Part shown: piece after piece, positions 1-64,000 of the stretch
Layout of the letters: each line of letters starts with the position of its first letter
Numbering within the stretch: the first letter of the stretch is position 1
Position numbers and translations under genes: made by a program
The notes under the pieces: model-generated
Database searches by the model: none
What the model saw: only the letters and a program-made list of their open reading frames with translations
What the model was told of the DNA's origin: nothing
Source of the DNA: a virus
Lineage: Duplodnaviria > Caudoviricetes
DNA length: 64,000 bases
Strand: one strand, 5' to 3'
Virus record (IMG/VR): IMGVR_UViG_3300005973_000002

Positions 1-1135
1 GAGTCTGTAAATACCAGTTCATCGATTCCATATCCATACCAGTTTCAATCATGGCACTCTTTAGCTTGTCATAGTCTTCTTCACGGACCGAGCCTCCAAC
101 AAGTTCGCCAACATCAGGAAAAATCAAATCAAAACACTCGGCATACAAACCTTCGGTCTTCATATAGAAAGGCTTCATTTGCTTGGGCCAATGTGTGATG
201 AACACCGGACCATTATATAGATCAACAAGCTTACGCTCGCCCTCGGCGCTCAAATCTTCACCCCAAGATTTACCAAGACGATCAATAGCTTGATCATAAG
301 TAATTCGGGGCCAAGACTTGGTCTTGGTGAACAACACCTTTTCCAGATGTTTTTGGTCAGTACGAAGCTTATCAAGTTCGGGTTGCCCAAGCGTCAAAAC
401 TGACGCTAGCGACGCTCGTATCAATTCTTCTGCCAGGTCCATCGTTTCTTCTAGATCATAAAAAGCCATTTCCGGCTCAACCATCCAAAACTCAGAAAGA
501 TGTCGACGACCAGTGGACTTTTCTGCACGGAAACAAGGCCCGAAAGTATAAATCTTACCACATGACATCATGCCAACTTCACCATGCAACTGAGCTGATA
601 CCGTTAGATGACTATCCATCCAATCGGATGAAACCTTGAAAGTTTCTCCGGCACCTTCACAATCAGCTGCGGTAATCAGTGGAGCATAATACTGGATAAA
701 ATCTCTTTTTGTTAGAATTTCATGAATTCGCATTGATAACAGGTGACGAATTCGCCAAACAGCTTGTGTTGCTGCGGTGCGTCCACGCATTCCTGGAATG
801 GACCTCAAAAACTCTGTGGAATGTTCCTTTGGCTGAATAGGAAAATCGTCATCGGAAGCTCCAACAACTGCAAAGGAAGAAACAAGGAATTCATACGAAC
901 CCCTCGGAGTCTTGGAATCCATTCCCACGGCCTCAAAAGAGGCTCCAATCTTGAGTTCACCAAGAACTCGTGCATCTTCATCGTCGCCCTTGTGCTTTAG
1001 GGTAAGTTGATATTCCTCCTTGCCATCGGTTGCAGCAAGGAAAGTAATTTTTTTACTACGACGAATCGAGCGAATCCATCCATGACGAATTCGCTCCCCA
1101 ACGCCAACATCTTTCGGCAAAAATTGCGATACCAT
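1..1135 (-). CDS. asnS: Asparaginyl-tRNA synthetase (3' end runs off the window)
   Basis: Manual translation from ATG 1135, open to the window edge. OB-fold GWIRSIRRSK, motif 2 FRAEKSTGRRHLSEFWMVEPEMAF, PVFITHWPKQMKPFYM and DLIFPDVGELVGGSVREE. Absent from the ORF track because no stop lies in the window. Confidence 0.92.
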   Translation of the reverse strand, partial: MVSQFLPKDVGVGERIRHGWIRSIRRSKKITFLAATDGKEEYQLTLKHKGDDEDARVLGELKIGASFEAVGMDSKTPRGSYEFLVSSFAVVGASDDDFPIQPKEHSTEFLRSIPGMRGRTAATQAVWRIRHLLSMRIHEILTKRDFIQYYAPLITAADCEGAGETFKVSSDWMDSHLTVSAQLHGEVGMMSCGKIYTFGPCFRAEKSTGRRHLSEFWMVEPEMAFYDLEETMDLAEELIRASLASVLTLGQPELDKLRTDQKHLEKVLFTKTKSWPRITYDQAIDRLGKSWGEDLSAEGERKLVDLYNGPVFITHWPKQMKPFYMKTEGLYAECFDLIFPDVGELVGGSVREEDYDKLKSAMIETGMDMESMNWYLQT

Positions 1136-1137
1136 GT

Positions 1138-1284
1138 CTAAAGCTTTTCAGTTAAGAGGGACACCCAAAAAAGTGGTCCAAAAATGGCTCCGAGAATAAT
1201 TCCCAAAACAATCCCTATGACAATTCCTAGCGGAATTGTTAACACAACAAGTGTTAATAACATTTTTTCTTTAAAATTTTTCAT
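1138..1284 (-). CDS. Small hydrophobic peptide (48 aa, Gly-zipper-like)
   Basis: Manual ORF MKNFKEKMLLTLVVLTIPLGIVIGIVLGIILGAIFGPLFW. Confidence 0.45.
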   Translation of the reverse strand: MKNFKEKMLLTLVVLTIPLGIVIGIVLGIILGAIFGPLFWVSLLTEKL

Positions 1285-1313
1285 TATTGACAAGTTTGTT
1301 CAAATGAGGCAAA

Positions 1314-1481
1314 TCAAGGGTATTTAAAAAGCGTGTGAGAAATCCAGGCAACCCAGGCAACAAACCCCTTTGTGACTCCAGTAAAGGCACCAACGATAGC
1401 ACCTATGATCATGCCAATAGGACTTGTAAGAATCGCAAGGCACATTGCCATCAAATATAATACAAGATATAATTTTTCCAT
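1314..1481 (-). CDS. Small hydrophobic peptide (55 aa, Gly-zipper-like)
   Basis: Manual ORF with an ATGA overlap on the nadK stop; SPIGMIIGAIVGAFTG resembles the neighbouring peptide. Confidence 0.5.
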   Translation of the reverse strand: MEKLYLVLYLMAMCLAILTSPIGMIIGAIVGAFTGVTKGFVAWVAWISHTLFKYP

Positions 1482-2389
1482 CACTTGCCCAAAATATTTA
1501 GAAAGTCATCAGACTGAGAAATTTTAATACGGTCCCCGGTAGTTACCGGGAAAGTCAGTGTAGTACCATCACATGATACCACGGCTTTTCTAGTTTTACA
1601 AGTGATTTCTACAGACTCATCTTTCTTAAAGAAACCACTTGTCCAGCGTAAAGTCATACCTCGTTCCAAATTTTTCACTGGCTCTCTTACAACAAATTGA
1701 CCTCTGTCATCTTCTAAATACAAAGGAAGACCGTCAGCACTTAAATTTGCTCCAGTGGAGCCACAAGCTGTAGAAATCCAAATTCCACTAGAACGATGCT
1801 CTTCTTTTACAATCTCCTCTTTATTTTTAGTAATTCTAAAAACATACTTCGTAAGAGCAGCAGGGTGTGACGCTGCAAACAGTACATCATTCAAAATACG
1901 ATCTTGAATCAGCTCACCATTTATTTCAAGTTTGAATCGCTTTACTCGTTTGCTTGGCAATGAGGAAGAAGCAAGGGGGCCGAAACCTTTCCAAAGTCTA
2001 AATTTAGTTTTAAAATTATTGGCATCTGCGCAAGTAAAAAATCCAACAGAACTGCCGGGTGCGGAGTTTACTCCCATTATTGGGACTTTTGTGCCAACAA
2101 ATTTTGATGCCCATAAAAATGTGCCATCACCACCAACCGTAATGACAATATCATAGTTGTCAATCTTTACAGCATTAGCACGATACCGCACATCAACTTT
2201 ATCAAGAGTGAAACTTGACAAATTCTCTTTAACAATTTCTAAAGTTCTCTGGTGTGCTTCATGCGTCACCAATATCGAAGCGACACTTTCATCTCCAGCT
2301 TCGATAAGGTCGAGAAGCTTCTCGTTCTTTCGCTCTTTTGCCAACTGGTAGGCACTTTTTTTATAAATAACGAGAACCTTCTTAGACAT
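1481..2389 (-). CDS. nadK: NAD+ kinase
   Basis: GGDGTFL signature, ND motif, SSGIWISTACGSTGANLSADG. Confidence 0.9.
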   Translation of the reverse strand: MSKKVLVIYKKSAYQLAKERKNEKLLDLIEAGDESVASILVTHEAHQRTLEIVKENLSSFTLDKVDVRYRANAVKIDNYDIVITVGGDGTFLWASKFVGTKVPIMGVNSAPGSSVGFFTCADANNFKTKFRLWKGFGPLASSSLPSKRVKRFKLEINGELIQDRILNDVLFAASHPAALTKYVFRITKNKEEIVKEEHRSSGIWISTACGSTGANLSADGLPLYLEDDRGQFVVREPVKNLERGMTLRWTSGFFKKDESVEITCKTRKAVVSCDGTTLTFPVTTGDRIKISQSDDFLNILGK

Positions 2390-2481
2390 TTTTATTTACT
2401 TAATAGATTGAACTTTTAAATCATTTTTAGCTTAATTTGATGTCAGCAGCTCATAAAATCATAGGATTATTTTAATCCATT

Positions 2482-3366
2482 TCAGATTTCCATGGCGCTC
2501 CAATAATAGCGGAAGCTAAGCATTACCCAGAAATTAAAATCTCTTAATGGTGTTCTTTCTAAACGAATTTCAGCCTCAGGACCCCACCGACCACCATCTG
2601 CTTCATCGTGAACATTTAAAAACAATCGCTCTTGGATAAGAAAACCAGTGGTCTGCCAATTTACTAAACCACCGCCGCCAGACTCAGCTTCTGGATCACG
2701 TGGCGGAACCTCGCACATAAGGTCGCCACCGGCAAGAACTTCGTCGAAGTTGTCACAAACAATTTCTGTTCCTGACAAATCAATTTCTCCGGTGCCCACT
2801 TCCAAATTTTGGTATACAGAGACCTGTAAAAAATTTTCAAACCGCCAAAACTTGGCTCGAATTCTTGCACCTACTTGAATACCCCATTCTTGAAGATTGA
2901 CATTGTTCAATGATTCATCAAAGTAATCTACTCCTAAATTTACATCAACTCTAACAATGTCTTCGTGTGAACGAGTATACGAAAAGCCAGCCAACAGTCT
3001 CAGTTCATCACCATCAAGATATCGACGGTAGGTAATATCAGAAACTCCAATAGCTAAAAGATGTCCATAACCTGAAACCTCTGTAAATAACCAATCATTA
3101 GGAGAGTTACCTAAAGCACCTATGTTGACATTTAATCCCACATATGCCCAATCTGATTGGAAATCAAATCCACCACCACCAACGACACCCGCTGAATCAT
3201 GCCTCGACATTAGACCGAGGCCGCCGTTTAATGTCAATACGGGAAAGTGGGGTTCATTATTTTCTGACTCTTCCGTTGAATTTTGTTCGTTGGTACCGTT
3301 AGTGGCTTGAGCCAATGCAAAATTTGGCACTATGACCAAGAATGTGATTAATGAAATGTATTTCAT
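2482..3366 (-). CDS. Secreted protein, possibly an outer-membrane beta-barrel
   Basis: Signal peptide (ALA-Q), alternating beta-strand pattern, aromatic C-terminus. Confidence 0.55.
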   Translation of the reverse strand: MKYISLITFLVIVPNFALAQATNGTNEQNSTEESENNEPHFPVLTLNGGLGLMSRHDSAGVVGGGGFDFQSDWAYVGLNVNIGALGNSPNDWLFTEVSGYGHLLAIGVSDITYRRYLDGDELRLLAGFSYTRSHEDIVRVDVNLGVDYFDESLNNVNLQEWGIQVGARIRAKFWRFENFLQVSVYQNLEVGTGEIDLSGTEIVCDNFDEVLAGGDLMCEVPPRDPEAESGGGGLVNWQTTGFLIQERLFLNVHDEADGGRWGPEAEIRLERTPLRDFNFWVMLSFRYYWSAMEI

Positions 3367-3761
3367 TCTTTCTCCAGGTTCAGCTGTTTCATAACAAAAG
3401 CAATTTGCTTATCAAGTATTCTTGCAGAATTGCCAACATCTACCAAATTTAATTTGGCAGCTATATAACGATCCTCAGAGGTTTTTCTTTCTAACTCACA
3501 TGTAGCTAGAAATGCAGACTCTAAATAAGCATCACAGGTTTCGGCATGTTCTGCGGCTTTTTGGAGTAAAACTGTTAGTTCTGCTTCTCTGTCCCCTGCG
3601 ACTAGTTTTATATCTTTAAAGTTTTGTTCAGCTACATAATCTTGAACGACCATCATTAATGATTGTTCAATCATTTCTATGAGGCTGGACTCGTCCAATA
3701 GATTTTGATGATTTTTCAGGCGTTCCCAAAGGTCTTCTGCTTCAGACTTGAAGTTCTTCAT
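3363..3761 (-). CDS. Hypothetical protein
   Basis: 132-aa ORF tightly packed in the operon. Confidence 0.55.
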   Translation of the reverse strand: MKNFKSEAEDLWERLKNHQNLLDESSLIEMIEQSLMMVVQDYVAEQNFKDIKLVAGDREAELTVLLQKAAEHAETCDAYLESAFLATCELERKTSEDRYIAAKLNLVDVGNSARILDKQIAFVMKQLNLEKE

Positions 3762-3969
3762 TATCCAATTCCAGTGCTTTTAACACCTTACGGTATCTGG
3801 ATATGATTTTAACCTGGTTCATCACTGCATCAGCAATGGCTGAAAGCTCTTCTTCGGAAAGACCTGGCTTTAGCTTGGGTGTGATATCAATATAAAATTT
3901 CTTATTTGAGATAAGAGGGTCGTCATACTCAAAAACTATCGAATTGCTATTTTTAGTTGATTTTGCCAC
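3742..3969 (-). CDS. Hypothetical protein
   Basis: 75-aa ORF overlapping its neighbour. Confidence 0.45.
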   Translation of the reverse strand: MAKSTKNSNSIVFEYDDPLISNKKFYIDITPKLKPGLSEEELSAIADAVMNQVKIISRYRKVLKALELDNEELQV

Positions 3970-4088
3970 TACTTTTAAGTATTTCTAATACCGTTTCGTA
4001 TCGAATGTAGATTATGAAACTAGACGCTAGCTATCGTCCCCATATTTTACAATAAAATTACTAATTCTTTGGTCTTTAGTTTTGAACA

Positions 4089-4316
4089 TTAACCGCCCAA
4101 AATGCAAATCAAGCTATATGTCTGATATGAAATGCCATCTCTTGGATAGGTGTCCATGCGCCATGTATTTCGATACGCAGCTGCCCACTCTCCTCTTTTC
4201 AGATTCGTAGCAACTTTACGATAAGCTCTTGCATCATCAGAATTAGTTTCTTTGCTTGCAAGATTTTCCAATTCGAAAATTGCTTCTTCGATTCGTCTTT
4301 GGAGTTTTTCTGGCAT
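4089..4316 (-). CDS. Hypothetical protein
   Basis: 75-aa ORF directly after tRNA-Ile. Confidence 0.5.
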   Translation of the reverse strand: MPEKLQRRIEEAIFELENLASKETNSDDARAYRKVATNLKRGEWAAAYRNTWRMDTYPRDGISYQTYSLICILGG

Positions 4317-4326
4317 TTTTATTTAA

Positions 4327-4402
4327 TAGGACGCCCAGGAATCGAACCTGGTGACGACACAGTTTATAAGACTGCCGGCTTGAACCATCGGCCTCACGTC
4401 CT
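4327..4402 (-). tRNA. tRNA-Ile(UAU)
   Basis: Cloverleaf; anticodon arm GCAGT-CTTATAA-ACTGT. Confidence 0.85.
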
Positions 4403-4425
4403 GAACTATTACCAAGTATAGCAGC

Positions 4426-4746
4426 TCACCTTGGATTGTTGAACAGAAAAAGATTTATCCTCTTCCTAAGTTCATTAGCTTTTTTACTATCTTCATCTTC
4501 TGAAGAAATCAGATACTGTAATATATTTCTAAGCTCTTCTCTAAAGAATTGTACACGATCAGCTGACGCATCTCTTTCGTCTATAATTGTTTTAACTGAC
4601 GCTTCAATAGAAAGTCCCGCAGCATTAGGTGCTCTTCTGCTAAGAATTGCCGAAGTCATTTCAAACTTTTTACGCCAAGCAGCATTTTCATTTAATAAAC
4701 GAATCAAAGCTTCATTGAGTTCTTCAACATCTTTTTCTTTTGGCAT
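4426..4746 (-). CDS. Hypothetical protein
   Basis: 106-aa ORF with ATACTTA motif upstream. Confidence 0.55.
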   Translation of the reverse strand: MPKEKDVEELNEALIRLLNENAAWRKKFEMTSAILSRRAPNAAGLSIEASVKTIIDERDASADRVQFFREELRNILQYLISSEDEDSKKANELRKRINLFLFNNPR

Positions 4747-5000
4747 CTAAGATAAGTATGTGAAATATCACTTCGAAAGCATGATAACAATTAAAAACGA
4801 TGACAATACCACAATGTCAATAGGAAATTGGCGTCGCTGGTTTTTTTCCAGATATAGAAGGAAGCTACAACCTAAGCCTATTAACATTATGGTATTGTCA
4901 TCGTGAAAAATGCACAGAGGAAATCAGCAGCGCTGGTTAAAGATTACAATTTAGAAGGAAGCTCTAACTTAAGCCTCTGGCATAAGTATCAGTTAATCTC

Positions 5001-7184
5001 CTATGCTAGGAATTCATTCAAAACTGATTCAATCTCAGTTGCATTGAAGTCGCAGTCCGTAACACCGATCGTAAGATCGGCTTCATCACGGTCCTGAACC
5101 AGGATAGCACCTCGGCCATGAACATTGAACAAGGCAAGGTCAAGCATGTTCGGCTTCGTCTCAGCCATCCTGGAGATTTCTCTCGTAATAGCAGAAACCG
5201 ATTCAAGCGAATTTTCAACTCGGTTGTAAAGAATACGATTCCCCACATAGAGGTCTACAAAGACAATTTCATTAGTGTGCAAGTCTACAATCATTGGAAG
5301 ACTGTATGCGGCACGACCATTCAAGTTGAAAGCATTTTCAACCGTCTTGATATCAAAAGACTTGTACTTTTTATCAACCTTTTTACGGCACATCCAACCA
5401 GCATAGCACTCGTCCATATCAGCAAAGGAATCACCAGCGAAACGATAAATTTGTGGTGCAACATAACGAACGCCCCTCTTCTTTAAGACATCAATCTTGA
5501 CGTCAATGAATTCAGATGCACCATACGGAGCAGAGGTGATATCACCGGAGTGAACAATGCCAGAATCCGAAAGACGGGTGTAGCTAACATGACCCCTAAA
5601 ATTCATATTCTCGTCAAACTGAACCAAGGAAAGGTCAAGGTCTGTACAGGTATTCTTTTGCTTCCACCAAATGAAAAGACGAAGAACTTTTGAATCGTCG
5701 AACTTAAGACGAGTTCCTCGACCAACAGTCAAGAAAGAATCAGAAGCCTTGCGCTGTTGAAGCGGCACAACAAAGCTCTTCAAAATCGGGTCAACCCAAA
5801 CCTTCTTATCGGCCCAGCTTTCCTTTTCCTGTGCAATCTTCTTTTTAATTGCATCAGCCATGATAGCACCAGCAGCTACACCAGTGCGGTCAAGCTTTGG
5901 AAGCTCGTTCTTGAAGATCTTAATTTTGCCCTTTTTATTGATAACAGTACGATAATCGCAGTCATCAACTGTCCAGAAATAACGCTCCAAAACAAGAAGG
6001 GTTTTGAGTGGGACACGCTCTGCAACCTGCTCAAAAGCAGTTAAAACTTCGCCCTCACCACCATGAGCCGAAGCTCGACGAAGAACTGCGTGAAGTCGTC
6101 GAGCGAACTCACCCGGACGCTGCTTGAGCATCTCAAGATCATAAGAACCCGCAGACATAAGCATTTCGATTGTGTTGTTCCACGTGGCAAGCTTTTTCTC
6201 GCTGATTAGAGCGAAACCAGCAACCGCTGTCTTGTATTTGCCAATGTATTCACCAAAGTGAAGACCACGACCAATTGCGATCCAGAGACCACGATAAGTC
6301 TGCATATCCGTTGCCAAGCCTGGGAATTTATCCAAGGTTGCCATGATCAAACGTCGTTGCCTACGAGAAAATTTTGGAAACTTAATCTTTTCAGAAAGCG
6401 AAATGTCGCTATCTGTAAGTGCAGCAAAAAGACGCAAAAGATCTGTCGGGGCAGACGCAAGATTTAGCGCAGCCTCATAGTCCCCCTTGCTCCAGAAATA
6501 CTTCTGGACGTACGCCTTCGTTTCCTTGAAGGAAATTTGGTCACCGGGAATGTAATCTGCGCCATAAAGGTCAAGCAGAGTTTCAATATCTTCCCTGATG
6601 GTTTCTTTGATGGAAGACTTTGCTGTCAAAATATCGTTTAGATACTTCTGCCCAATTTCCCAAGCCTCATGTTCCGTAACAAAACGAAGCTTTGAAAGTG
6701 ACTTGGCCGTGTCTTCTTCACGGGCCTTTTGGTTATCAATTCCCTTGAGAAAGAGACCAAGATCTTGAAATTGAGTAATTGGGTCAACACCGAACTCATT
6801 GAGATCAAAAAGCCATTCAGGTATAATTACGCCCGAATCAAGCGTTTGACCGTTGGTAAACAATCCCAATACATTTCCCATAAGGCCATAAAACCTCTTT
6901 GAGAAATGCTCAAGTTCCGAAGGAACCTTGTTGGGAAAACCGGAAAAGAGCGGTACGTAATCTACATGACCAGCTTTTAACTTCTTAAGTGAGTTGATAA
7001 TCTTTGAATGGTTATCAAGAACAGTGTCAGCATACTTGTGCGTATCAATTGGTTCATAACCAAGAGAAGCCAGGCCGGAAAGGAAAATAAGCTTTTTTGC
7101 TGGAGTGGCACTCGTGCCATCCGGCACAACTAAAATACGCTTTTGACGGAGTAGTACGTCTGCCAATTTTTTGGAATATGTCAT
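5001..7184 (-). CDS. Large TerD-domain stress-response-type protein
   Basis: C-terminal DLDLS...HSGDITSAPYGASEFIDV resembles TerD. Start reset to ATG 7184 because the track ORF extends through two tRNA genes. Confidence 0.7.
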   Translation of the reverse strand: MTYSKKLADVLLRQKRILVVPDGTSATPAKKLIFLSGLASLGYEPIDTHKYADTVLDNHSKIINSLKKLKAGHVDYVPLFSGFPNKVPSELEHFSKRFYGLMGNVLGLFTNGQTLDSGVIIPEWLFDLNEFGVDPITQFQDLGLFLKGIDNQKAREEDTAKSLSKLRFVTEHEAWEIGQKYLNDILTAKSSIKETIREDIETLLDLYGADYIPGDQISFKETKAYVQKYFWSKGDYEAALNLASAPTDLLRLFAALTDSDISLSEKIKFPKFSRRQRRLIMATLDKFPGLATDMQTYRGLWIAIGRGLHFGEYIGKYKTAVAGFALISEKKLATWNNTIEMLMSAGSYDLEMLKQRPGEFARRLHAVLRRASAHGGEGEVLTAFEQVAERVPLKTLLVLERYFWTVDDCDYRTVINKKGKIKIFKNELPKLDRTGVAAGAIMADAIKKKIAQEKESWADKKVWVDPILKSFVVPLQQRKASDSFLTVGRGTRLKFDDSKVLRLFIWWKQKNTCTDLDLSLVQFDENMNFRGHVSYTRLSDSGIVHSGDITSAPYGASEFIDVKIDVLKKRGVRYVAPQIYRFAGDSFADMDECYAGWMCRKKVDKKYKSFDIKTVENAFNLNGRAAYSLPMIVDLHTNEIVFVDLYVGNRILYNRVENSLESVSAITREISRMAETKPNMLDLALFNVHGRGAILVQDRDEADLTIGVTDCDFNATEIESVLNEFLA

Positions 7185-7204
7185 TGTTTCCCTAATAATA
7201 TTAG

Positions 7205-7278
7205 TGTGATCGGGGAGAATTGAACTCCCATTTCCCGAGTCACAGTCGGGCGCCTTAAACCATTGAGACCACGACCAC
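7205..7278 (-). tRNA. tRNA-His(GUG), G-1 opposite A73
   Basis: CCCGA-CTGTGAC-TCGGG anticodon arm; followed by CTAA. Confidence 0.85.
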
Positions 7279-7290
7279 CACAAAATTTGA

Positions 7291-7367
7291 AGACGAGGTA
7301 GGGAATCGAACCCTAATAACATGCGGTTTTGCAGACCGCCGGCAGCAAACCCAGCTACAACCTCGTC
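7291..7367 (-). tRNA. tRNA-Cys(GCA)
   Basis: GCGGT-CTGCAAA-ACCGC; U73. Confidence 0.88.
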
Positions 7368-7410
7368 ATTAGACTTATATTTTTAGCAGGCAATCACTAA
7401 AGTGTAAACC

Positions 7411-8994
7411 CTATTGGCCACTTTTTCCATAATTAGGCAACACTCTAGCACTTGGATCGGTAACCTTGCAATTTTCCCATTCTTGGTTGGGCAACCAAAG
7501 TGCAGGTATAAGCTTGTCACGACCAGGATAATGTTTGTCAAAGATTTGACGGTAAAACAAACCTTCTTTGCTTAGTGGAGGTACATGTTTATATTCAGCA
7601 CTCCATGCTTCAAACTCTTTATCAGAAATCATCATTTCTGCATATGCCTTAATTCCATCAGCAACTGAATGTCCAACTGCGTCAGAAAATGCTGCTTTAT
7701 CTCTAAATAAAACATCTTTAGGCAGAAGTTTGAATTCTTCAAAAGAAGAACGTAGAAGGTGCTTTCCAATGCCTGTTGTGTTCATCTTAACCTGTGGATC
7801 AATTGACATAACGAAATCAACAAATTCAAGATCGCCAAATGGCACACGAGCCTCTAGAGCGTGTGAAGAAATACAACGGTCAGCTCTCAACACGTCATAA
7901 AGATAAAGCTCTCTGATGCGCTTCTGAGCCTCTTCCTGAAAAGCCGCAGGAGTCGGTGCAAAGTCTGTGTACTTGTAACCAAAAAGCTCATCAGAAACTT
8001 CACCAGTCATAAGAACTTTAATATCAGTATTCTCACGAATCCATTTACAAACCAAGTACATTCCGATAGATGCTCTTATTGTTGTTACATCCCAAGTTTC
8101 AAGCTGATAAATCAACTCGTCAAGGGTGTTCATAACTTCCTGTTGAGTGAAAGTTACGGTTGTGTGTTCCGCACCAATATATTCGGCCACCTTTTCAGCC
8201 CATGGGTTATCAATAGCATCAAGCTCTGATCCTACCGAAAAAGTTCTAATTGGAGTTTTCAAAAGTTTTGAAGCGATGGCACAAACCAAACTAGAATCTA
8301 AACCACCGCTAAGCAGGAAACCAATCGGTGCATCTGAATGCAAACGCTTTTCTACAGCTTTTGTAAGTTTGGTTGCAATTCCATCCTTCACTTCTTCAAT
8401 AGGCCGATGAAACGTATGCTGGTCTACCATCGACCGAAAGGGCTTCAATTGTCCATTAATGAGGATATGTCCTGGCGGAAACGGCATTACCGTTTCGAAT
8501 AGATCAGTCAATGCTTTTGCTTCGGATGCTAGTGCATATTCTCCATCTGGATTGACTCCGTAAAATAGAGGTCGAATACCAATTGGATCTCGTGCCGCTT
8601 GCAGATCATCAGAACTTGCATTATAATAAACCAGTGCGAATTCAGCATCTAAGTTTTGGGCCGCACGAAGCATACCGACGTTAGCTATTAACGGCAACAG
8701 TGCTTCACAATCAGAAGTAGATCGATAATCATAGCCAGAATACATCTCTCTTAGATGCTTTTCATTGTAAATCTCACCGTTGCAAACTACGAATGCTTCG
8801 TTAGTGTAATCAACAAATGGCTGGTTTCCACGAAACGTCAAATCCATGATTGATAAACGATGAAATGCAATGAAAACATCATTAACTCTTTGATACGTGG
8901 TCAAGTCAGGTCCACGATGCTTTAACCTTGAAGCAGCTTCTACAAGTTTATGTTCAGGGATTTTTATGCCCTTATACGCAAAGATTCCGCACAT
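7411..8994 (-). CDS. asnB: Asparagine synthetase B (glutamine-hydrolysing)
   Basis: N-terminal MCGIF, HRGPD, NGEIYN, LSGGLDSS, TTIRASIGMY, SDELFGY, LRADR, EARVPF. Confidence 0.95.
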   Translation of the reverse strand: MCGIFAYKGIKIPEHKLVEAASRLKHRGPDLTTYQRVNDVFIAFHRLSIMDLTFRGNQPFVDYTNEAFVVCNGEIYNEKHLREMYSGYDYRSTSDCEALLPLIANVGMLRAAQNLDAEFALVYYNASSDDLQAARDPIGIRPLFYGVNPDGEYALASEAKALTDLFETVMPFPPGHILINGQLKPFRSMVDQHTFHRPIEEVKDGIATKLTKAVEKRLHSDAPIGFLLSGGLDSSLVCAIASKLLKTPIRTFSVGSELDAIDNPWAEKVAEYIGAEHTTVTFTQQEVMNTLDELIYQLETWDVTTIRASIGMYLVCKWIRENTDIKVLMTGEVSDELFGYKYTDFAPTPAAFQEEAQKRIRELYLYDVLRADRCISSHALEARVPFGDLEFVDFVMSIDPQVKMNTTGIGKHLLRSSFEEFKLLPKDVLFRDKAAFSDAVGHSVADGIKAYAEMMISDKEFEAWSAEYKHVPPLSKEGLFYRQIFDKHYPGRDKLIPALWLPNQEWENCKVTDPSARVLPNYGKSGQ

Positions 8995-9192
8995 ATGTGT
9001 CTTCCTACTTTCTCTATGGAAGATATCATCTTATGAAAAAGCTGTTTACCAGCTTTGGAAATTAACAAAGGAAGGTGGACTTGCACCACATACGGATATA
9101 TCCTCACTCCTGAATACTGGAGCTGCTTTCACCATACCCATACCGCACCTCTCCACGAGGTGGTCAGCACGCTTGTCTGATTCATCCAGTGT

Positions 9193-9279
9193 TGGCGGAA
9201 GGCAGAGGAGTTGAACCCCATGGCCGAAACCACTCCACGCTTAGCAGGCGGGACCTGTCACCGTTCAGGATTACCTTCC
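9193..9279 (-). tRNA. tRNA-Ser(GCU)
   Basis: CTGCTAA loop, long variable arm, CCA. Confidence 0.9.
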
Positions 9280-9335
9280 ATGTTGTTTGTTTTCAATAAC
9301 AATACACTCTTTTAAAGAGCTTATTCTTACGTTAG

Positions 9336-9426
9336 CGGAGAGCACTGGAGTCGAACCAGATGCGAGTTTCTCACCCGCACGCACCGCTTTCCAGGCGGCC
9401 CCCATCACCGTCAGGGCTTACTCTCC
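9336..9426 (-). tRNA. tRNA-Ser(GGA)
   Basis: GCCGC-CTGGAAA-GCGGT, long variable arm, followed by CTAA. Confidence 0.9.
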
Positions 9427-9680
9427 AAAATTATTCAAATGAATTTCACAGAAATTACTAAGCATCATTGCCGTATCCTTGTAAGTATGGGACTACAAAG
9501 AAAGAATAGATAGTTCACACCCTGCATTAGCACAATAACGCTTGTAAGTTTAAGCAAATCGTGGTCCACTATTTCAATCAAAAACACAGATTGTTCTTCA
9601 AATGATTTTACATTGAGCACGCATCTAAGATACAGTTACAACTCAAACGTTCTCTGCTTGAGCATCTTTTTCTTGCTTAG

Positions 9681-9817
9681 TCGAGAAGGTAGGGATCGAA
9701 CCTACTATCATCCGTTGGATACGGAAGTCAAGAACATACATGTTCACACAATTATGAGTCATGTAGCACTTGTGGCATCCTTCACTGGGACCGCTTTTCC
9801 AGTAAGCTATCTTCTCG
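9681..9817 (-). ncRNA. tRNA-like RNA with a large internal expansion (137 nt)
   Basis: Acceptor CGAGAAG/CTTCTCG, D arm GCTT-ACTGGAA-AAGC and T arm GTAGG-TTCGATC-CCTAC, with about 85 nt between the D and T arms. Confidence 0.65.
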
Positions 9818-9818
9818 T

Positions 9819-9905
9819 TGGTGGAAGGTTGAGGTGTCGATCCCCACAGCCGAAGCTGCGCACTGTTTTCAAGACAGGCCCCGGAGCCGTCCGGGTTAAC
9901 CTTCC
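9819..9905 (-). tRNA. tRNA-Ser(UGA)
   Basis: CTTGAAA loop, long variable arm, CCA. Confidence 0.88.
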
Positions 9906-10602
9906 AAAATTATCATTGACATGTATCATATCAGTCGTTTATATTCTTACAAACTCTATTACTCGCCTTCTGTAGGTTTGCTTACTTCAAGATTTACTTC
10001 TGCTAAAACTTGTTCAAGGCCCACTTGGTCAGTCTCTTCTTCACCTTTTTTAGTAAGGTTATCACACATAGTTTTGTGATGACATTTCAAACCCTTGTTG
10101 GCTGATACATGAATGATAAGTTGTTTTTGTTGTCAACAAAAACAACCAAGTAGTTACGCAGACCGTGTCTAGAATTATTTACCCATCCATCTTTCTGTTA
10201 GCACCCTCAACCAGCATGCCAAAACTTTCTCGTTCGTTGTTGAATGCTCACAAATCAACGACGTTGCTAAAAGCCCCAAACTAATAAATTAAAAGACGAA
10301 CAGCTTTCTGCTTCTAAAATAGAAACACATCACCTGCTCCACCGAATTGGCGGATAAAGCCTAACGCATAATTCCAACCAGCTTCGTTGGCCTGAAAGAG
10401 TGACACAGAATATCGATTATCTGTGACTTCATCCTCCCAAACCCATCGTATTTCTTTTTTTATTTCAAAAATCTTGCGAAGTTGAACATAGTCAACGTGG
10501 TTTCTATAAACCAATATAATGTTTTTAGTTCTAATAGCAAGAAGTGAACCAAAGATAGCAAATTGCTTTATTTCTTTGTCTTCTGTTAAAAACTTGATTG
10601 CA

Positions 10603-10890
10603 TCAAGTGATGTTTGAGAATGGCCTTGGTTCTCCAGAGATTTTAACTTCACAAGTATGTCCTCGGAAGATTTTGGGGAGTTGCTCGCCAACTTCTTTAT
10701 TTTTGACATAGAAAAAAATCCTATCAGTTCCAATTCCAACAGCTCTAACTCCAGTTGATTCGCCATTCTCTTGTTCTACAAACTGTTCAGAAGCAAGTTT
10801 GGCAGCCTCACGTAAAGGAAGTTCCTCATTGCTGGGATGGGAGTATGGATCAATGTATTTTGTTTGTTTGGTCATCTCTTTCTTACTCAA
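10603..10890 (-). CDS. Hypothetical protein
   Basis: 95-aa ORF with globular composition. Confidence 0.5.
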   Translation of the reverse strand: MSKKEMTKQTKYIDPYSHPSNEELPLREAAKLASEQFVEQENGESTGVRAVGIGTDRIFFYVKNKEVGEQLPKIFRGHTCEVKISGEPRPFSNIT

Positions 10891-10929
10891 TCATAACGCT
10901 TTATGTGCATCAGTTTACCACATGCCTGG

Positions 10930-12795
10930 CTATTCTTCAAGCCTTTTTTCAAAGGCCATACAAGCTTCTCCGTAATCCTTGAGAAGTTTGTCAAAATCTT
11001 CAAAACTAATATATGCACGACCATTTTTGCCCCAGCTGTTTCCAGACCAAACAGCTTTACCATTTCGTCTCACAAAAACAATCTGATTTGGAACACTGAC
11101 ACAGTAAACCTTTCCCTTGTATTGTTCTTTCTGTGGCACCCAACCACAACCAGGACTTGGTGTCCTTTGTATTTCTTTAATACCAACTCTATATTCAACA
11201 AAACGAGTTGTTCCTGATTTGTTTTTTCGACCTACTCTATCAACAAAAGAAACATCGCCACAACGTCCTGTTTTTAAGCACAACTCTTGAAAATCGTCAG
11301 CCAATTTTTTTGAGGAAGTGTAATATGTTCTTTTAATGCTTCCGTTTTTTCCTTCTTTAATAGAGCCATCGCCCAACATCAGTGCCTGATACAATACCTC
11401 TAATTTTGCGGCCGAAAGCGCTTTAATGTTTGCTAGAATGTACTTTTCATGTGATTTTCCGAAATCAATCAAATACTCGTACAATTCTTTGGAGGCGCAG
11501 GTCCATGTGCCACTTTTTTCATTTCTACAAAAATTGAAAGGAAGCCTGCGCAAACATTGTTCAATTTTTTCAATATTTGCCCTACTTTTAGTTTGCGATA
11601 TTGAGGTAATAAATTGCTGTTCGACAACTGCCTTGTTATACGTGGTCGTTTCGACGAATTCCTTTTCGTCTTGACCGAGTAAATACCTACCAGTTGTTAC
11701 GCTTCGTCCAGGTTTGGTTATGAATCGTTCATGTTTTACACGTTTTATTCGAGGTTTGCGTATAAAGGTATTTTTACTGCAATGCCCTTCAGAAAGAAAA
11801 TACCCGAGAAATTCTAACCAGTCCTCTGTCGGTACAACCTTCTTTCCCACTCTAAAGGTGGGAATGTCCTCGCCCTGCCAAAGTGCGTCTTTTTTCATGT
11901 GAAAAAACTTAATTGGTATTTTTCTGGCTTCCTCTAATTGCCAAACTTCTGAGCTTCTTGGCTTGTAATAAATCCTATGATTTGGTGTAATAGCCAAATC
12001 AACGTCACGTGATTTGTAGTTTCACATTTCTCCGACGTAAGGATAGCAGTGATGCTCACTAGGAATTTGGAATTCAAGTTGCTCAGTTTGACTGTTTAGA
12101 GTAGCAACTTTGTCGGACACACATAAATTTCTAAAAAGCTTCCATCCACTTTCTGTAAGTATTTCCGTTTGATCATCGAAACAACGTCCCCAAGAATTCT
12201 TAATCCTGAAGCGCTGCTTTTTTACATTAACACCAGTGATAACATATGCATGGCCACCAGCTTTATGACCCGTCGCTTTAATAAGTCCATTTTTATCGGG
12301 ATAAAACATATCTGAATACCACCAAGTGCCTACAACCATTGGACCAAGGTGCAACACCGTTTGGACAACTTCATCTAAGGTAGATGCCCATCTAAACTCT
12401 GAAACAACACCTAATTGTCGAAGAATTTTGGCACCTGCTCTAACGCTCGTACCATCATAATCCTCACCTACCCATTCGTCAATTTTTTGAGCTTCGTTGT
12501 AAATGCTCGCCGGGTTGAAAAGAGGCTGATGTTTTTCATGACGAGATTCATTAAGGTAGGAAGGATCAAAGTCACGATTCTTGTAGAAATGCGTAATTGG
12601 ACCATCTTCCAACCAATGCACCCAAGAAAATGCAACGCAATGTGGCAAATAACCTTGGTCACCCCACCAAGCAGAATCCCACCAGTAACGATATTCTCTC
12701 TCAGGGGCAGAACCTTTGGGAGGAAGTGCTTTGGAAATTGGATAATTTTTGTCCCGACTATCGGGAATGTGAACACGACCTAATGCATATTTCAT
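10930..12795 (-). CDS. Papain-like (C1) cysteine peptidase with intein; in-frame TGA at 12022-12024
   Basis: GDQG..PHCVAF (Cys), GGHAY (His), KNSWGR|intein|SWGKNG. The two track ORFs are in the same frame, separated by one TGA. Confidence 0.8.
11038..12183 (-). mobile_element. Intein with LAGLIDADG homing endonuclease
   Basis: Starts CFDDQTEILT; TPNH block; FLGYFLSEG and ALMLGDGS motifs; ends VYCVSV..VFVRRNGKAVWSGN followed by Ser. Confidence 0.9.
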
Positions 12796-12829
12796 AATGA
12801 TCTCAAAAATATTTAGGTCGCCGAATGGA

Positions 12830-13270
12830 TTAGAACTTTCTTGTGAACTCATCCACCTTGTTATTAAGCCAAGCTTGCCTTGTATTAGTTTTTTGGTGGC
12901 CTTTCACATGTCTTATCTTTATCAAACAATCCTGAGAGTCCAGCAACTCATAAAGAATTGCACGAATTTTCAACCAATCATTTCTTTTGAGACCTTCGAC
13001 ACCATTGGGGCGATATTTCAAATAATGCATTGCAACTTGAGAATCAGTGCAGACAAGAACACCCTTTATCTCTTCATTGCGCCAAGTTTCAAATATTTCT
13101 ACAACACCAATGAGTATCGCTGCAATCTCAGCAGAGTTACTACATTTGACCCATTTAGGCAATTTTCCATGCTTGGTTATCCGGCCTCTATCACTTTTGG
13201 CCCAAAATCCCCATCCGCCTTCCTTTGTTTCAGGAAACCAGCTCGCATCCGTATAAATGGTGACCCACAT
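12830..13270 (-). CDS. rnhA: Ribonuclease HI
   Basis: IYTDAS, NSAEIAA, CTDSQ, HVKGH, NNKVD. Confidence 0.88.
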   Translation of the reverse strand: MWVTIYTDASWFPETKEGGWGFWAKSDRGRITKHGKLPKWVKCSNSAEIAAILIGVVEIFETWRNEEIKGVLVCTDSQVAMHYLKYRPNGVEGLKRNDWLKIRAILYELLDSQDCLIKIRHVKGHQKTNTRQAWLNNKVDEFTRKF

Positions 13271-13271
13271 G

Positions 13272-13778
13272 TTATCTTTCGTTAAATAAGTAGAGGACTG
13301 CTGCCCAGCCACTATCCAACAATTGAGGAGGTTCATCCCGATCCGTCAATTTATCACCATGTTTGACAATTAAATCCAAAAAAAGTTTTGCATGAAGCAT
13401 TGCTTCTATTTGTGGGCGAGTGTGCTTGAGCCAATCTGAATTATGTGAGAGATCAAAATCATGTCCAGTACCAGCTTTAACGATCTCACGAAACCAATGA
13501 TTAAGTTCCCACTCATCACCAGCAATCTTTTCGAAGAAATTGACCAAACGTTGTGTTAGCTCTTGTGAGCGATATGTTTTAAAACTGCAATGGTAGAAAC
13601 GATAAAACATATCGGCAACACCCCAATCGTCATCAAGATCAGCCTGAAGTTTTTTCGCCTCATCTAGATGTTCTTTGATTTGCTGGAAGAATCGACGGTG
13701 TTTTTCTTCACGTGCTTGTTGTTCCTGGCGAATCTTTTCTCTGCGCTCATTGAGCTTTAACTCTTTGTCTTCGGTCAT
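13272..13778 (-). CDS. Hypothetical protein
   Basis: 168-aa ORF in the operon. Confidence 0.6.
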   Translation of the reverse strand: MTEDKELKLNERREKIRQEQQAREEKHRRFFQQIKEHLDEAKKLQADLDDDWGVADMFYRFYHCSFKTYRSQELTQRLVNFFEKIAGDEWELNHWFREIVKAGTGHDFDLSHNSDWLKHTRPQIEAMLHAKLFLDLIVKHGDKLTDRDEPPQLLDSGWAAVLYLFNER

Positions 13779-13779
13779 C

Positions 13780-14271
13780 TTAAACTCTGCACAAATCTTT
13801 AACTTGTTGTATCACTTCATCCATAGAAACTGCAACCGTTCTACGTGGAAATTGTTTGTTAAATTTATATGCCAAATATCGGCACTTTTCAGCACCAGGG
13901 GGGTAACCTAAAATTATTTTTCTTTTTTTATCTAACCACCAACCGAATTCAACATTCGTTGTAAATCCAGGCATGCCACCTTCAATGTCCCTAGGAATCC
14001 AAAATATTAAAATATCAGAATACCTAATGGCTTCTTCTTCCCAATCTACTTGATCTAAGTAATTTTTGTTCCAAATGCCATTTCGTGGTTCTGGAATAAG
14101 AACTTCAGTGACCATCGAACTCCTCAAGTCCTTGAGCTTTAAAAGCATTTCAGGTCGCCAAGATGGTAATGGAGTATCGGCCCTTGGGGTGGGACCGGCT
14201 AAAAATACAGATTGTCCAATCTTGAGACCCTTGTGTTTAGGCAGCGGCTCCTGTGCATATATGAGTTTCAT
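13780..14271 (-). CDS. Nucleoside 2-deoxyribosyltransferase-like protein
   Basis: VFLAGPTPR..SWR, QVDWEEEA, FWIPRD, TTNVEFG. Confidence 0.8.
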   Translation of the reverse strand: MKLIYAQEPLPKHKGLKIGQSVFLAGPTPRADTPLPSWRPEMLLKLKDLRSSMVTEVLIPEPRNGIWNKNYLDQVDWEEEAIRYSDILIFWIPRDIEGGMPGFTTNVEFGWWLDKKRKIILGYPPGAEKCRYLAYKFNKQFPRRTVAVSMDEVIQQVKDLCRV

Positions 14272-14315
14272 TTTCTACCCTTAGAATTGTTTTCTACTGC
14301 CTTATGAACATAAAG

Positions 14316-14708
14316 TCAAAGACAAATATTACCCCAAGGGATTGTACTGCCAGCGCAATAACCAGAACATCCTATTGCGGTTGAGTATGCTCTGCCCGAG
14401 CAACATCCCGTTGCGGTTCTAATTTGACCCTCATATGCAGGACCCCAACAACCGCAACTTAGAATAACTGCTCCAGGTGGACGGCAAGATGGCGGTGGAG
14501 GTGTTGTACCAGCATCTACTGATGGAGGTGTTGTACTGCAAGTGCAACCGCCCCAACGCTCACCATCATACGAGCAAGTTTGAGAACCAGATTCACCATT
14601 TGGGCAAACGCAAGTCTTTGTGTCACCAGGATCACAAACTCGTTCTCCTCCACTACATTCAACTCCCATGAGTAGTGCAGCTGCCATAACAATACCAATC
14701 ATTCTCAT
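14316..14708 (-). CDS. Cys-rich secreted protein or lipoprotein
   Basis: Signal peptide ending VEC; CDPGDTKTCVCPNGESGSQTC..WGGCTC repeat type. Confidence 0.7.
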   Translation of the reverse strand: MRMIGIVMAAALLMGVECSGGERVCDPGDTKTCVCPNGESGSQTCSYDGERWGGCTCSTTPPSVDAGTTPPPPSCRPPGAVILSCGCWGPAYEGQIRTATGCCSGRAYSTAIGCSGYCAGSTIPWGNICL

Positions 14709-14727
14709 TTCATAATTCTTTTTAGGT

Positions 14728-14803
14728 TGGAGCTAGCGAGGGGAGTCGAACCCCTAGCCTCAGCTTTACAAGAGCCGTGCTCTACCAATTGAGCTACGCT
14801 AGC
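14728..14803 (-). tRNA. tRNA-Thr(UGU)
   Basis: Canonical cloverleaf with CCA. Confidence 0.93.
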
Positions 14804-15102
14804 TTATTGTGGTTTATAAATTGCTCCCACGAAATTCCATATTCGGCAAGCATTGGGGTTAATACTTCTTCAACAGTTGGGTGATATGGAACTTTAATAG
14901 TTGAGCTAAAACTTATAGTCCAACAACAGTCTTCCAAATCACCATTGTGCCTATTTTGAGCTTCTATAAGAATATGTTCTCTTGCTATATCCATAGAAAC
15001 CCCTGCGGTTTCGGACCAAATATAGGTCGCAACAATCGCATGATCAAGAGCTTGTGTCCAATGCTTATACATCTTTTCCTGTTCTGATGACAGAGTTGCC
15101 AC
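14794..15102 (-). CDS. Hypothetical protein
   Basis: 102-aa ORF. Confidence 0.45.
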   Translation of the reverse strand: MATLSSEQEKMYKHWTQALDHAIVATYIWSETAGVSMDIAREHILIEAQNRHNGDLEDCCWTISFSSTIKVPYHPTVEEVLTPMLAEYGISWEQFINHNKLA

Positions 15103-15322
15103 CCCATTTTGATTGTTTGGTCAGTTTCTTCTTTTTTACCCGTCCATTTGGACATATGCAATAAGCTACAACGCCAATATCCTTACCATTCCAAGAAGCA
15201 TTCTGTGTTGTATTGACAATGCCTGAGTTGGCACAAAGGCCACACATGGGTATTTTACACTCAAGGTGATCAGCATAAGCATATACCGTGAATTCTTCCC
15301 ATGCATCTATAGGTTTTCCCAT
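15065..15322 (-). CDS. Hypothetical Cys-motif (Zn-binding?) protein
   Basis: CGLCANSG...YCICPNG. Confidence 0.5.
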   Translation of the reverse strand: MGKPIDAWEEFTVYAYADHLECKIPMCGLCANSGIVNTTQNASWNGKDIGVVAYCICPNGRVKKKKLTKQSKWGGNSVIRTGKDV

Positions 15323-15569
15323 CAAAGTCTCCTTGGTTGCGGGGTTGTGTTGCACCAGACATGAGCAAGATTATGAGCTTTGCTTGAGACTGAGTCTCTC
15401 CTCCCCGCCATAACTTTTAATCAAATTTATGGGTGATCCAGATCGAATTTAAACCGTTGACGTGAAATTTTTCAAAATACATCCACCTGTCAGCAATGAC
15501 TCCAAGGCGCTAGCCTGGTTTCTCGAAGACCTGCATGCTGGTACAGGCAGCCTTCCTTGGAATCATAAC

Positions 15570-15851
15570 CTATGCAGATTTTCTTTTAACTTGTTTTATC
15601 TTTTTTTCTACCCGACGAATTGCTTCTCGCCACAAAGGATGAATTTGTTTAGATTCATGAATTTCCTTTAAAAGGTTGCCTTCCTCATCTTTAAAGGCGT
15701 AAACTTTTCCTTCCTTAGTAACTTGACGATCAACTGATTTCACACGTCTAAGCAGTTCTGTGATCATTTGTGTTACTTCTTCTGGCGTCAACTGAGCTTC
15801 TTTTGGAGCTAAGAATCTAATTCTTCTTGTAAGAGTTATCTTCGGTTCCAT
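15570..15851 (-). CDS. Hypothetical protein
   Basis: 93-aa ORF with ATATTTA motif upstream. Confidence 0.5.
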   Translation of the reverse strand: MEPKITLTRRIRFLAPKEAQLTPEEVTQMITELLRRVKSVDRQVTKEGKVYAFKDEEGNLLKEIHESKQIHPLWREAIRRVEKKIKQVKRKSA

Positions 15852-15874
15852 CTAAGTAAATATCTTTGTTGATG

Positions 15875-16264
15875 TTATCTGCCGTGTCTGCGGTTACCCC
15901 TGCGTCGACCATTAAAACTTTCATCACAGTCCTCATCAACGTCTTCATCGAAGTCTTCGTCAACGTCTTCATCACAATCAAATCCAGCATCAAAACCCGA
16001 ATCAAAGTGTTCGTCAAATCCAGAATCAGATAAAAGTTCTGAACCGCCATCATTCTCATTATTTGAGGCATCTAAAATTTTTGTTCCAGAGTCAGCAGAG
16101 CTGATACTTGCATCAGTATAGATGCTTGCATCAAAGCTGTATCCAGCATCTTCTACTTGCAAGTTTGCATCTTCAAAATCTGTAGATGCAATTTCTCCAG
16201 AACAACTATCACTGCAACCTACAAGCAGAATAGCTATTGTATAACCATATGCATAATACTTCAT
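15875..16264 (-). CDS. Acidic low-complexity lipoprotein
   Basis: Lipobox LLVGC; DAG/DSG and DEDVDEDF repeats. Confidence 0.65.
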   Translation of the reverse strand: MKYYAYGYTIAILLVGCSDSCSGEIASTDFEDANLQVEDAGYSFDASIYTDASISSADSGTKILDASNNENDGGSELLSDSGFDEHFDSGFDAGFDCDEDVDEDFDEDVDEDCDESFNGRRRGNRRHGR

Positions 16265-16358
16265 TATATGACCTTTCGAGAAAAGTATATTCTGTCTAAC
16301 ATTTTTAATTTGTCTGAAATTACAATCCACATAACACACTATTGAATTGCTTCTCCCC

Positions 16359-16598
16359 TTATTGAGACAATTGTTCATCAAGACGATGATGAGAAATTAC
16401 ACGTTCCACGTGAACCTTTTCCCCAAATTTCTCTTTAATATTGAAGATTGCATCTTCTGCTGCTTCGACATGAAGCACATTTTTTCCTACGCCAGTTAGT
16501 TCAACGTTTGAAGCAGGGGTCAAAAAATCAACGATTTCTGTGATCACCACCGTATTTCTAAATTCTGGTTTTATTGCAATAGTGTACGTATTATTCAT
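16359..16598 (-). CDS. Hypothetical protein
   Basis: ORF starting after the tRNA-Arg 3' end. Confidence 0.5.
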   Translation of the reverse strand: MNNTYTIAIKPEFRNTVVITEIVDFLTPASNVELTGVGKNVLHVEAAEDAIFNIKEKFGEKVHVERVISHHRLDEQLSQ

Positions 16599-16613
16599 TG
16601 TGAGTTTCCTTAG

Positions 16614-16685
16614 CATCCCCGGAGAGACTCGAACTCCCAACCACCTGGTTCGAAGCCAGGTGCTCTTCCTTTGAGCTACGGGGAC
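16614..16685 (-). tRNA. tRNA-Arg(UCG)
   Basis: CCTGG-CTTCGAA-CCAGG; followed by CTAA. Confidence 0.9.
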
Positions 16686-16690
16686 AAATG

Positions 16691-16772
16691 AGCACCGAAC
16701 AGGATTCGAACCTGCAAACTTTGACCTAATTTCTCAAATCTCTGGACTTTACCAATTAAGCCTATACGGTGA
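16691..16772 (-). pseudogene. Degenerate tRNA-like element
   Basis: Good D and T arms, mismatched acceptor, poorly paired anticodon arm (possible TTGAGAA loop). Confidence 0.5.
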
Positions 16773-16777
16773 TTCAG

Positions 16778-16849
16778 CAGGCCGGGTAGGGGTCGAACCT
16801 ACATCTTCTCGTTTTGGAGACGAGCATTTTTCCATTAAACTACCGACCT
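16778..16849 (-). tRNA. tRNA-Trp(CCA)
   Basis: CTCGT-CTCCAAA-ACGAG. Confidence 0.9.
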
Positions 16850-16860
16850 ATTTTTTGCTT

Positions 16861-17268
16861 TCAGAGTAATTTTTCTTTAATGCAGTTAAGTAAATCTTTT
16901 CCTTGTTGCTCAACTTCTTTCGAAAGAACTTTAGAATTTTCTGGTCGATGTCTGTGATCGAACCTTTTTGTTAGTTCCCAATAATAGTCCCTATCTTTCG
17001 GAGCATGTTGCTTTTGATATTGTTGTATTGTTTGATACTGTTGCATTATCTTCACGAGATCTACAGTAGCCTCATTCGTTATTGACTTCGGAACTAAATT
17101 GATAATTGCGTCTTGTACAAATTTGGCAGCAGATGAAGCACTATCGGCAGCAGCGGGTATTTCTAAAGTTGTTGGTATCACTTCCTCATTCCCATTTTCG
17201 TCAACTTCAATAACTGCCGTCAAGATACGAATCTTGTATGTCTTGCCGTTTTTACTCTTTTTCTTCAT
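16861..17268 (-). CDS. Hypothetical protein
   Basis: 135-aa ORF. Confidence 0.55.
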   Translation of the reverse strand: MKKKSKNGKTYKIRILTAVIEVDENGNEEVIPTTLEIPAAADSASSAAKFVQDAIINLVPKSITNEATVDLVKIMQQYQTIQQYQKQHAPKDRDYYWELTKRFDHRHRPENSKVLSKEVEQQGKDLLNCIKEKLL

Positions 17269-17701
17269 ACGTTTTTTCCATCATCACTTTAATAGGCTGT
17301 TCCTCAGATATAACTTCATCCTTGGTGTGTCTAACAGTACCATCAGAAAGAATTATATACACAACACCTGGCTTTTTCCACATGTACTTGATTGTTTCCC
17401 AGGTGCCAGAACCTTTTTGTAAAAGTTTGTCAGTTGGAGGCAATCCAATCAAAACATCAGAAACTTCTACCAAATACCGATTTCTAGCCATATGCCCTAA
17501 GTTGTATGGGGTTACGCCCGTAGAAGCTCCCAGGTCCGCCGCTAAAGCTCTAAACATTTTGTCGGCACCTTCGCCATCATTGTGAATACATAACAGCTTG
17601 TGGTTTTTTAGAAAATGAACAAGAAGCTCTTTGAGTTTTTCGATTTGAGCTTCTGTAAAACCTTCTCGTCTGCCAGTAAAACCTACCACTAATCCTTCCA
17701 T
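17252..17701 (-). CDS. SLOG/DprA-like nucleotide-binding protein
   Basis: VGFTGRR, HNDGEGAD, ARNRYLV..SDVLI, GSGTWETI. Confidence 0.7.
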   Translation of the reverse strand: MEGLVVGFTGRREGFTEAQIEKLKELLVHFLKNHKLLCIHNDGEGADKMFRALAADLGASTGVTPYNLGHMARNRYLVEVSDVLIGLPPTDKLLQKGSGTWETIKYMWKKPGVVYIILSDGTVRHTKDEVISEEQPIKVMMEKTYEEKE

Positions 17702-17731
17702 TGGAACACCTTGCAACAAATAGTAATTTAG

Positions 17732-17856
17732 CGGTATCCACAGGAATCGAACCTGTCTTGTGAGTTGCCTCGTCAGGCACCGGTAGCGGTCCCACAATGT
17801 CTCCCAGCACGGCCGTAGCCATGAAAGCGCAATGTTAGCGCTTATTGACGAATACC
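17732..17856 (-). ncRNA. tRNA-like RNA with a large internal expansion (125 nt)
   Basis: Acceptor GGTATTC/GGATACC, G73, T arm ACAGG-TTCGATT-CCTGT, D-like CAAT/ATTG stem, branched insert. Confidence 0.65.
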
Positions 17857-17861
17857 ATATT

Positions 17862-17955
17862 TGGTAGGGCTAGAGGGGCTCGAACCCCCATCTCAGGTTT
17901 ATCAGACCTTAAGCCGGTTATAAACCGGTTGCATTCACCATTATGCTATAGCCCC
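17862..17955 (-). tRNA. tRNA-Ile with two anticodon arms (UAU and GAU)
   Basis: ACCGG-TTTATAA-CCGGC followed by AAGGT-CTGATAA-ACCTG; normal acceptor, D and T arms and CCA. Confidence 0.85.
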
Positions 17956-18129
17956 AAATTTTGTCTGTAAAGGTACCGTTACCTTCAATACCTACCCGCA
18001 ATGGTAGGCCCCACGGGAACTTCCATCGCACGTATTATTCAAACCCAGCGTTTAGGCTGGTTGAATGAATAAACCCTTGAGTTCAGTCATTTTCGGTTAC
18101 AGACAAAGCTCGTAATCCATCGAGCTTAG

Positions 18130-18203
18130 TGGAGTCATCGGGATTCGAGCCCGATTCTTCGGTTTGCAAGACCGAGATTTTACCCAACATAAACTATGAC
18201 CCC
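18130..18203 (-). tRNA. tRNA-Ala(UGC)
   Basis: G3:U70; CTTGCAA loop. Confidence 0.9.
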
Positions 18204-18209
18204 ATTTTA

Positions 18210-18298
18210 CGACACAACGACCGGGATTCGAACCCGGACTAGGAGCCTACTAAACGCAAATGCTGGGCCCCTGTGCTCCCATTACACTATCGTGTGTC
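18210..18298 (-). ncRNA. tRNA-like RNA with an 18-nt anticodon loop and bulged acceptor
   Basis: AGGGGCC/GGCTCCT stem with loop CAGCATTTGCGTTTAGTA; T arm CCGGG-TTCGAAT-CCCGG. Confidence 0.6.
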
Positions 18299-18532
18299 GG
18301 CTTTCGCCGACTTACTTCAACAAGGATACTCACTTCACTACTCTGAAGGCGCCCGACTTCGTGTTCCGCTGCATTACTAACTTGCAAGCCTGTCCAGGCC
18401 CTTCCCCTGGCTCATGGTTTTTTAAGCCTTTGCGTTTGTTACTAACAAACTTTCATGCAGTATTGTGTCCGTTGGCGTTCCAACATTTCGATCCGTTTTC
18501 ACCTGATTATTTCAGAAGGTTACTCGCAAAAT

Positions 18533-18850
18533 TTATCTTATTCTACATCTGACATTGGACCAACCATTCACAAATGGATTCCATAGGTCATTTGTATAGA
18601 CGAAAACATATGCAACTCTTCCTGGGTATACAACGCCCCCAGCGTCTGACCAGAGACGATGCCCAGAACGAAGTTGGCCAATAACTCTGCCACGACAAAC
18701 AATCGGGCGATCAAGACCATTGTAAATGGCACCTACGACTCTTCCAGAAGTTACTTCAACTCGAACATTTGCTTGCCACCAAGCATAAGCAGTAGTAGTG
18801 ACAAAAAATAATAATAGTGCAGCAATTGCTGCTAATACAGCTTTTTTCAT
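18533..18850 (-). CDS. Small secreted protein
   Basis: Signal peptide ending AYA; two Cys. Confidence 0.6.
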   Translation of the reverse strand: MKKAVLAAIAALLLFFVTTTAYAWWQANVRVEVTSGRVVGAIYNGLDRPIVCRGRVIGQLRSGHRLWSDAGGVVYPGRVAYVFVYTNDLWNPFVNGWSNVRCRIR

Positions 18851-18871
18851 TATAGCCTCAATTTAGTTTAG

Positions 18872-18946
18872 TGCCCATGGAGGGAATCGAACCCACATTC
18901 ACCTAATTTTGAGTTAGGCTGCTTTGCCAGATTAGCATACACGGGC
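18872..18946 (-). tRNA. tRNA-Leu(CAA) with short variable loop
   Basis: CCTAA-CTCAAAA-TTAGG; 5-nt variable region. Confidence 0.85.
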
Positions 18947-18998
18947 ATCAATTTACAACATAATTTTTTGTCTTAAAGAAGAGTGTTGTTTATGTTAG

Positions 18999-19079
18999 CG
19001 GAGAGCAGCGGAATCGAACCGCCGTCGGTAGCTATCCGACGCCATCCCCAGGAGCGTTTCACTTCTCCCAAGACTCTCC
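18999..19079 (-). ncRNA. Ser-like tRNA lacking a normal D arm
   Basis: Acceptor GGAGAGT/GCTCTCC, G73, variable arm GTCGG/CCGAC and T arm present; one hairpin replaces the D and anticodon arms. Confidence 0.55.
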
Positions 19080-19081
19080 TA

Positions 19082-19155
19082 ATGGCCCATAAGGAATCGA
19101 ACCTCACTCTCCTGGAAATAAGCTCCAGGCGACCGTCTCAGCAGTCTGCAGCGCA
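19082..19155 (-). pseudogene. Degenerate tRNA-like element
   Basis: T arm and CCTGGA/TCCAGG stem present; acceptor poorly paired. Confidence 0.45.
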
Positions 19156-19257
19156 TGTATGTCTTTCCGTACTGTCATCCTGTTTCTTCAGGCAATAACT
19201 TCTCATTCGGGGAAGTCCCTATTTCTACACGTTGACGTCATTATGCAGAACGGTTAG

Positions 19258-19340
19258 TACCGGCGACAGGATTTGAACCTGCACTCACTTTCGTGAACTG
19301 GCTTCTAAGACCAGCATGTCTTCCATTCCATCACACCGGC
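19258..19340 (-). tRNA. tRNA-Leu(UAG)
   Basis: CTTAGAA loop, long variable arm. Confidence 0.92.
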
Positions 19341-19483
19341 AAATAAAACGTCGGCGTTCACCATCGGACTCGTTGACTATCAGCTAGGCGAACTCACCTC
19401 TTGGCTTACACGTCACATATAAGGAGTTACCATTAATTTCCATCCCCATAATGGTGGAAATTGATTCAGGCTCCGACGTTTAG

Positions 19484-19556
19484 TACACGGTACAGGAATT
19501 GAACCTGTCTAAGCCATCTTGTAAGGATGGTGCCTCCCCAGCCGGACCCACCGTGC
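19484..19556 (-). tRNA. tRNA-Val(UAC)
   Basis: CCATC-CTTACAA-GATGG. Confidence 0.88.
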
Positions 19557-19790
19557 TCATTTCTTACGCTCTGCTCTAAGAGCTTTAGTTTTTTTCAATG
19601 AAAGGTACATAAAATACAAGTTTAAAAAAACAACAATTAAAAGGGCTGTTCCGCTAAAAATTTGCCCTTGAGCTAATATCGTTACACCAACCAGCAAACA
19701 AAATATAATGGACATACTATACCAGTAACACTTGCGACGTTCGTTTTCGATTTCAAGCTCAAGAACTCTGCTTTCTAAATCTAGACTCAT
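19557..19790 (-). CDS. Small two-TM membrane protein
   Basis: Two hydrophobic segments. Confidence 0.55.
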   Translation of the reverse strand: MSLDLESRVLELEIENERRKCYWYSMSIIFCLLVGVTILAQGQIFSGTALLIVVFLNLYFMYLSLKKTKALRAERKK

Positions 19791-19986
19791 GCATTTCCTC
19801 TTTTAGGATTGATTCAATTGCCGTTAAACAATTTGGGCACCCAACAAGCCTACCAACCATTCTATTGTTGTTATACCAGTGATCTATGCTAGTGAAATGA
19901 AACTCCTTTCGGATATCCTTGTCACAAAGTGATTTTCTTTTGTGTTCTTCATGATTTCTAGTAATATGACATTGCCATTCTTTCAT
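19759..19986 (-). CDS. Hypothetical protein
   Basis: 75 aa with a CPNC motif. Confidence 0.5.
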   Translation of the reverse strand: MKEWQCHITRNHEEHKRKSLCDKDIRKEFHFTSIDHWYNNNRMVGRLVGCPNCLTAIESILKEEMHESRFRKQSS

Positions 19987-19999
19987 ATTTTTTCCTTAG

Positions 20000-20074
20000 A
20001 GCGGATAGAGGGATTCGAACCCTTCACCACCTGGTTGGAAGCCAGGCATGCTAGCCGTTAAACACCATACCCGC
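20000..20074 (-). tRNA. tRNA-Gly(UCC)
   Basis: CTTCCAA loop, U73. Confidence 0.92.
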
Positions 20075-20194
20075 ATCTTGAAAGTAACCAACTTTCCATC
20101 ACCTGGTGAGGGTGAGCCCGTTGAGCTTTTCGCATTACAGTGCTCGTACGAGAAACTTCATCTGTCATCAGGTTACCTAGGTAACCTGATGGCG

Positions 20195-20272
20195 TGGGGT
20201 GTCCGACGAGACTTGAACTCGCACTCTCTCGGGTCACAACCGAGCGCTCTAACCAATTAAGCTACGGACACC
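20195..20272 (-). tRNA. tRNA-His(GUG)
   Basis: G-1:C73 and CCA. Confidence 0.93.
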
Positions 20273-20278
20273 ATAATT

Positions 20279-20357
20279 TGGTCAGGGTAGCTGGATTCGA
20301 ACCAGCGGCCTCCTGCGTCCGAGGCAGGCACTCTAAACCAGACTGAGCTATACCCTG
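20279..20357 (-). tRNA. tRNA-Pro(CGG)
   Basis: Canonical, with CCA. Confidence 0.93.
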
Positions 20358-20366
20358 TTATGTTAG

Positions 20367-20440
20367 TCAGAGTGATAGGATTCGAACCTACAGCCTCCCG
20401 GATCCAAACCGGGTACTCTTCCAGATTGAGCTACACTCTG
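20367..20440 (-). tRNA. tRNA-Pro(UGG)
   Basis: Canonical; followed by CTAA. Confidence 0.92.
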
Positions 20441-20449
20441 ATGATTATT

Positions 20450-20527
20450 TGGTCGGGATGGAGGGATTCGAACCCACGACCTCTGGTACCCAAAACCAGC
20501 GCTCTACACAAGCTGAGCCACACCCCG
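20450..20527 (-). tRNA. tRNA-Pro(UGG)
   Basis: CTGGT-TTTGGGT-ACCAG; CCA. Confidence 0.92.
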
Positions 20528-20528
20528 T

Positions 20529-20762
20529 TTATTCACAAAGCTCTGGCAGCTTTGCTCTAAGAAAGTTGTTGTACTTGTTGATTCTCTTTGCTAAGTTGTC
20601 GCTATATTCGAGCAAGGAAGTTAACTCCGCTCTAATCGTATCTTCATATAGATTATGAAACTTTCTTAAATCTTCGACGACTTCAGATTGTTTCATCATC
20701 TGATTTACTTTTTCTTCAAGCGAGCCTTGAAGTTTCAGAGTTTTGTCTTTCTTGACAATCAT
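20529..20762 (-). CDS. Hypothetical coiled-coil protein
   Basis: ORF fills the gap between two tRNAs. Confidence 0.45.
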   Translation of the reverse strand: MIVKKDKTLKLQGSLEEKVNQMMKQSEVVEDLRKFHNLYEDTIRAELTSLLEYSDNLAKRINKYNNFLRAKLPELCE

Positions 20763-20785
20763 ATCATACCGTTCACAGGATTTAG

Positions 20786-20869
20786 CTCCTGGGGTAGGAA
20801 TCGAACCCACATACACCTTTCGGATCACCGGTTAACAGCCGGCCGCTTAAACCATTCAGCCACCCAGGA
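20786..20869 (-). tRNA. tRNA-Asn(GUU) with a 16-nt variable arm
   Basis: GCCGG-CTGTTAA-CCGGT; U1:A72, G73; variable GATCCGAAAGGTGTAT. Confidence 0.85.
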
Positions 20870-21176
20870 AAAAAGAGCCTAAGGCTCAAATCGTTTTTTG
20901 AGAGAGAACTGTTACAATGTCTTTCGGAAAAGAACCTTGGCAGTGTCAAACGCAATATTTCGAGGTCTGGAAGAGAAACCCTATCTCCCAATCAACTAGT
21001 CACAATTCGTCTTATCCAATATGAAAGTCTCTTCGTTACGACTTGCGAGTTTTATTCGTTCGTATCTTCACGTCTTACGGGGTCTAGCCTGCGTTTTCGG
21101 GGTTTAGGCTCCTCAAAATTGAGGATACGAACTAGTCATCTGTACTTCCATCGGCCTACTTTTGTACAGCGAGTTT

Positions 21177-21252
21177 TGGAGCTACCTTCGAGAATCGAAC
21201 TCGAATCTCACCCTTACCAAGGGCGTGTAATTGACCGTTATACTAAGGTAGC
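21177..21252 (-). tRNA. tRNA-Thr(GGU)
   Basis: TTGGTAA loop, CCA. Confidence 0.92.
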
Positions 21253-21260
21253 AAACTTAG

Positions 21261-21332
21261 CAGGGAGAGAAGGACTTCCACCTTCAACTTCCGGCTCAAT
21301 ACGCCGGGCTTTTGTCGTTAAGCTATCTCCCT
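21261..21332 (-). tRNA. Atypical tRNA with AUU (Asn) anticodon
   Basis: Fully paired cloverleaf; loop GTATTGA; non-canonical T loop TGGAAGT; G73. Confidence 0.6.
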
Positions 21333-21518
21333 ATAGTGGGCTTCAACTCTTATCTTTCGACAGCAAATGTTTTCTGTGCCATTCTACGCAGCCACGGTAA
21401 TAAGATAAACTTTGAAACCCAATGAAGTCCCTAACTTTACACGTGTCGTCAACTGCCAAATGACTTCAATTTACAGCGTTCTTTGGCACGTATAAAGCAC
21501 AAGATTTCTCTTGTTGAG

Positions 21519-21589
21519 AGCGGCTAGTGGGAGTCGAACCCACGCTCACAGCTTGGCAAGCTGTTGTACTACCGTAATACTTTAGCCGC
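21519..21589 (-). tRNA. tRNA-Gly(GCC)
   Basis: TTGCCAA loop, U73. Confidence 0.9.
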
Positions 21590-21899
21590 AAATCCCCAAT
21601 ATGGGGCGACACGTTCATTTACATATGTCAAACTTTTCTCTTTCTGTCCAAGGTCGGAAAGTAACCCAATATATCGGTTTACCTTTCTTATCGTATCCCA
21701 CAGGTTCTTTAACCCAAACCGCAAACACATCATATTGTTTTAGATCGGCTGTGCAGTGACCAATTCTACCCTTTTCAAGGTAGAAATCACTGTCAGGGTT
21801 ACCGATATCCTCGGTCAATTTTACCTAATGATTGAGGTATCCTTCATCTTCTATTTTCATATTTGCCTCCATTTGCAAAGTGCGCTCTTGGAGCCTTAG

Positions 21900-21973
21900 C
21901 AAGCTGTCTAGGACTCGAACCTAGAACATTTCCTTCGTAGGGAAGTATGATAATCCAATTTCACCAACAGCCC
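21900..21973 (-). tRNA. tRNA-Arg(ACG)
   Basis: CTACGAA loop. Confidence 0.88.
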
Positions 21974-21976
21974 ATT

Positions 21977-22444
21977 TTAATTATATCCGCCTTTACAATG
22001 TGTAGGTAATGTCGCATTACAATTTGGACATAAAAATCTTAGATTTTCTAATCTGTTATCATTTCTTATTCCATTTATATGGTCAAGAATCAATGATATC
22101 TTTTTTCCATTCCAATTATCATCCAATGGACACATAGAACAAGTGTAAGATATTAGTTTGTCTTTGACAATCCTATTTCTAAGAACAGATCTTGCAACTG
22201 TAGAATTTACTACAAATATATCTTTGTATCCTCTTTTGCTTAGAGATTTTGTCTGATACAAATAATTTGCCATTTCTTTTCTACCTAAAAAATGACTAGT
22301 GTCTATATTCCATTCTTTTATTTTCTTTTTTAGAGTTTTGTACGCAGAACTAGAAGCATTGCGCTCAAATTTATCTAAAACCATCTTGTAGCTCAATGAA
22401 ACTTTCACCGCTTCTTTTAGCGTTTTTTCTGTATATTGTTTCAT
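21977..22444 (-). CDS. HNH homing endonuclease
   Basis: CSMC...LDHINGIRNDNRLENLRFLCPNC; real start ATG 22444. Confidence 0.9.
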   Translation of the reverse strand: MKQYTEKTLKEAVKVSLSYKMVLDKFERNASSSAYKTLKKKIKEWNIDTSHFLGRKEMANYLYQTKSLSKRGYKDIFVVNSTVARSVLRNRIVKDKLISYTCSMCPLDDNWNGKKISLILDHINGIRNDNRLENLRFLCPNCNATLPTHCKGGYN

Positions 22445-22474
22445 AGAAATGCTCTTCCTTTGAGCTATGGGAGC
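22445..22474 (-). pseudogene. Orphan tRNA 5' half fused to the HNH start codon
   Basis: GCTCCCA-TA-GCTCAAAGGAAGAGC-A-TTTCT then ATG; D arm identical to tRNA-Arg(UCG) at 16614. Confidence 0.7.
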
Positions 22475-22500
22475 AAAGATAACTATCCTCAGCAAATCTA

Positions 22501-22588
22501 GTTTGCCGATGGGACTCGAACCCATACTGGACCGGGTTCGAGCTTTCGCCCTACTACCAGCGCCTCTGCCAAATTGGGCTACGGAGGA
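22501..22588 (-). ncRNA. tRNA-like element with an insert in the anticodon loop
   Basis: Leu-type D arm GCCCAATTTGGCAGAGGC; GCTGG/CCGGT stem around a 21-nt loop; T arm present; acceptor partly mismatched. Confidence 0.55.
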
Positions 22589-22592
22589 AAGT

Positions 22593-22669
22593 TGGAGCTG
22601 GCACAGGGAATCGAACCCTGATTTCTCGCTTACGAGGCGAGTGTAATGTGACCGTTATACTATGCCAGC
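22593..22669 (-). tRNA. tRNA-Thr(CGU)
   Basis: CTCGTAA loop, CCA. Confidence 0.92.
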
Positions 22670-22820
22670 AATGATTTAAATAGTTTCAATCTCTAAATTT
22701 CGTCGCTCGGGAAGGACTTCAACCTTCAGGCCCCTGAAAAGGGATTTGTTCCACTGACCTCCAGTGACGACGGAGTTGCACCGTCTACCCGCCCTGTTTC
22801 TCAGGGCGACAAAGATTTAG

Positions 22821-22894
22821 TTCCCAAGGGTGGATTCGAACCACCATCACATGGCTTCAGAGACCAGTATCATAAACCGTTAGACCACTTGGGA
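22821..22894 (-). tRNA. tRNA-Gln(CUG)
   Basis: CTCTGAA loop. Confidence 0.87.
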
Positions 22895-22950
22895 ATATCA
22901 AAAGAAATCTTTAAAATGCCTACTTTACGCCGACACGAGGTTTCTTTTAG

Positions 22951-23021
22951 CTCGGGGTGAGGGAATCGAACCCCCATTCATGGAGTCAAAGGCCATTGTC
23001 CTACCGTTGGACGAACCCCGA
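22951..23021 (-). tRNA. tRNA-Gln(UUG)
   Basis: CTTTGAC loop; U1:A72, G73. Confidence 0.9.
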
Positions 23022-23030
23022 AAAATCTAG

Positions 23031-23103
23031 CTCTGGGAGAGGGACTCGAACCCCCGACCAAGAAGTTAACAGCTTCCCGCTCTACCAACTGAGCTATCCC
23101 AGA
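23031..23103 (-). tRNA. tRNA-Asn(GUU)
   Basis: Canonical; U1:A72, G73. Confidence 0.93.
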
Positions 23104-23239
23104 ATATTGCGTATACCATACGCAGAAACAATAGGTAACCTATCTACTTTATATCTTTTGTCAGGATATCAATGACTATTGTCGTTTGTACCTCATTATT
23201 CAGAACAACTAATCCAAAATAAACTAGTTGAATTCCTTT

Positions 23240-23312
23240 TGGTACCACCGGAGAGAATTGAACTCTCACCCAAGTGCTTATGAAACACTGGTCCACGCCT
23301 TTGGTCGGTGGT
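23240..23312 (-). tRNA. tRNA(CAU), Met or Ile2, with reduced D arm
   Basis: AGTGT-TTCATAA-GCACT; CCA. Confidence 0.75.
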
Positions 23313-23323
23313 GTACCATATCA

Positions 23324-23405
23324 TGTACTCTATGGGATTTGAACCCATTTCTCCCTCCTTTTAAAGGGCGTTTTCTCCTGCCGAACCAAGCCTTTCCAGA
23401 GGTAA
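23324..23405 (-). pseudogene. Degenerate tRNA-like element
   Basis: T arm ATGGG-TTCAAAT-CCCAT intact; other arms poorly paired. Confidence 0.4.
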
Positions 23406-23454
23406 CCATGGATTCTCTAGCGGTATTTTTTCGGCTAAACTAAGAGCACATTAG

Positions 23455-23527
23455 TGGAACCTAAGGGATTTGAACCCTTGACCTTCTGTATGCCATACAG
23501 ATGCTCTCCCAACTGAGCTAAGGCCCC
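23455..23527 (-). tRNA. tRNA-Ala(GGC)
   Basis: G3:U70; ATGGCAT loop. Confidence 0.92.
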
Positions 23528-23538
23528 ATTAATTTGTT

Positions 23539-23614
23539 TGGTGGAGAGAAGGGGAATCGAACCCCTCACACGGTGCTTGCAAGGCGTCCTCGCCCCCTTG
23601 GAACATGCCACCCC
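23539..23614 (-). tRNA. tRNA-Ala(UGC)
   Basis: G3:U70; CCA. Confidence 0.85.
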
Positions 23615-23695
23615 AAATAACAAACCCGAAAGCAATACCCATGATCTGGGGATTGTAAACCACCACGTTCGTGGCCCCTAACTGCTTGGGTTGGT

Positions 23696-23771
23696 TGGTG
23701 TCACCCACAGGACTTGAACCTGTACGCCTCGGGCTTCAACCGAGCGCTCTACCAAATTGAGCTAGGGTGAC
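23696..23771 (-). tRNA. tRNA-Phe(GAA)
   Basis: CTCGG-TTGAAGC-CCGAG; CCA. Confidence 0.92.
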
Positions 23772-23772
23772 G

Positions 23773-24129
23773 TTAGTAGATAACTTTTACTGCGTGTCCT
23801 GCTTTTAGCAGGTCTTCATTTAAGGTTTCAGAAGAATCCTCAGGCGAAACGGTTACTATCCATCTTCCGTATTTACCTTGAAGCTTTTCGGACTCAATCA
23901 AGAATCTGTTTGGCGCTTTGGAAGCGAACCAGTTTTCCACAAATTCTTTAGCAGCCATACCTTTTTGGTATTCTTCGGATTCCTTCTTTACACCATATGT
24001 TTCTGGTGTATCTAATCCAGCAAGTCTTACTCGCACTTTGGTGCAAATTCTAAATCCTAGATCTACTGTAATGTCTAGAGTGTCGCCATCGACAACACGA
24101 TCAAGAGTTGCATAATAGTTGTGTACCAT
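23773..24129 (-). CDS. Thermonuclease (SNase-like) protein
   Basis: VVDGDT, RVRLAGLDTPE, KYGR, LNEDLLKAGHA. Confidence 0.88.
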   Translation of the reverse strand: MVHNYYATLDRVVDGDTLDITVDLGFRICTKVRVRLAGLDTPETYGVKKESEEYQKGMAAKEFVENWFASKAPNRFLIESEKLQGKYGRWIVTVSPEDSSETLNEDLLKAGHAVKVIY

Positions 24130-24154
24130 GTTAGTAAATATGGCACACGTTTAG

Positions 24155-24244
24155 TGTGTCCCTCCGGATTTGAACCAGTCGTCATAACCAACCCCACTTA
24201 TTTTTTGACAACGGTTTTACAGACCGCCGTGAGGAAAGGAACCC
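24155..24244 (-). ncRNA. D-armless Tyr(GUA)-like tRNA with a long variable region
   Basis: GCGGT-CTGTAAA-ACCGT; no D stem; about 32-nt variable region. Confidence 0.55.
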
Positions 24245-24271
24245 ATTCGATATTCAATTTTCAAAGATTAG

Positions 24272-24352
24272 TGGGGACGGTAGGAATCGAACCTACTTGC
24301 CCGAAGGCCACGGGGTTACAGCCCGCTGCCGTACCGTTACGGCGTCGCCCCC
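24272..24352 (-). tRNA. tRNA-Tyr(GUA)
   Basis: Canonical class II. Confidence 0.92.
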
Positions 24353-24470
24353 ATTAGAGATATATTTGCATTTTATATGCAGTGTTAACAAGGTATAAAC
24401 ATACTTTTGTCTTAAAATCGATTCATACAATCTACATTTGTCAGATGCTGGTAAATTAATGTTTGACATT

Positions 24471-24545
24471 TGGTAGCGGGTGAGGGATTCGAACCCCCGT
24501 CTCTTGGTTATGAGCCAAGCGAGATGACCACTTCTCCAACCCGCA
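24471..24545 (-). tRNA. tRNA-Met(CAU), initiator-like 1:72 mismatch
   Basis: T1/T72 mismatch, CTCATAA loop; lacks the three consecutive GC pairs in the anticodon stem. Confidence 0.85.
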
Positions 24546-24670
24546 ACAAAAAACTTATCGAACCGCCAACCTTACCCTTCATGGGTACATGACTGCTGGT
24601 CTCCACACCAGGGAGCCTAGTTGTGGAGAACTAGGCTCTCGTTCCTTAGCTGCTTTAAGGCAGCAAATAT

Positions 24671-24759
24671 TGGTAGCCAGGGCGAGATTCGAACTCGCAC
24701 TCCATTTTACTGGAACTGGATCCTTAGTCCAGCGGGTCTGCCAATTCCCCCACCTGGCC
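24671..24759 (-). tRNA. tRNA-Leu(AAG)
   Basis: CTGGA-CTAAGGA-TCCAG; long variable arm; A73; CCA. Confidence 0.88.
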
Positions 24760-24937
24760 ATATGAGGCTACCCCGATTTAGGGCGATTTAATCTGGATTC
24801 AAGTCCAGAACCTCCAAAAACTTTCATAACTTGTCTGGTGTTTGACGCACCAGGGCGTCAGTGTGGATATTGATACCCGCTTCACGCCATCAGCCTTTCG
24901 GCTTCCAATATTCGTTATGATTAGTGACCTCGACGGG

Positions 24938-25351
24938 TCATCTATATTGTTTTCTTTTCCAAGTTCGTAACCTATGACAATTAGAACAGACTAATTCACA
25001 TTTTTTAATTTCTTCCAAAAGTCGTTTTTGAGAGAAACCATTTACAATCCCATCTGACAATTCGAAACTTTTATTGCCAAGATGATCAAAGTCCATGCAA
25101 ACAGGATGGTATGTTTTTTCACAATCAACACAAGGTGATTTTTTTATCTCCCACAAAAAATCCTTATTAAGTTTTTTTCGTTTGCGATCATAAGCCTTTT
25201 CTTTCTTTTGATTATTTCTATAATAATCAACTCTTGCTTTCGCAGCACAAACTTTACAGTAGGCTTGTAAACCTTTTTTACCAGATTTGTACGTTCTTGA
25301 ATGAAAGGCTTTATTAGATTTTTCTATCTTACATTTTATACATGTTTTCAT
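24938..25351 (-). CDS. HNH endonuclease
   Basis: CxxC motifs; CVDC...DFDH...CELVCSNCHRLR. Confidence 0.88.
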   Translation of the reverse strand: MKTCIKCKIEKSNKAFHSRTYKSGKKGLQAYCKVCAAKARVDYYRNNQKKEKAYDRKRKKLNKDFLWEIKKSPCVDCEKTYHPVCMDFDHLGNKSFELSDGIVNGFSQKRLLEEIKKCELVCSNCHRLRTWKRKQYR

Positions 25352-25356
25352 AATAA

Positions 25357-25428
25357 TGACCCTACGGAGACTCGAACTCCGATCACGAGATTGAAAGACT
25401 CGTATCCTTGCCGTTAGACGATAGGGCC
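25357..25428 (-). tRNA. tRNA-Glu(UUC)
   Basis: CTTTCAA loop. Confidence 0.9.
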
Positions 25429-25475
25429 AAAGGGAAATCCTTATTCAGTTTTCAAGGAAGAAACTTAGTATATCA

Positions 25476-25547
25476 TCGTCCGAACAGGGATTGAACCTGT
25501 GACCTCTTCCGTGTCAAGGAAGCGCTCTCCCACTGAGCTACCGGACG
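25476..25547 (-). tRNA. tRNA-Val(GAC)
   Basis: TTGACAC loop. Confidence 0.92.
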
Positions 25548-25728
25548 GATTGTAAATATTGTTTTGCTCTTTCTAAAATCTCCACAGAATCCCTGAAAAG
25601 ACCTAATCCAGTATTACAACTACTGTAACGCTTGAAACTCCTGTTTGCAACTTTGACAAATCTTCGTTTCTTTTTTCTCTGTATCTCATGGTGTTAACAG
25701 TTTATCATGAGATAAAAAGACTGTTTAG

Positions 25729-25801
25729 TTGGCCCACTGGGAATCGAACCCAGATCTCAGCTTTATCAGAGCTGCGTGCTAAACCGCTCTACTATGGGCC
25801 A
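25729..25801 (-). tRNA. tRNA-Ile(GAU)
   Basis: CAGCT-CTGATAA-AGCTG. Confidence 0.92.
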
Positions 25802-25857
25802 ATAGTTTCATCAGACGGAGGGTGTACTGCCCAATATTTTTAACTATGTTATTTTGT

Positions 25858-26133
25858 TTACTTTTTGTCTAAATCTTCGATATCTTCAGGATACACATTT
25901 CCGTTTTCATCTCTCATGGGCTGATATTCTTCCCAACCCATAATTTCGTTTCTTTTCTGGGCTGCTTCCAGCCTGGTTTTTGCATTATATTCAGCAATCA
26001 GCTGAACCTTTTCTTTGAAAAATCCAAGACGGTATGCAATCGATTCTAGCCGATTTCTACGGCACTCGAAACTGTCTTTGGGTGATAGACTAATGCTGCC
26101 ATCATATTCATTTTCCCAGATTTGAAACAACAT
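25858..26133 (-). CDS. Hypothetical protein
   Basis: ORF starting after tRNA-Lys. Confidence 0.55.
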   Translation of the reverse strand: MLFQIWENEYDGSISLSPKDSFECRRNRLESIAYRLGFFKEKVQLIAEYNAKTRLEAAQKRNEIMGWEEYQPMRDENGNVYPEDIEDLDKK

Positions 26134-26144
26134 TGGTTTTCTCT

Positions 26145-26219
26145 TGGTGGGGCGCCTGGGAATCGAACCCAGCTCATTCGGCTTAAAAGGCCGTTGCATC
26201 GCCTTGATGCTAACACCCC
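26145..26219 (-). tRNA. tRNA-Lys(UUU)
   Basis: CTTTTAA loop, CCA. Confidence 0.92.
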
Positions 26220-26237
26220 AAATTTACATAGTTTATT

Positions 26238-26405
26238 TGGTGGAGCTTATTGAAGCTGTCGCCACCGGAATATTACATCCGAAACGTATTGCCCGGCGTC
26301 GCTTGTTCGGCGTCGGGGCGCCCGCCATTCCCTGCGAATCTCTTATTCTACCCTAGGTCGGCGCCAGTTTCAACCTCGTTTCCAGTTGAAACCTATTGCG
26401 TCTCA
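26238..26405 (-). ncRNA. Possible degenerate tmRNA-like RNA (about 165 nt)
   Basis: 5' GAGACGCAATAGGTTTCAAC resembles tmRNA 5' ends; 3' GCTCCACCA; GC-rich structured middle; no tag ORF seen. Confidence 0.3.
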
Positions 26406-26431
26406 AAATGTAACGAAGAAATTTAAAAGAC

Positions 26432-26653
26432 TCAGACAGTAGTTGCTGTCATTGCAGTCTGCATAGAATACTTCAGGCATTCAAGCTGAATGAGCGTCTT
26501 TTCAAGAACAACACCTGTGAGGCGCTCATCGCCATCCGTGCATTCCAATACAAAACTATGAACTTCACCTACGGTGAGTCGCCCATCTCGAATGGCAATT
26601 GCGAATCCCTTGACGAGATCATCAGCAGTATTAATTTGAAAGTTGCTGTACAT
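26432..26653 (-). CDS. Hypothetical protein
   Basis: 73 aa with upstream GGAGG. Confidence 0.55.
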   Translation of the reverse strand: MYSNFQINTADDLVKGFAIAIRDGRLTVGEVHSFVLECTDGDERLTGVVLEKTLIQLECLKYSMQTAMTATTV

Positions 26654-26730
26654 GTTTCCTCCTTAGGGATTTCTAAGGCTAAGGAAGGATAACATCCCAG
26701 GGTTTGAGAGTAAACCTTATTTCAAATTTC

Positions 26731-27021
26731 TTACCAGCCTGCTGCCTTGAGTTTGGCCTGTACTGCTTGCTTGATAAGTTCTTTTTGCTGAGGATCTTTT
26801 TCACCCTTCATTGCTGCAAGAAGCTGATCAAGATTCATATTTGCATTCAACCAAGGATTTTGGCCTGCTTTTGCAGCCTGGGCACGGCCTGGAGTGCCTC
26901 CGGGCTTAAAACCACTGCGCTGCTGTCCAGCTCCTGGTAAACCAGAAATTTGTTCATCAATTTGCTCACGTACGGCCTCACGGACCATTTCTTTAAGCTG
27001 TTTAAAGGTAAGTTTTGCCAT
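26731..27021 (-). CDS. Hypothetical protein with an N-terminal L-x-E helix motif (possible virion protein)
   Basis: KQLKEMVREAVREQIDEQ. Confidence 0.6.
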   Translation of the reverse strand: MAKLTFKQLKEMVREAVREQIDEQISGLPGAGQQRSGFKPGGTPGRAQAAKAGQNPWLNANMNLDQLLAAMKGEKDPQQKELIKQAVQAKLKAAGW

Positions 27022-27100
27022 TGTGTTTACTCCGATTGCAGTAATCTGCCTGTGAGTAAATAGTTGTCTTTAGGCATTATTCTTTTCTTAGAAAAAATTT

Positions 27101-27774
27101 TGGTCGTTCCGGGAAGAATCGAACTTCCATATTCGCTTTATCAGTCAACCAATCCAAGTTGGCGTAGTTTCTTCTTTACAGCAACGTCAGACACACCGAC
27201 AATTTTGGCTATTTCTGTATAGGTCATCTTGTTTTTTACAGCTAAACTCAAATCAACCTTTTCCCATTTACCTTTGATTTTAGTTTTGCCAACACAAGCC
27301 TGCGAACAATATTTTCGCAAATCAGATTTCAATTTACCACAATGTTTACAAGGTGTTAGATTTATATGTTTTTCTTTGCGATATTTCTCAAAAGAAAAAT
27401 CAAATCTAACAATATCTTTTGGGATTGTTGTGATTTCGTCATGAACTTCACGATGACAATTTGCACAAAGTAAAACACATTTTTTTGCTTCTTTTACTAG
27501 TTTTTCCCATCGTGCTACCTTGTTCCATTTTGAAAATGTGAAATCTTTTTCATCTTTATTTAGATGATGGAATTCTAAAGCTTTTAGTGTTTTACTGTAT
27601 CCACATATTCCGCATTTACTTCCAAAAGCCTCTTTGAGACGTTTAATGGTGCGTTCACGCCATGCTTTTACATACTTGTATTCTGCCATCGTCTAACCTC
27701 AATGCATAACTATATCATAGTTGGATATAAATCTATAGAGGTTCGATGCCCTTAGGCCATTAGACGACGGAACG
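27101..27774 (-). pseudogene. tRNA-Ile(GAU) split by an HNH gene (3' half 27101-27144; 5' half about 27745-27774)
   Basis: 5' acceptor CGTTCCG pairs fully with 3' CGGAACG-A-CCA; D arm upstream and CTGATAA loop plus T arm downstream of the HNH ORF. Confidence 0.85.
27141..27689 (-). CDS. HNH homing endonuclease inside tRNA-Ile
   Basis: CGICG..ALEFHH...KCVLLCANCHREVH; C-terminal HTH-like segment. Confidence 0.9.
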   Translation of the reverse strand: MAEYKYVKAWRERTIKRLKEAFGSKCGICGYSKTLKALEFHHLNKDEKDFTFSKWNKVARWEKLVKEAKKCVLLCANCHREVHDEITTIPKDIVRFDFSFEKYRKEKHINLTPCKHCGKLKSDLRKYCSQACVGKTKIKGKWEKVDLSLAVKNKMTYTEIAKIVGVSDVAVKKKLRQLGLVD

Positions 27775-27788
27775 ATATGCCGGATCAA

Positions 27789-27864
27789 TACAACAACAGT
27801 TGGATTCGAACCAACAACCTGGACTTTCATAGAGCCCCGCTCTACCATTGCAGCTATGTGTTGT
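27789..27864 (-). tRNA. Atypical tRNA with AUG (His) anticodon and bulged acceptor
   Basis: GGGCT-CTATGAA-AGTCC; acceptor ACAACACA/TGT-T-GTTGT. Confidence 0.65.
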
Positions 27865-27875
27865 AAAGGCGACAT

Positions 27876-27950
27876 TGGTCGGTCGCCTGGGAATCGAACC
27901 CAGCTCTGATGGATTAAGAGTCCAGTGCATCGCCTTGATGCTAACGACCG
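27876..27950 (-). tRNA. tRNA-Lys(CUU)
   Basis: CTCTTAA loop, CCA. Confidence 0.9.
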
Positions 27951-28045
27951 AAACGAAAGTTCACTCATGAGAAGTCATGGAATCCTGGCAGTGAACATTT
28001 CCAAAGTAAGCACTCTAGCCATTTTGATTCATTCGAGTTACTTAG

Positions 28046-28118
28046 TGGAGAATAAGGGATTCGAACCCTTGACTCCGGTGTGCAAGACCGGTGTGTTCCC
28101 AATTAGCACCAATTCCCC
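28046..28118 (-). tRNA. tRNA-Ala(UGC)
   Basis: G3:U70. Confidence 0.92.
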
Positions 28119-28314
28119 AAAAAACTTGCAACCGTCAAGCCATGCCCCCAGGGGGACCGCCAGACTGCCTCTCTGCCAAGAGGGAACTTGATGGTGGCAG
28201 CCATCTTGTTTCGTTGCTTGAATTTGCATCGTCTCTCCGACGTGTCAAGTCTAGTGCTCGGGAGTCCTTCAAAGTTTGAAGGGTCCTTTGCTGGGACGTA
28301 CCGACTTTCGAACC

Positions 28315-28390
28315 TGGCGGGACCGACGAGATTTGAACTCGCACCCTCTCCCGTGACAGGGGAGCGCACTGCCAATTATGCTACGGCCCC
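28315..28390 (-). tRNA. tRNA-Asp(GUC)
   Basis: CTGTCAC loop, G73, CCA. Confidence 0.92.
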
Positions 28391-28393
28391 AAA

Positions 28394-28512
28394 ACATGAC
28401 CTATAACAGATGATCAGTCTGTCAGGTGGTTGCCTATGGCAACTCTTACCATTTACATGACCTATAATCAATCGATCTCATTGATCAGGTAGATGTTCTC
28501 CATCTTTTACCA
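28394..28512 (-). repeat. Two tandem 58-nt copies of a covarying two-hairpin motif
   Basis: Copies at 28394-28451 and 28455-28512 share TGGTAARA...ACCTG...TATAGGTCATGT; stems differ in sequence but keep pairing. Confidence 0.75.
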
Positions 28513-28517
28513 GTTAG

Positions 28518-28592
28518 TCAGGATGGCGGGACTCGAACCCACATGATCCCGGCTCCAAACCGGGTGACTCAAACCAATTAGCCTACATCCTG
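28518..28592 (-). tRNA. tRNA-Pro(UGG)
   Basis: TTTGGAG loop. Confidence 0.9.
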
Positions 28593-28705
28593 TTGAAATT
28601 TCCCATTCCATTACCCATTGGACTTGAAGTGTCACGACTTGGCATGAACATTAAGGACTTGTAACCAACTTGCCGCTTCTGATATTCGGGGACACCTGGG
28701 AAATT

Positions 28706-28781
28706 TGGCATCTCTGGTAGGACTCGAACCTACACCCTACCGGGTAGAAGCCGGTGGCTCTTCCAATTGAGCTTCAGAGAC
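28706..28781 (-). tRNA. tRNA-Arg(UCU)
   Basis: CTTCTAC loop, CCA. Confidence 0.92.
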
Positions 28782-28865
28782 AAAAACCTGCCCAGATTAG
28801 GACTGCACTATCCAATCCAGCTCCATAAAGGTTTTTAGCGGTTTATTGACCGACAGGTATTTTAG

Positions 28866-28939
28866 CAGGCCACCAGAGACTCGAACTCTGACCTTCCGGT
28901 TTTGGAGACCGGCGTGCTACGCAATTACACCAATGACCT
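28866..28939 (-). tRNA. tRNA-Trp(CCA)
   Basis: CTCCAAA loop. Confidence 0.9.
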
Positions 28940-28948
28940 ATTATTTAG

Positions 28949-29036
28949 TGGGCCCCTAGGGATTCGAACCCTAAATGGGGATTGGTTACCCGCCTGGTTA
29001 AGAGCCAGGTGCCTTCAACCGTTCAGCCAGAGACCC
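28949..29036 (-). tRNA. tRNA-Lys(CUU) with a 19-nt variable arm
   Basis: CCTGG-CTCTTAA-CCAGG; class II-type D arm; variable CGGGTAACCAATCCCCATT. Confidence 0.85.
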
Positions 29037-29043
29037 ATGTTAG

Positions 29044-29115
29044 CGGGGCAGGTTGGATTCGAACCAACACTTTCTAGCTTCAGCTAGACGTGCTACCAAT
29101 TAACACTACCGCCCC
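29044..29115 (-). tRNA. tRNA-Phe(GAA)-like with a 6-nt anticodon loop
   Basis: TCTAG-CTGAAG-CTAGA; one base short, possibly a sequencing indel. Confidence 0.7.
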
Positions 29116-29193
29116 AAAAGCGTATTCAGTTGTCAAAGAGAACTATACTTTTGTAGCCTCAGGAAGCGCTACAAACAAATAAAAAGATTTTAG

Positions 29194-29266
29194 TGACCCC
29201 AGGGGGACTTGAACCCGCCACCTCATGCTTGAGAGGCATGCCACCTACCATTAGTTAGATGGGGCC
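29194..29266 (-). tRNA. tRNA-Glu(CUC)
   Basis: CTCTCAA loop. Confidence 0.9.
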
Positions 29267-29317
29267 AAAAAGATTTGATTGTGTAAAATCGTTCTCTGTT
29301 TCAAGAACGTAAGATAC

Positions 29318-29346
29318 AGTGTAGTACGTTATAAATAGGATGTCAA
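29318..29346 (-). promoter_or_regulatory. Sigma70-type promoter heading the tRNA array
   Basis: TTGACA, 17-nt spacer, TACACT, about 50 nt upstream of the first tRNA. Confidence 0.7.
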
Positions 29347-29446
29347 CCGGTTTTTTCCGGCCCCTGTGATTTTTCTCTCTTCGATTTCATCGAAAATTTA
29401 TTTCTCACAGGGATTATGACAACTTAGACGCCTTATTTGTATTGAG

Positions 29447-29761
29447 TCAGGCTTCAGTTTTTGTCAATTGACGTTGAGCATGCTCTCCCGAGCCTTCAAT
29501 TGCTGTTCCAGAACCCGATTCGCTTTCAGCATCAATCCATTCAATTACAGTCTTTCCACCATGTCCATGAATGTGGATCATTTCCACTGTACTATGGTAA
29601 ATACCAATACTCCGAGTATCAGTAAGCCAACTAATGACACACTGTCCGTCGGAGAACTTGATACCTTCGGCTACATAACCAGTGCCCGAAACACCACTCT
29701 CATCTTCATTACGCTTGAGGCGAAATCGACGAAGTTCTACTTTCCTTTTAGGTTCAGCCAT
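29447..29761 (-). CDS. Phage-type hypothetical protein
   Basis: RFRLKRNEDESGVSGTGYVAEG..FSDG..HGHGGKT. Confidence 0.65.
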   Translation of the reverse strand: MAEPKRKVELRRFRLKRNEDESGVSGTGYVAEGIKFSDGQCVISWLTDTRSIGIYHSTVEMIHIHGHGGKTVIEWIDAESESGSGTAIEGSGEHAQRQLTKTEA

Positions 29762-29838
29762 TGCTAGCTCCTGTTGTTTTAAGAAGGAGATGATTGGAGA
29801 ATAACCCAGAACACCTAAGATGTGAACCAAAAAATTTC

Positions 29839-30198
29839 TTAGAGATATCCACATGTTGCAAATAACAATAAATTTGCTACAAACCACACCATTAATATAG
29901 CATACAAAACAAAAGTGAAAACAATACCAAATGTAGCCAAAGGTTGAGAACGAATTTTATAAAGAAAAGCAACTAGGATAGGTATTATTACAAGTTTAAA
30001 GCCTAGAAACCATAATACACCCTTTTCCATAAGGAAGCCCATTACGGGGTTCGCTTCGGTGGCAATTCCCTTAAAAAGGATCAAATACCAAGAAAGACCA
30101 CCATCAATGAAATTAAAAAGGATAAGCAATATTGCTATTACAAGCAGCACCCGATCGCTTGTAATCCATGATTTAAACAATTTCCAACGTTCATTCAC
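29839..30198 (-). CDS. Small membrane protein (DUF5658-like)
   Basis: NFIDG..EANPVM..FLGFKL with three TM segments. Confidence 0.6.
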   Translation of the reverse strand: MNERWKLFKSWITSDRVLLVIAILLILFNFIDGGLSWYLILFKGIATEANPVMGFLMEKGVLWFLGFKLVIIPILVAFLYKIRSQPLATFGIVFTFVLYAILMVWFVANLLLFATCGYL

Positions 30199-30235
30199 AT
30201 TAGAAGTATTGAATCATACCATAACAAAAGAATAA

Positions 30236-30763
30236 TCAAGCAGCACCAACTCCGGCGGCTCCGGCGGCTTGTTGTGCTCCAGGCATTGGAGCAGTTTGCT
30301 GTGCTGCTTCAGGTGGTGGTCCTGGGGGTGTTGGTTGTTGCTGCTGGGCCTGTCCTTGTTGTGTCTGTTGTTCAATATCATCTACACCGGTCACAAGCTT
30401 AGCAATTTGACTGAGAAGATTATCAAGATTTGATTTTTCCTCTTCTTCTAGATTTTTAAAGAACGTGACAAGCGTACCATAAACTTCGGGGTCGGTAAAC
30501 GAACGACCACCTCTGATAGTATTTAGTTCGTCTATCATATCATCAACAGTATATTGGTTGGGAACTTCAGTATCAGGCGTAGCTACCGGCGGCGGGTCCC
30601 CGACCTCAGGTTGAGGTACTTGTTGATCTGCGGGTTGTTGAGCGACTGGTTGATTTGCAGCTTGTTCCGCCAATACATTTATTACAGCTTCTTCGATCAT
30701 GTTTTTAATAAAGCGTTGGCGTCGCTCTTTGTGAATTTTGTACTCTTTTCTGAGTTCGCTCAT
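30236..30763 (-). CDS. Hypothetical Q/P-rich protein (possible virion protein)
   Basis: IKNMIEEAVINVLAEQ motif with low-complexity flanks. Confidence 0.65.
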   Translation of the reverse strand: MSELRKEYKIHKERRQRFIKNMIEEAVINVLAEQAANQPVAQQPADQQVPQPEVGDPPPVATPDTEVPNQYTVDDMIDELNTIRGGRSFTDPEVYGTLVTFFKNLEEEEKSNLDNLLSQIAKLVTGVDDIEQQTQQGQAQQQQPTPPGPPPEAAQQTAPMPGAQQAAGAAGVGAA

Positions 30764-30795
30764 TGCAAATCCTTATTTTACTTTGATAAGTATCA

Positions 30796-31359
30796 TTACC
30801 AATGGATTGATCCAAAGACGATTTCCACGTAAGCAATATCTTTATGACGTTTTGAACACATTGGAGAAATCTTAACTCGCTCTAATTTTTGCGAAGTTAT
30901 TCCCTTGCTTCCTTTAGGCGGAACATGTTCAAATTTTTCTCCATTATTCCATTCAATAATAGATTTAAGTAATAATATACGTTTTCCTTGTACCCCCGAG
31001 CGAGCTTGTGCTTTTAACATAATTTGTTGAAGTTTCATGGCCTCAGTAAATCGCATCATCAATTTGTAACAACTAGTATGCTCAATTACTTCCGAGCGGC
31101 GGTAATCTCCCTTGAAATAATAAACACGTTTAGCAAATTTGAGAACGAACGTAATAGTAGGTCTGAGTCGGGATTGTGTTTGGTCCGACTTTTTTTCATT
31201 TTTAGTTAATTGATTGCTCAGTAAATTAGCGTAGGGACTTTTGACAATCAACTCGACCTGTTGGTTTTTTTCAACCATGTTTTCAGTATCAAGTTGTTCG
31301 AAATCAACATCTTCACTTACTATGTAAGTTTCACCATCTAAATTTACTTTTTTGGGCAT
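30796..31359 (-). CDS. Hypothetical protein
   Basis: 187-aa ORF. Confidence 0.6.
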   Translation of the reverse strand: MPKKVNLDGETYIVSEDVDFEQLDTENMVEKNQQVELIVKSPYANLLSNQLTKNEKKSDQTQSRLRPTITFVLKFAKRVYYFKGDYRRSEVIEHTSCYKLMMRFTEAMKLQQIMLKAQARSGVQGKRILLLKSIIEWNNGEKFEHVPPKGSKGITSQKLERVKISPMCSKRHKDIAYVEIVFGSIHW

Positions 31360-31586
31360 GTGTATGAGTATGAATTATCAAAAAAATTCTTGATAAATTT
31401 CTTCTATTTCTATTAGAACTTCTCGTACTTTTTCTTTCATTATTGGTTCATATACGAGCATAACATCAACGATATTTTCATTATAGGATGGCGAAGCCTG
31501 CATATGAATTTCCTTGTGGGTTTTAATCTTGGTAAGCTTTACAAGGAAAGATTTTGCTTCGTATTCAACATTAAATTGAAATGCTT

Positions 31587-31622
31587 TAAAACACTAAAGG
31601 GTGGCTTGGAACTGCCACCCTT
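31587..31622 (-). terminator. Intrinsic terminator
   Basis: AAGGGTGGC-AGTTCCAA-GCCACCCTT followed by a T-rich tract, 35 nt after a stop codon. Confidence 0.7.
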
Positions 31623-31657
31623 GCTTTTTATCGAAATTCGATAAATTTTCGCTCATA

Positions 31658-32524
31658 TCAATCTTTCTTTTTCTTAGGTCTTCCACGCTTACCAGGAGGG
31701 AATACCTTTTTGGACACGAGGGACTGATAACTTTTGAAGAGGTTATCATCATCCTCGATGTCCTGCAAAAGAATGAGCATGATGTTTTCTAGTGGCTTTG
31801 ACTTCAGGATTTCCAATCCCTCAAGTTCTTCGGGTTCGATAATCTTGAGATCCGTAGGAGTAAGAACCTGGCCTTTAGCCAGGTTTCGAAGAAATTCTGC
31901 GACCGAAGACGCAGACTTTAACATTTCAGCAAATTCAGCTGCGCCTTCGGCACGAGCTGCCTTGATCTTACGAAGAAATGCTTCCAAATCTTCATCGTCT
32001 AGATCTTCAGGGTGTTTCCCACCTGTAAGCTTTGCAAACTTACCCATACCAGATGTTGCAAGCTTGTTAATCATAGTAGGTGTAACACCACCAAGCTCTT
32101 TGCCAATATCCTTGAGTGAAACATCTCCAGTTTGATACTTGGCCTTTTCATCATCTTCTTCTGATTCATCCCGAGTGTCAAGATCATCAGCAGCAGAACC
32201 AAGCTTAGCTGTAAGATCAACTTTGGCCTTCCAGAGATTAACCAAGTTCCTTGGAGAAGAAGGGAAAAGTTTACCACCTTTTGCAGAACTAATATAGTCT
32301 AAAACATTGTTCTGAGTTACAGAAGGATCATACCAAGGCTTATCTTCATGCTTGACAGGATCAAAATACTGCCTCATGATCCATGCCTTAAATTCACCCA
32401 TTTGAGATTTAGGCACCTTATTAAAGAGGGGATTGACGTCTTCTTTCAAAGCCCTCTGAACCTCTTCCTTGACAAGTTCTGCAATACGATTGCGAAGTGT
32501 TGTTACTGGAGTCTTCTTAGCCAT
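31658..32524 (-). CDS. Protein with a sigma70 region-4-like HTH
   Basis: VSLKDIGKELGGVTPTMINKL; N-terminal IAELVKEEV motif. Confidence 0.6.
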   Translation of the reverse strand: MAKKTPVTTLRNRIAELVKEEVQRALKEDVNPLFNKVPKSQMGEFKAWIMRQYFDPVKHEDKPWYDPSVTQNNVLDYISSAKGGKLFPSSPRNLVNLWKAKVDLTAKLGSAADDLDTRDESEEDDEKAKYQTGDVSLKDIGKELGGVTPTMINKLATSGMGKFAKLTGGKHPEDLDDEDLEAFLRKIKAARAEGAAEFAEMLKSASSVAEFLRNLAKGQVLTPTDLKIIEPEELEGLEILKSKPLENIMLILLQDIEDDDNLFKSYQSLVSKKVFPPGKRGRPKKKKD

Positions 32525-32613
32525 ATAACCTTTCCCCGTTTCTCAGTGAGGTACGCACTATACCTCATAAGTATCGTGGTGTGAACCCTTTTCTTAAGGG
32601 GTTATTTTTATAG

Positions 32614-32898
32614 TTATGCTACGTCGTCATCTGAGGAATTCCGACCACGCTCACGTTCACCGACACCTTCAGCTGTGACTTTGCCGTTGTTGCTGGTCCA
32701 TCGTCTACCAAAATAAAGTGCTAAAATGGGTGACAAGTAAGCCATGGCAGTTGCTGCGTCAAAAGCTGGTACTGGTACGCCAAAAGGCGATGCAATAAGC
32801 CAAGCTAATAACCAAAAAGTTACAGTAACGAAAGAAATAACCGACATTGTCAAGGAAGCACTTGGCTCACCTTCAGTATTTTTGATCCAAATTCCCAT
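32614..32898 (-). CDS. Two-TM holin-like protein
   Basis: Two TM helices and a charged tail, next to transglycosylases. Confidence 0.5.
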   Translation of the reverse strand: MGIWIKNTEGEPSASLTMSVISFVTVTFWLLAWLIASPFGVPVPAFDAATAMAYLSPILALYFGRRWTSNNGKVTAEGVGERERGRNSSDDDVA

Positions 32899-32959
32899 TT
32901 TTACCTCTTGTTGAGGTAAATATATTGTTATGAAAGTTTAGGTATAATATTTCAAATTA

Positions 32960-33664
32960 TTAAAGATCAAATTCAATTCCATATAATACATCTTCACACA
33001 TTAGCGGATGTATTTCACAGACATCAACATCTTCAATAGCTTCGGCATTTTGTTGAAGTTCCCTCATGTTTCGCAGTACGTGCCTTGCAAAACGAGGAGA
33101 GTTTCCACAACGACCACCAATATATCTTTGAAGACCTCGTCTAACATTGTTTGAACAGCGTTCAATAGAAGCTCTTAATATTGTCGCAGAATTTGCAATG
33201 ATAGACTCTTGACAAGCATCCGGTTGCTGCCGACATGTCCGTCTATAATCAATGCTAGTAAAAAATCGATCGTATCGTCGATAACTTGTATCAAAGGGAA
33301 TCCCCATAATTCCGCTTGCTAAATTTTCTTCAATATTAAATGGATTAAAATTAGAAGCTTCAATAGCTAATCCCAACAAAAGCCATGGATCTAAATCGTT
33401 TCGCCTCGCCTCTCTGAAAATCAAATTGACTAAAGCTTCAACACGACTTTCACAGCCCATTGGCGCATATTCGTCTCTGCAAAAATTCATATATTCACCA
33501 TTGGGCAACCTTAGGTGATTCAATACTACTTCTTTTGCTTTGTTTTTTTGATTATATGAATACATCGTGTCCATTGGGTCATCACCGACTTGTGCAAATG
33601 TCGTCGATGGTATTAAAAAGAACAATATCAACATAATTTTTTTCATGTAAATTCTCATATGCAT
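32960..33664 (-). CDS. Lytic transglycosylase-like protein with degenerate motifs
   Basis: LDPWLLLGLAIEASNFNPF; lacks the canonical ES and GLMQ motifs; signal peptide. Confidence 0.65.
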   Translation of the reverse strand: MHMRIYMKKIMLILFFLIPSTTFAQVGDDPMDTMYSYNQKNKAKEVVLNHLRLPNGEYMNFCRDEYAPMGCESRVEALVNLIFREARRNDLDPWLLLGLAIEASNFNPFNIEENLASGIMGIPFDTSYRRYDRFFTSIDYRRTCRQQPDACQESIIANSATILRASIERCSNNVRRGLQRYIGGRCGNSPRFARHVLRNMRELQQNAEAIEDVDVCEIHPLMCEDVLYGIEFDL

Positions 33665-33727
33665 TAATAACTGGCGACCACACTATCATGCAATGTTGAT
33701 CTTGTTGAACACCAATACTCTTCTAAA

Positions 33728-34474
33728 TCATTCCTTGACGAAAATGCGTTCATTATTCGGTTGCGTAAAAACAAAAAAATTATTTTCTACAATCGCCTTT
33801 GCTCGGTTTGTAATATCTGCCATGGCAGCAAATACGGCTCTGGGGTATCGACGAGGTCCATTGCATCTACCTGAATTGTACATTCTTAACCCATCATGAA
33901 CGGAGCCACAATGTTCGATAGAACGCTTAAGCCAATACACTGCTCGCTCTACAATCGGTCGTTGACAGGAACCAAATTCTCTACGGCATTGTTGTCTATA
34001 CCAACGTTGTCGAACGAATTGAAGCCCTTGAGACCAGCGAGACCGACGAAGTATCTGCACTAAACCCACAGCGCCTTCACTAGATTCAGCAAATGGATTG
34101 AACCGAGATTCATGCCAGGCAATGGCTGCAAGTAACCAAGGATCAAATCCTGCCTGTATTGACACATCAAAAATGTAGTCAACCAGCACAGAAATTTCTT
34201 TTTCGCAACCATAAGTTAGTTGACGACAGTGTCTAGCGTATATTTGACTATCATCTGCCGGTCTAGTCCACACTGTTAGTTTTTGCAGAACAGCATTTGT
34301 CATAAGCGTCCTATCCACAGCAAATTCAGCTTGATCTATTTCAGAAATTTCATATTCGTATGAATAGCATCCTTCGCCGCTTCTTTCATCACATTCGGTT
34401 GCCTGTGCGACTCCAATTGACGTGGTAAAAACAACTGTCAAAAAGGCAGTCATTGCCACTTGAAAAGTTTTCAT
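33728..34474 (-). CDS. Lytic transglycosylase (SLT domain)
   Basis: DPWLLAAIAWHESRFNPFAES.EGAVGLVQI; YNSG; signal peptide. Confidence 0.85.
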   Translation of the reverse strand: MKTFQVAMTAFLTVVFTTSIGVAQATECDERSGEGCYSYEYEISEIDQAEFAVDRTLMTNAVLQKLTVWTRPADDSQIYARHCRQLTYGCEKEISVLVDYIFDVSIQAGFDPWLLAAIAWHESRFNPFAESSEGAVGLVQILRRSRWSQGLQFVRQRWYRQQCRREFGSCQRPIVERAVYWLKRSIEHCGSVHDGLRMYNSGRCNGPRRYPRAVFAAMADITNRAKAIVENNFFVFTQPNNERIFVKE

Positions 34475-34477
34475 ATT

Positions 34478-35227
34478 TCACCTAAGTTGGTTGAGAATGC
34501 AATTCTCAATACGAGGGATTACCCTACTAGCCCAATCGTTTGCACCCTCAAAAGTAAAATGTAAGCCATCCCCCGTTCTACCAAAAGTTCCGGTGATATC
34601 TCTTGATTCAATATAATGTTCTGGTCCAACTACCTCATGAATAATTCTTGCAGCTTGATCTCTGCCTCGTTGTTTTTCTCTCGCTCGTTCGTCATCTCCG
34701 ACAATTACAGCAGGGGATATCCAACAGTAACTAACTGTTTGCCCCGATGGCTTGTTCGCCTCAGCTTTTTCTCTAATATATTCCCAGAGCTGCTCAACCT
34801 CATTATGATAATTTGGATTTCTGGACCGTTGCCAATCATTGCCACCAAGTTCAATTAAAACTAAAGTAGGTTGATGATTCCCCATAAAACGATTAATATT
34901 ATGTCGATGTACCCACCAATTTCTCACGCCCCAACCAGGTTGTCCTGCACGAGCATAATAACTAGCACCTGCGCCAGTAACGTGTGCAAGCATTGCCACT
35001 CCAAAAGAACCAGCGACTTGTGAATTTCCCAAAAGAAAAACTCTCTGATTGTCAATAGGAGATCTCGGGGAGCCTTGAGCCTCAACATATTCATTTGAAT
35101 ATGAGTCCTCCTGGGCTAAACTTGGCAAGGCTACGACTAATATTAGTGTTGCAAAACTAACAAAATAAACTATGGCACTTAATCGTTTCATCAAAACTCC
35201 GACAGTTAAACTGTATCGCTCACACAT
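34478..35227 (-). CDS. SGNH/GDSL-family esterase
   Basis: LLGNSQ, LGGND, DGLH blocks; signal peptide. Confidence 0.75.
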   Translation of the reverse strand: MCERYSLTVGVLMKRLSAIVYFVSFATLILVVALPSLAQEDSYSNEYVEAQGSPRSPIDNQRVFLLGNSQVAGSFGVAMLAHVTGAGASYYARAGQPGWGVRNWWVHRHNINRFMGNHQPTLVLIELGGNDWQRSRNPNYHNEVEQLWEYIREKAEANKPSGQTVSYCWISPAVIVGDDERAREKQRGRDQAARIIHEVVGPEHYIESRDITGTFGRTGDGLHFTFEGANDWASRVIPRIENCILNQLR

Positions 35228-35232
35228 AAATT

Positions 35233-35508
35233 TTAACGTTTTTCTTCATGAAGATATAACACATTGCTTTCATCTGCCACAACAACTTCAAAGTTATTGC
35301 GTGATAGATCGTAAGATACGCCTACAGGTACTTTCCACACAGAGTTAGACTCTTTTTTTTGCATTTTTTCTTGCAGTGCTTCTAAATCACGTATAATCAA
35401 CTCTATTCTTGCAGGTGTAAGAAGTTGTCCAAGATGCTTTTCATAAAGCTGACTTGTATACCACATCAACGCTTTTGTCATGTGAGATTTTATGATTCTT
35501 AACTTCAT
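35233..35508 (-). CDS. Hypothetical protein
   Basis: 91-aa ORF in the operon. Confidence 0.5.
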   Translation of the reverse strand: MKLRIIKSHMTKALMWYTSQLYEKHLGQLLTPARIELIIRDLEALQEKMQKKESNSVWKVPVGVSYDLSRNNFEVVVADESNVLYLHEEKR

Positions 35509-35524
35509 ATTCTATAGTATTAGC

Positions 35525-35761
35525 TCATTTGTCAGACTTGTTCGATTTTGCTTCATGTAGTCGAATCATCCACCAATTAGCGATTCCACCCATAAGAAAA
35601 CAAATTCCATTGGCAAGAAAAAGCTGTGCATACACGTGAGATAAACCGATAAAAAAACATACAAGTGCAAAAATCATGTTCAGGACAACCATAAACAAAC
35701 AAAACTTGTACATGCGATGAGGGTTTAGAATTTGTTTTAATTTATTGATCGTCTTCATCAA
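35525..35761 (-). CDS. Small two-TM membrane protein
   Basis: Two hydrophobic segments. Confidence 0.5.
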   Translation of the reverse strand: MMKTINKLKQILNPHRMYKFCLFMVVLNMIFALVCFFIGLSHVYAQLFLANGICFLMGGIANWWMIRLHEAKSNKSDK

Positions 35762-36035
35762 ACTTTATACCAAAATAATTGATTGGTACTACCATACCCG
35801 GATTATCATCTGATATGAATAAGCAATAGTGAAACCACCAGTCAAATGTGTTGGGATAGATATAATCTCTGCTACGACAGTTCCGACATGACCATCCCAA
35901 ACTGCATCTGTAGACCAAAACATACCCCTCTGTATCCGGGTTTTTTGTTGAGCATCTTTTTCTCGAAGATAACCCCGTCTTTAACTTTTCTCATTTAATA
36001 GCCTGATGATATTCTTCAGTGTATACGGTATAGGA

Positions 36036-36716
36036 TTACTTTAATCCTGTTATTTTACCACGATAATAATCTTTGTAGGATATTTTCTTACCAGTAATGT
36101 GACAACTTACAATGTTGTGCTTTACCTGGATGGTGCGAATCTTATCTCCACGCATTCCGGAGCCGACCTGTTCTTGACGAATTTGCTCACGCTTTTTCGA
36201 ATATATTTTTTTCTTTTCACTTAAGAGCTTTGCTTTTAAGATTGCAAGAGCATTTTCTCGGTTAGTTTTTTGACTTTTTGAACTCTCAGCTCTTACAGTA
36301 ACACCAGATGGTAGATGTGTTAACTGAACAGCGGTTGCATTCTTGTTTCGATGTTGGCCACCAGGCCCACTTCCGCAAGTAAACGATTCTTTTAAATCCT
36401 TAGGATCTATATGAATTTCCTGCTGCTTTGCCTCAGGTAACACAGCTACCGTAATAGTGCTGGTATGTACTCGCCCACGTTTTTCGGTTGGTGGTACACG
36501 TTGCCAACGCAAGCCACCAGCTTCACTTTCAAAGAATCTTATTACTCCTTTTCCAGAAACCTTAAAAACAACAATATTTTCGTTAATTGTTATTTCTTCT
36601 ATAGAAAAATTCATAAGATTACAAGCTTTCCCATAAATTCCAAATTGTACGTGTATCAAATCACGGGCATCGGCACCACCCTCTCCGGGCCTTATTTCTA
36701 CAATTATACTTTCCAT
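36036..36716 (-). CDS. Short RF1-like peptide chain release factor
   Basis: VEIRPGEGG, QRVPPTEKRGRVHTS (PxT), SGPGGQHRNK, GMRGDKIRT; no N-terminal domain 1. Confidence 0.88.
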   Translation of the reverse strand: MESIIVEIRPGEGGADARDLIHVQFGIYGKACNLMNFSIEEITINENIVVFKVSGKGVIRFFESEAGGLRWQRVPPTEKRGRVHTSTITVAVLPEAKQQEIHIDPKDLKESFTCGSGPGGQHRNKNATAVQLTHLPSGVTVRAESSKSQKTNRENALAILKAKLLSEKKKIYSKKREQIRQEQVGSGMRGDKIRTIQVKHNIVSCHITGKKISYKDYYRGKITGLK

Positions 36717-36984
36717 TTTTTTCTCCTATTTGGAGAGAGGAAATAGATATCAACACCAGACCAACTCCATGTCCTGAATGTTCTTCTGAAGAACCATTTC
36801 GTAATGGGTTCTATCGTGGACGTGCTGGTGTCAAACAAGCTCAACGTATGATTTGTAAAACTTGCAACTATAAATGGAAGATAAAGGTCAAAGCCAATCC
36901 AATAAGCTGATTTGTACAAGCTTGTACGAGTTATCACACTCAGCAGCACGGATTTCTACGATAATTGACATTTTCTTCTCCTGT

Positions 36985-37060
36985 TGGTGCCCAGGAAGGG
37001 ATTCGAACCCTCACTGTGCCGGTTCTGAGCCGACTGCCTCTGCCATTGGGCTACCTGGGC
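36985..37060 (-). tRNA. tRNA-Leu(CAG) with short variable loop
   Basis: GTCGG-CTCAGAA-CCGGC; 5-nt variable region; A73; CCA. Confidence 0.88.
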
Positions 37061-37181
37061 GTGCGACAGCGTACCCTATAAGTATACTGTCTTTTACTCT
37101 ATTGTTCCAAACTTAGGAATAGCCGATCAATGCCAATGGTCCAACCGACACCTTCACAATTTTCGCTCCTTAAAAGATTCC

Positions 37182-38005
37182 TCACTCTTTCAGTCTGAGC
37201 TTCTTCAATTCTCGGGAGCTAATTTGACGAAGTTGCCAACAATATACGCTCTTTCCATAAGTCTGTTCACACTTGCGAGCGCCCTCACGTCCATCATATC
37301 CCTCAGTAAAATTAGAAACTTTGAGATAAACGTCGTAAAAATCTCCATGACGCCACATTTCACGAACAAATTCCCGTCCTCCGTAACCGATTCGTCGATC
37401 TTGGTACGATTCAGCCTTGGGAATCTTTTTTAGAGCGGTCTTGTACCAGATTCCGTGTTTACGAACGTAAATCTTTCCCTGATATTTAAATACGTCAGGG
37501 TTATCTTTGCGAGGTTTTCTTTTTGGCAATCGAGGAGCACGACGAAGGATGCCATCAGAATCAACATAAAAGGAATTGTCTCGACCACGATCGATTACCT
37601 CGTGTTCCAAACCCCAAACGTCAAGCGCATAGAGTTTGCCATCATCCTTGTAATAGGCAACACGATCAACATATCCCCAAAGATGTTGATAAATGTGTGC
37701 ATTCACAGCATTATCGTTAGGGCAAACCTTTCGAATTTCCGAGTAAACGTCATCCCACTTACGGCCAATCGAACTACGCAAAAATCGAACCAGAGGACCA
37801 AGGTGTTCGCCAAAAGACTTGTCACCACGGGCACGCTTGCCAAACATAGATTCCTTACGAGGAAGGGACCACTCATCGTAGTCACCTTTCGTAGCTTGTT
37901 GAATCTTTTTTTTAGAACCTTTTCTTTTATTAAGAGCTTTTTTTTGTTAATCCAACCCTGATAGCGAGGTTCCTCGCAGAGTACCTTTTTGAAATCTTTT
38001 CTCAT
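37182..38005 (-). CDS. Hypothetical protein spanning a -1 frameshift at an A8 run
   Basis: MRKDFKKVLCEEPR joins LGPLVRFLRSSIGRKWDDVYSEI if one base is added at 37938-37945 or 37906-37913. Confidence 0.6.
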
Positions 38006-38117
38006 AAACCTTTTCTCCTGCTAAAGTACATATCAACCATATCCCTGTCGAATGGGTTGTAGTCTCAAAATGATTACTTTGCAGTAGATGGTTCACTGAT
38101 TTCTCCAAAAGAGGCGA

Positions 38118-38423
38118 TCACTTAGACTGAAGTACCAATCCTCGGTCGAAACCGCCTCGAAGTTGTAATTTTTTAATTCTAGTTTGCTCTATTTCAACAG
38201 AATTGTGTCCAAGAGCCTTAGCCAAGGAGTAAACGACTTCTATCACATCAGCCATTTCTTCTAAACTCGGTTCAGCAACAAGTTCAGAAGCTTCCTCAAT
38301 TACCTTGTCAAGTAAGAGAGGGATTTTTTCATTGTCATGACACGAGATAATTTCAAGGTTATCAGAGAGACCGCCATTATCATCAATAATTTTAGGTATC
38401 TTATCTCGTATTAACTTTCTCAT
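38118..38423 (-). CDS. MazG-like NTP pyrophosphohydrolase
   Basis: KLIRDKIP, KVIEEASE, EEMADVIEV, RGGF. Confidence 0.85.
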   Translation of the reverse strand: MRKLIRDKIPKIIDDNGGLSDNLEIISCHDNEKIPLLLDKVIEEASELVAEPSLEEMADVIEVVYSLAKALGHNSVEIEQTRIKKLQLRGGFDRGLVLQSK

Positions 38424-38432
38424 GTTATGAGT

Positions 38433-38523
38433 TGGCGGAAGGCAGAGGACTTGAACCCCAACGGTTGTTGACCGTCCATCCGCTTTCGAGACGGCGGCGA
38501 TCACCCGGATCGCTTTACCTTCC
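38433..38523 (-). tRNA. tRNA-Ser(CGA)
   Basis: CTCGAAA loop, long variable arm, CCA. Confidence 0.9.
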
Positions 38524-38540
38524 AAAGGTTTGTGTAATTA

Positions 38541-38816
38541 TTATTTGTCTTCCAATTCGCCAAGGATTTCTCCAGTGCTTATGCTATATTCATAGCGTGA
38601 TGGAGGTAATGTAAAAGTTGCCACAAATTGATCATAACAATCTTCACAAATGTCCCAAGCATGCTTTTGCATGTCTTTGCGAGACCAAAATCCCCAATGA
38701 ACCTCTAAGGAGGCGTAATCTTTCTCAGTTTCATGGTCACACTGACTCCCACACTTGTTGCAGTAAACTGCATCAGTCTCTTGAACTTGGATAGTTTTTA
38801 TCGTAAATGTTTTCAT
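38541..38816 (-). CDS. Hypothetical Zn-ribbon protein
   Basis: CNKC...CEDC. Confidence 0.65.
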   Translation of the reverse strand: MKTFTIKTIQVQETDAVYCNKCGSQCDHETEKDYASLEVHWGFWSRKDMQKHAWDICEDCYDQFVATFTLPPSRYEYSISTGEILGELEDK

Positions 38817-39016
38817 TATTTTCGCCTAAAGGTCCAAACCCAGGCAGCAATATGCTCAACGATATCGTTGTGCAGGGCTGATTTTGTAGCGAATTCTCGT
38901 ATCACCTGTGCGTTTTCCCACGCATCTCTGGAGATGCCCTGCATCTTCGCTGATTTAGCTGATAGCATCAACCTTTTTCTAGCTTCAATTTTGGACTGAA
39001 CATCTATTTCAGACAT
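38816..39016 (-). CDS. Hypothetical protein
   Basis: 66-aa ORF coupled to its neighbour. Confidence 0.45.
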   Translation of the reverse strand: MSEIDVQSKIEARKRLMLSAKSAKMQGISRDAWENAQVIREFATKSALHNDIVEHIAAWVWTFRRK

Positions 39017-39029
39017 AATGGAGATTAGA

Positions 39030-40205
39030 TCACTTTACAAGTTTTGTAAACAGCTCAGTCTCACGTCGTTCAATTTCTTGTCCGATTTCTCGTCCCTTTA
39101 AACCCTGAGCCATCAACTCTTGTCCACTCACGGATGGTTCGTATTTAATAAATGCATCTACCAAATTCATGTCCGGCTCACCACTAAGTTGAGCAAATTC
39201 CTTCAAGTCCTCAGGAGAAAGTCGTGTCGGCTTCCACAATTTTTTCAAATGATAAGCATTCTCGGGAGAAAGGTTTTGAAAAAGATTAAGAAAAGCAATT
39301 TGCCTAGTTTCAACTACACTGTATTTTAAGTTGTTTAACTTTTGAGACAAAACTTTAGGATTGTTATCTCGTGTAAGAAGAGCAAGTTGCACTGGGATGT
39401 TCTTTGTTTCTTCATACCACGTGTTTAGCTTTAACCCAGGTAAAATCTTTTCCCATAAATTGAAAGAGTCATAAAGACGATGTAAGGCCCTGACGGATTG
39501 GGCACTCTTAATGCTTTTCAAGAATTCATCTCTGATTCTTTCAGGCGACACACCCTCTAAGGAATTATTTGCCCTAATGGCGTCTTCGGTCGGTTTATCA
39601 AGCCCAGCACCCATACGAGCTGCAAATCTAATAGCTCGCAAAATTCTCAGTCTGTCCTCATCAAATCTTTCTGAGGGATCTCCAACAGCTCTAACCACAC
39701 CTTTTTCTAGATCTTCAAGACCGCCTACCAAGTCCACAACTTCTTGACTGTCGATGTCATAAAAAAGTGCGTTAATTGTAAGATCACGACGTTTCACATC
39801 ATTTTCAATAGTAGTAAACTCAACTGCATCGGGTCGTCGACCCACCAAAGACTTAAATTCTCGATATTCTTCTGGAAAAAGTTGTGCGGCTTTATTTTTC
39901 CAATTAGCCGACTCTGTCAACTTGTTTGTGGTTGTTGGGGTAAATGTGATAAAGATACCATCTGTAGGATCACCCTCCACGACACTGATACTATCAGTGC
40001 TGTACTCATCGAAAATTTTATAGTGTTCATCCCACCAATCTTCTTCGGGTGTACCTGCTTCATATCGACATCCGAGTGTATGAGTTTCAATGAACCAGCC
40101 ATTTACAATAACAGTATCACCACAAGTTCTTGCAGTCTTCAATTTAGCCAGAAGGTCATTTCCAGCCTTTTGAACGGTTGCAGGTAAATCTTCATACTTG
40201 GTCAT
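39030..40205 (-). CDS. cca: CCA-adding enzyme (tRNA nucleotidyltransferase), C-terminal piece
   Basis: DVKRRDLTINALFY, RFDEDRLRILRAIRF, VSPERIRDE; probable start ATG 40205 with GGAG 8 nt upstream. Confidence 0.85.
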   Translation of the reverse strand: MTKYEDLPATVQKAGNDLLAKLKTARTCGDTVIVNGWFIETHTLGCRYEAGTPEEDWWDEHYKIFDEYSTDSISVVEGDPTDGIFITFTPTTTNKLTESANWKNKAAQLFPEEYREFKSLVGRRPDAVEFTTIENDVKRRDLTINALFYDIDSQEVVDLVGGLEDLEKGVVRAVGDPSERFDEDRLRILRAIRFAARMGAGLDKPTEDAIRANNSLEGVSPERIRDEFLKSIKSAQSVRALHRLYDSFNLWEKILPGLKLNTWYEETKNIPVQLALLTRDNNPKVLSQKLNNLKYSVVETRQIAFLNLFQNLSPENAYHLKKLWKPTRLSPEDLKEFAQLSGEPDMNLVDAFIKYEPSVSGQELMAQGLKGREIGQEIERRETELFTKLVK

Positions 40206-40920
40206 CAACATATCTCCACATAAAACCACCAGCTTGTTTCCTGTACTTTTTGTTTCTGGCAGCACAGCTAATGTTTCTAATTCCCAAGTCTTTTTGAGCT
40301 TTATCAACACTTTCCCAAATTTGGATCATTTCACCGTCTAAAGTCATTTGCATTACTTTTTTCTTGTTCCAAGCTGATTTTCCTCTACGAGCTTTAGAAA
40401 TCTTCTGCTTTTGTGCTTCTGTACAAGGTTTTCCAAGTCTTCTGGTGTTACCTATAAGTGACTTGGAAATATTTTTCTTGTGTACAGAAGTTAATTTTCG
40501 ACCCTTATGCTGTCTAGCAACTTGTGCTATTTTTTGCTTCGCCTTCTCACTGTGCTTATAACCGTGAGATCCAACCTCTCCTCCAGAAGTGACATTTGTT
40601 AAATCACAACCTTTGTCTTTGAAATATTGAATCCAATACCGCTCTCGTTCTGTCAACAAACTTTCTTCACATTTTTCAATGGCAATTATCCTCAGTTTGG
40701 AGAGCAATCCTTTTCTCTCCAATAATCGCAACCAATTATTCTTATGCGAGTTATTCTTGTTCCTTCGATGCTTATGCTTAGAGAGTCTAACGTTTAGCTT
40801 TGATACAGTTTTACCAACATATCTGACCTCATTAGTCATTGGGCATACGAGCGAGTAGACGCAGCCTTTTCTTCCAGTTTTCTGGCTGTTTTTCTTGGAT
40901 GAATTTAACGAAACTTTCAT
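40192..40920 (-). mobile_element. GIY-YIG homing endonuclease inserted in cca
   Basis: VYSL..RYVGKT, RLSKH, ERYWI, NUMOD-like repeats. Confidence 0.9.
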
Positions 40921-41779
40921 AATCATCTTTTAAATATGAATCTTCACGGAAAGTTGCTATTTCATATTCATTGCCCTCAGGGGTTATAACATTGATAACA
41001 CCAAATGCCTTCCCAACTTCCATTGTTTTGTACTCTGGGAATTTCCTGATTATTTCAAGAATGCGATTAGGATTAGCATCTGTGGCCACATCATAATCCT
41101 TAGGTTCTTTACCCAGCAATGCATCCCGTACTGCTCCACCTACAACGTAAAGTTGATGTCCAGCTTTTGAAAAGATTTGTGATAATCTTTGAATGTCAGC
41201 AGGTATTTTCATATTAAAGGGCTTTCGCACTGATTCAACTAAGAAATTGAAATTTTCATTTAAAATTTCATCAATAAGCCATTTAACGCTTTCGTTTTTA
41301 GCCTCAGTTTCTTGGTTGTCTTTTTTTGGCACCTGATCCAGTGGCGAAGGTTGCTTTTTCTGCAAATATTTTTTAAACTTGCGCTCCCGTTTTTTGCGAG
41401 GTACAGTGTAATGTTTTTTTAACAACTGATCAATGGTAGATTGGTACCAGCGCTTTGCCTGTCCAGCAAGTTTGTTGTCATCTACAAAATGATCAATATA
41501 AAGACGCACTCCGTGCGTATCACCGGATTGACGTGGGTCCATATCTGGATCCATTTTAAGCAAGCCTGACAACTGGTCGAGTTTCTTGGTTGGAGAGTAT
41601 CCTCCCCTGACTGATGACACGGAAAACTTAGCAAGTTTAGTCAAATCATCATGAATTTCGGGAAAATTTTTCTTCATGTGATTAACGTAATCTTGCGATA
41701 GCTCCTCACGGTGTTCGAGCATGACTTCATCAAGCACTTCCTCAATCAAATATACAAGGTCTTTCTTTTTCATGGACAT
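40832..41779 (-). CDS. cca: CCA-adding enzyme, N-terminal catalytic piece with about 180 extra N-terminal residues
   Basis: LYVVGGAVRDALLGKEPKDYDVATDA, VGKAFGV, EIATFR. Confidence 0.88.
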   Translation of the reverse strand: MSMKKKDLVYLIEEVLDEVMLEHREELSQDYVNHMKKNFPEIHDDLTKLAKFSVSSVRGGYSPTKKLDQLSGLLKMDPDMDPRQSGDTHGVRLYIDHFVDDNKLAGQAKRWYQSTIDQLLKKHYTVPRKKRERKFKKYLQKKQPSPLDQVPKKDNQETEAKNESVKWLIDEILNENFNFLVESVRKPFNMKIPADIQRLSQIFSKAGHQLYVVGGAVRDALLGKEPKDYDVATDANPNRILEIIRKFPEYKTMEVGKAFGVINVITPEGNEYEIATFREDSYLKDDYESFVKFIQEKQPENWKKRLRLLARMPND

Positions 41780-41808
41780 AACTAAATATTATTTCTAAAA
41801 CTAACAAC

Positions 41809-42120
41809 ATGAATGATTGGATTAAAACTGAAGACGGCAAAAAAATTAAAACATTATATAATGGAAAAATTGCCGTTGTTGGACCAGAAGATACATCTAG
41901 TATTGTTCCTTTGTTTTGTTCTTGTTGTAATTTTCCAATGAGAACTACTGATGATAGTGTCAGTTATCGTAAATATGGCGTTTGTAGCAAATGCGATAAT
42001 CGTTGGACTTCAAAACCTGGGGTGACGTGGCCTGAAGGACCTGATAAATCATCTGTGGACTGGCGAGAATATCTTGAACACAGACTGATACTTGAAAAAC
42101 CTGTAATAAACTTCAAATAA
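41809..42120 (+). CDS. Hypothetical Zn-binding protein
   Basis: CSCC..CSKC. Confidence 0.6.
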   Translation: MNDWIKTEDGKKIKTLYNGKIAVVGPEDTSSIVPLFCSCCNFPMRTTDDSVSYRKYGVCSKCDNRWTSKPGVTWPEGPDKSSVDWREYLEHRLILEKPVINFK

Positions 42121-42171
42121 TAAAACTACTTGTATGTCACGCTCTAATTATCTTGAGCCAAGGATATAAAG

Positions 42172-42570
42172 ATGGAAACCGATTACAAGAAACTTCTTAG
42201 AATCTCACAAGTTCTCAATAACACATTTGGTACTGATGGACCTGGATACCAACATATAAGCGGAATGAATGTCAGGCTTGATCCAATCGACAGCGGGCTA
42301 CTGAAAGCACGTTGTATTATGACCGTTACTTTTCGTTCCGATCAAATGATGAGAGAAAGACTTCGCAAACACAGAGATGAAGCTGTTGCTATGATCAAAG
42401 GAGCACTTGATCGCTTCAAAGACGATTATCAAGCTCGATTTGACGAGGAAATAAGTTACGAAATGGATGATAAAGCTCTTGAAGAGAGCACAGAGTTTAT
42501 TCATGTTTCCCAATACACAGCTTTGAGTCGGGCTTTTTATAGAGTTAATACTCTAGTACGAATAAAATAA
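42172..42570 (+). CDS. Hypothetical protein
   Basis: 132-aa ORF. Confidence 0.6.
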   Translation: METDYKKLLRISQVLNNTFGTDGPGYQHISGMNVRLDPIDSGLLKARCIMTVTFRSDQMMRERLRKHRDEAVAMIKGALDRFKDDYQARFDEEISYEMDDKALEESTEFIHVSQYTALSRAFYRVNTLVRIK

Positions 42571-42581
42571 TTTCCAATGGT

Positions 42582-43361
42582 ATGAATAACCAAATTTATA
42601 AAAAATGTCAAAAGGATTTTGAATTCTACTGTGAATACTCACTGAGTATCGAATCACCGATTTATGGCGAAGTGCCATTTAAAATAGGCGAAGTGCCATT
42701 TAAACTATTTGATTACCAAAAATATGTTTCCAGACTCTTAGATAATAAGAAAAAAATGGTGGTTGTTACACCTAGGCAAATGGGTTTTACCAGTTTAGTT
42801 GCTGCTCGCTGCTTTTGGGAAATACAGTCTAAACCTAATATAAATGTGTTGGTTGTTGTACCAGGACATCACATGGTTAAATATTTTATGTCCATAATTG
42901 ATCGTTGGATCTCATACGGGAAGTATTTCAAACAAAGTCCTAACGGTCATTGGTCTACAAAAGTTGGAGAAATCAAATGTATTGCCAACAACAGCACCTT
43001 AACATGTCATTCTTCAATATCGACATTTCATAATATTCGTGGAAAATCTATTGACATACTGGTGCTGCTTGATTTTGCCTGGTGTGATACCGCACAGGAA
43101 ATAATAAAAACATTATTTCCGGCGTTGACGCCAAGTTCTAAAGTTTTGATGGTTTCTACACCTGCAAATACTTCCAAGGTGGAATCAGCAAAAGTCTTCA
43201 AAGAATTTTATTTCGATGCCCAAAAGGGCAAAAATGATTTTTATCCATACCGAGTGCCCTGGTGGTCCAAACCAGGGCATAGTATAAATAAGTTCGCCGA
43301 TATCGTTAGTAACTTTAGCATTAATGATTATGATTATGAAATCTTAGCAAAGTTTGACTAA
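42582..43361 (+). CDS. Truncated terminase-ATPase-like paralog
   Basis: FKLFDYQ, PRQMGFTS, RGKSIDILVLLDFAW, VSTP; no nuclease domain. Confidence 0.75.
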   Translation: MNNQIYKKCQKDFEFYCEYSLSIESPIYGEVPFKIGEVPFKLFDYQKYVSRLLDNKKKMVVVTPRQMGFTSLVAARCFWEIQSKPNINVLVVVPGHHMVKYFMSIIDRWISYGKYFKQSPNGHWSTKVGEIKCIANNSTLTCHSSISTFHNIRGKSIDILVLLDFAWCDTAQEIIKTLFPALTPSSKVLMVSTPANTSKVESAKVFKEFYFDAQKGKNDFYPYRVPWWSKPGHSINKFADIVSNFSINDYDYEILAKFD

Positions 43362-43389
43362 AATCTCAAGTCACATACTTACTTGAGTA

Positions 43390-45081
43390 ATGCCAAGGAG
43401 AAAAAATCACAAAGGAAAGAGCAAGGCTCCTTCCAAAAAGATACAAATGCAAGAAATTGTGAAGTGTGGCTCAGATGCTGCTTACTTCATCAATAATTAT
43501 GTAAAAATCCCACATCCAATTAAGGGAATGATTCCCTTTAAGACATACCCATTCCAGGATGACTGTTTAAAAGCATTTCAACAAAATAAAAACGTAATTG
43601 TAAACAAAAGTCGTCAGTTAGGATTATCAACAATTGTAGCTGCTTATTCTCTTTGGATGGCTCTTTTCCAAAAGGAAAAGAGCATTCTTGTTATTGCTAT
43701 TAAACTTGAGACGGCAAAACTTTTCATCAAAAAGGTTGAGGCTATGCTTGCCGGTTTGCCGGATTGGCTTGTTATGCCACAAATCCGAGCACAATCCGTT
43801 AGATATATCATCTTCTCTAACGGTAGTAAAATTCAAGCAATTCCAACATCTCCTGGAGCTGGTCGTGGTGAAGCCCTTTCTTTACTCATTGTCGATGAAG
43901 CTGCGCACGTTGAAGGAATTGATGATATTTGGCTTGGTCTACAACCAACGCTTTCTACTGGTGGTTCATCTATCTTGATTTCAACACCTTCTGGTGTTGG
44001 TACTCTGTTCCACAAAATTTGGACAGCCTCTAAAGAGGAGAGAAATGATTTCCACGCTATCGAACTTCCTTGGACTGTTCACCCTGAACGAGATCAAGAA
44101 TGGTTCGAAGAGCAAAGAAGAGGCATTATTGAAGCACACGGAGAGCGTGGCGTAGCTCAAGAACTTCTATGTTCCTTTGCAGCATCAGGTGACACGTTTC
44201 TTAGAAGCGATGTCATGGAAAAAATATATGTTGACATCAAAGACCCAATTTCTTATTGGGGGCCAGAAGGTGTTGCCAAAAAAGATACGTGGATTTGGAA
44301 GCATCCAGTAACAAATCACAAATATGTAATTGCTGCTGACGTAGCAAGGGGCGATGGCGAAGATTTTTCAGCGTTTCATGTCATTGATATAGATGCGGAT
44401 GAGGTTGTAGCTGAATTCAAAGGTAAAGTTGCACCGGATAAATTAGCAGAAATGCTTGTACAAGTTGGCATGAGATATAACATGGCAATGATCTGTCCTG
44501 AGAAGAACTCTATTGGCATCGGTTGCGTTCTTAAATTAAAAGAACTCAACTATCCGAATCTTTATTATGACAAATTACACAAGAATATTTACATGGTTTA
44601 TTCGACTATGGACACTGAAAACGAAATACCAGGCTTTGATACAAACCCTAAAACTCGTATAGAAGCACTTGTAAAACTTGAAGATGTACTAAGAAACAGA
44701 AGACTTAAAACATATTCTAAACGTCTCTATGAGGAACTCCAAACCTTCATCTGGAAAGGTAATAAGCCAATGGCGCAAAAGGGCTATCATGACGACCTTG
44801 TTATGGCTCTTGCTATTGGTAATTCTTTATATGAAGCTAGTGGTACAAACACTTATAGTAACGACGATTTAGCCAAAGCCATGATCGCAGGTATGTCTGT
44901 AGCACACAACTCTATGGATTCAAACCCAACTCCAAATTCAACTCCGATGCCACCAGTTATGACCGACGGTTCTCTTTCCAGTTTTCTCGATCAAGCGAGA
45001 GCAAAATCTATGCGAAACTCCAAAATTCAAAATTATAACGATCCGTACTGGCAGCAATTTAATTGGCTTTGGAAAGATTGA
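43390..45081 (+). CDS. terL: Terminase large subunit (T4 gp17-like)
   Basis: YPFQ, KSRQLGLST, LIVDEAAH, ISTPSG, ADVARGDGEDFSA, HDDLVMALAI. Confidence 0.93.
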   Translation: MPRRKNHKGKSKAPSKKIQMQEIVKCGSDAAYFINNYVKIPHPIKGMIPFKTYPFQDDCLKAFQQNKNVIVNKSRQLGLSTIVAAYSLWMALFQKEKSILVIAIKLETAKLFIKKVEAMLAGLPDWLVMPQIRAQSVRYIIFSNGSKIQAIPTSPGAGRGEALSLLIVDEAAHVEGIDDIWLGLQPTLSTGGSSILISTPSGVGTLFHKIWTASKEERNDFHAIELPWTVHPERDQEWFEEQRRGIIEAHGERGVAQELLCSFAASGDTFLRSDVMEKIYVDIKDPISYWGPEGVAKKDTWIWKHPVTNHKYVIAADVARGDGEDFSAFHVIDIDADEVVAEFKGKVAPDKLAEMLVQVGMRYNMAMICPEKNSIGIGCVLKLKELNYPNLYYDKLHKNIYMVYSTMDTENEIPGFDTNPKTRIEALVKLEDVLRNRRLKTYSKRLYEELQTFIWKGNKPMAQKGYHDDLVMALAIGNSLYEASGTNTYSNDDLAKAMIAGMSVAHNSMDSNPTPNSTPMPPVMTDGSLSSFLDQARAKSMRNSKIQNYNDPYWQQFNWLWKD

Positions 45082-45109
45082 ACCAGGTTAGGATATTTAA
45101 GAATAAACA

Positions 45110-46110
45110 ATGTCAAACTATATCTTTTCAGCATCATTATCGCCAGGCAATGGAGCCGACGCTTTTTTCTTTTAAAAGAAACGTTAGTTGCTGCTGGTTT
45201 TACTGTTCCATCATCAAGCGATGGTTCTTCCCTTTCGGCTGGCGATATTATTAACACTTCTGCGGACTTAAATAACAACAATGCTTGGTTCATTGTTCGT
45301 CAGCCACAAAGTGCTACTTCGTCTCATGGCGGTGTACAGCGAGAATATGCTTTTCAACGTGGAACAACTTCAAGAACCTGGAGAGCAAAATATTCTTATA
45401 GCGCAAGTTTCACAGGTAGTGCTAATGCTACAACAATGCCTACTGCTGCTGATGAAGTACGTTTAATCGGCTCTGAGCTTCCTTCATTTGCATTTGACTC
45501 TAATACACTTTTAACAGATGGCACCTATAGACTTAATATTGCTGTTGATCAAGAACCGCCACATTCGTTTTACTGGGTTACCTTTCCTAATGGTGGTGGC
45601 GATCCAGGCAACTGTTTATTAGTTGATGGAATGCTTAGCGGTACTTTTGCGCCAGGCGACAATGATCCATATGTGCAATATTGGGCTGATATTAGTGTAT
45701 TAAGCGGCGAGGTATCAACAGGAGGACCTGCTCTTTCCATAACAGCTTCAGCCATTACAAGCCCGGCATGTTGGACTCGCAAGGGTGAGTCTGATGAAGT
45801 TTATGGTGGAATAGGACTGCTGATATATACTCTGTACGATACCCTTCAGCGTGAATTTGTTGACGGCTGTGGAACAACAAATGGTCATAATGGTAAAGAT
45901 GATCTTTTGCCAGCAATATGGTTTAGATCAGCTAATTCAAACCCGACGGGACCTGGTGGTTACAAAGGCGTTAGTTCATTACTTAAAATTCCATCTGGTC
46001 CAGATCGATCAACCGGGGACACCTATTCAACCACAGCGTCCGGCTCAAAAGACTTTATAAGATTAGGTGATATGGCATTGCCTTGGAACGGAACTGATCC
46101 AACAATATAA
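45110..46110 (+). CDS. Probable virion (tail-type) protein with a -1 frameshift at 45163-45169
   Basis: ATG 45110 frame stops at 45173; the -1 frame is open to 46110; G/S/T-rich beta composition. Confidence 0.55.
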
Positions 46111-46118
46111 TTTAAACT

Positions 46119-46373
46119 ATGGCAAATTTTGATAGCGCAGAACCGGTTAGTAGCTCTCTTTCTTTGATATTGTCAAGTGACAATACTAAAGCAAATACCG
46201 GAATTGGAGGTAATACCTTTGCCAAATTCGAAGTTATAACTCAGGAAGTTCAAGTAGGTGGAGGTACAACACTGACGCCCATCTATCGAGGGCTTGTAGG
46301 AAGTAACTACGTAATTTCCCTGGGATCTCCACCAGTTGGAGCCACATTTGTTACCATTGTTGGATTCCAATGA
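46119..46373 (+). CDS. Hypothetical protein
   Basis: 84-aa ORF. Confidence 0.55.
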   Translation: MANFDSAEPVSSSLSLILSSDNTKANTGIGGNTFAKFEVITQEVQVGGGTTLTPIYRGLVGSNYVISLGSPPVGATFVTIVGFQ

Positions 46374-46887
46374 TCCAAAAGTGATCTAGTTTCAATTACT
46401 TAGAAAACCACAAGGTATCCATTTCAATTTCTGTTAATTAAACTCAAGATCGTTCGTCAATTCGTTCGAATCGAACTTATAGACAGAACTCCTCTGCCAA
46501 GTCAGAGTATTTCTTAGTCTAATCGAACTATAGCCGATCAATCTTTCGTTTTAAATCTTAATTTATTAATTTAACAAGTTTAAATTAAACTATAGATCTA
46601 CTGGAGGTAGGAATTCCAGGTTCAAATTCAGGTTGAATTGCTCATAACACTATGGTATCATGCCTTCATGAACAAAACTGGAGAAGTTTGGCTATGTCCA
46701 GCTTGTGAGACCAATGCTAGATCTTGCAGGATCTGTGATGGATCTGGATTTTTAACTAATCTGGAATTCCTTCATTATGAAGCAAGCAAGTTACCTAAAC
46801 AGGCAAACAAACTGAGCAACTCTTGTAATGAGAAACAAACTCTACTTACACTAGACTTGTCTGAATTCGAAAGCGAGAAATAAACTT

Positions 46888-47778
46888 ATGACGATGAAAG
46901 TTCAGGAACATACCATCCAGGTGGAACGTAAGGATCATCCAAATGCAACACGATATCCTTGCCGTTCAACTCATGAAGTCCTTGAGGCAGGTAGAAAACT
47001 TCTAACCTCCCTTCCCCCAGCTGATCTTGATCTTTTGTCTGAAAGACAGCTCATCGTTGATGAAGAAGATACTGAAGAACTCTTTGATGAATTCAAAGAG
47101 AATGACATTATCGGATTGGGAGTTGTAAAGCCTGATGGATTCTACGCAAATACCTACAGAATTGAAAAGATCCACAAGGGTGAAGATTGGATGGAATGCG
47201 AAAACGCCTATACTAAGTTAACTGAAGAAATTTCTTTTCAGGACGTTTCCGTTGGAATGGCTCTGGGCTTTGCAGAGATCCTTTATAGGGATGACAAACC
47301 TTTTGGTGTTTCCAGCCATTATGACTTCACCATCAAGTACGAAGTCGATGAGGTTGAAGATGAAGAAGAAGACAACTCCGGAAATAGTACCGCTTCGGCT
47401 GGAAGACATGACGGAAGCGCAGATGCGAAACGTGAAGGCACTGTTGAACGAATCGAAGAAAATTCTACAACGTCCGAGACTTCGAAAGAGGTATCTGAAA
47501 GTGCTATTGAACCTTCGCTTGACTTCAACGAATGTTGCTATGCTTTTGGATTCGACGCATCCACAATGACACATTATGTGGTAATAACGCCAATCAAATT
47601 GTGGAATGACGAGAATTTGATTTGCAACCAAGGATCAGCTGATCACTTAGCCAAAAAGCTTGGTTTACTTCCTTTCAAGGAAAGCATGTACGAATATGAA
47701 CATCAGTATAATGAATCACAACTTCGACAGCTTATGACAGCTTTTAGAGCACAAGAAATCACTGCTCTAATTGCATAA
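46888..47778 (+). CDS. Hypothetical acidic protein
   Basis: 296-aa ORF. Confidence 0.6.
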   Translation: MTMKVQEHTIQVERKDHPNATRYPCRSTHEVLEAGRKLLTSLPPADLDLLSERQLIVDEEDTEELFDEFKENDIIGLGVVKPDGFYANTYRIEKIHKGEDWMECENAYTKLTEEISFQDVSVGMALGFAEILYRDDKPFGVSSHYDFTIKYEVDEVEDEEEDNSGNSTASAGRHDGSADAKREGTVERIEENSTTSETSKEVSESAIEPSLDFNECCYAFGFDASTMTHYVVITPIKLWNDENLICNQGSADHLAKKLGLLPFKESMYEYEHQYNESQLRQLMTAFRAQEITALIA

Positions 47779-47851
47779 TATGTCTCGAAATTTGGTAACT
47801 CAGTGCAAGTATTCGAAAATGGTGCTATCCTGAATTGTACAGGAGATAAAA

Positions 47852-48304
47852 ATGACAGAACGTAAAGTTGTAATCATGCGTGGTCCATCCGGTTCAGGAA
47901 AGTCCACCTACATCAAATCTCATCTGCCCAATGCATATGTGTGCTCGGCAGATCACTTTTTCTATGATGACGAGGGCAATTACTCGTTTGATCCGAGTAA
48001 GCTCGGTGCAGCACACGAGACATGCAAGCGCAAGTTCAAAAAGGCTCTACAACAAGGTAAGTCGCTCGTCGTCGTCGACAATACCAACACGAAGATGTGG
48101 GAAATGAAGCCCTACATCATGGCAGCCAAGAGCGCAGGATACGAAATCGAATTCGTGAGGCTTAATACGCCCGCTGATGTGGCTGCATCCCGAAACGTTC
48201 ATGGTGTACCGCTTGACGCTGTAAAGCGTATGGCTGACCGAATGCAAGATCTTCCACCCGACCTAGCACGCAAGGAAAAGGTTGTGGAAGGTGTCAGTCA
48301 ATAA
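47852..48304 (+). CDS. P-loop polynucleotide-kinase-like protein (AAA_33/N4BP2-like)
   Basis: MRGPSGSGKST, SADHFF, VVVDNTN, RNVHGVP. Confidence 0.85.
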   Translation: MTERKVVIMRGPSGSGKSTYIKSHLPNAYVCSADHFFYDDEGNYSFDPSKLGAAHETCKRKFKKALQQGKSLVVVDNTNTKMWEMKPYIMAAKSAGYEIEFVRLNTPADVAASRNVHGVPLDAVKRMADRMQDLPPDLARKEKVVEGVSQ

Positions 48305-49744
48305 TAACGTGCTCAAAGAAATAAGACGCTTGAGTCAAAGTATTAGATCCTATCTTGGTCAGATGCTTTGGTACAAGTGTATTGAATACGATAGCAAGTT
48401 TAATATGTTTGCATTGCTTTGGAAGCCTGTAATGATTGTCTCGGTATCCGAAGTTTGTTTAGGTGAACAACCCTATTTTATAACAATAGTTTTCTATCTC
48501 GATGGGGAAATAAAAAAGTTGCGAGTATTCAGTAATCATCAATTTCACAGTTATTTCAAAATAGATGACCCTCGAAGAGAGACAAAAGTTCTTAAATGAA
48601 CATTACACTGGTCGATTAGTTCAGCTTCCCAACAACATTGGGCTTACTACGAAATTCAAAATCGCAAGAGAAAATCTAATTTACGTCGGAATACTCATAA
48701 AAGAAAAAGTTTCTATAAGAAGATGGCAAGGTGACACTACTTCACTTGTGAAGTGGATAAATGAAAAATCTAATGAAATTCAGAACAAAGAGAACAAAGC
48801 AAAAGAAAATGGGAGCTGACACTCGTAGCTCAGACCTTTATTTTGAAGCCTTCTCTTATGTCATGAAAAATGTCGTGGGCGGTCTTTATTTTAAAAATGG
48901 CAAACCTGTACTGATTTCCAGTGTAGAAGTTATCGACTCTTATAACAAAAGAGTAGAAATACATTATCTTATTGACTCAAAAACTAATGATTGCACCGTT
49001 GACTCAATAGATGAATTTCATAATATGTTCCTAACAAAAGAAGAATACGAAAAACGACAAAGTGCGCTAAAAATATTTGGATTTGATGAAGAAACCGAAT
49101 GAAATAAAACCGATTAAAGATATCGATAAGATATACTTCAATGCTGTTCAAGAAGCATTAAATGAGCTTGTCGGACAAGTTATGCACCGACGTAGCAACG
49201 ATTACGAGCCCTTGCTGATAGTTTCAGCAAAAGTTGAAAGTCTTGGCCGAAAAGATCTTTTGAAAATTGAGCTTTTGATAGATGAGAAAGTTCACAAGGT
49301 TTCTTACGAAAACTGGAAAAGTTTAAGAAAAGACCTCATTACTAATGAAGAATATGAAGCTCGAAAAGATGGAATTGAAGCCTTGCAGAGAATGCGAGAA
49401 GCTTTTAAAAAAGTTTCAATGAAACGATTAGGTCGACGACCTTCTAAACAACACATTAGATATAAATGAATGCTTCCCTTTCAGTAGTAAAACCACATAT
49501 TGGAAAATTATTTAGAGCAAACACTAAATTAAGTTCGATATTTGCTCATACGACATCTGTTGTAAAGACAGTGCCTAAAGATGCTGTGTTGTTGTTGTAC
49601 AGTGTTGAAGACCTTGGAGTTGTAACATATGAATTGCCCAACCAAATAGTTTGTCATTTTATTTACCAAGACTGTCGCTTTGTTGAAGTATTTAAACATA
49701 GTGGTGACTTATTTGACAAAATGTGCCTTATCAACAATGACTAA
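48282..49744 (+). other. Run of five small hypothetical ORFs, at least three probably paralogous
   Basis: 48282-48599, 48565-48819, 48761-49102, 49077-49469, 49466-49744; shared P-V/L-L/M-I-x-S...L/I-D-x-K pattern. Confidence 0.55.
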
Positions 49745-49755
49745 AGCTATTGAGG

Positions 49756-49783
49756 TTTACAAAAAAACCAAGCTCTATATAAT
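49756..49783 (+). promoter_or_regulatory. Sigma70-like promoter for tRNA-Val
   Basis: TTTACA, 16-nt spacer, TATAAT, 12 nt upstream of the tRNA. Confidence 0.55.
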
Positions 49784-49795
49784 AAGAAGATGTTC

Positions 49796-49867
49796 GGGCG
49801 ATTAACTCAGTGGAAGAGTGGCTGCTTTACACGCAGTAGGTCGGCGGTTCGAATCCGTCATCGCCCA
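49796..49867 (+). tRNA. tRNA-Val(UAC)
   Basis: Canonical cloverleaf; TTTACAC loop. Confidence 0.95.
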
Positions 49868-49871
49868 CAAA

Positions 49872-50000
49872 GCAATGCTCGCCAGAGCCCCGAGAATAAA
49901 CTCGATTCCTTAAAAATTAAGGTGTGATTGACCTAATCAATTTAGCTATGGAGTCCCTGTGCTCCTATTCGCAGGGTGGTCGGGGCGAGCACTATTGTGC
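49872..50000 (+). ncRNA. Candidate structured ncRNA
   Basis: TGCTCGCC/GGCGAGCA and CCCCGA/TCGGGG closing stems with internal hairpins, between tRNA and terminator. Confidence 0.5.
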
Positions 50001-50032
50001 AAAAAAAGACGGGCTTGATCCCGTCTTTTTTT
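50001..50032 (+). terminator. Intrinsic (bidirectional) terminator
   Basis: A7-GACGGG-CTTGAT-CCCGTC-T7. Confidence 0.9.
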
Positions 50033-50410
50033 ATGGAGTGATATGAGTTGGCCAAATGAATTATCGAAAATTTCGGGACTGCAATCTTCTCTTTTTAGAA
50101 GACTTGAGGTTAGAAGAAGGTATATCAAATTTCTCAATTCTGGTATTGTTCATATTCATGCTAATGATATCGCAGAGAAAAAACGTTGGAGTCAAAATGT
50201 GTATTTACCTTCTTTTGTCATAGCACCCACTAAACCAGTCGAATATATTAAAATGAACTTCCATCTCTTCAACAAATAAAATGAAGATGATGCTTGATAA
50301 ACATTACTGTAAACGAGTTTTTTACTAGACATGATATTTCGTTTAGCTGATAATCGATTTCTAAATGTCTTGAAATAGTATGATGAATGTGATGGTATAG
50401 ACGAGTCCCA

Positions 50411-50650
50411 TTGGCAAAAAACAACTATATGCAGCAGGTAGCTCAAGTAAAAAATAAAGCGGAATGGACTGGTTATGTAATTGGAAACGAAAAAAACCAT
50501 GAGCGCTGTGAAAGACGTATTAGAAACACTGATGTTCTAATTAAGCTGCCAATTCCAACAGAACAATTGCCTGAATGGGTTAAGCAACGTCGTGATTTTA
50601 TCGAAAACATCGATAAAATCGATGAAGTCTTTAAGAAAATGACGAATTAG
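50411..50650 (+). CDS. Hypothetical protein
   Basis: 79-aa ORF. Confidence 0.5.
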   Translation: MAKNNYMQQVAQVKNKAEWTGYVIGNEKNHERCERRIRNTDVLIKLPIPTEQLPEWVKQRRDFIENIDKIDEVFKKMTN

Positions 50651-50661
50651 ACTGAACTGTT

Positions 50662-51570
50662 ATGATTGCACCTAAAGTTTTCTATATTCCTCAAAAAGTT
50701 GATTATGTAGTTGTCAGTGACATGTTTGCTGAAGATTACCCAGGCGGCGCCGAGTTAACGCTCGAAGCTCTAATGTCAAAAGCCCCAGGCCAAGTATATA
50801 AGCTACATTCACAGCTTGTTACAACTGAATTGATTGAGAATCACAAGGAGAAAGTGTGGATTATCGGAAACTTTTCCCAAATGTCAAAAACCAGTCTAAT
50901 AGAATTGGTAGCATCGGGGGTAAAGTTTTTTGTAATTGAGTGTGATTACAAATATTGCAAACACCGCTCTTCACACCTTCACAAGCTTCAGGAAAAACAA
51001 GAATGTAACTGTCATACTCAGCAGCACGGCATATTTGTTCGTGCTCTTTATCAGAGGGCACAAAAAGTATTCTTCATGTCCGAAGCGCAAATGAACGAGT
51101 ATGTCCATTTGTTCCCACAAGCAAAGCCAAACAATTTTATTGTTCAAAGTTCCACATTTAAAGACGAGACACTTGACAAATTAAAAGAATTGCGTGAGTT
51201 GAGAAAAACTAGAAAACCTAACGAGCGCTGGGCAATTATGAGCGGCGGTTCTTGGATTAAAGCCGAAAGAGCTACTATAGAGTGGTGTGAAAGCAAAGGA
51301 TTAGAGTATGATTTAATTGGCGGCCTCACACATTCAAGTTTTTTAGAAAAGCTTTCTACGATGAAAGGACTGGTATTTAGACCAGCAGGATATGATACAT
51401 GTCCACGACTCGTTATTGAAGCAAAGCTTCTAGGACTTGAGCTTGAACTGAATGATAATGTTCAACATAAAGACGAGAGTTGGTTTAGTGGTTCTATCAA
51501 TTGCACCGAAAAATACCTCAAGGACCGAACCAAATTCTTTTGGGATAAAGTAAATGAAAAAGATATCTAA
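50662..51570 (+). CDS. Glycosyltransferase-like protein (GT-B-like C-terminus)
   Basis: GGAELT near the N-terminus; GLVFRP.GYDTCPRLVIEAKLLG. Confidence 0.6.
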   Translation: MIAPKVFYIPQKVDYVVVSDMFAEDYPGGAELTLEALMSKAPGQVYKLHSQLVTTELIENHKEKVWIIGNFSQMSKTSLIELVASGVKFFVIECDYKYCKHRSSHLHKLQEKQECNCHTQQHGIFVRALYQRAQKVFFMSEAQMNEYVHLFPQAKPNNFIVQSSTFKDETLDKLKELRELRKTRKPNERWAIMSGGSWIKAERATIEWCESKGLEYDLIGGLTHSSFLEKLSTMKGLVFRPAGYDTCPRLVIEAKLLGLELELNDNVQHKDESWFSGSINCTEKYLKDRTKFFWDKVNEKDI

Positions 51571-51898
51571 AAGCTCGAAAATTGACAAGAACCTACCACC
51601 TCCCCAAGCACTATCCAAAGAAGAAGCCAGAAGATTGCTAAAGGAGGGTCAAAAAGCTGTCAAATCTTTTGACAAGCCAAAATTACCAGGTGATTATGAT
51701 ATCGATTCAGGATTTTCAAAACTACGTGGGCAACGCTTGGAAAGAAAATGTGTGGTTTGTTCAGAGTCGTTAGAACATGTTTTTCATAAAGTAAATTCAC
51801 GTCCCGATTTTATCGGTTCTGGTTATACGTCCTGGCAACTTAAATGCACACGTTGTTCGAGCTGTGGTTTAAAGTATGATCTGGTTGGTATAGAGTAA
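51554..51898 (+). CDS. Hypothetical Zn-ribbon protein
   Basis: CVVC...CSSC. Confidence 0.55.
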   Translation: MKKISKSSKIDKNLPPPQALSKEEARRLLKEGQKAVKSFDKPKLPGDYDIDSGFSKLRGQRLERKCVVCSESLEHVFHKVNSRPDFIGSGYTSWQLKCTRCSSCGLKYDLVGIE

Positions 51899-51919
51899 TT
51901 TTGCCTAACAGGAGATTGT

Positions 51920-52867
51920 ATGCCAGAATATAATGATGTTTATATTGTTCCACAATATTCGGATGTGACATCGAGAAGCAGGGTAGATACAACATCAGTT
52001 TTAGACCCCAAACACCGCAAGACGACTATTAAAGTTCCAGTAATTTCGGCAAATATGGACACTGTTACTGATGGCTATATGGCGCTCAAAATAGCAGAAG
52101 CTGGCGCCTTAGGTGCAATTCATCGTTTTATGTCAATTGGTGACAATGTTGAAGAGTGGGTGAAAGCCAAAGGAATGCCCTGCCTTGTCTCGGTAGGAGT
52201 TTCTGAGAGAGCAAGAGAACGGGCCGAAGCCTTATATGCGGCCGGCGCTAGATATTTTGTCATTGATATTGCTCACGGACATCATTTCTTGATGAAGCAA
52301 ATGATTTCCTTTTTTAGAAAGGAATTGCCAGAAGCATATGTTATGGCAGGAAATGTAGCAACACCTTCGGGCGCTGAAGACCTTGTTAGGTGGGGTGCAG
52401 ATGCTATAAAAGTTGGCATTGGGCCTGGAGCAGCTTGCACGACTAAAAATGTCACTGGAGTTACCATCCCTCAGTTTTTAGCTGTGAGATATTGTGCCGC
52501 CGCTGCTAAATCAGTAGACCCACAGACAGTGGTTGTCGCTGATGGTGGAGTAAAAGAAATAGGCGATATAGCCAAAGCCCTTGGTGCAGGAGCAGATTTT
52601 GTTATGTGCGGACGCATGTTTGCAAGTTGCCCCGAGGCACCTCATCCGGGTGTATACCGTGGCATGGCTTCTTTGGATGCTATGAAAAATGTAAGACTAA
52701 GTGATGAGCTGCCTACACCAGAGGGCAAAACACTAGCTTTGAAAACTGATAAACATGTAGATGAAGTTGTTTCTCTTATTGCTGGTGGCCTAAGGAGTGC
52801 TTTCTCTTATTCAAACTCATTAACTTTAAATGAATTTCACGAGAAATGTAAGTTCGGATATAGATGA
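51920..52867 (+). CDS. IMP dehydrogenase / GMP reductase family, no CBS domains
   Basis: [42 protein letters not shown]. Confidence 0.9.
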
Positions 52868-53779
52868 TTGAATAACATGACTGCAAAAAATCCAAATAAA
52901 ATACAACTTTCACTGTTCGAAGATACTACAATTTTACCAACACAAAAGTTTCATATTTCATATTCTGAACTATCTGATTGGTATGAATGTTCTTATCGAC
53001 ACAAGCTAAAACATGTAGAAAAAATTGATCTAGACGGTCCGTCTATTCACACCACCTTTGGCTCGGTTCTTCATGATGCTCTAGAACAATATGTAAAAAC
53101 TGGCAAAACTCCTTCGACTGATGAGACAGTTAAAAAACTTAAAGCCGGCATAGCTGAGCTTATGTTCACTGAGAATGCAGTTACAGCAGAGGAGGCACAA
53201 GAGTTTATTGATGTCGTAGAACCTATATTGGAACAAGCTCCAAAGTGGTTGGATGAGGAATTTCCTGGTTGGAAACTCGTATCAGCTGAAGAAATGTTAT
53301 TTGAGCCAATTGAAGGTCAAAAAAACAAACACTTCAAGGGATACATCGATCTTGTTATCAAAGTACCTAAAAAGAAGAAGGGTAAGGGAACCCGACTAAG
53401 TGGAATTAAGGGTGAAGTGGTTGCTGGGGAGTGGGTTTATTGGATTATTGACTGGAAGACAACCAATTGGGGTTGGCGAGCTGAACAAAAGCGTTCTTTC
53501 CAAAAACACATGCAGTTAATATTCTACAAGCATTTTTGGTGTGCAAAACATGGAATTGACCTGAAAGAAGTTCGTTGCGGATTTGCTTTTCTGCGTAGAC
53601 GAGCACGGAAAGACGGAACAAGAATTGATATTCTTCCTGTGTCTGTTGGTCCCAAAGCTATAGAGAAAGCGTTGACAACGCTACATGATTGTCTCAACCA
53701 AATTCAAGCAGGAATGCATATTAAAAATAAGATGTCATGTCGATTCTGCAAATATGCGGGTACAAAACACTGTCCATAA
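52868..53779 (+). CDS. PD-(D/E)XK nuclease (RecB/Cas4-like)
   Basis: SYSEL..C..R, GYIDL, IDWKT, QL..Y, C-terminal CRFC..C. Confidence 0.85.
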   Translation: MNNMTAKNPNKIQLSLFEDTTILPTQKFHISYSELSDWYECSYRHKLKHVEKIDLDGPSIHTTFGSVLHDALEQYVKTGKTPSTDETVKKLKAGIAELMFTENAVTAEEAQEFIDVVEPILEQAPKWLDEEFPGWKLVSAEEMLFEPIEGQKNKHFKGYIDLVIKVPKKKKGKGTRLSGIKGEVVAGEWVYWIIDWKTTNWGWRAEQKRSFQKHMQLIFYKHFWCAKHGIDLKEVRCGFAFLRRRARKDGTRIDILPVSVGPKAIEKALTTLHDCLNQIQAGMHIKNKMSCRFCKYAGTKHCP

Positions 53780-54182
53780 GAATCTACTTGTTATTAAAAG
53801 TAGATTAATAGTATTTAAAATCAGACTAACCTACACAGTTAAGTGGACCTGGATATTCTCTCCAGCTTGGAACTTAACATTAGCACCACTATCACTGTTT
53901 ATTTTTGTTATTTCTTTTATAAATTTACCGACAAATTCACTGTTGGTATTCTTATCTTCTTCTTTAGGAATTTTGTACGCAGTTGGGGTTCTGTTGTTTT
54001 TAATTTTGAGTCATTGGCAAATGTTTCGTCGAATTTGGAATTTTCATAAAAAACATTCACAATGATGCCATAATCCATGTTTGGAATTGGCAATAAACAA
54101 TTTAACAACTTTTCTAATAGAAATTAGACTATTACAAGAAAACACTAAAAATTTTGCTTTAAGCAAATAACTGAGGCAATAA

Positions 54183-55190
54183 ATGAAAATTTCGGGATAC
54201 TGCACAACTAGGAATTGTGTTCAGATGGATTACCCATTTGTAGAAGCAATTGAAAGCTTGCTGGACTTCTGTGATGAAGTTGTTGTAGCAGACAGTTCAG
54301 ACGGTACAGATAACACGCTTAATAAGCTCGAAGAGCTTATGGATAAACATTCTAAACTACGTGTAGTTCATGTGGATGTTCCATGGGATGCTCCAAACCA
54401 TGGTATTTACGACGGCCAAATGAAAGCTGTTGCTCGTTCTAAATGCACAGGAGATTATCTTTGGCAATTAGATGTTGATGAGATCGTTGAGCCTGGCTCA
54501 AGAATGAAAATTGAAAGCTTAATCAACCAAGCAGCTCCGTTTATGGATCAAAGCCCAATAATTGCATTGCCAGTTGTAGAATATTGGGGTTCAAAGGACA
54601 AAGTAAGAATCGATGTAAACCCATGGAAATGGCGACTCAGCAAGAATCTTCCTTATATTACCCATGGAATCCCTAAGCAATTGAGAAAAGTTGAGAATGG
54701 GCTTTTGTATGCCAAGAAAGGCACAGATGGTTGCGATTACATCCATGCTGAAACGGGAGAGATAATTGCATTTTCTAATTTTGTGACACCGGAAGTCGAG
54801 CAGCTACGTCGTAAAGCTATCACTGATGAAAATGCTGCAAGGGACTACCAAAACTGGTTTAATATGATTAACACTCACCTTCCAGTGACACATCACTTCT
54901 CATGGTTTTCAATTGAATCAAAGATTCTAAAGTTCAAGCACTTTTGGAATGATTCTTGGTTGTCACTCTATAACGAAAAGAAACCTGAGGGTTGGAATCC
55001 ATTTTTCGCTGACAAATCACTTGAAGAAGCTTCAGTTAAAGAAATAAAAGCTCTTGGAAAGAAATTGGCTACTGAAACTGGTGGGCATATTTTTCACACG
55101 CCTTGGAATGGCACTAAAACAAATCATGTCACTCTGGAGTGTGACATTCCACCAGTTATCAAAGATTGGTGTAAGAGACACAGCCAATAA
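54183..55190 (+). CDS. Glycosyltransferase family 2-like
   Basis: CDEVVVADS, ARSKCTGDYLWQLDVDE. Confidence 0.8.
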   Translation: MKISGYCTTRNCVQMDYPFVEAIESLLDFCDEVVVADSSDGTDNTLNKLEELMDKHSKLRVVHVDVPWDAPNHGIYDGQMKAVARSKCTGDYLWQLDVDEIVEPGSRMKIESLINQAAPFMDQSPIIALPVVEYWGSKDKVRIDVNPWKWRLSKNLPYITHGIPKQLRKVENGLLYAKKGTDGCDYIHAETGEIIAFSNFVTPEVEQLRRKAITDENAARDYQNWFNMINTHLPVTHHFSWFSIESKILKFKHFWNDSWLSLYNEKKPEGWNPFFADKSLEEASVKEIKALGKKLATETGGHIFHTPWNGTKTNHVTLECDIPPVIKDWCKRHSQ

Positions 55191-55199
55191 GGATAGCAA

Positions 55200-55949
55200 A
55201 TGACCGATCCAAAAATCTCAGTAATTGTAGCAAATTACAATCATGAAAAATACATCGAACAAGCAGTTAAATCGCTTTTAAATCAGACTTATCAAAATTT
55301 TGAGGTTGTCATCGTTGATGATTGCTCAACTGACAATAGCAAGGAAGTTATCACTGAACTAATAAAACTAGACAAACGAATCATTCAGCCGCTTTTCCTT
55401 GACAAAAATACTGGTAAATGGAACGCACTAAATCAAGCTATTGCACAGAGAGCATCGGGGCAATTGATAACCACACAGGACGCAGACGACGCTTCTACAC
55501 CGCAAAGATTAGAATGGACGCTAAGAGTCATGCAGAAAATGAACAGCTATCATACGCTTTGTGGATTTTATAACTGTGGCTCTCAAGAAGAAATGGATAA
55601 AGCTGAGAGTCGCCTCATTAAAAGCCCTGGACCTCATGAAGATATGGTCATGAACCATCAAGAGGTTCTGAAAAGCGTCTTTACCGGATATTACACCCAA
55701 GGCATTAATCACTACTTTACTGGGCAGTATGAAGTTCATGGTGCTAGCGCATTGTTTTATAAACAACTTTGGACACATGGAATGAAATTCATGCCGGGAA
55801 ACATGGGACTTCGTTGTCAAAAAGCAGAAGACAGCGATTTCAACACCAAATTGACTTTATTGCTCCAGAGAACAAGTATTTTGAAGGTCCCACTTTATTG
55901 TTATCGTCGTGGAACGACGACAAACCCTGCATATTTAGAGGGATTGTGA
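55200..55949 (+). CDS. Glycosyltransferase family 2
   Basis: ISVIVANYN, VVIVDDCSTD, QDADD, EDSDF. Confidence 0.9.
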   Translation: MTDPKISVIVANYNHEKYIEQAVKSLLNQTYQNFEVVIVDDCSTDNSKEVITELIKLDKRIIQPLFLDKNTGKWNALNQAIAQRASGQLITTQDADDASTPQRLEWTLRVMQKMNSYHTLCGFYNCGSQEEMDKAESRLIKSPGPHEDMVMNHQEVLKSVFTGYYTQGINHYFTGQYEVHGASALFYKQLWTHGMKFMPGNMGLRCQKAEDSDFNTKLTLLLQRTSILKVPLYCYRRGTTTNPAYLEGL

Positions 55950-56066
55950 CATTTTGAAAGAGTCGGATTGAATACTTGTTGCTTCTACACTATAGTTTAA
56001 AATAAACAATAAGAAAAACTGGAGACCTTAAAACATAGTTATCCTTGCAATAAAGAAGGATGACAA

Positions 56067-56846
56067 ATGAAAAAAGAGTTTGCAGGAAATGCGAATAAGG
56101 GTGGTGTTTACCAAATTCGCAACCTAACCAATGATAAAATTTATATTGGTTCTGCTAAGTCGTTTAAAAAACGAGCAAATCAGCATGAAAGTCGTCTAAA
56201 CGCAGGCAAGCATCACAATAAGCATTTGTTAGCAAGTTGGAACAAACATGGAGAAGATGTTTTTCTGTTTGAGATTTTGGAAGTTGTAAACGGTTCCACA
56301 AGAGAGAGAAGAAAGCGAGAACAGTATTTTATTGATCAATACCTCAACAACTGGGAAATATGTTATAATTTGAATAGACATGTAAATCAAAAGGTTGGTC
56401 CCTGGTCCAAAAATCCTGAACTTACAAGATTAAAAATGAGGATGGCCAAACTTGGCAAAGTTAGAGGCCCTCACTCTAAAGAAACAAGAGAAAAAATAGG
56501 AAAAGCAAATTCAAAAAAGAAACGAACCGAAAAGGAAAAAAATCATTTACGTATTGTGATGTCCGGTAGAAAACAACCTGAAAAGGTAAAACAGAAAATT
56601 AGCAAAACAATGAAAGAAAAGGGTTTAAGGCCGCCTTCTTGGAAAAATAAAAAACATTCTATAGAAACGAAACTTAAATTGTCAAAAAAGGTCCATCAAA
56701 TGGATATTAATGATAATCTAATTGCAGAGTTTGTTTCTATTTCAAAAGCTTCACAAAGCACAAAAATTGCTATTTCAAGTATTGTGAAATGCTGTAAAAA
56801 GCAAAGAAAAACAGCTGGTGGGTTTGTTTGGAAATATGCAAATTGA
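56067..56846 (+). CDS. GIY-YIG homing endonuclease
   Basis: GVYQI..IYIGSA, REQYFI, NUMOD-like repeats. Confidence 0.92.
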   Translation: MKKEFAGNANKGGVYQIRNLTNDKIYIGSAKSFKKRANQHESRLNAGKHHNKHLLASWNKHGEDVFLFEILEVVNGSTRERRKREQYFIDQYLNNWEICYNLNRHVNQKVGPWSKNPELTRLKMRMAKLGKVRGPHSKETREKIGKANSKKKRTEKEKNHLRIVMSGRKQPEKVKQKISKTMKEKGLRPPSWKNKKHSIETKLKLSKKVHQMDINDNLIAEFVSISKASQSTKIAISSIVKCCKKQRKTAGGFVWKYAN

Positions 56847-56891
56847 CTTTATTGCTGTACTGAATACGTTTGAATAAACGTATTTACAAAT

Positions 56892-57140
56892 ATGCTTATA
56901 TCACTTTCTAATTCACTCGATCATTATCAAAAACAGCTTGCAGAGCTAAAAGCGCTTTTTGTTGAAGTGTTGTGGCAGTTCCGCAGTGGGCAAATGGACC
57001 TATCAAAGTCAACCATAAACAAGATCGTTCACGAAATTGCTGTTCATGAGACAAGGATCAGAACGATAAGAATTGCTGAAAGGCTCGGTTTTACTAAACA
57101 ATTTGTACAAACGAAATACAAAGAACGTCAGACTGCGTAA
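56892..57140 (+). CDS. Hypothetical protein
   Basis: 82-aa ORF. Confidence 0.45.
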   Translation: MLISLSNSLDHYQKQLAELKALFVEVLWQFRSGQMDLSKSTINKIVHEIAVHETRIRTIRIAERLGFTKQFVQTKYKERQTA

Positions 57141-57678
57141 TGCTTCTATCATGTTCGACAACGAAGAAGGTTCCAAAGGAAAGACTAGAAAAAACCGTGT
57201 TAAAAATCTGAAAAAATTTGGGTTAGAAGTAGGAAAGCTTTACCAATTCAATGGCAGATTTCGCAAAGTCTATAGAACCAAACAGCCAAACGCCACCTAC
57301 CAAGAGCGCATGGAGAAGGATTATAAAGTTTATAAAGGCGACCATCTGATATTCATCTCAGCAGATCTTTGGGTTACTTCAACCGTTAAACGGGTTCGTT
57401 CACTCTCAGAAGATTTAAAAGAAGTGAAAGCAAGGCTAGAAGCTAAAGGCATGAAGGTTATTCGTACCGAGGGCTATCGAATGTCAGGTTCCAATTGGAG
57501 AAGAAGGTGGATAAAGGATAATGAAAATCCAAGATATTATTTCGTCTTTTACAAAGTACCTGAAGAAAGATTTAGTGGACGACTTTATATTGGACATAGC
57601 GAGAAGTTCGGATGGATCAACATTTCACAGATGACAAAAGAAGAAATAATGAGTCAATTTCAAAAGATTGATATTTAA
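57073..57678 (+). CDS. Hypothetical basic protein
   Basis: About 200-aa ORF; true start uncertain. Confidence 0.55.
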   Translation: MLKGSVLLNNLYKRNTKNVRLRNASIMFDNEEGSKGKTRKNRVKNLKKFGLEVGKLYQFNGRFRKVYRTKQPNATYQERMEKDYKVYKGDHLIFISADLWVTSTVKRVRSLSEDLKEVKARLEAKGMKVIRTEGYRMSGSNWRRRWIKDNENPRYYFVFYKVPEERFSGRLYIGHSEKFGWINISQMTKEEIMSQFQKIDI

Positions 57679-58603
57679 ATGCTTGGGAAAAAATATGATA
57701 GACGTAACTTGGAGAAAATTTAGGTCATGGTCCGGTGCAAAGATAGCCGGAGTAAAAGATTTTGAGCTTAACTCAGAACAGAAAAAACGTCATATGTGGC
57801 GAGCTGTTTGGCTTACGGCTCAAGTCGAAGGTGGTGGCAAATTTGGTGCTGTTCAATCATATGATGGTGCAGGTATTTCTGCTGGACTTGAACACAAGAT
57901 TGCAGTTCTGCCCAAAACAATGAAACAAGGTTCGCTTTGGGGTCTGCTTCGAAAAATGGAAGTAAATGCACCTTGCACTGCTCTTGATCGCCTTTGGGAT
58001 GCGCTTAAACAAGAAAACATGTACGTTGCGCAAGATGGCTACCTGAGAGAATGGAAATCAGGGAAATTGATTTCTGCTAAAGCTATTAGAGATTTGGTAG
58101 CACCGCCTAATGGACGAACACCACGCAGTGGCCCAGATTGGGAAAGGTGCAAGCAGTGGGCAATTCTTTTTCATGATCTGTTTTCTGATGAAGCAACTTA
58201 TGAGACTCAGGTCAATTCAACTATCGAATATCTTGTTTCTAACAATAAAAGAGATGAAGAAGAGGCTTATGAGGTATCAGTAGGGGTTAGTCATCCAACT
58301 GCTGCAATTCATGGTAAAAATATCTCAGATGAGCATGATCTCGCTTGGTGTGTTTATCACAGCTTTACACCAAATGCTCCAAGCCTAGCCAGAAGGCGAC
58401 TCGCTGCTTCAAAACCCGATGGAACCTCTGCATGGCCCAAACGTTTAATTAAAACGCTTGGAATGACCAATTATGGTAGATGGCATGACACGTTTGATGG
58501 CGGCAATCGTTACGATCGTACCCGTGTCTATGCTATACGTAGTGGTATGTGGCCTGAAAATTTATTCAATGGCCCAAATGCGATAATGCCACAAAATCTA
58601 TAG
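57668..58603 (+). CDS. Putative lysozyme-fold peptidoglycan hydrolase
   Basis: QVEGGG.FGAVQSYDGAGISAG resembles endolysin E-G-x-x-AV-x-YD motifs. Confidence 0.4.
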   Translation: MIFKCLGKNMIDVTWRKFRSWSGAKIAGVKDFELNSEQKKRHMWRAVWLTAQVEGGGKFGAVQSYDGAGISAGLEHKIAVLPKTMKQGSLWGLLRKMEVNAPCTALDRLWDALKQENMYVAQDGYLREWKSGKLISAKAIRDLVAPPNGRTPRSGPDWERCKQWAILFHDLFSDEATYETQVNSTIEYLVSNNKRDEEEAYEVSVGVSHPTAAIHGKNISDEHDLAWCVYHSFTPNAPSLARRRLAASKPDGTSAWPKRLIKTLGMTNYGRWHDTFDGGNRYDRTRVYAIRSGMWPENLFNGPNAIMPQNL

Positions 58604-58731
58604 ACATCAAGCTAATTGCTTAGCTATAGATAATTTCTTAAAATTGCTGTTTATCTTCTTTTGCGGACGAACTATACTAAAATACAGGTTGATACTTATG
58701 GTTCTGTTTGAACCTAGCGCAAAGGATATTA

Positions 58732-60480
58732 ATGAGCAATTACCCCAAGAAATTCGTTGGGCTTCATAGCCATAGCACATTCTCGATTGGGGATGCTATC
58801 GGCATGCCTCAAGATCATATTGACTTTGCCAGAGAAAACGGCATGGATGCGATAGCTCTTACTGATCATGGAAACATGAACGGATATTCGCATCAATATT
58901 TTCATGGGCAGAAACTTAAGAAAGAAGGCATAAACTTCAAGGCCATCCCTGGAATTGAAGCATATTTTGTTGATTCACTTTCAAAGTGGCGTGAACTTTA
59001 CGAGTCGGATAAAGAAAAGAAAAGACTCAAGAAGCTGGCTGAAAAGGGGGATCAAGATGCCTTGGAGGCGCTAAAGCGCAAAGGTGAACTTCTAGGAGAT
59101 CCATTTGCCGAAACAAAAGAACAGATGGATGAAGACATGGCTGGAGGCACAGTCGTTGAAAACGAAGAAGAATCAAAATCCAACAAGTTCAAAGACCCGA
59201 TTAAACAGCGCAATCACCTTGTTCTTCTCCCAAAAAACAACGAAGGGTTACAAGCACTATTCCAGCTCGTCACCGAGTCTTACATAAACGGCTTTTATCG
59301 TTATCCTCGAATCGATCTTGACCTACTTAAGAAGTATTCAAAAGGAAACATCATTGCACTTACAGCCTGTATTGCTGGTGTTCCAGCTCGCAAGGTGTTT
59401 GATCACCAGACAGAACCCGACTGGGAAAAATGGGGACCAACGCAAGAAAACTTCGAGCTGATTCAAAAAGATTTGAAAGAAATGGCTGACCAGTTCAAAT
59501 GGGCTCTCGGTGATGAGAATTTCTATTTGGAAATTCAGTTTAACGCACTTGGTGCGCAGCATCTGGTAAATCAACATCTTATTGAATGCAGCAAGAGAAC
59601 CAACACACTATTAGTTTGCACGGTTGATGCTCACTATTCCCACCCTGACCACTGGAAGGAAAGAGAAATTTACAAGATGATGGCTTGGTCTTCAAAGGGC
59701 CAGGCGATGGACAAATCCAAACTGCCCCAGAAAATCGATGAGCTTAAGTGTGAACTTTACCCCAAGAATGCTGAACAAGTTTGGGATTCATACAAGCGAT
59801 ACACTGATGGAAAAGGGTGGGATTTTTATGATGATGATGTAGTCCGAGAAGCAATTGAACGTTCGCACATTATTGCTCACGAGCAAATTGACACCATAGA
59901 TCCTGACACTTCTGTGAAACTACCTTCGATTTCATCAATGGTTGACGAATGCAGCATGAAAGAAATCGTAAGCAAGTACGGCAAAGAACTTGGCGATGAT
60001 GAAATTGCGTTTCAAGAATTGAAACGTCAGGCAATAGCTGGTATCAAGTCTCGTGGACTCGCAAATAACCAAGAATATGTTGATAGGCTCAAACACGAGT
60101 TACGTGTCGTGAAGTACCTTGGATTCTCCAAGTATTTCTTGACTTACTCCAAGATTATGGAAATAGTTTCTGAACACATGCTTATTGGTAACGCACGTGG
60201 ATGTTTCCTTCCAGGCTCTCGTGTTATGATGGCAGATGAAATGTTTGCCGAAATTGAAAATATTCTTGTCGGAGACAAAGTTATAGATGCCTTTGGTAAG
60301 GAGCAGACAGTTGAAAACACATTTGAATACGATGTGGATGAAGAGTGTATTGAACTGGAATTTGATGATGGCAGAGTGATTAAATGCACGAAGGACCATG
60401 AAATTCTAACGACAAATAGAGGTTGGGTAGAGGCTCAACATCTAACAGAAGAAGATAATGTGGCAGAAGTTAAACTTTAA
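58732..60480 (+). CDS. dnaE: DNA polymerase III alpha, N-part (PHP domain) plus split-intein N fragment
   Basis: LHSHSTFS, LTDHG, HLVLL, YRYPRID, DAHY; GNARG then CFLPGS. Confidence 0.93.
   Translation: MSNYPKKFVGLHSHSTFSIGDAIGMPQDHIDFARENGMDAIALTDHGNMNGYSHQYFHGQKLKKEGINFKAIPGIEAYFVDSLSKWRELYESDKEKKRLKKLAEKGDQDALEALKRKGELLGDPFAETKEQMDEDMAGGTVVENEEESKSNKFKDPIKQRNHLVLLPKNNEGLQALFQLVTESYINGFYRYPRIDLDLLKKYSKGNIIALTACIAGVPARKVFDHQTEPDWEKWGPTQENFELIQKDLKEMADQFKWALGDENFYLEIQFNALGAQHLVNQHLIECSKRTNTLLVCTVDAHYSHPDHWKEREIYKMMAWSSKGQAMDKSKLPQKIDELKCELYPKNAEQVWDSYKRYTDGKGWDFYDDDVVREAIERSHIIAHEQIDTIDPDTSVKLPSISSMVDECSMKEIVSKYGKELGDDEIAFQELKRQAIAGIKSRGLANNQEYVDRLKHELRVVKYLGFSKYFLTYSKIMEIVSEHMLIGNARGCFLPGSRVMMADEMFAEIENILVGDKVIDAFGKEQTVENTFEYDVDEECIELEFDDGRVIKCTKDHEILTTNRGWVEAQHLTEEDNVAEVKL
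60202..60477 (+). mobile_element. Split intein N fragment (92 aa)
   Basis: CFLPGSRV...CTKDHEILT.RGWVEA..L. Confidence 0.9.
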
Positions 60481-60592
60481 ACACCAGAAAAAAACACTTG
60501 AAGCGTTAATAAACGCTGTTTCTATTGTTCGGTAAAATTAATAGGTAAAACACCCCCAGGAGTGTTTCCAATAAACAAGCATAATTAAAAAT

Positions 60593-61512
60593 ATGGGTGG
60601 AAAAGTAACTTGTCCTAAGTTAACAAACGAACAAATTAAAGTTGTCAAGCAATTAAAGATCCATGTCTCACAGAAGAATTACTCAAACCGTATCTTTTAA
60701 AATGGGATTTGTCTTGGCATTCATTTAAACGTAGATTACGACGTTCTGGCTTAAGCCAAACATTTGCTTATTCCTGGAATGAGTTTCAAACTAACCCAAA
60801 ACTTCATAGCAAATACAATAAAAACAATCTCTATATAAGGTGCCCTTGTGGCAAAGATTATGTTTGTATAGTTTTTGGTTTTGTTAATAGAAAATACCAA
60901 GTTCCAGTTTGTGATGAATGTTATAAAACACAATATTCTTATGATGAAGAGTGGCGACAGAACAACAGTAAGGCACAGCTAATAGCCCAAAATAACCCAA
61001 AAACAATTGCCAAACAAAGAGCTTCGCAGAAGAAACGACATGCTCAACCTGGTATGAAAGAAAAATATAGAAAAATTGGGCTAAAACTGTGGGAAGATAA
61101 GAACTATCGTAAAAAAGTAATCAAAAATTCTTCCATAACCATGTCTGGTATTTACAAGAAAATTGAATATCAGAGTTCATATGAACTTGCTTTCATAATG
61201 TGGAACCTTGAACAAGGCAACGACATTAAACGGTTTGATTTGGAAGGTATTCCTTATTTGTGGGAAGGCAAAGAGCATAGATACTATTCTGATTTCATTG
61301 TTAATGAAAACAAAATAGTAGAGGATAAAGGTAAAGGAAGCATCTATAACAAACATAAAGAATTGTGCGCTACCAAAAACAAAGCATTGAAAGTTTGGTG
61401 CAGAAGCAATAGCTTTTATGATAGACTTGTATTTGATACAGACCTTTCAAAAGACCTAATCAAGAAGGCGAGAAAATGGCACAAGGAGAACTCCATTGGC
61501 AAAATTAGTTAG
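60593..61512 (+). CDS. Free-standing PD-(D/E)XK (TnsA-like) endonuclease between the dnaE halves, with a -1 indel near 60655
   Basis: YQSSYE..F, RYYSDFIV..IVEDKG; ATG 60593 joins the 60709 frame if one A is added at 60655-60657. Confidence 0.75.
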
Positions 61513-63820
61513 AAAAACACCCTTTCAATACAAGGGCAAAGTTCACGATCTTACCGTAAGTGAAAGCCACTCTTACAATATTGAAGGTTTAGGTGTTCAT
61601 AATTCAGCCGGCGGGTCTTTGCTTTCATACGTGTTAAACGTGACTCAACTTGATCCGATCAAGCATGGTCTTTTGTTCGAGCGTTTTCTTACCAGATTTA
61701 AGAAGGGCTTCCCAGACATCGACTCTGATTTTGCTGATCGAGAAAAGGCTGTTAAGCTAATCACAGAGCACTTTGGAGAAGAAAACGTCATTCCAATTTC
61801 AAACTTCAACCAGCTTCAATTGCGTTCCCTTATTAAGGATTTGTGTCGCTTGAACGGTGTTCCATTTGATGAGGTGAACAAATATACGAAGAAAATTGAG
61901 GCTGAAGCACTTTCAGAAGCTAAAAAGAAGCCAGGATTTGACGCACAGCAGTGGACCTTGACTTTCGATGAAGCTGATGATAAATCCGAAACCTTCCGCA
62001 AGCTTATGAAGGAATACCCGGATTTAGAGACACACATCAAAGTGCTCTTCAAGCAGATGCGAAATGTAAGTCGACATGCTGGCGGTGTCATTATCACTGA
62101 AAGTCCTGAACAACACATGCCGATTATCAAAAGTGGCGGTGTTTTACAAACGCCTTGGCAGGAAGGTCTTAACTTCCGTCATCTTGAGGGATTCGGGCTG
62201 TTAAAGTTCGACATCCTTGGCCTTGGAACACTCCGCATGTTTGAGAACTGCATTAAGCGAATCTTGAAGAAGCAGGGTATTAAGTACCCAACTTTCCGTC
62301 AAGTTAATAAGTGGTTCTATGAAAATCTCCATCCAGACAATAACTCGCTTGATGATATTGAAGTCTACAAGAATGTGTATTGGGAAGGCAATTGGGCTGG
62401 TGTTTTTCAGTTTGTACAGCCGCCTGTACAAAAGTTCGTAAAGAAAATGAAACCAGAAAGCATTCTGGACATCGCAACCGCAACATCTATCTTCCGCCCA
62501 GGTCCGCTTGGTATTGGCGCTGATAAGATGTATTTGAAAAACAGAAAAAACCCTGAAAGCATCCTTTATAAGCATCCACTACTCGAAGAAGTTCTTGCAC
62601 CAACTTGCGGTCTTCTCGTATTCCAGGAGCAGTTGCAACTCATTTACCACAAGCTTGCGGGTGTTCCATTAGAAGAAACGGATGGCATTCGTAAAGCTCT
62701 CTTGAAGAAGGACAAGTCTAACAAGAAAGAGCAAGAAAGATACTTGCGTGAATTACGAGAAGAATTTGCTAATAAAGCACTTGAAACTAATAATATTCCT
62801 AAGTCTACCAGCTATGACATTTTCGAGGAAATGGCCACATTCGTAGCGTATTCATTCAATAAATCTCACGCTACAGCATACGCAATTACATCATATCAGT
62901 GTGCATGGTTGCTTACACGCTACCCTGAGGAGTGGGTTGCTTCTTATATTGATTATTGTGCCACAGAAAAAGGTACGGTTACAGGTAAAGAGTCTCCTCT
63001 ATCGGTAGCACTTGGAGAGGCTAAGGGGTTGGGCTTTAAGATCGGTAAACCAGATATCAATAAGTCCGAGATTGATTACCAGGTAAAAGACAAGACTCTG
63101 GTGCCCAGCTTCCAAGCATTGAAACATGTAGGTTTGCCAGCCCTTAGAGAAATTGATCAATATCGCCCATACGAAAAGATTGAAGACCTCTTGTGGAATC
63201 CTGATGAAAGCTGGCGTCATAGCAAGTTCAACAAGAGAGCAATGTCTACGCTTGTAAAGCTAGAGGCTTTCAATTCTATGGGACTGGTTGGACCAGATAA
63301 AGAATTCAAAAACTATCGACAACTTTACTATGTTTTGGTTGATCAGGTTGATGAAATTAAGCGAGCCTGCAACAGAAAGAAAGCGCCAAGACCACCAGAA
63401 GTTCTAGCTAAACTTATAAGGGAAGCTCAAGAGCTTGAAGATTGGTCAGTTGATGAAAAGATCAAACACAGTCAAAATCTATCAGGAACTGTGGACATCA
63501 GTTTAATTCTAACAGAGCAAATCAGAAGTTATCTTGAGTCACAGGGAATTGGTTCGGTTGATGAGTGGAAGTTTGATAATCAAGTTCTATGGTGTGTGGT
63601 AAAGCGAAGCATGGTAGCCAAGACTAGAAACGGAAAACCATACCTTCGTATGAAAGTTTATGGTGAATCTGGCCAAGAACAGCATTGTTTCGTTTGGGGA
63701 TACAAGCCTGGGCAGCACGGCATAGTCCCTAACAACACTTTGATAATTGGCAAGTTCAAAAAAAGTGATTTTGGTCTTTCAAGTTTCTATGCTAGTATTG
63801 ATGTTCTTGAACGCAAATAG
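61496..63820 (+). CDS. dnaE: Split-intein C fragment (36 aa) plus DNA polymerase III alpha C-part
   Basis: VHDLTV.ESHSYNIEGLGVHN|SAGGSLL; FPDIDSD, RHAGG, KFDILGL, AYSFNKSHA; TTG start with AAGGAG upstream. Confidence 0.93.
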   Translation: MAKLVRKTPFQYKGKVHDLTVSESHSYNIEGLGVHNSAGGSLLSYVLNVTQLDPIKHGLLFERFLTRFKKGFPDIDSDFADREKAVKLITEHFGEENVIPISNFNQLQLRSLIKDLCRLNGVPFDEVNKYTKKIEAEALSEAKKKPGFDAQQWTLTFDEADDKSETFRKLMKEYPDLETHIKVLFKQMRNVSRHAGGVIITESPEQHMPIIKSGGVLQTPWQEGLNFRHLEGFGLLKFDILGLGTLRMFENCIKRILKKQGIKYPTFRQVNKWFYENLHPDNNSLDDIEVYKNVYWEGNWAGVFQFVQPPVQKFVKKMKPESILDIATATSIFRPGPLGIGADKMYLKNRKNPESILYKHPLLEEVLAPTCGLLVFQEQLQLIYHKLAGVPLEETDGIRKALLKKDKSNKKEQERYLRELREEFANKALETNNIPKSTSYDIFEEMATFVAYSFNKSHATAYAITSYQCAWLLTRYPEEWVASYIDYCATEKGTVTGKESPLSVALGEAKGLGFKIGKPDINKSEIDYQVKDKTLVPSFQALKHVGLPALREIDQYRPYEKIEDLLWNPDESWRHSKFNKRAMSTLVKLEAFNSMGLVGPDKEFKNYRQLYYVLVDQVDEIKRACNRKKAPRPPEVLAKLIREAQELEDWSVDEKIKHSQNLSGTVDISLILTEQIRSYLESQGIGSVDEWKFDNQVLWCVVKRSMVAKTRNGKPYLRMKVYGESGQEQHCFVWGYKPGQHGIVPNNTLIIGKFKKSDFGLSSFYASIDVLERK

Positions 63821-64000
63821 GATTAATATGTCATGAACTTTGTAGCAAACTTTCCAAAAGAAATAGTTTTTAGATTGGTATTGCCAAATGAGGATGAATA
63901 TTTTATAACCAACAACAATTGGTTTGATTTACCTGAAGCACATCCTTGTCAAAAGGATGTGCAAAAGTTTCAATTTGAAACGATACCCGCATATCCTTTT

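Follow-up and report, generated by a model that had tools for sequence, protein, structure and literature searches.

A tandem RNA element supported by covariation in the tRNA-Pro/tRNA-Asp spacer of a huge-phage tRNA cluster

The 126-nt spacer between the tRNA-Pro(UGG) and tRNA-Asp(GUC) genes of the 64-kb window (the whole stretch of phage DNA analyzed here) is almost wholly occupied by two similar units of 58 nt, which raises the question of what kind of RNA these units encode and what it does within a tRNA cluster. The features, in the order of transcription, are as follows.

28517..28592, minus strand: tRNA-Pro(UGG), with no encoded CCA, the upstream neighbor of the units
28455..28512, minus strand: unit 1, subtype A, 58 nt, with the same ends as monomers found elsewhere
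28394..28451, minus strand: unit 2, subtype B, 58 nt, with the same overall fold as unit 1
28315..28390, minus strand: tRNA-Asp(GUC), the constant downstream neighbor, whose 5' end is a predicted RNase P cleavage site

The two copies, the shared words TGGTAARA, ACCT-G...T-AT-AGGT and CATGT, and the four stems reported in a preliminary description all lie on the minus strand where it had placed them, and its unit boundaries are borne out by single monomers with the same ends in two other phages. Global alignment of the two units gave a score of 34, compared with a maximum of 28 in 5000 shuffles. There is no further copy of the motif in the 64-kb window. The spacer sequence is identical in four other assemblies of the same phage, and the tandem arrangement is therefore not an assembly artifact.

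Exact-pattern scans of viral and metagenome contigs gave only chance matches and re-found one homologue (L238); because they gave nothing new, the tRNA clusters of relatives were obtained through their flanking proteins. A covariance model built on the window copies alone, as the preliminary description had proposed, recovered a monomer that fills the tRNA-Trp/tRNA-Asp spacer of another phage (L238:7982-8045; 56 bits, E 4e-9). A second monomer ends a tRNA-Pro/tRNA-Asp spacer in a third phage (L384:11727-11790; 50 bits, E 2e-9), so that the family consists of four sequences from three phages. A BLAST search of the spacer against INPHARED had no match, and model searches of whole IMG/VR records returned nothing new. 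L383 and L391 were rejected as homologues, being weak matches without the fold, of which L391 overlaps open reading frames.

In all three phages the element lies a few nucleotides 5' of the same type of tRNA-Asp(GUC), whereas its upstream neighbor is variously tRNA-Pro, tRNA-Trp or a 23S rRNA mimic. The distance from the end of the upstream tRNA is about 5-7 nt in two of the phages and about 165 nt in L384. The earlier placing of the motif in the 3' trailer of tRNA-Pro describes an incidental association. Two distinct lineages of tRNA-Asp(GUC) occur in the clade (positions 28315-28390 of the window and its relatives), and several phages have both.

The two window units share only 57% identity, but unit 1 has 75% identity with the monomer of L238 and unit 2 has 80% with that of L384. 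Judged by these identities, the copies are two old subtypes joined head to tail and not a recent duplication, because each is closer to a monomer in another phage than to its partner. For the same reason, the covariation is not the product of a recent duplication within this genome. The element is absent at this slot in six related clusters for which the stretch was fetched (L062, L065, L075, L086, L087 and L377), including the two closest, and the slot there contains other folded RNAs or a short linker.

That selection has acted on RNA structure is supported by the alignment of the two units with their two homologues, in which 10 of 19 base pairs are changed on both sides, a number equaled in none of 500 shuffles; slid controls collapsed. 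Seventy-three of the 74 cells pair. In the window pair alone, all five variable base pairs were changed on both sides, and one covarying pair, A-U versus G-C below the bulged A, lies beyond those previously listed. Given no structure, RNAalifold recovered 14 of the 19 pairs, which make up both long stems, and neither P1 nor the pair under the bulged A. The folding energy of the units is unremarkable (z -1.1 to -2.0), so the evidence for the fold is covariation and not stability. Read on the tRNA strand, the four sequences contain six G-U cells and no A-C cells, which fixes the strand and favors an RNA; the plus-strand reading was rejected, as its G-U pairs would turn into A-C.

The four sequences support a three-way junction. 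P1, the weakest part of the model, consists of UG/CA plus one covarying pair, and energy models do not predict it. R-UAA makes up the junction strand. P2 combines an R-Y pair and a bulged base with a hairpin of 4-5 bp, and P3 combines four pairs and an invariant G-U, which carries an AU bulge, with a hairpin whose loop is 7 nt long. Unit 1 contains P1 as UG/CA, the junction GUAA, an A-U pair with the bulged A, a 4-bp hairpin with the loop GAGAA (28496-28500), an ACCU/AGGU helix, the G-U pair with the AU bulge, and a hairpin whose 7-nt loop lies at 28473-28479. Unit 2 has a G-C pair with the bulged A, a 5-bp hairpin with the loop CAUAG (28434-28438), and the 7-nt loop CUGAUCA (28411-28417), which contains a 6-nt palindrome.

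The 7-nt loop of subtype B is unchanged while its stem covaries. Palindromes of 6 nt, different in sequence, occur in the 7-nt loops of subtype B and L238 (a chance of about 0.03 each, calculated post hoc), the unit 1 loop has a 4-nt palindrome only, and the two window loops could form five pairs with each other. This self-complementarity hints at loop-loop dimerization, which we offer purely as a hypothesis. The region where the units meet can alternatively fold as CAU/AUG with a GUAA tetraloop, which would swap the pairing between units; the folding energies of independent (-18.4 kcal/mol) and swapped (-16.8 kcal/mol) forms of the tandem are too close to separate.

The window contains 49 tRNA genes, and 17 of these encode CCA. 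Contigs that encode a neighboring protein reach 461 kb, which marks the phage carrying this cluster as a huge one (~461 kb). The region at the head of the cluster contains the following features.

29447..29761, minus strand: gene of the Acb5 family (anti-CBASS nuclease), immediately upstream of the cluster, with a precomputed PF26761 match and no match in another Pfam search; given as context only
29318..29346, minus strand: sigma-70-like promoter TTGACA-17-TACACT heading the tRNA cluster, with similar sites in the same place in four relatives
29116..29192, minus strand: hairpin and boxA-like word after the first tRNA, kept in nine of nine related clusters

The hairpin and its adjoining word, which we take to be a boxA, are probably an rrn-type antitermination signal, and there is no terminator-like site between the promoter and the spacer. 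Acb5 proteins cleave cGAMP (10.1101/2025.07.12.664507). HNH endonuclease genes are also found within the cluster. The window has a CCA-enzyme-family gene (39030-41779, minus strand) that is divided into two open reading frames with a GIY-YIG gene between them; relatives have a single open reading frame of ~550 aa, which suggests an intron or intein-like insertion.

The explanation that fits best, which we hold tentatively and rate a little short of an even chance from the sequence data, is that the element is a small structured cargo RNA, freed by tRNA-end processing, which captures a partner in trans as a decoy or sponge would. It would be co-transcribed from the cluster promoter, and processing of the tRNA-Pro 3' end together with RNase P cleavage at tRNA-Asp +1 would release an RNA of ~127 nt. 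In favor of this reading are the covariation and the G-U cells on the tRNA strand, the cluster promoter, the boxA-like word and the lack of a terminator-like site between promoter and spacer, the CCA-enzyme-family gene, the small number of tRNAs with an encoded CCA, the loop palindromes, and the absence of the element from this slot in six related clusters. Each unit would then present two stacked hairpin arms with a closing helix of 2-3 bp; covariation demonstrates the arms, and a single covarying pair underlies the closing helix. More speculatively, the unpaired bases that never vary (the junction UAA and the AU bulge over G-U) might be the binding surface, and the target of such a decoy would most likely be a host protein and less likely a small molecule. 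Subtypes A and B joined head to tail could provide two sites or a covalent dimer, relatives carrying one unit or none. In both the window and L238 the element takes up essentially all of its spacer, leaving nothing else there for it to regulate or protect. In L384 it shares its spacer with a mimic of the 23S rRNA L11 site, and this mimic recurs in other phage loci. The same tRNA-Asp type follows the element in all three phages, which could mean a role in cis and so counts against action in trans. Also weighing against this reading are the small number of sequences (four, from three phages), the lack of an rRNA counterpart, a P1 that energy models do not predict, and a unit 1 loop whose palindrome is only 4 nt.

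Only tRNAs reached threshold when the whole window was compared with Rfam, and the statement that the motif was unrecognized stands, in that no Rfam family matches it at threshold. The best match below threshold was to the DUF1874 motif.

28424..28463, minus strand: region of the unit junction, matching DUF1874 (RF02953) positions 20-57 below threshold

This match scored 27.7 bits against a gathering cut-off of 42, with an E value of 6e-4 over the 126-nt spacer. One arm of the L384 monomer matched DUF1874 positions 31-53 weakly (14.4 bits), and the subtype A monomer of L238 had no match to the model. Our comparison, made with the model consensus and the published description (PMC5737381), points to a partly shared core arm made up of GG-Y-CA, GGUAAG, a bulge, a 5-bp stem with a C-UAG loop, and a stacked CC/GG helix. 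Subtype B has the GGUAAG, bulge, stem and C-UAG loop, but the CAUCCA part is present only as CA(U), across the unit junction. Unlike DUF1874, the monomers have a permuted strand order and a G-U with an AU bulge in place of a continuous helix, and they lack the outer three-way junction, the Shine-Dalgarno word and a position upstream of open reading frames. DUF1874 RNAs sit 5' of open reading frames in consecutive intergenic regions, and no ligand is known for them (PMC5737381). Scans with DUF1874-consensus patterns yielded no true member, nor did a family search of 151 genomes from one phylum. Given the score below threshold and the missing outer junction, Shine-Dalgarno word and open reading frame context, the motif is not a DUF1874 member; it may at most be a circular permutation of the DUF1874 core, which we consider possible and somewhat more doubtful than not.

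The closest known kind appears to be the orphan small RNAs of the T4 tRNA region, and by its sequence features the motif is a new small family of that kind. Like RNAC and RNAD, it is a non-tRNA RNA inside a phage tRNA cluster, encoded within the tRNA operon and on the same strand as the tRNAs, with conserved structure and no open reading frame. It differs from the T4 RNAs in being a smaller modular unit with two subtypes, tandem in the window, in a swappable slot. Phage RNA decoys such as the pseudo-ToxI repeats and the RNA anti-CRISPRs are short repeated structured RNAs; the motif resembles these and may likewise act in trans, but its stems diverge while its junction is kept, and no type III antitoxin or CRISPR-repeat family in Rfam matched it. 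Several other identities were tried and rejected. A CsrA sponge is contradicted by an ANGGA word in one unit only, a T-box-like RNA by UGAU for UGGU in L238 and by arms that look too short to span a tRNA, and matches to C/D snoRNAs were at chance. A mimic of 16S, 23S or 5S rRNA, linear or permuted, was rejected because the model has no match in rRNA genes and local scores were at chance, with the exception of one 9-nt 5S word that is absent from L238.

The preliminary description had also suggested a ribozyme or a processing signal. A required processing signal is disfavored by the six related clusters without the element, from which tRNA-Asp maturation is probably independent of it. A cis-acting leader of tRNA-Asp, adjusting the access of RNase P or the folding of the tRNA and possibly working through codon-anticodon pairing of a loop GAU with the GUC anticodon, is unlikely. 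It would account for the immediate proximity to the 5' end of one tRNA-Asp type in 3/3 phages and for GAU at positions 3-5 of the 7-nt loop in three of the four sequences, but the L238 loop has UAU, close tRNA-Asp orthologues (81-89% identical, in L075 and L086) are preceded by unrelated RNAs, a second, distal copy would be of little use in cis, and the linkage to tRNA-Asp could be simple descent. We are more doubtful of a new class of self-cleaving ribozyme that trims tRNA precursors, for which the small size, the conserved junction bases and the few nucleotides separating it from tRNA ends could be cited. Theta ribozymes are a precedent, as small structured RNAs beside phage tRNA genes, although they are tied to the 3' end of an upstream tRNA and the element is tied to the 5' end of a downstream one (PMC10879173). 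Against a ribozyme, the spacing from the upstream tRNA end varies, reaching about 165 nt in L384, and most relatives manage without the element. A known ribozyme class finds no support in Rfam, in which no ribozyme family, including hammerhead, twister, twister-sister, pistol, hatchet and hairpin, matched the spacer at E<10 or the homologues at E<5, and hammerhead core words are lacking. The nested double pseudoknot and catalytic J4/2 cytosine of theta/HDV-like ribozymes are not apparent, the covariation supports nested helices only, and no HDV-type family in Rfam matched. A 3'-end cap in the style of MALAT1, shielding the RNA upstream of the RNase P cut, would explain why the element invariably stops a few nucleotides short of tRNA +1 and why in L384 it terminates a longer spacer with the 23S mimic. 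We regard it as highly unlikely, since the window and L238 have nothing upstream to protect and U-rich triple-helix elements are lacking.

The resemblance to DUF1874 permits a further reading, in which a circularly permuted core would be an aptamer that soaks up a small molecule, for instance a cyclic-nucleotide immune signal. In its favor, the DUF1874 protein is a ring nuclease and the Acb5 gene adjoins the cluster. The best Rfam match lies over the unit junction with a weak return on the L384 arm, and the GGUAAG, bulged base, 5-bp stem with C-UAG loop and stacked GG/CC helix are held in common. The score is nonetheless below threshold, subtype A has no match, the flanking helices, downstream open reading frame and Shine-Dalgarno word are absent, and DUF1874 itself has no known ligand (PMC5737381); we find this reading as doubtful as a new ribozyme. 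In its fullest form, the permuted core would have moved from a cis leader to a tRNA-excised sponge that binds a cyclic-nucleotide signal beside the Acb5 gene, and the tandem would be a loop-locked dimer with two sites; this is the least probable proposal considered here. A functionless or selfish structured insert, harmlessly removed by tRNA processing, would be consistent with the patchy distribution and the HNH endonuclease genes in the cluster. It is as improbable as a 3' cap, given that compensatory change is strict and the unpaired bases are invariant among sequences only 50-57% alike, that no mobility hallmarks are visible, and that the 64-kb window has no other copy. An excised RNA acting in trans remains our preferred, if tentative, explanation.

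The motif is a covariation-supported family, very small at four sequences, that is new to Rfam and to the literature searched, although it may be listed among the viral candidate RNAs of Fremin 2023. Being ~60 nt long and occurring naturally in two subtypes and as a tandem, it lends itself to easy assays of cleavage, binding and dimerization. It might also offer a way into the orphan DUF1874 motif, and were the permuted DUF1874 sponge correct, it would be an RNA-only anti-defense sponge that revealed the ligand of DUF1874 as well. More generally, the tRNA operon of this huge-phage clade could be an array of swappable small RNAs, excisable by tRNA processing.

Five other spacers of the window (28119-28314, 28782-28864, 28593-28705, 21333-21517 and 22670-22819, all minus strand) contain non-coding elements that are kept in relatives, sometimes repositioned, and that have no Rfam match at threshold; the tRNA cluster has the look of a series of interchangeable small RNAs. 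One motif, CTTGAC followed after 1-3 nt by TCGGAGAGACG (~28231-28255, minus strand), recurs in the spacers of relatives and was found in 108 viral contig stretches, many without nearby tRNAs. Copies of the 23S rRNA L11-binding region occur at L384:11570-11720, L183:13247-13285, L144 about 3136 and L230 about 4468, with a long insert in those of L384 and L183. The tRNA spacers of other phages contain a conserved pseudoknot-like RNA (L256:4217-4369, L253:4450-4596 and L255:4249-4409) that has no Rfam match. Some of its words recall the 16S 530 loop, and its CAU/AUG-GUAAAA stretch is like the motif core in a different topology. An RNase P protein-family gene (PF00825) lies inside the tRNA cluster of a close relative (L065:17417-17704). 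The window also encodes a large protein without a Pfam match (5001-7322, minus strand), which by eye we presume to be like the Ter/TROVE-associated proteins. Finally, a 45-nt hairpin before the other tRNA-Asp type (L086:14150-14194) resembles the motif minus its P3 arm, and may be a minimal relative or a chance likeness.

Follow-up and report, generated by a model that had tools for sequence, protein, structure and literature searches.

A cassette with an endonuclease and conserved tail and head splits a phage gene for a CCA-adding enzyme

Described genes in pieces

The closest described relative of the locus presented here is nrdA of phage Aeh1, a ribonucleotide reductase gene in which the free-standing HNH endonuclease mobE interrupts the catalytic domain and separates residues that belong to a single active site. 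In the arrangement nrdA-a/mobE/nrdA-b the reading frame of the endonuclease runs into the downstream piece. The two pieces bear insertion-derived C- and N-terminal tails that are essential for activity; neither RNA nor protein is spliced, and the separate polypeptides assemble into a functional enzyme (Friedrich et al. 2007; Crona et al. 2011, PMC3045599). From what is essentially one case, Crona et al. (2011, PMC3045599) suggested that tails derived from mobile elements may generally neutralise gene fragmentation. The split genes for a CCA-adding enzyme described below are a new, family-wide variant of this case: here too, a free-standing endonuclease separates residues of one active site, its ORF overlaps the downstream piece, and both pieces carry extensions derived from the insertion. 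However, the target is a CCA-adding enzyme and the endonuclease is of the GIY-YIG type. Activity and the need for the tails have been demonstrated for Aeh1, whereas the halves of the CCA enzyme would assemble, be active and need their tails in the same way. Moreover, Aeh1 is a single case, whereas here more than 50 loci share the conserved tails and the tail-bearing cassette is dispersed through the tree of its host gene, so that the whole cassette appears to home repeatedly. Unlike in Aeh1, the endonuclease is found intact, degenerate or lost, and the head of the C piece has acquired cargo domains.

The T4 topoisomerase gp39/gp60, split by mobA, is likewise a phage enzyme in two genes with a mobile endonuclease and tail-like extensions (PMC2988022; PMC3045599). 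It is another enzyme with another endonuclease family, and gene 60 uses translational bypassing; no conserved, repeatedly mobilised pair of tail and head is known to have been described for T4-like genes in pieces. The fractured genes (Dassa et al. 2009, PMC2677866) follow the same order as our locus, with an N part plus peptide, a free-standing endonuclease and a peptide plus C part, and likewise occur in environmental phage-like DNA. In contrast to them, the split CCA loci have no nucleophiles, no HN motif and no Hint domain, and most have short heads, too short for an intein half; therefore, ligation of the CCA halves is not expected. Once rejoined, the halves can be aligned with the class II CCA-adding enzymes PDB 6IBP and 1MIV over the stretch from motif A to the body domain, and they have all catalytic motifs. 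The enzyme differs from these in being encoded as two polypeptides with a 195-aa N-terminal extension, a tail, a head and a cargo domain.

The split locus and the boundaries of the insert

The locus lies at 39030-41779 on the minus strand of the window, that is, the whole 64,000-nt stretch of IMGVR_UViG_3300005973_000002 that was analysed. The source is a jumbo phage from a hypersaline lake (contigs of at least 438 kb). The features are as follows.

41779..40832, minus strand: N piece of the CCA-adding enzyme, 315 aa
41140..41123, minus strand: GGAVRD, N-piece residues 214-219
41098..41090, minus strand: DYD, N-piece residues 228-230
40957..40940, minus strand: ATFRED of the N piece, just before the tail
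39843..40939, minus strand: whole inserted cassette, 1097 nt, from DNA and protein comparison with the intact L009/P0003
40835..40939, minus strand: cassette-encoded N tail, 35 aa (SYLKDDYESFVKFIQEKQPENWKKRLRLLARMPND), N-piece residues 281-315
40192..40926, minus strand: free-standing GIY-YIG + NUMOD3 homing endonuclease, 244 aa, alternative ATG at 40920
40916..40921, minus strand: first TATGAA, Tyr-Glu codons of the N tail, holding the second ATG of the endonuclease ORF
40214..40217, minus strand: GGAG, Shine-Dalgarno sequence of the C piece, 8 nt before the ATG at 40205
40205..39030, minus strand: C piece of the CCA-adding enzyme, 391 aa, alternative ATG at 40211
40196..40191, minus strand: second TATGAA, the repeat copy
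39930..40187, minus strand: cargo domain, C-piece residues ~7-92, 85 aa
39843..39929, minus strand: C head, C-piece residues ~93-121 (...NWKNKAAQLFPEEYREFKSLV), helical as predicted by AF2
from 39791, minus strand: RRD, C-piece residues 139-141 (RRDLT 139-143)
from 39659, minus strand: EDRLR, C-piece residues 183-187, the EDxxR motif
from 39542, minus strand: ERIRDE of the C-piece core

As the original prediction stated, there are three minus-strand ORFs at these positions, the N piece, the GIY-YIG ORF and the C piece, and the catalytic and templating halves of the enzyme are separate ORFs in different frames. The N piece begins with an N-terminal extension of ~195 aa, shared with intact homologs, followed by the catalytic half of the head domain and then by the tail. 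It matches Pfam PF01743 (PolyA_pol) over positions 1-77 (E 1e-17) and carries motif A of class II tRNA nucleotidyltransferases, with GGAVRD and DYD. The C piece runs from the cargo domain through the head helices to a core that begins at GRRPD (39842); it matches positions 74-126 of PolyA_pol (PF01743) as well as PolyA_pol_RNAbd (PF12627), and carries motif B (RRD), motif D (EDxxR) and the RNA-binding neck and body. An intact homolog matched the CCA enzymes 6IBP and 1MIV (E 1e-35), and CCA-adding enzymes were the best matches among solved structures, with poly(A) polymerases scoring nearly as high. The N/endonuclease/C arrangement was identical in four metagenome runs, indicating that it is not an assembly artefact; the contigs of four runs, which drop rare variants, contained no deletion variant. 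The runs in which the sequence turned up were all of DNA, and it occurred in no RNA run. Near and distant DNA searches of GenBank phages gave a single weak match to the core, in an uncultured 635-kb phage.

The original prediction held that the insert was exactly the endonuclease ORF, bare of other sequence, and that it had split an ancestral loop domain of about 130 aa; it also proposed a search for uninterrupted homologs. Such homologs were found, the closest 85% identical, and they correct these three claims. P0003/4/5, intact relatives of 549 aa, have ATFRED-IGK-GRRPDA and lack the extra region, and the insert is therefore 1097 nt (40939..39843) rather than 725 nt. The cassette stands in place of 9 nt (ATCGGCAAA, Ile-Gly-Lys) of the intact gene, and holds, beside the endonuclease, the 35-aa N tail and a 121-aa C head; this 121-aa stretch before the C core, made up of the cargo domain and the head helices, is what had been taken for the extra region. 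The gene is broken after the EIATFR strand and before RRPD, at a position in the flexible loop that joins motif A (catalytic DxD) to motif B (RRD). In the intact allele L009 the region around the junction reads ...TTCCGTGAAGATATCGGCAAAGGTCGT...

TATGAA does occur at 40921-40916 and again at 40196-40191, and deletion of the 725 nt between the copies gives, as had been noted, the in-frame ...KDDYE-DLPATVQK, but it does not restore the ancestral gene. The model built on this frame, in which a bare endonuclease was later inserted between TATGAA target duplications into an ancestral 130-aa loop domain, gains from the finding that joining at the two Tyr-Glu codon pairs opens one frame also in L001, a locus with the architecture of the window at ~70% amino-acid identity. 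Nevertheless, we consider this model very unlikely. Among the 120 closest matches listed, every intact homolog lacks the extra region, and the deletion would take away the tail after DDYE, which has homologs in the tails of split loci with no overlapping endonuclease ORF. The cargo domain begins at the N terminus of the C piece and is an independent mobile domain, and the split locus L005 has an endonuclease 3' end like that of the window but a different cargo domain. Moreover, the two YE codon pairs lie in different homologous elements, one in the tail and the other in the first helix of the cargo domain, and in L001 the endonuclease stop falls outside TATGAA. The repeat is best read as chance on these alignments.

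Endonuclease, tail, head and cargo domain

The endonuclease contains the motifs GIY (VYSL) and YIG (RYVGKT) together with the Arg, Glu and Asn, and combines a GIY-YIG domain with a NUMOD-type DNA-binding module, as reflected by matches to PF01541 (E 3e-8), PF07460 (E 1e-6) and phrog_314 (E 6e-17). Its ortholog in L001 is 64% identical (pN 0.23, pS 0.79). Inside its ORF the C piece has its own GGAG (40217-40214) and ATG (40205), in agreement with the original prediction; the GGAG falls within the codons for a conserved Trp-Arg pair at the C-terminal end of the endonuclease and is kept in L001 and L005.

The N tail is absent from intact homologs and was gained with the insertion. It is predicted to be a helix-turn-helix, and the AF2 model of N-piece residues 186-315 (pLDDT 87.8) shows it as two helices. 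Its homologs are found on more than 50 other N pieces, with an invariant Phe and a near-invariant Tyr at position 2. The 3' part overlaps the endonuclease ORF in a different frame, and pS is down to 0.44 in the overlap. Similarly, the C head has a homolog of 22-25 aa on every other split C piece, with the consensus W..IA..LFP.EF.EF..L.GRRPD. Homologous heads are carried by nine split C pieces, and homologous tails by about 55 N pieces, from uncultivated phages.

The cargo domain, with the motif CGDT..ETHTLGCR..WWDEH..DEY..DG..GDP.DG, belongs to an unnamed family of 74 representatives, found alone and in giant polyvalent phage proteins, where its neighbours are ART-PolyVal or cREC_REC. AF2 predicted its fold with a pLDDT of 90.6; nothing convincing was retrieved by Foldseek against pdb and afdb_clusters (TM <0.35) or by the wide VIA-align search (best Z 4.9), and the Atlas shape and feature searches gave no match. 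The idea, suggested by MAFFT, that the extra region of the C piece derives from a decayed duplicate of the head domain's N half was rejected (BLASTP E 0.78), the region being an independent domain family. The small ORFs between endonuclease and C piece in L006, L011 and L002 were also set aside, as they are not conserved and are unrelated to the cargo domain.

When the window was compared with L001, synonymous sites were saturated and pN was low in every part, at 0.21 in the enzyme core and 0.18 in the cargo domain (pS 0.87; codon-position differences 20/16/62). Judged from these substitution patterns, all parts of the cassette and the enzyme are under purifying selection. The tails and heads, at 34-38% amino-acid identity, have weak codon periodicity (99/73/116 for tails, 59/49/64 for heads), and this together with their fast evolution indicates that the constraint on them is modest.

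These features bear on whether the halves could be rejoined by splicing. A cryptic self-splicing intron, group I or other, with the endonuclease ORF inside it would leave an mRNA of roughly FRED-SLV-GRRPD. That the insert comes and goes sporadically but precisely at one site, and may or may not hold the endonuclease ORF, is typical of mobile introns; but no intron or ribozyme match at E<=1 was given by the Rfam scan of the window, L001, L002, L005 and L006, and no group I intron core (P3-P9) was found. The shortest cassette (L002, ~370 nt) is intron-sized, yet 67% of the insert in the window is the endonuclease ORF, and the other 33% codes for protein: it is a start codon and a domain in frame with the C core, strongly constrained as protein and from the family of 74 representatives. 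Excision of 40939..39852 would, in our own reading, follow a U, end in a G and leave the ancestral loop length, whereas the equivalent 3' position in L005 lacks the preceding G. The invariant Phe and the codon-sized indels of the tail over 54 N pieces likewise argue against an intron, which we regard as quite unlikely.

Even less probable, and in our view barely credible, is a fractured gene with a split intein, in which the tail (35 aa) would be the Int-N and the head (121 aa) the Int-C of a trans-splicing pair. The order of the parts, gene-N with a short peptide, a free-standing endonuclease and a larger peptide with gene-C, fits such genes, and atypical split inteins with a short Int-N have sizes like those of tail and head, which counts in favour of this reading. 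However, the first tail residue varies (S/A/T/R/Q/K/V/G), so that there is no conserved Cys or Ser nucleophile. Split-intein motifs were also not found at the other junction, where V/K/N/T/A precede GRRPD, no His-Asn stands ahead of it and the +1 residue is the Gly of GRRPD. In most split loci the head, at 22-25 aa, is not long enough to be half an intein, the cargo domain is found by itself and in polyvalent proteins without exteins, and there was no Hint or intein Pfam match. In line with the original prediction, the locus shows no intron or intein signature.

Mobility and a proposed two-protein enzyme

The endonuclease is intact in the window, L001, L006 and L011, truncated in L005 and absent from L002-4. 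In every split locus the N and C pieces are adjacent and co-oriented, and the catalytic motifs are retained in both halves. On the tree of the enzyme core the split genes are scattered, which forces at least five changes, and their monophyly was rejected (delta lnL 602, p-AU 1.4e-5). The split L005 and the intact L008 have DNA flanks that are 98-99% identical, with a 1309-nt insert in place of 6 nt, and mostly silent changes cluster just upstream of the 5' junction in a co-conversion-like manner. Sporadic presence and flank gene conversion are thus seen for the cassette family, rather than for the window's own copy. From the scattered split genes and the L005/L008 pair we infer that the cassette itself moves by homing. 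In a tblastn search of GenBank phages with a short N piece, the match stopped at about query residue 97 and covered the catalytic part only, so that by alignment alone no split form was seen among cultured phages.

The original prediction of a CCA-adding enzyme gene in pieces, split by a free-standing GIY-YIG endonuclease, agrees with the purifying selection, the motifs in both halves and the dozens of split loci. We think it fairly likely that a mobile endonuclease cassette in the loop of the CCA enzyme has given two separately translated halves that assemble non-covalently. As in Aeh1 nrdA/mobE, the product is most likely two polypeptides, judging from sequence, and by analogy with that split ribonucleotide reductase the halves probably work as a two-protein enzyme. 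We infer separate translation, non-covalent assembly and activity of the halves, homing by the window's endonuclease and a role for tail and head, in the following manner. The cassette would invade a class II CCA gene at the flexible loop, supply the upstream half with the 35-aa helix-turn-helix tail and then a stop codon, and give the downstream half a Shine-Dalgarno sequence, a start codon, the 85-aa cargo domain and the helical head. The N and C halves would be translated separately; since each has only part of the active site, non-covalent association must rebuild the head domain. [quoted passage not shown] The endonuclease would cut intact alleles in co-infecting relatives, and repair would copy the whole cassette, tail and head included, so that invasion would cost the phage little.

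The flexible loop is the lever of the switch from CTP to ATP (PMC6468291), and a cut in it might impair A addition. The enzyme could accordingly have been inactivated by the split, with the C piece now a tRNA-binding carrier of cargo or the N piece a packaged protein, and the host CCA enzyme used instead. The position of the break in a loop needed for the C-to-A switch and the gain of unrelated cargo domains by the C piece in two lineages speak for this; but GGxVRD, DxD, RRD and EDxxR are (near-)invariant in dozens of split lineages, the pieces are always adjacent and co-oriented, and the split cores have the low pN that active enzymes would be expected to show. We therefore hold inactivation to be unlikely and prefer the two-protein enzyme. 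Such an enzyme likely matters to the phage, as ~26 of its 49 tRNA genes have no encoded CCA; these read C-T-A-A at the CCA position, and a link of the enzyme to CUA-ended tRNAs is plausible.

If the halves assemble as proposed, they would make up the first class II CCA-adding enzyme to occur naturally as two pieces (two subunits), and with the break in the C-to-A switch loop the role of that loop becomes directly testable with natural parts. The family of more than 50 split CCA genes with homologous tails and heads stands against the essentially one case of Crona et al., and its distribution points to the tail-bearing cassette as the unit that moves, with all stages of the endonuclease life cycle seen. 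More tentatively, and at somewhat less than an even chance, the cassettes may represent a distinct class of self-neutralising mobile elements, in which an endonuclease with a portable adaptor tail and head invades a catalytic core, the two-piece enzyme still works after the endonuclease has decayed, and the head docks polyvalent modules. If so, no intron or intein would be needed to invade the catalytic core of an important gene, and polyvalent conflict-protein modules (the ETHTLGCR domain, ART-PolyVal) would become fused to a tRNA-repair enzyme at the head. Small natural adaptors for split proteins could also be made from the conserved tail and head, and the analysis exposes an unnamed, confidently folded 85-aa domain beside the ART-PolyVal and cREC modules of giant phage proteins. 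Finally, it is our impression that tail and head may be diverged duplicates of the flanks of the break (FVKF..KRLRL/AVEF..RRDL; PEEYREF/PEGNEYEIATF).

Architecture of the split locus and extent of the insert

Three minus-strand ORFs were annotated at the locus as follows.

41779..40832, minus: N piece (upstream half of the class II CCA-adding enzyme), 315 aa; Pfam Poly A polymerase head domain, profile positions 1-77; PHROGs tRNA nucleotidyltransferase
40926..40192, minus: endonuclease, 244 aa; Pfam GIY-YIG and NUMOD3; PHROGs homing endonuclease
40205..39030, minus: C piece (downstream half), 391 aa; Pfam Poly A polymerase head, positions 74-126, and RNA-binding PF12627; PHROGs tRNA nucleotidyltransferase

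An alternative ATG at 40211 gives a C piece of 393 aa. The catalytic motifs are shared out, with GGAVRD and DYD on the N piece and RRD, EDRLR and ERIRDE on the C piece. The original prediction was of a CCA-adding enzyme gene split by a bare GIY-YIG ORF between two TATGAA hexamers, and a sequence check agreed with it on the positions of both hexamers, on the GGAG 8 nt ahead of the C-piece ATG at 40205 and on the different frames of the two pieces. An identical contig spanning the locus was recovered from four metagenome runs, so the arrangement does not stem from misassembly. The C piece is present on contigs that reach 438 kb, from hypersaline-lake metagenomes, and the phage carrying the split enzyme is a jumbo phage. 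An N-terminal extension of ~195 aa on the N piece (41195-41779, minus) has no Pfam match and is shared with intact homologs of 513-549 aa, with a conserved DPR.S.DTHGV...AG..KRWYQ. A second free-standing GIY-YIG + NUMOD1 ORF of 259 aa lies at 56067-56846 (plus), between two glycosyltransferase genes and ORFs without a family.

The uninterrupted homologs that had been suggested as a check were found. A search with the C piece turned up three of them (P0003, P0004 and P0005; 549 aa), 85% identical to it across the core and 77% identical to the N piece, which read EYEIATFRED-IGK-GRRPDAVEF without a break. The extra region in which the break had been placed is absent from every intact homolog among the 120 closest matches listed. 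Compared with the intact gene of the related locus L009, 1097 nt of the window (40939..39843) stand for 9 nt. This cassette supplies the N piece with a new C-terminal tail of 35 codons. It also contains the endonuclease ORF, which begins within the tail and is read in a different frame, and a start codon with 121 codons of new N-terminal sequence for the C piece. Deletion of 725 nt, which had been said to restore one frame, therefore recreates no ancestral gene; the observation as a whole is real, with its boundaries misread.

The split arrangement is long-standing, conserved and common. We compared the window with L001, an IMG/VR contig with the same three-ORF architecture at ~65-70% amino-acid identity. 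Synonymous sites were saturated and non-synonymous change was low throughout. The codon-position differences in the extra region (20/16/62) indicate a translated domain, neither intron RNA nor decay, and the reduced pS where tail and endonuclease overlap is a prediction of double coding.

Table. Non-synonymous (pN) and synonymous (pS) differences, window vs L001
Extra region, codons 1-100: pN 0.18, pS 0.87
C core: pN 0.21, pS 0.93
Endonuclease: pN 0.23, pS 0.79
Tail/endonuclease overlap: pN 0.16, pS 0.44-0.48

These data bear on whether the insert is removed from the RNA as a group I or other intron, which we consider unlikely. A junction that follows U and ends in G is possible in the window sequence but not in the split locus L005; moreover, no Rfam intron match was obtained at E<=1 in five loci, and the window insert outside the endonuclease ORF is protein-coding, in frame with the C core. 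Protein splicing, with tail and head (the cassette-coded helical segment of the C piece before GRRPD) as split intein halves, is also unlikely, given that the tail does not start with a conserved nucleophile, that the junction is not preceded by His-Asn and is followed by Gly at +1, that most heads have just 22-25 aa and that no Hint domain was detected. Judged from sequence, splicing at this locus is thus improbable. No deletion variant pointing to DNA excision was seen in the contigs of the four runs, a weak result since contigs lose rare variants.

Distribution and mobility of the cassette

Split genes were also identified on other contigs, with the endonuclease in different states.

Table. 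Other split loci
L002-4: 150-aa N piece, ~200 nt, 291-aa C piece; without endonuclease
L005: 212-aa N piece, truncated endonuclease, 461-aa C piece
L006, L007, L011: 128-150-aa N piece, different GIY-YIG endonuclease of 235-236 aa, 296-299-aa C piece

The truncated endonuclease of L005 belongs to the window lineage (47% identical) and has lost its DNA-binding part. A search with one short N piece yielded ~55 more, 125-175 aa in length; the contigs that carry some of them span 180-450 kb. All N pieces carry a homologous C-terminal tail of 32-38 aa, with the pattern x-Y-...-(D/E)-L-E-x-F-x-x-(Y/F)-(L/I)...(Y/E)-E-x-F/L... and one Phe invariant in 54/54 aligned sequences, and all C pieces have a homologous head, W..IA..(L/F)FP.E(F/Y).E(F/Y)..L, at their start or just before GRRPD.

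In the C-core tree, nine split genes were scattered amid intact ones, and at least five changes were forced by well-supported branches. Constraining the split genes to be monophyletic cost 602 log-likelihood units (p-AU 1.4e-5), for a group chosen after viewing the tree yet defined by an independent trait. Non-monophyletic cores that share homologous tails and heads imply that the cassette, with its tail and head, has moved between CCA genes; equivalently, the scatter could reflect removal of the cassette through recombination with intact alleles. The best example is the pair of split L005 and intact L008: their flanks are 98-99% identical in DNA, 1309 nt take the place of 6 nt, and mostly silent substitutions are densely clustered in the ~25 nt immediately upstream of the junction, as co-conversion from a diverged donor, or else immunity of the target site, would produce. 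Homing endonuclease genes usually pass through a cycle of invasion and then decay, and the intact, truncated or missing endonucleases of the split loci fit this cycle. The split persists after the endonuclease is gone.

An unrelated free-standing GIY-YIG gene lies just upstream of the CCA gene both in L005 (1594-2493) and in L008 (139-1137), so that the CCA gene neighbourhood seems to attract endonucleases.

A proposed two-piece enzyme and its possible tRNA substrates

The enzyme is interrupted between strand EIATFR and RRPD, at a position that aligns with the class II segment TFRTESSYSDNRRPD of 6IBP, which places the break in the flexible-loop region. In class II CCA enzymes this loop is a lever for the CTP-to-ATP switch (PMC6468291). 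Because each piece holds just part of the active site, nucleotide addition needs both. AlphaFold2 (AF2) predicted the catalytic half of the N piece confidently from 54 N pieces, with the tail as two helices (residues 287-297 and 302-310, pLDDT 74-86); from 65 homologs, C-piece residues 1-92 were predicted as a compact alpha/beta domain (block pLDDT 94-98) and residues 94-120 as helical (pLDDT 59-80).

We propose that the N and C pieces would be translated separately, that the head domain would be rebuilt from both by non-covalent reassembly, and that the helical tail and head may pack together at the cut loop. The proposed scheme resembles NrdA-a/NrdA-b of Aeromonas phage Aeh1, a split enzyme with insertion-derived tails. 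There, activity requires the tails acquired with the mobE insertion, and such tails were predicted on other fragmented genes (PMC3045599). The two cases differ in charge: tails of the CCA genes are mildly basic (pI 8-9.4) and short heads neutral to basic, only long cargo-bearing heads being acidic, so a simple charge-pairing model does not fit. Altogether, it is likely that the CCA-adding enzyme gene is split by a homing-endonuclease cassette that also provides tail and head for a two-piece enzyme. The weakest step is the role of tail and head, whose sequences are weakly constrained; the split itself is more secure. This kind of arrangement is already published, as exemplified by the Aeh1 nrdA/mobE tails; what is new is that a CCA-adding enzyme is the target, that a tail-bearing cassette is conserved and mobile across a whole family, that the split outlives its endonuclease, and that cargo becomes fused. 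No description of a split CCA-adding enzyme was found in the literature searched; one may exist elsewhere.

The window contains 49 tRNA genes (4327-49868). CCA is encoded by only 17, and in ~26 the discriminator base is directly followed by C-T-A-A (N73-C-T-A-A) at the position of the expected CCA. T4 tRNA precursors ending in 3' UAA are trimmed before CCA is added. A tRNA-repair role has been proposed for jumbo-phage CCA enzymes (PMC7824862). For both reasons, a CCA-adding enzyme would probably be useful to the phage, for CCA-less tRNAs and for tRNA repair.

Cargo domains at the head

One further feature at the C-piece N terminus does not belong to the common cassette.

39930-40187, minus: cargo domain, 85 aa; motif CGDT..ETHTLGCR..WWDEH..DEY..DG..GDP.DG; predicted fold pLDDT 90.6

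This domain has no Pfam family, and structure searches gave no convincing neighbour. Its family has 74 representatives in a library of 1.8 billion proteins (among them P0121-P0193), some of them stand-alone proteins of 75-137 aa. It is also a module of giant polyvalent proteins, in which it adjoins ART-PolyVal (P0154, P0157, P0132) or follows cREC_REC (P0126, P0127), with Tpt1-like and 2'-5' RNA ligase domains also borne beside it. At the cargo position of the L005 C piece we identified an ART-PolyVal-like domain (LYHGT...; 4001-4576), a weak match at E 0.018. The 30 nt ahead of this C-piece start codon share homology with the 3' end of the window endonuclease, GGAG included, and are a relic of an endonuclease of that type. 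The different cargo at the same position in the window and L005 indicates that the head is a site where conflict or RNA-repair modules fuse to the C piece.

In L010 (3001-4515), an intact CCA enzyme bears a fused cREC_REC (cyclic-phosphate processing receiver) domain at its N terminus, and in L006 this domain forms a separate ORF (2255-2539) directly upstream of the split enzyme.
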